In this document: piece after piece, positions 1-583 of the stretch
Layout: the number at the start of each line of letters is the position of its first letter
How positions within the stretch are numbered: the stretch's first letter is position 1
Sequence record: FN641801.1
Length of the DNA stretch: 583 bases
Direction: 5' to 3' (one strand)
Source: a phage
Made by a program: the position numbers and the translations under genes
The notes under the pieces: model-generated
What the model was told of the DNA's origin: nothing
Database searches by the model: none
Seen by the model: only the letters and a program-made list of their open reading frames with translations

Positions 1-22
1 ATTTGGGGGGTTCAGCCGATGA
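1..22 (+). other. Footprint of degenerate forward g23 PCR primer (MZIA1bis-like), inosine positions read as G; primer-derived, not native sequence
   Basis: Bases 1-22 (ATTTGGGGGGTTCAGCCGATGA) match the 3' 22 nt of the primer I recall as 5'-GATATTTGIGGIGTTCAGCCIATGA-3' if each inosine is read as G (window positions 6, 9 and 18, all codon third positions). The window starts exactly inside this primer and the G-run at 5-10 is what I/G substitution would produce. Confidence 0.75.
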
Positions 23-583
23 ATAACCCTACCGGCCAGGTATTTGCCCTGCGTGCAGTTTACGGTAAAGACCCTGTAGCTGCTGGTGCTAAAGAAGCTT
101 TCCACCCGATGTATGCTCCGAACGCTATGTTCTCTGGTCAGGGCGCTGCTGAAGCTTTCGAAGCTCTGGCTGCAAGCAAAGTTCTTACCGTTGGTAAAAT
201 TTATTCTCACTTCTTCGAAGCAACCGGTTCTGCACACTTCCAGGCTGTTGAAGCTGTAACCGTTGATGCCGCCGCTACTGATGCCGCTAAACTTGACGCT
301 GAAGTTACCAAACTGCTCGAAGCTGGTAAGCTGGCAGAAATCGCTGAAGGTATGGCTACTTCTATCGCCGAACTTCAGGAAGGCTTTAACGGTTCCCAGG
401 ATAACCCGTGGAACGAAATGGGCTTCCGCATCGATAAACAAGTTATCGAAGCTAAATCCCGTCAGCTGAAAGCAAGCTACTCCATCGAACTGGCACAGGA
501 CCTTCGTGCAGTACACGGTATGGATGCAGATGCTGAACTGAGTGGTATTCTTGCTACTGAAATCATGCTGGAAATCAACCGCG
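1..583 (+). CDS. 23: Major capsid protein gp23 of a T4-type (T-even-like) myovirus; internal fragment, partial at both ends (about 194 codons, frame 1)
   Basis: Seen in sequence: frame 1 is open across the whole window (codons att tgg ggg gtt cag ccg atg aat aac cct ... atc aac cgc), while other frames are interrupted. The translation contains long motifs I recognise from T4 gp23: GVQPMN-PTGQVFALRAVYGKDPVAAGAKEAFHPMY, ATDAAKLDAEV, EIAEGMATSIAELQEGFNGS-DNPWNEMGFRIDKQVIEAKSRQLKA-YSIELAQDLRAVHGMDADAELSGILATEIMLEINR. By my recollection this corresponds roughly to residues ~110-305 of the ~521-aa T4 gp23; that numbering is from memory and not computed. Codon usage is strongly biased (GCT Ala, GAA Glu, GGT Gly, AAA Lys, CTG Leu), as expected for a very highly expressed structural gene. 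Confidence 0.95.
   Translation, partial: MWGVQPMNNPTGQVFALRAVYGKDPVAAGAKEAFHPMYAPNAMFSGQGAAEAFEALAASKVLTVGKIYSHFFEATGSAHFQAVEAVTVDAAATDAAKLDAEVTKLLEAGKLAEIAEGMATSIAELQEGFNGSQDNPWNEMGFRIDKQVIEAKSRQLKASYSIELAQDLRAVHGMDADAELSGILATEIMLEINR
559..583 (+). other. Footprint of reverse g23 PCR primer (MZIA6-like, present as its reverse complement); primer-derived
   Basis: Bases 559-583 (GAAATCATGCTGGAAATCAACCGCG) are the exact reverse complement of the primer I recall as 5'-CGCGGTTGATTTCCAGCATGATTTC-3'. The window ends precisely at the primer's 5' end and encodes the conserved EIMLEINR motif. Confidence 0.75.

Follow-up and report, generated by a model that had tools for sequence, protein, structure and literature searches.

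The stretch of DNA analyzed here, 583 nucleotides in length and referred to in its entirety as the window, is almost certainly a PCR product obtained with MZIA1bis and MZIA6, the primers designed for studying the diversity of g23 in T4-type phages, and its template would have been the DNA of phage VR5 or of another phage sharing its g23 allele. We infer this PCR origin from the sequence alone. When the window was compared with the VR5 genome, all eight differing bases turned out to be primer bases and the interior was identical at 536 of 536 positions, which bears out the claim of the preliminary description that the window is a primer-bounded g23 amplicon. The gene, the phage, and the primer pair are all already known, and the window contains nothing novel.

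The gp23 fragment and the primer footprints

Frame 1 of the window is open on the plus strand from position 1 to position 582, with neither a start nor a stop codon, and corresponds to residues 109–302 of the 520-aa gp23 protein of VR5. Its translation matched the Pfam family PF07068 (Gp23) with an E-value of 3.4e-44 and a score of 152.2 bits at a cutoff of 24.4, covering profile positions 24–188 out of 376. Window residues 1–194 aligned without gaps to residues 111–304 of T4 gp23 (PDB entries 6uzc, 7vs5, 5vf3, and 8t9r; E of about 1e-101). The window is therefore colinear with T4 gp23, the major capsid protein of the T4 head, and falls into the same Pfam family, but it represents a diverged ortholog with scattered substitutions, clustered at roughly window residues 50–110. 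As an internal fragment devoid of the start codon, the stop codon, and the N-terminal propeptide/prohead cleavage site, it does not amount to a complete gp23. The exact 194-aa translation found no match in a collection of 15 billion proteins.

Four ORFs in the alternative frames, at 86–259 and 263–469 on the plus strand and at 207–311 and 477–578 on the minus strand (33–68 aa), were also considered. All begin with GTG or TTG and are entirely contained in the strongly supported gp23 frame, and we regard them as mechanical by-products. The base counts of the window were near equimolar (A145, T146, G146, and C146), with a GC content of 50.1%.

The preliminary description maintained that any search in the window is limited to the capsid gene fragment, and indeed no locus architecture was found within it. 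It further maintained that the genomic context is absent. This is correct for the window itself, which carries none, but the context can be recovered from the genome of VR5 (KP007359). The complete g23 gene, coding for 520 aa, occupies positions 101711–103270 of this genome in the order g21-g22-g23-small opposite-strand ORF-g24. The small ORF between g23 and g24 is VR5_174 (KP007359 103320–103586, minus strand), a hypothetical ORF with the note "similar to VR7 gp190". The GC content of the VR5 g23 gene is 47–51% vs. 37–43% for its neighbors, and the GC-richer g23 would be in line with a strongly biased codon usage of a late gene whose expression is very high.

According to Filée et al. 2005, as quoted in PMC4796948, MZIA1bis is a 25-nt primer of the sequence 5'-GATATTTGIGGIGTTCAGCCIATGA-3' and MZIA6 has the sequence 5'-CGCGGTTGATTTCCAGCATGATTTC-3', the latter being given also in PMC5990851. 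The pair serves mainly for environmental surveys of T4-type phages. The alignment of the published primers with the window ends gave matches at positions 1–22 and 559–583. The forward-primer footprint, positions 1–22 on the plus strand (ATTTGGGGGGTTCAGCCGATGA), equals bases 4–25 of MZIA1bis and would be of synthetic rather than template origin. The inosines of MZIA1bis fall on window positions 6, 9, and 18; all three are read as G, and these are the sole positions of the footprint that do not match the primer literally. The reverse-primer footprint, positions 559–583 on the minus strand, agrees at all 25 bases with MZIA6 read in reverse complement, and the last base of the window is the 5' base of that primer.

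Apart from the inosines, the 22-nt form of the forward primer matches the window exactly, and the 5' end of the window is 3 nt short of the primer 5' end. The full 25-nt MZIA1bis, sought in the window with up to three mismatches allowed, gave no match because the window begins at base 4 of the primer. The earlier assertion that both ends coincide exactly with the primers consequently holds for positions 559–583 and, with the inosines taken as G, for positions 1–22, but fails for the first three bases of MZIA1bis (GAT), which are missing at the 5' side. Trimming or loss at the read end would explain their absence. The full MZIA1bis/MZIA6 product from VR5 has 586 bp, whereas the window holds 583 bp, without the 5' GAT. 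Neither primer pattern occurred in 200 dinucleotide-preserving shuffles of the window (0/200).

Comparison with the VR5 genome and the choice of template

The window was aligned with the complete genome of Escherichia phage vB_EcoM-VR5 (KP007359). VR5, a low-temperature T4-like coliphage from Lithuanian sewage, is classified as Dhakavirus vr5 (Straboviridae, Tevenvirinae); the VR phages were described in 2010 (Kaliniene et al., Arch Virol 155:871, cited in PMC3622015). The window shares the reading frame of the VR5 g23 gene, and its template-derived interior, positions 23–558 on the plus strand, was identical throughout to KP007359 102057–102592. Differences from VR5 were found at 8 of the 47 footprint bases vs. 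0 of the 536 interior bases, and all eight carry the base of the primer. At positions 6, 9, and 18, the window has G and VR5 has T where the primer contains inosine. At positions 12 and 19, the window has T and A, respectively, as does the primer, and VR5 has C at both. The three remaining differences, at positions 564, 568, and 582, are each C in the window and in the primer and T in VR5. The chance that all eight differences would fall within 47 of the 583 positions is 1.0e-9 (hypergeometric).

Since the differences from VR5 are confined to the footprints and each of them equals the primer base, the terminal bases appear to be primer-derived and should be trimmed. The earlier advice to remove the terminal 22 and 25 bases as primer sequence proved sound, as the VR5 genome contradicts the window in exactly those bases. 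Comparison of the window ends with a complete T4-like genome thus revealed an assembly that opposes the primer-type bases instead of supporting them.

PCR primers are incorporated into every product strand, and the ends of a product show the primer sequence instead of that of the template. Opposite a deoxyinosine, polymerases place C, so that inosine positions come to be read as G in the product. In the case of the window, each primer would have become the 5' end of a product strand, overwriting the template bases beneath it, and the result would be 536 genuine g23 bases (23–558) between 22 and 25 synthetic ones. A literature search combining inosine with the primer name found no paper on the inosine read-out in MZIA1bis amplicons.

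The synthetic ends would have replaced eight template bases and so created two false substitutions, Cys110Trp and Leu115Met, with the three changes at the 3' end being silent. The first putative artefact is the TGG (Trp) codon at positions 4–6 on the plus strand, for which the template has TGT, coding for Cys110 of VR5 gp23 (Cys112 of T4 gp23). The second is the ATG (Met) codon at positions 19–21 on the plus strand, presumably imposed by the primer on the VR5 template CTG (Leu115); Leu is present at this site in VR5, VR26, VR25, VR20, and other close relatives. The differences at 564, 568, and 582 are all synonymous. Judged from this alignment, Cys110Trp and Leu115Met in the window translation are PCR artefacts and not the mark of a variant allele. 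Literal mismatches between the primers and VR5 lie at primer positions 15 and 22 of the forward primer and 2, 16, and 20 of the reverse primer. The 3'-terminal 3 to 5 bases of both primers match VR5, and such matched 3' ends are compatible with successful priming on this phage.

A megablast search of 50,697 phage records returned 928 with a match; all of the matches listed were Tevenvirinae-type phages, and wherever the matching gene was named among them, it was the major capsid gene. The best matches were VR5 (98.8%; KP007359 / NC_028881), ESCO10 (97.6%), and VR26 (95.4%); beyond Dhakavirus, the top T4-like genomes showed approximately 77–84% DNA identity to the window. The major capsid gene of phage vB_EcoM_ESCO10 (OM386655 89472–91031) is labelled only "hypothetical protein" despite its 97.6% identity to the window. 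An identical interior was found in VR5 only among the 50,697 phage records, and the next nearest genomes had 8 (ESCO10), 21 (VR26), 24 (VR25), and 31 (VR20) interior differences. As these genomes vary at 8–31 interior sites, the lack of any difference in 536 bases points to VR5 or to an identical allele.

The window resembles the MZIA1bis/MZIA6 survey amplicons in having the same footprints at both ends and covering the same gene segment, but, in contrast to the environmental ones, its template matches a coliphage that has been cultured and completely sequenced. The main use of the primer pair in environmental surveys nevertheless raises the question of whether the amplicon came from environmental DNA or from another isolate sharing the g23 interior of VR5, and not from the VR5 isolate. 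The footprints erase the bases that could tell near-identical templates apart, and a 536-bp stretch of a capsid gene is insufficient to identify a whole genome. We nonetheless consider such an origin unlikely, given that VR5 alone has the identical interior among the phage records searched and that the closest competitor, ESCO10, is already eight bases away. The work of 2010 in which the VR phages were described is also said to have typed them by g23 PCR, and the record of the window probably stems from such typing. It is somewhat less likely still that the template was an unsequenced relative, isolate or environmental DNA, with the identical 536-bp g23 interior. The choice of template leaves the conclusion about the amplicon unchanged.

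The G residues at the inosine positions bear also on the identity of the forward primer. A variant, MZIA1bis-mod, in which N replaces the first two inosines (5'-GATATTTGNGGNGTTCAGCCIATGA-3'), is in use (PMC5990851) and would leave the same footprint whenever G is incorporated. Its involvement, or that of a similar variant, is very doubtful: N at two positions would yield G at both in only about 1/16 of molecules, whereas G at all three positions would be expected from the original inosine primer. Moreover, the variant is used in PMC5990851 for pyrosequencing surveys and not for typing of single isolates. Whether the original primer or a variant was applied is immaterial, the ends being primer-derived either way.

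Natural diversity at the primer sites

The natural variation at the primer sites was followed in a sample of 65 gp23 relatives, all genome-derived, from IMG/VR. Of these, 47 had T and 18 had C at window position 6, and 52 had T and 13 had C at position 9; G was found at neither position in any relative (0/65 each), nor did any of the 65 combine G at the three inosine positions. The residue encoded at window positions 4–6 was Cys in 55 relatives and Ala in the remaining 10, with no case of Trp. T4 gp23 in the solved structures likewise has Cys at the site of the Trp of the window. A natural Cys-to-Trp capsid variant is essentially excluded.

The scans for the forward 22-mer gave no exact match in the IMG/VR viral contigs. 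When any base was allowed at the third inosine, the 22-mer was matched neither in 241 million metagenome records nor in 185,579 species genomes. The exact 25-mer site of MZIA6, which served as the positive control for the scans, was detected in 11 IMG/VR viral contigs (21–235 kb).

These data also speak to the weakest of the alternatives, a natural genomic excerpt, e.g., one cut by in-silico PCR from an assembled T4-like genome, whose terminal bases would be natural. The complement of MZIA6 does occur naturally, as seen in the 11 contigs and in 10 of the 65 relatives with no mismatch to it, and 5 of the 65 relatives have a forward site without non-inosine mismatches, but the phages with a natural exact MZIA6 site share only 66–80% protein identity with the window, all three collections, viral, metagenome, and genome, lack the forward 22-mer, G at position 6 or 9 and Trp at residue 2 are missing from all the relatives, and VR5, the sole genome with the identical interior, differs exactly at footprint bases, which effectively refutes this explanation and leaves it with a vanishingly small probability.

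The Dhakavirus relatives, including VR5, have 1–3 mismatches to MZIA6, making the reverse primer imperfect for the very group amplified here. On the forward side, the fixed TG of the primer mismatches the lineages with Ala (GCN) at two bases. This mismatch may bias surveys against such lineages.

Consequences for the use of the record

The value of the finding that the window is a g23 amplicon with primer-derived ends lies in quality control only. If the 47 terminal bases are left untrimmed, the apparent divergence from VR5 rises from 0% to 1.4%, and two false amino-acid substitutions enter the translation, including a Trp where all 65 relatives have Cys or Ala. Untrimmed primer ends also make unrelated clones look falsely alike at their termini. 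Should the template have been an unsequenced relative of VR5, the window would be a hint that the VR5 capsid allele is more widely distributed.

What the first reader, a model, noticed from the sequence alone, without database searches (positions are those of the whole stretch)
118..330. Amino-acid differences from T4 gp23 cluster in a central patch while the 3' two-fifths is almost invariant
Compared with T4 gp23 as I recall it, most substitutions fall between roughly codons 40-110 (e.g. YAPNAMF, AAEAFEALAASKVLTVGKIYSHFFEATGSAHFQAVEAVTVDAAATD, EVTKLLEAGKLAEI). From about nt 331 onward the protein appears nearly identical, with two isolated differences (S-Q-D near 391-399, K-A-S-Y near 469-480). 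This mosaic of conserved flanks and a variable core is the property that makes this amplicon useful for typing T4-like phages. The variable patch plausibly maps to a surface-exposed part of the capsid subunit under host or immune selection; that structural placement is inference, not verified here.
Basis: partly seen in the sequence, partly recalled or inferred. Interest (0 to 1): 0.5.

Follow-up and report, generated by a model that had tools for sequence, protein, structure and literature searches.

The report
Known phage capsid-gene amplicon, variable surface domain
The window is a standard PCR amplicon of the major capsid gene of the known coliphage vB_EcoM-VR5, and its patch of differences from phage T4 is the capsid protein's fast-evolving surface "insertion domain", a pattern already described in the literature, so the finding is correct but ordinary.

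Summary
The window (frame +1) aligns without gaps to T4 gp23 residues 111-304. Of 30 genuine amino-acid differences, 27 lie in codons 39-112 (nt 115-336). A scan statistic picks exactly this interval (0/1000 permutations).

- **Origin:** nt 1-22 and 559-583 are the MZIA1bis and MZIA6 primers. Between them (nt 23-558) the sequence is 100% identical to vB_EcoM-VR5, a Dhakavirus, not a Tequatrovirus.
- **Structure:** the dense core (codons 51-112, gp23 161-222) matches the roughly 60-residue insertion (I) domain that forms bumps on the capsid surface. The conserved flanks encode the I-domain linkers and the start of the spine helix.
- **Selection:** synonymous rates are flat along the fragment, while nonsynonymous rates are about 5-fold higher in the patch. 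Omega is about 0.2-0.46 in the patch and 0.04-0.1 in the flanks. No codon shows a significant nonsynonymous excess. This fits relaxed purifying selection, and host or immune-driven selection is not demonstrated.

The pattern holds across the family (65 sequences) and is published. In passing: VR5 and ESCO10 carry a Gaprivervirus-like recombinant block (nt ~36-459) in a Dhakavirus-like g23.

The parts
1..22 (+). Footprint of forward primer MZIA1bis (GATATTTGIGGIGTTCAGCCIATGA, minus its first 3 bases). The three inosines are read as G (nt 6, 9, 18). This creates a false Trp codon (TGG, codon 2; Cys in T4 and VR5) and imposes Met at codon 7, where VR5 has Leu.
   Evidence: Primer sequence from PMC5011856. 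String comparison. All 5' mismatches to the VR5 genome (nt 6, 9, 12, 18, 19) lie here.
23..114 (+). Conserved 5' flank: gp23 residues about 118-148, covering the P-domain-proximal strand and the proximal part of I-domain linker 1. There is one real difference from T4 (N9, which is S119 in T4).
   Evidence: dN 0.015, omega 0.015 against T4. Family mean entropy 0.58 bits. Linker 1 includes aa 132-160 (PMC9546572).
115..150 (+). Transition zone: codons 39-50 (gp23 149-160), the distal part of I-domain linker 1. Two differences from T4 (A39, N41).
   Evidence: In the family alignment, insertion columns follow codon 50.
151..336 (+). [quoted passage not shown] 25 of 62 residues differ from T4. The conserved positions are Gly, aromatic or aliphatic scaffold residues (F53, G65, I67, F72, G76, Q81, D99, G109).
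   Evidence: Omega is about 0.33 against T4, 0.2-0.46 pairwise and 0.42 by parsimony counting. The I-domain assignment rests on PMC9958956, PMC9546572 and PMC10229621.
271..276 (+). Codons 91-92, equivalent to T4 G201/A202. This is the flexible, solvent-exposed I-domain loop where a 9-residue insert is tolerated in T4. Natural deletions in relatives fall at codons 89-94, with insertion columns after codons 89-90.
   Evidence: The PDB 8GMO chain carries DEDEDEDED between the residues that align to window codons 91 and 92. PMC10229621. Indel map.
337..558 (+). [quoted passage not shown] Two isolated differences from T4 (Q133, S159). Both sit at the few high-entropy positions of this segment.
   Evidence: omega 0.045; mean entropy 0.32 bits; entropy 2.1 at codon 133 and 1.7 at codon 159. 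Residue 292 is in the spine helix, and linker 2 makes intercapsomer and Soc contacts (PMC9546572).
559..583 (+). Footprint of reverse primer MZIA6 (exact reverse complement of CGCGGTTGATTTCCAGCATGATTTC).
   Evidence: The 3' mismatches to VR5 (nt 564, 568, 582) all lie here.
36..459 (+). Side finding: a Gaprivervirus-like (VR26-type) recombinant block inside the otherwise Dhakavirus-like g23 of VR5, also present in ESCO10. The right junction lies between nt 459 and 504. The left junction is poorly defined (about nt 33-36 or further upstream).
   Evidence: Informative-site max-chi-square test: 36 VR26-type to 6 JS98-type sites inside, 53 to 308 outside, 0/300 permutations. Nucleotide distances. 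Synonymous-only test. ESCO10.

Best explanation
The window is the MZIA1bis/MZIA6 PCR amplicon of gene 23 (T4-type major capsid protein, HK97 fold) of coliphage vB_EcoM-VR5. Its differences from T4 cluster because the middle of the amplicon encodes the gp23 insertion (I) domain. This is a globular module of about 60 residues, inserted in the E-loop position, that protrudes from the outer capsid surface. Only its scaffold residues and the face resting on the neighbouring subunit are constrained. Most of its other residues face solvent, so amino-acid replacements and small indels are tolerated and accumulate about 5 times faster than in the flanks. The flanks encode the I-domain linkers (E-loop equivalents that make intra- and inter-capsomer contacts and form the Soc binding sites) and the start of the P-domain spine helix. 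They are under strong purifying selection. The mutation rate and divergence time from T4 are the same along the fragment, and only the protein-level constraint differs.

Shown here: the clustering, the flat dS, the raised dN, the family-wide variability and indel map, and the coincidence with the 9DE insertion site. Taken from published structures: the surface location of the I domain and the contact roles of the linkers. Inferred: the exact I-domain limits (about 161-220) and that relaxed constraint, not adaptive diversification, is the main cause.
For: - **Identity:** Pfam Gp23 PF07068 scores 152 bits against a cut-off of 24.4. The alignment to T4 gp23 111-304 has no gaps. Both primer footprints are present. 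nt 23-558 are 100% identical to VR5 (best hit).
- **Clustering:** the scan statistic picks codons 39-112 with 0/1000 permutations.
- **Flat synonymous divergence from T4:** dS is 0.97, 0.85 and 0.86 in the 5' flank, patch and 3' flank, while dN is 0.015, 0.28 and 0.039.
- **Tree-based counts (38 sequences):** synonymous changes per site are 7.1, 6.8 and 5.7; nonsynonymous are 0.61, 2.83 and 0.51; omega is 0.09, 0.42 and 0.09. No codon shows a nonsynonymous excess, and 101 codons are under purifying selection.
- **Pairwise, at every divergence level:** patch omega is 0.2-0.46 and flank omega is 0.04-0.13.
- **Family profile (65 unique sequences):** mean entropy is 0.58, 1.48 and 0.32 bits. Most indels fall inside the patch (after codons 50, 67, 89-94 and 106). 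Differences from T4 sit at the family's high-entropy sites (p = 2e-13).
- **Structure:** the I domain is a 60-residue globular surface bump (PMC9958956). Linker 1 spans aa 132-160, the I domain sits on the neighbouring subunit, and the linkers form Soc sites (PMC9546572). The solvent-exposed loop G201/A202 tolerates 9 extra residues (PMC10229621), and that insert aligns between window codons 91 and 92.
- **Paralogue comparison:** gp23 and gp24 are alignable by BLASTP only from gp23 residue 242 onward.
- **Published parallel:** MCP dN/dS is about 0.10, with a minority of relaxed sites on the outside of the fold (PMC4360716).
Against: - I could not compute solvent accessibility from coordinates, so surface exposure of the individual substituted residues rests on published descriptions of the domain, not on a per-residue test.
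- The I-domain limits are inferred from three published anchors. No source I could read states them.
- dS against T4 (about 0.9) is near saturation, and g23 has strong codon bias, so omega at that depth is approximate. Closer pairs give the same contrast, though.
- My per-site test (Fitch parsimony on an NJ tree with a binomial test) is crude and has little power. It ignores the recombination I detected, so a few positively selected sites could be hidden (for example codons 66, 69 and 133, with N well above S but not significant).
- Part of the I domain contacts the neighbouring subunit over about 650 square angstroms, so not all of it is free surface.
Confidence: 0.85

Rival explanations
1. 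The patch varies because of adaptive diversifying selection on the exposed capsid surface. Candidate pressures are host defence systems that sense capsid proteins, mammalian antibodies, or co-evolution with the decoration proteins Hoc and Soc.
For: The patch is on the outer surface. Its omega is 4-8 times that of the flanks. A few codons have many more nonsynonymous than synonymous changes (codon 133: 21.3 to 5.7; codon 69: 16.3 to 2.7; codon 66: 13 to 2). The block containing it has been exchanged between genera at least once, which could reflect selection for new surface variants.
Against: Omega stays well below 1 at every divergence level (0.2-0.46). No codon reaches even p < 0.1 for nonsynonymous excess. 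The only known host-defence trigger in gp23, Gol sensed by Lit, lies in what is described as the most conserved region of gp23, not in the patch (PMC3014915). Published codon-model work on T4-type MCPs found relaxed sites (omega = 1), not positively selected ones (PMC4360716).
Confidence: 0.12
2. The clustering against T4 reflects a DNA-level recombination mosaic: the central patch has a different, more distant ancestry than the flanks.
For: T4-type phages recombine. A real recombinant block (nt ~36-459) exists in VR5 relative to JS98 and VR26.
Against: Synonymous divergence from T4 is the same in the patch and the flanks (dS 0.85 against 0.97 and 0.86). Synonymous changes per site are uniform across the family. 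The higher divergence from T4 is therefore purely nonsynonymous. The detected block is wider than the patch, and it makes VR5 closer to another lineage, not further from T4.
Confidence: 0.03
3. The patch is an artefact: a compensated frameshift, sequencing errors or a PCR chimera.
For: The sequence is a PCR product whose ends were altered by the primers.
Against: 47 of the 74 patch residues are still identical to T4 in the same frame, with no gaps. nt 23-558 are identical to the independently sequenced complete VR5 genome. They differ at only 8 positions from the ESCO10 genome from France. The same variable region is seen in 65 independent sequences.
Confidence: 0.01

Closest known systems
Gene 23 of Escherichia phage vB_EcoM-VR5 (KP007359 / NC_028881; Dhakavirus vr5; low-temperature T4-like coliphage from Lithuanian sewage; Kaliniene et al. 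2010, Arch Virol 155:871, cited in PMC4690856)
   Same: nt 23-558 are 100% identical to VR5 genome positions about 102057-102592. All 8 mismatches lie inside the two primer footprints.
   Different: Only the primer-imposed bases differ (nt 6, 9, 12, 18, 19, 564, 568, 582). They give false W2 and M7 in the translation.
T4 gp23 insertion (I) domain and its linkers (PDB 5VF3, 7VS5, 6UZC, 8GMO)
   Same: The alignment is colinear and ungapped. The variable core matches gp23 161-222. The scaffold residues are conserved (F163, G175, I177, F182, G186, Q191, D209, G219). The loop equivalent to G201/A202 is present.
   Different: 25 of 62 I-domain residues differ from T4. Net charge over codons 51-112 is -4 against -2 in T4. 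No structure of the VR5 capsid exists.
MZIA1bis/MZIA6 g23 amplicons used to survey T4-type phages (Filee et al. 2005, as cited in PMC5943533 and PMC5011856)
   Same: Both primer sequences are at the window ends. The design is the same: conserved primer sites bracketing a variable region.
   Different: This amplicon comes from a cultured, fully sequenced coliphage and not from an unknown environmental phage. At 586 bp including the three missing primer bases, it is longer than the ~400-500 bp (or ~471 bp) those two papers give for this primer pair.
Published variability analyses of T4-type major capsid proteins (Comeau & Krisch 2008, Mol Biol Evol 25:1321, not readable here; Roux et al. 2015, PMC4360716)
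   Same: A conserved structured core with variable parts on the outside of the capsid. Overall dN/dS is about 0.1, with a minority of relaxed sites.
   Different: Nothing substantive. My numbers are for the amplicon region only and come from simpler methods.

Membership tests
T4-type major capsid protein (Pfam PF07068, Gp23) | Profile HMM score above the curated gathering threshold | tested here: met
   152.2 bits against a cut-off of 24.4, E = 3.4e-44, covering residues 1-194.
T4-type major capsid protein (Pfam PF07068, Gp23) | Colinear alignment to experimentally solved T4 gp23 | tested here: met
   Ungapped match of window residues 1-194 to gp23 111-304, E = 8e-102. 163 of 194 residues are identical.
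T4-type major capsid protein (Pfam PF07068, Gp23) | HK97 fold with an I domain inserted in the E-loop position | not tested
   Taken from published T4 structures. The fragment was not modelled, because the tools return no coordinates that would allow an exposure calculation.
MZIA1bis/MZIA6 g23 PCR amplicon | Both primer sequences at the two ends in the correct orientation | tested here: met
   nt 1-22 equal MZIA1bis bases 4-25 with I read as G. nt 559-583 equal the exact reverse complement of MZIA6.
Phage vB_EcoM-VR5 gene 23 (same sequence, not merely related) | Identity over all bases not derived from primers | tested here: met
   0 mismatches over nt 23-558. The next best genome, ESCO10, has 8 mismatches there.
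gp23 insertion (I) domain as the location of the variable patch | Contains the I-domain loop G201/A202 | tested here: met
   The 9DE insert of PDB 8GMO aligns between window codons 91 and 92. The loop is assigned to the I domain in PMC10229621.
gp23 insertion (I) domain as the location of the variable patch | A block of about 60 residues directly after I-domain linker 1 (aa 132-160) | tested here: met
   The dense variable core is codons 51-112, which is gp23 161-222 (62 residues). Linker range from PMC9546572 and domain size from PMC9958956. No source I could read states the exact limits, so they remain inferred.
gp23 insertion (I) domain as the location of the variable patch | The substituted residues are solvent-exposed in the assembled capsid (per-residue accessibility) | not testable with these tools
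   PDB coordinates cannot be read or analysed here. Only domain-level statements from the literature are available.
Region under positive (diversifying) selection | dN/dS above 1 for the region, or for individual codons with statistical support | tested here: not met
   Patch omega is 0.2-0.46. No codon has p < 0.1 for nonsynonymous excess in either the 38- or the 66-sequence set. The method is crude, so a few sites cannot be excluded.
   79.9% nucleotide identity to T4, against 100% to VR5 (Dhakavirus vr5) and 93.7-95.4% to the Gapriverviruses VR26/25/7/20.

The most novel reading that the evidence does not exclude
The I-domain-coding segment of g23 may behave as an exchangeable cassette. Homologous recombination in the conserved linker-coding flanks would move capsid-surface variants between T4-type genera. 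Here two Dhakaviruses (VR5 from Lithuania, ESCO10 from France) carry a Gaprivervirus-type block (window nt ~36-459). A second, independent discordance over the same block appears in a distant pair (L060 and L061). If such exchange is recurrent and selected, single-amplicon g23 typing would systematically misplace phages, and the capsid surface would join tail fibres as a horizontally traded module.
Probability: 0.25. Interest if true: 0.4.

Novelty: already known. Interest (0 to 1): 0.13.

Why it matters
It matters little as a discovery. The sequence belongs to a published phage, and the hypervariable surface I domain of gp23 between conserved regions is textbook knowledge for T4-type phages. 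It is also the design basis of the g23 marker.

There are three practical points.
- Primer-derived ends of amplicon records must be trimmed before protein comparison. Here they create a false Cys-to-Trp and a false Leu-to-Met change.
- Variability of this region is best read as relaxed constraint on an exposed domain, not as evidence of an arms race.
- In VR5 and ESCO10 the amplicon spans a recombination junction. Its nearest neighbours outside that pair are Gapriverviruses, although ICTV places VR5 in Dhakavirus. That is a caution for genus-level typing from g23 amplicons alone.

Tried and rejected
- **Other features in the window:** the Rfam scan on both strands gave only a chance-level hit (E = 0.51, 20.8 bits against an 80-bit threshold). 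There are no tandem repeats. The short ORFs in other frames lie inside a gene whose frame +1 is open throughout and matches gp23, so I dismissed them.
- **Frameshift, error or chimera:** rejected.
- **Different ancestry of the patch relative to T4:** rejected by the flat dS.
- **Explicit I-domain residue limits:** Chen et al. 2017 (PMC5625921), Fokine et al. 2005 (PMC1129118) and Comeau & Krisch 2008 are not held. The Fang 2022 supplements are not held, and the Zhu 2023 supplements give no numbers.
- **Mapping the I domain through gp24:** this failed because BLASTP aligns gp23 and gp24 only from gp23 residue 242 onward.
- **PMC10580926:** it looked relevant to selection on gp23 but turned out to concern capsid stability, not sequence evolution.
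- **Wasted or flawed calls:** one literature search was wasted on a loose query. My NJ bootstrap split test for the recombinant block was uninformative, because both splits are compatible in an unrooted three-group tree. I rely on the distances and the max-chi-square and synonymous-only tests instead.
- **Not run:** Solved T4 capsid structures exist, and the tools return no coordinates for an exposure calculation.

Full report
**What the window is**

Frame +1 is open over all 583 bases, while the other frames are full of stops. The translation matches Pfam Gp23 (PF07068) at 152 bits against a cut-off of 24.4. It aligns without a single gap to residues 111-304 of the solved T4 major capsid protein gp23 (PDB 6UZC, 5VF3, 8T9R; E about 1e-101).

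The two ends are primer sequence. nt 1-22 equal bases 4-25 of MZIA1bis (GATATTTGIGGIGTTCAGCCIATGA) with each inosine read as G. nt 559-583 are the exact reverse complement of MZIA6 (primer sequences from PMC5011856; comparison). The window is therefore the standard g23 marker amplicon for T4-type phages.

A megablast search against 50,697 phage records puts Escherichia phage vB_EcoM-VR5 on top at 98.8%. The base-by-base comparison shows mismatches only at nt 6, 9, 12, 18, 19, 564, 568 and 582, all inside the primers. So nt 23-558 are 100% identical to VR5. VR5 is Dhakavirus vr5, isolated from sewage in Lithuania. It was described by Kaliniene et al. 2010 (reference seen in PMC4690856). Trp at codon 2 and Met at codon 7 are artefacts imposed by the primer.

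**Check of the observation**

I took the T4 g23 DNA from NC_000866. Against it there are 31 amino-acid differences.

| Position | Differences from T4 |
|---|---|
| Codon 2 (W) | 1, a primer artefact |
| Codon 9 (N) | 1 |
| Codons 39-112 (nt 115-336) | 27 |
| Codon 133 (Q) | 1 |
| Codon 159 (S) | 1 |

With primer codons excluded, a likelihood-ratio scan over all intervals selects exactly codons 39-112, and 0 of 1000 permutations reach its score. Fisher's test gives p = 2.4e-9. The dense core is codons 51-112, where 25 of 62 residues differ. The limits are nt 115-336 and not 118-330.

**Is it mutation, ancestry or selection?**

Nei-Gojobori estimates for the window against T4:

| Segment | dS | dN | omega |
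|---|---|---|---|
| 5' flank (codons 9-38) | 0.97 | 0.015 | 0.015 |
| Patch (codons 39-112) | 0.85 | 0.28 | 0.33 |
| 3' flank (codons 113-186) | 0.86 | 0.039 | 0.045 |

Equal synonymous divergence means the patch is neither a mutational hot spot nor of different ancestry relative to T4. Only protein-level constraint differs.

Because dS near 0.9 approaches saturation, I repeated the analysis on 67 related loci from IMG/VR plus T4. In every divergence bin, including dS below 0.1 and 0.1-0.3, patch omega is 0.2-0.46 and flank omega is 0.04-0.13.

I then made a SLAC-like count (NJ tree, Fitch reconstruction of codons) on 38 sequences with at least 78% identity:

| Segment | Syn. changes per syn. 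site | Nonsyn. changes per nonsyn. site | omega |
|---|---|---|---|
| 5' flank | 7.1 | 0.61 | 0.09 |
| Patch | 6.8 | 2.83 | 0.42 |
| 3' flank | 5.7 | 0.51 | 0.09 |

No codon has a nonsynonymous excess even at p < 0.1, and 101 codons show significant purifying selection. The 66-sequence set gives the same picture. The data fit relaxed purifying selection. They give no positive evidence for diversifying selection, although the test is crude.

**The pattern belongs to the family, not to this pair**

Across 65 unique protein sequences (55-99% identical to the window), mean column entropy is 0.58, 1.48 and 0.32 bits for the three segments. The fraction of invariant columns is 33%, 5% and 53%. Most indels fall in the patch: insertion columns after codons 50, 67, 89-90 and 106, and deletions at codons 89-94. 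The one smaller exception is at codons 25-30.

The VR5/T4 differences sit at the family's most variable columns (Mann-Whitney p = 2e-13). This includes the three outliers N9, Q133 and S159, which occupy high-entropy columns (2.1, 2.1 and 1.7 bits) of otherwise conserved segments. Inside the patch, the few conserved positions are Gly, aromatic or aliphatic residues (F53, G65, I67, F72, G76, Q81, D99, G109). That is what one expects of a small folded domain with a conserved scaffold and a free surface.

**Structural placement**

[quoted passage not shown] It is joined by long linkers equivalent to the E loop (PMC9958956). Fang et al. 2022 place one linker at aa 132-160. [quoted passage not shown] They also state that the linkers make intra- and inter-capsomer contacts and, with the N-fist, form the Soc binding sites, and that residue 292 lies in the spine helix (PMC9546572).

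Zhu et al. [quoted passage not shown] They inserted nine acidic residues between G201 and A202 without loss of viability (PMC10229621). The corresponding PDB chain (8GMO) shows DEDEDEDED between the residues aligned to window codons 91 and 92, in the centre of the patch and at the site of natural indels.

Putting these anchors together, the dense variable core (gp23 161-222) is the I domain. The conserved 5' flank is the proximal part of linker 1. The conserved 3' flank is linker 2 and the beginning of the spine helix. The exact limits are my inference, because the papers that state them were not available. Consistent with rapid evolution of this module, T4 gp23 and its paralogue gp24 are alignable by BLASTP only from gp23 residue 242 onward.

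**Comparison with what is known**

All of this is established.
- The primer pair was designed on conserved blocks flanking a variable region (Filee et al. 2005, as cited in PMC5943533).
- Roux et al. 2015 report an overall MCP dN/dS of about 0.10, with 20 of 302 sites relaxed. [quoted passage not shown]
- The one known host-defence interaction of gp23, Gol peptide activation of the Lit protease, maps to what is described as the most conserved region of the protein (PMC3014915). This argues against host defence as the driver of the patch.

It is right on clustering, on the marker rationale and on surface location. It is unsupported on 'host or immune selection'. It is off target in treating the sequence as a T4 variant when it is phage VR5.

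**Side finding**

While computing dS for close relatives, I saw that VR5 against the Gapriverviruses VR26, VR25 and VR20 has dS of 0.06-0.15 in codons 9-112 but 0.36-0.43 in codons 113-186. Several further tests followed.
- **Informative sites.** Across 2,982 nt (g21 to g24), VR5 follows JS98 (Dhakavirus) at 308 of 361 informative sites outside a block at window nt 36-459. Inside the block it follows VR26 (Gaprivervirus) at 36 of 42 sites (max chi-square 110, 0/300 permutations; genera).
- **Distances.** In the block, VR5 differs by 2.1-4.5% from six Gaprivervirus-type genomes and by 9.2-10.1% from five Dhakavirus-type genomes. In the rest of g23 the order reverses (3.8-4.8% against 7.6-8.5%).
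- **Synonymous sites.** Half of the VR26-type sites are synonymous. A synonymous-only Fisher screen of 205 unsaturated pairs gives 10 Bonferroni-significant discordances. Nine involve VR5 or ESCO10 against Gapriverviruses. One is independent (L060 and L061).
- **Second genome.** ESCO10, a Dhakavirus from chicken in France, shares the block.

The amplicon itself therefore spans a recombination junction between nt 459 and 504. Its nearest neighbours after VR5 and ESCO10 are Gapriverviruses (95.4% to VR26 against 91.2% to JS98). That would mislead genus assignment from this marker. Recombination among T4-type phages is well known, so this is a new example and not a new kind of event.

**Verdict**

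The explanation is ordinary and already in the literature, and the sequence belongs to a known phage. Interest is low.

Noticed in passing
window 1-22 and 559-583: Both ends are primer sequence (MZIA1bis, MZIA6). The inosines were recorded as G. This gives a false Trp (TGG) at codon 2, where T4 and VR5 have Cys, and a primer-imposed Met at codon 7, where VR5 has Leu. nt 564, 568 and 582 are also primer-imposed. These bases should be trimmed before any comparison.
   Followed up: yes
window 36-459 (L004 VR5 1236-1659; also L073 ESCO10): VR5 and ESCO10 (both Dhakavirus) carry a Gaprivervirus-like block covering the I-domain-coding region. They differ by 2.1-4.5% from Gapriverviruses against 9.2-10.1% from Dhakaviruses in the block, and the order reverses in the rest of g23. 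The right junction lies between nt 459 and 504, inside the amplicon. Typing by g23 amplicon would place VR5 next to VR26/25/7/20 and not JS98.
   Followed up: yes
L060 and L061, region homologous to window nt 37-459: This is an independent pair of distant T4-type contigs (about 60% amino-acid identity to the window). Their synonymous difference is 0.44 in the block against 0.14 in the rest of the sampled g23 (Fisher p = 1.4e-8). It suggests a second exchange involving the same part of the gene. I did not determine which phages these are.
   Followed up: partly
L004 (VR5), about locus 480-600, i.e. window coordinates -720 to -600 (gene 22): There is a further short run of VR26-type informative sites in the scaffold gene 22 of VR5. 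In the same bin, VR5 and ESCO10 differ from each other by 27 of 150 nt although they are nearly identical elsewhere. The capsid-assembly module appears to be mosaic on a fine scale.
   Followed up: no
L032 (vB_EcoM_005, 155,101-bp record), homologous to window coordinates 974-1106 (downstream of the amplicon): This record has a 133-nt gap inside g23 relative to VR5 and JS98. The gap is not a multiple of three, and the genome record is about 15 kb shorter than its relatives. It is probably an assembly defect and not a viable capsid gene.
   Followed up: partly
window 1-36 (gp23 residues 111-122): From memory, and not verified here, the Gol peptide of gp23 that activates the e14 Lit protease is about residues 93-122. 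If so, its C-terminal end overlaps the start of the window, and the S119N difference (codon 9) would lie in it. The review I read gives only 'a 29-residue region' in the first quarter of gp23, and calls it the most conserved part of the protein (PMC3014915).
   Followed up: partly
L070 (T4) 8562-9233, compared with L002 (VR5) 2786-3052: Between g23 and g24, T4 carries the homing endonuclease gene segD on the minus strand. VR5, JS98, JS10 and VR7 carry a small hypothetical minus-strand ORF (about 88-93 aa) instead. This intergenic slot appears to be variable.
   Followed up: no
L070 (T4) gp23 against gp24: BLASTP similarity between the paralogues gp23 and gp24 starts only at gp23 residue 242 (window codon 132). 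The whole N-arm, linker 1 and I-domain part has diverged beyond pairwise detection.
   Followed up: partly
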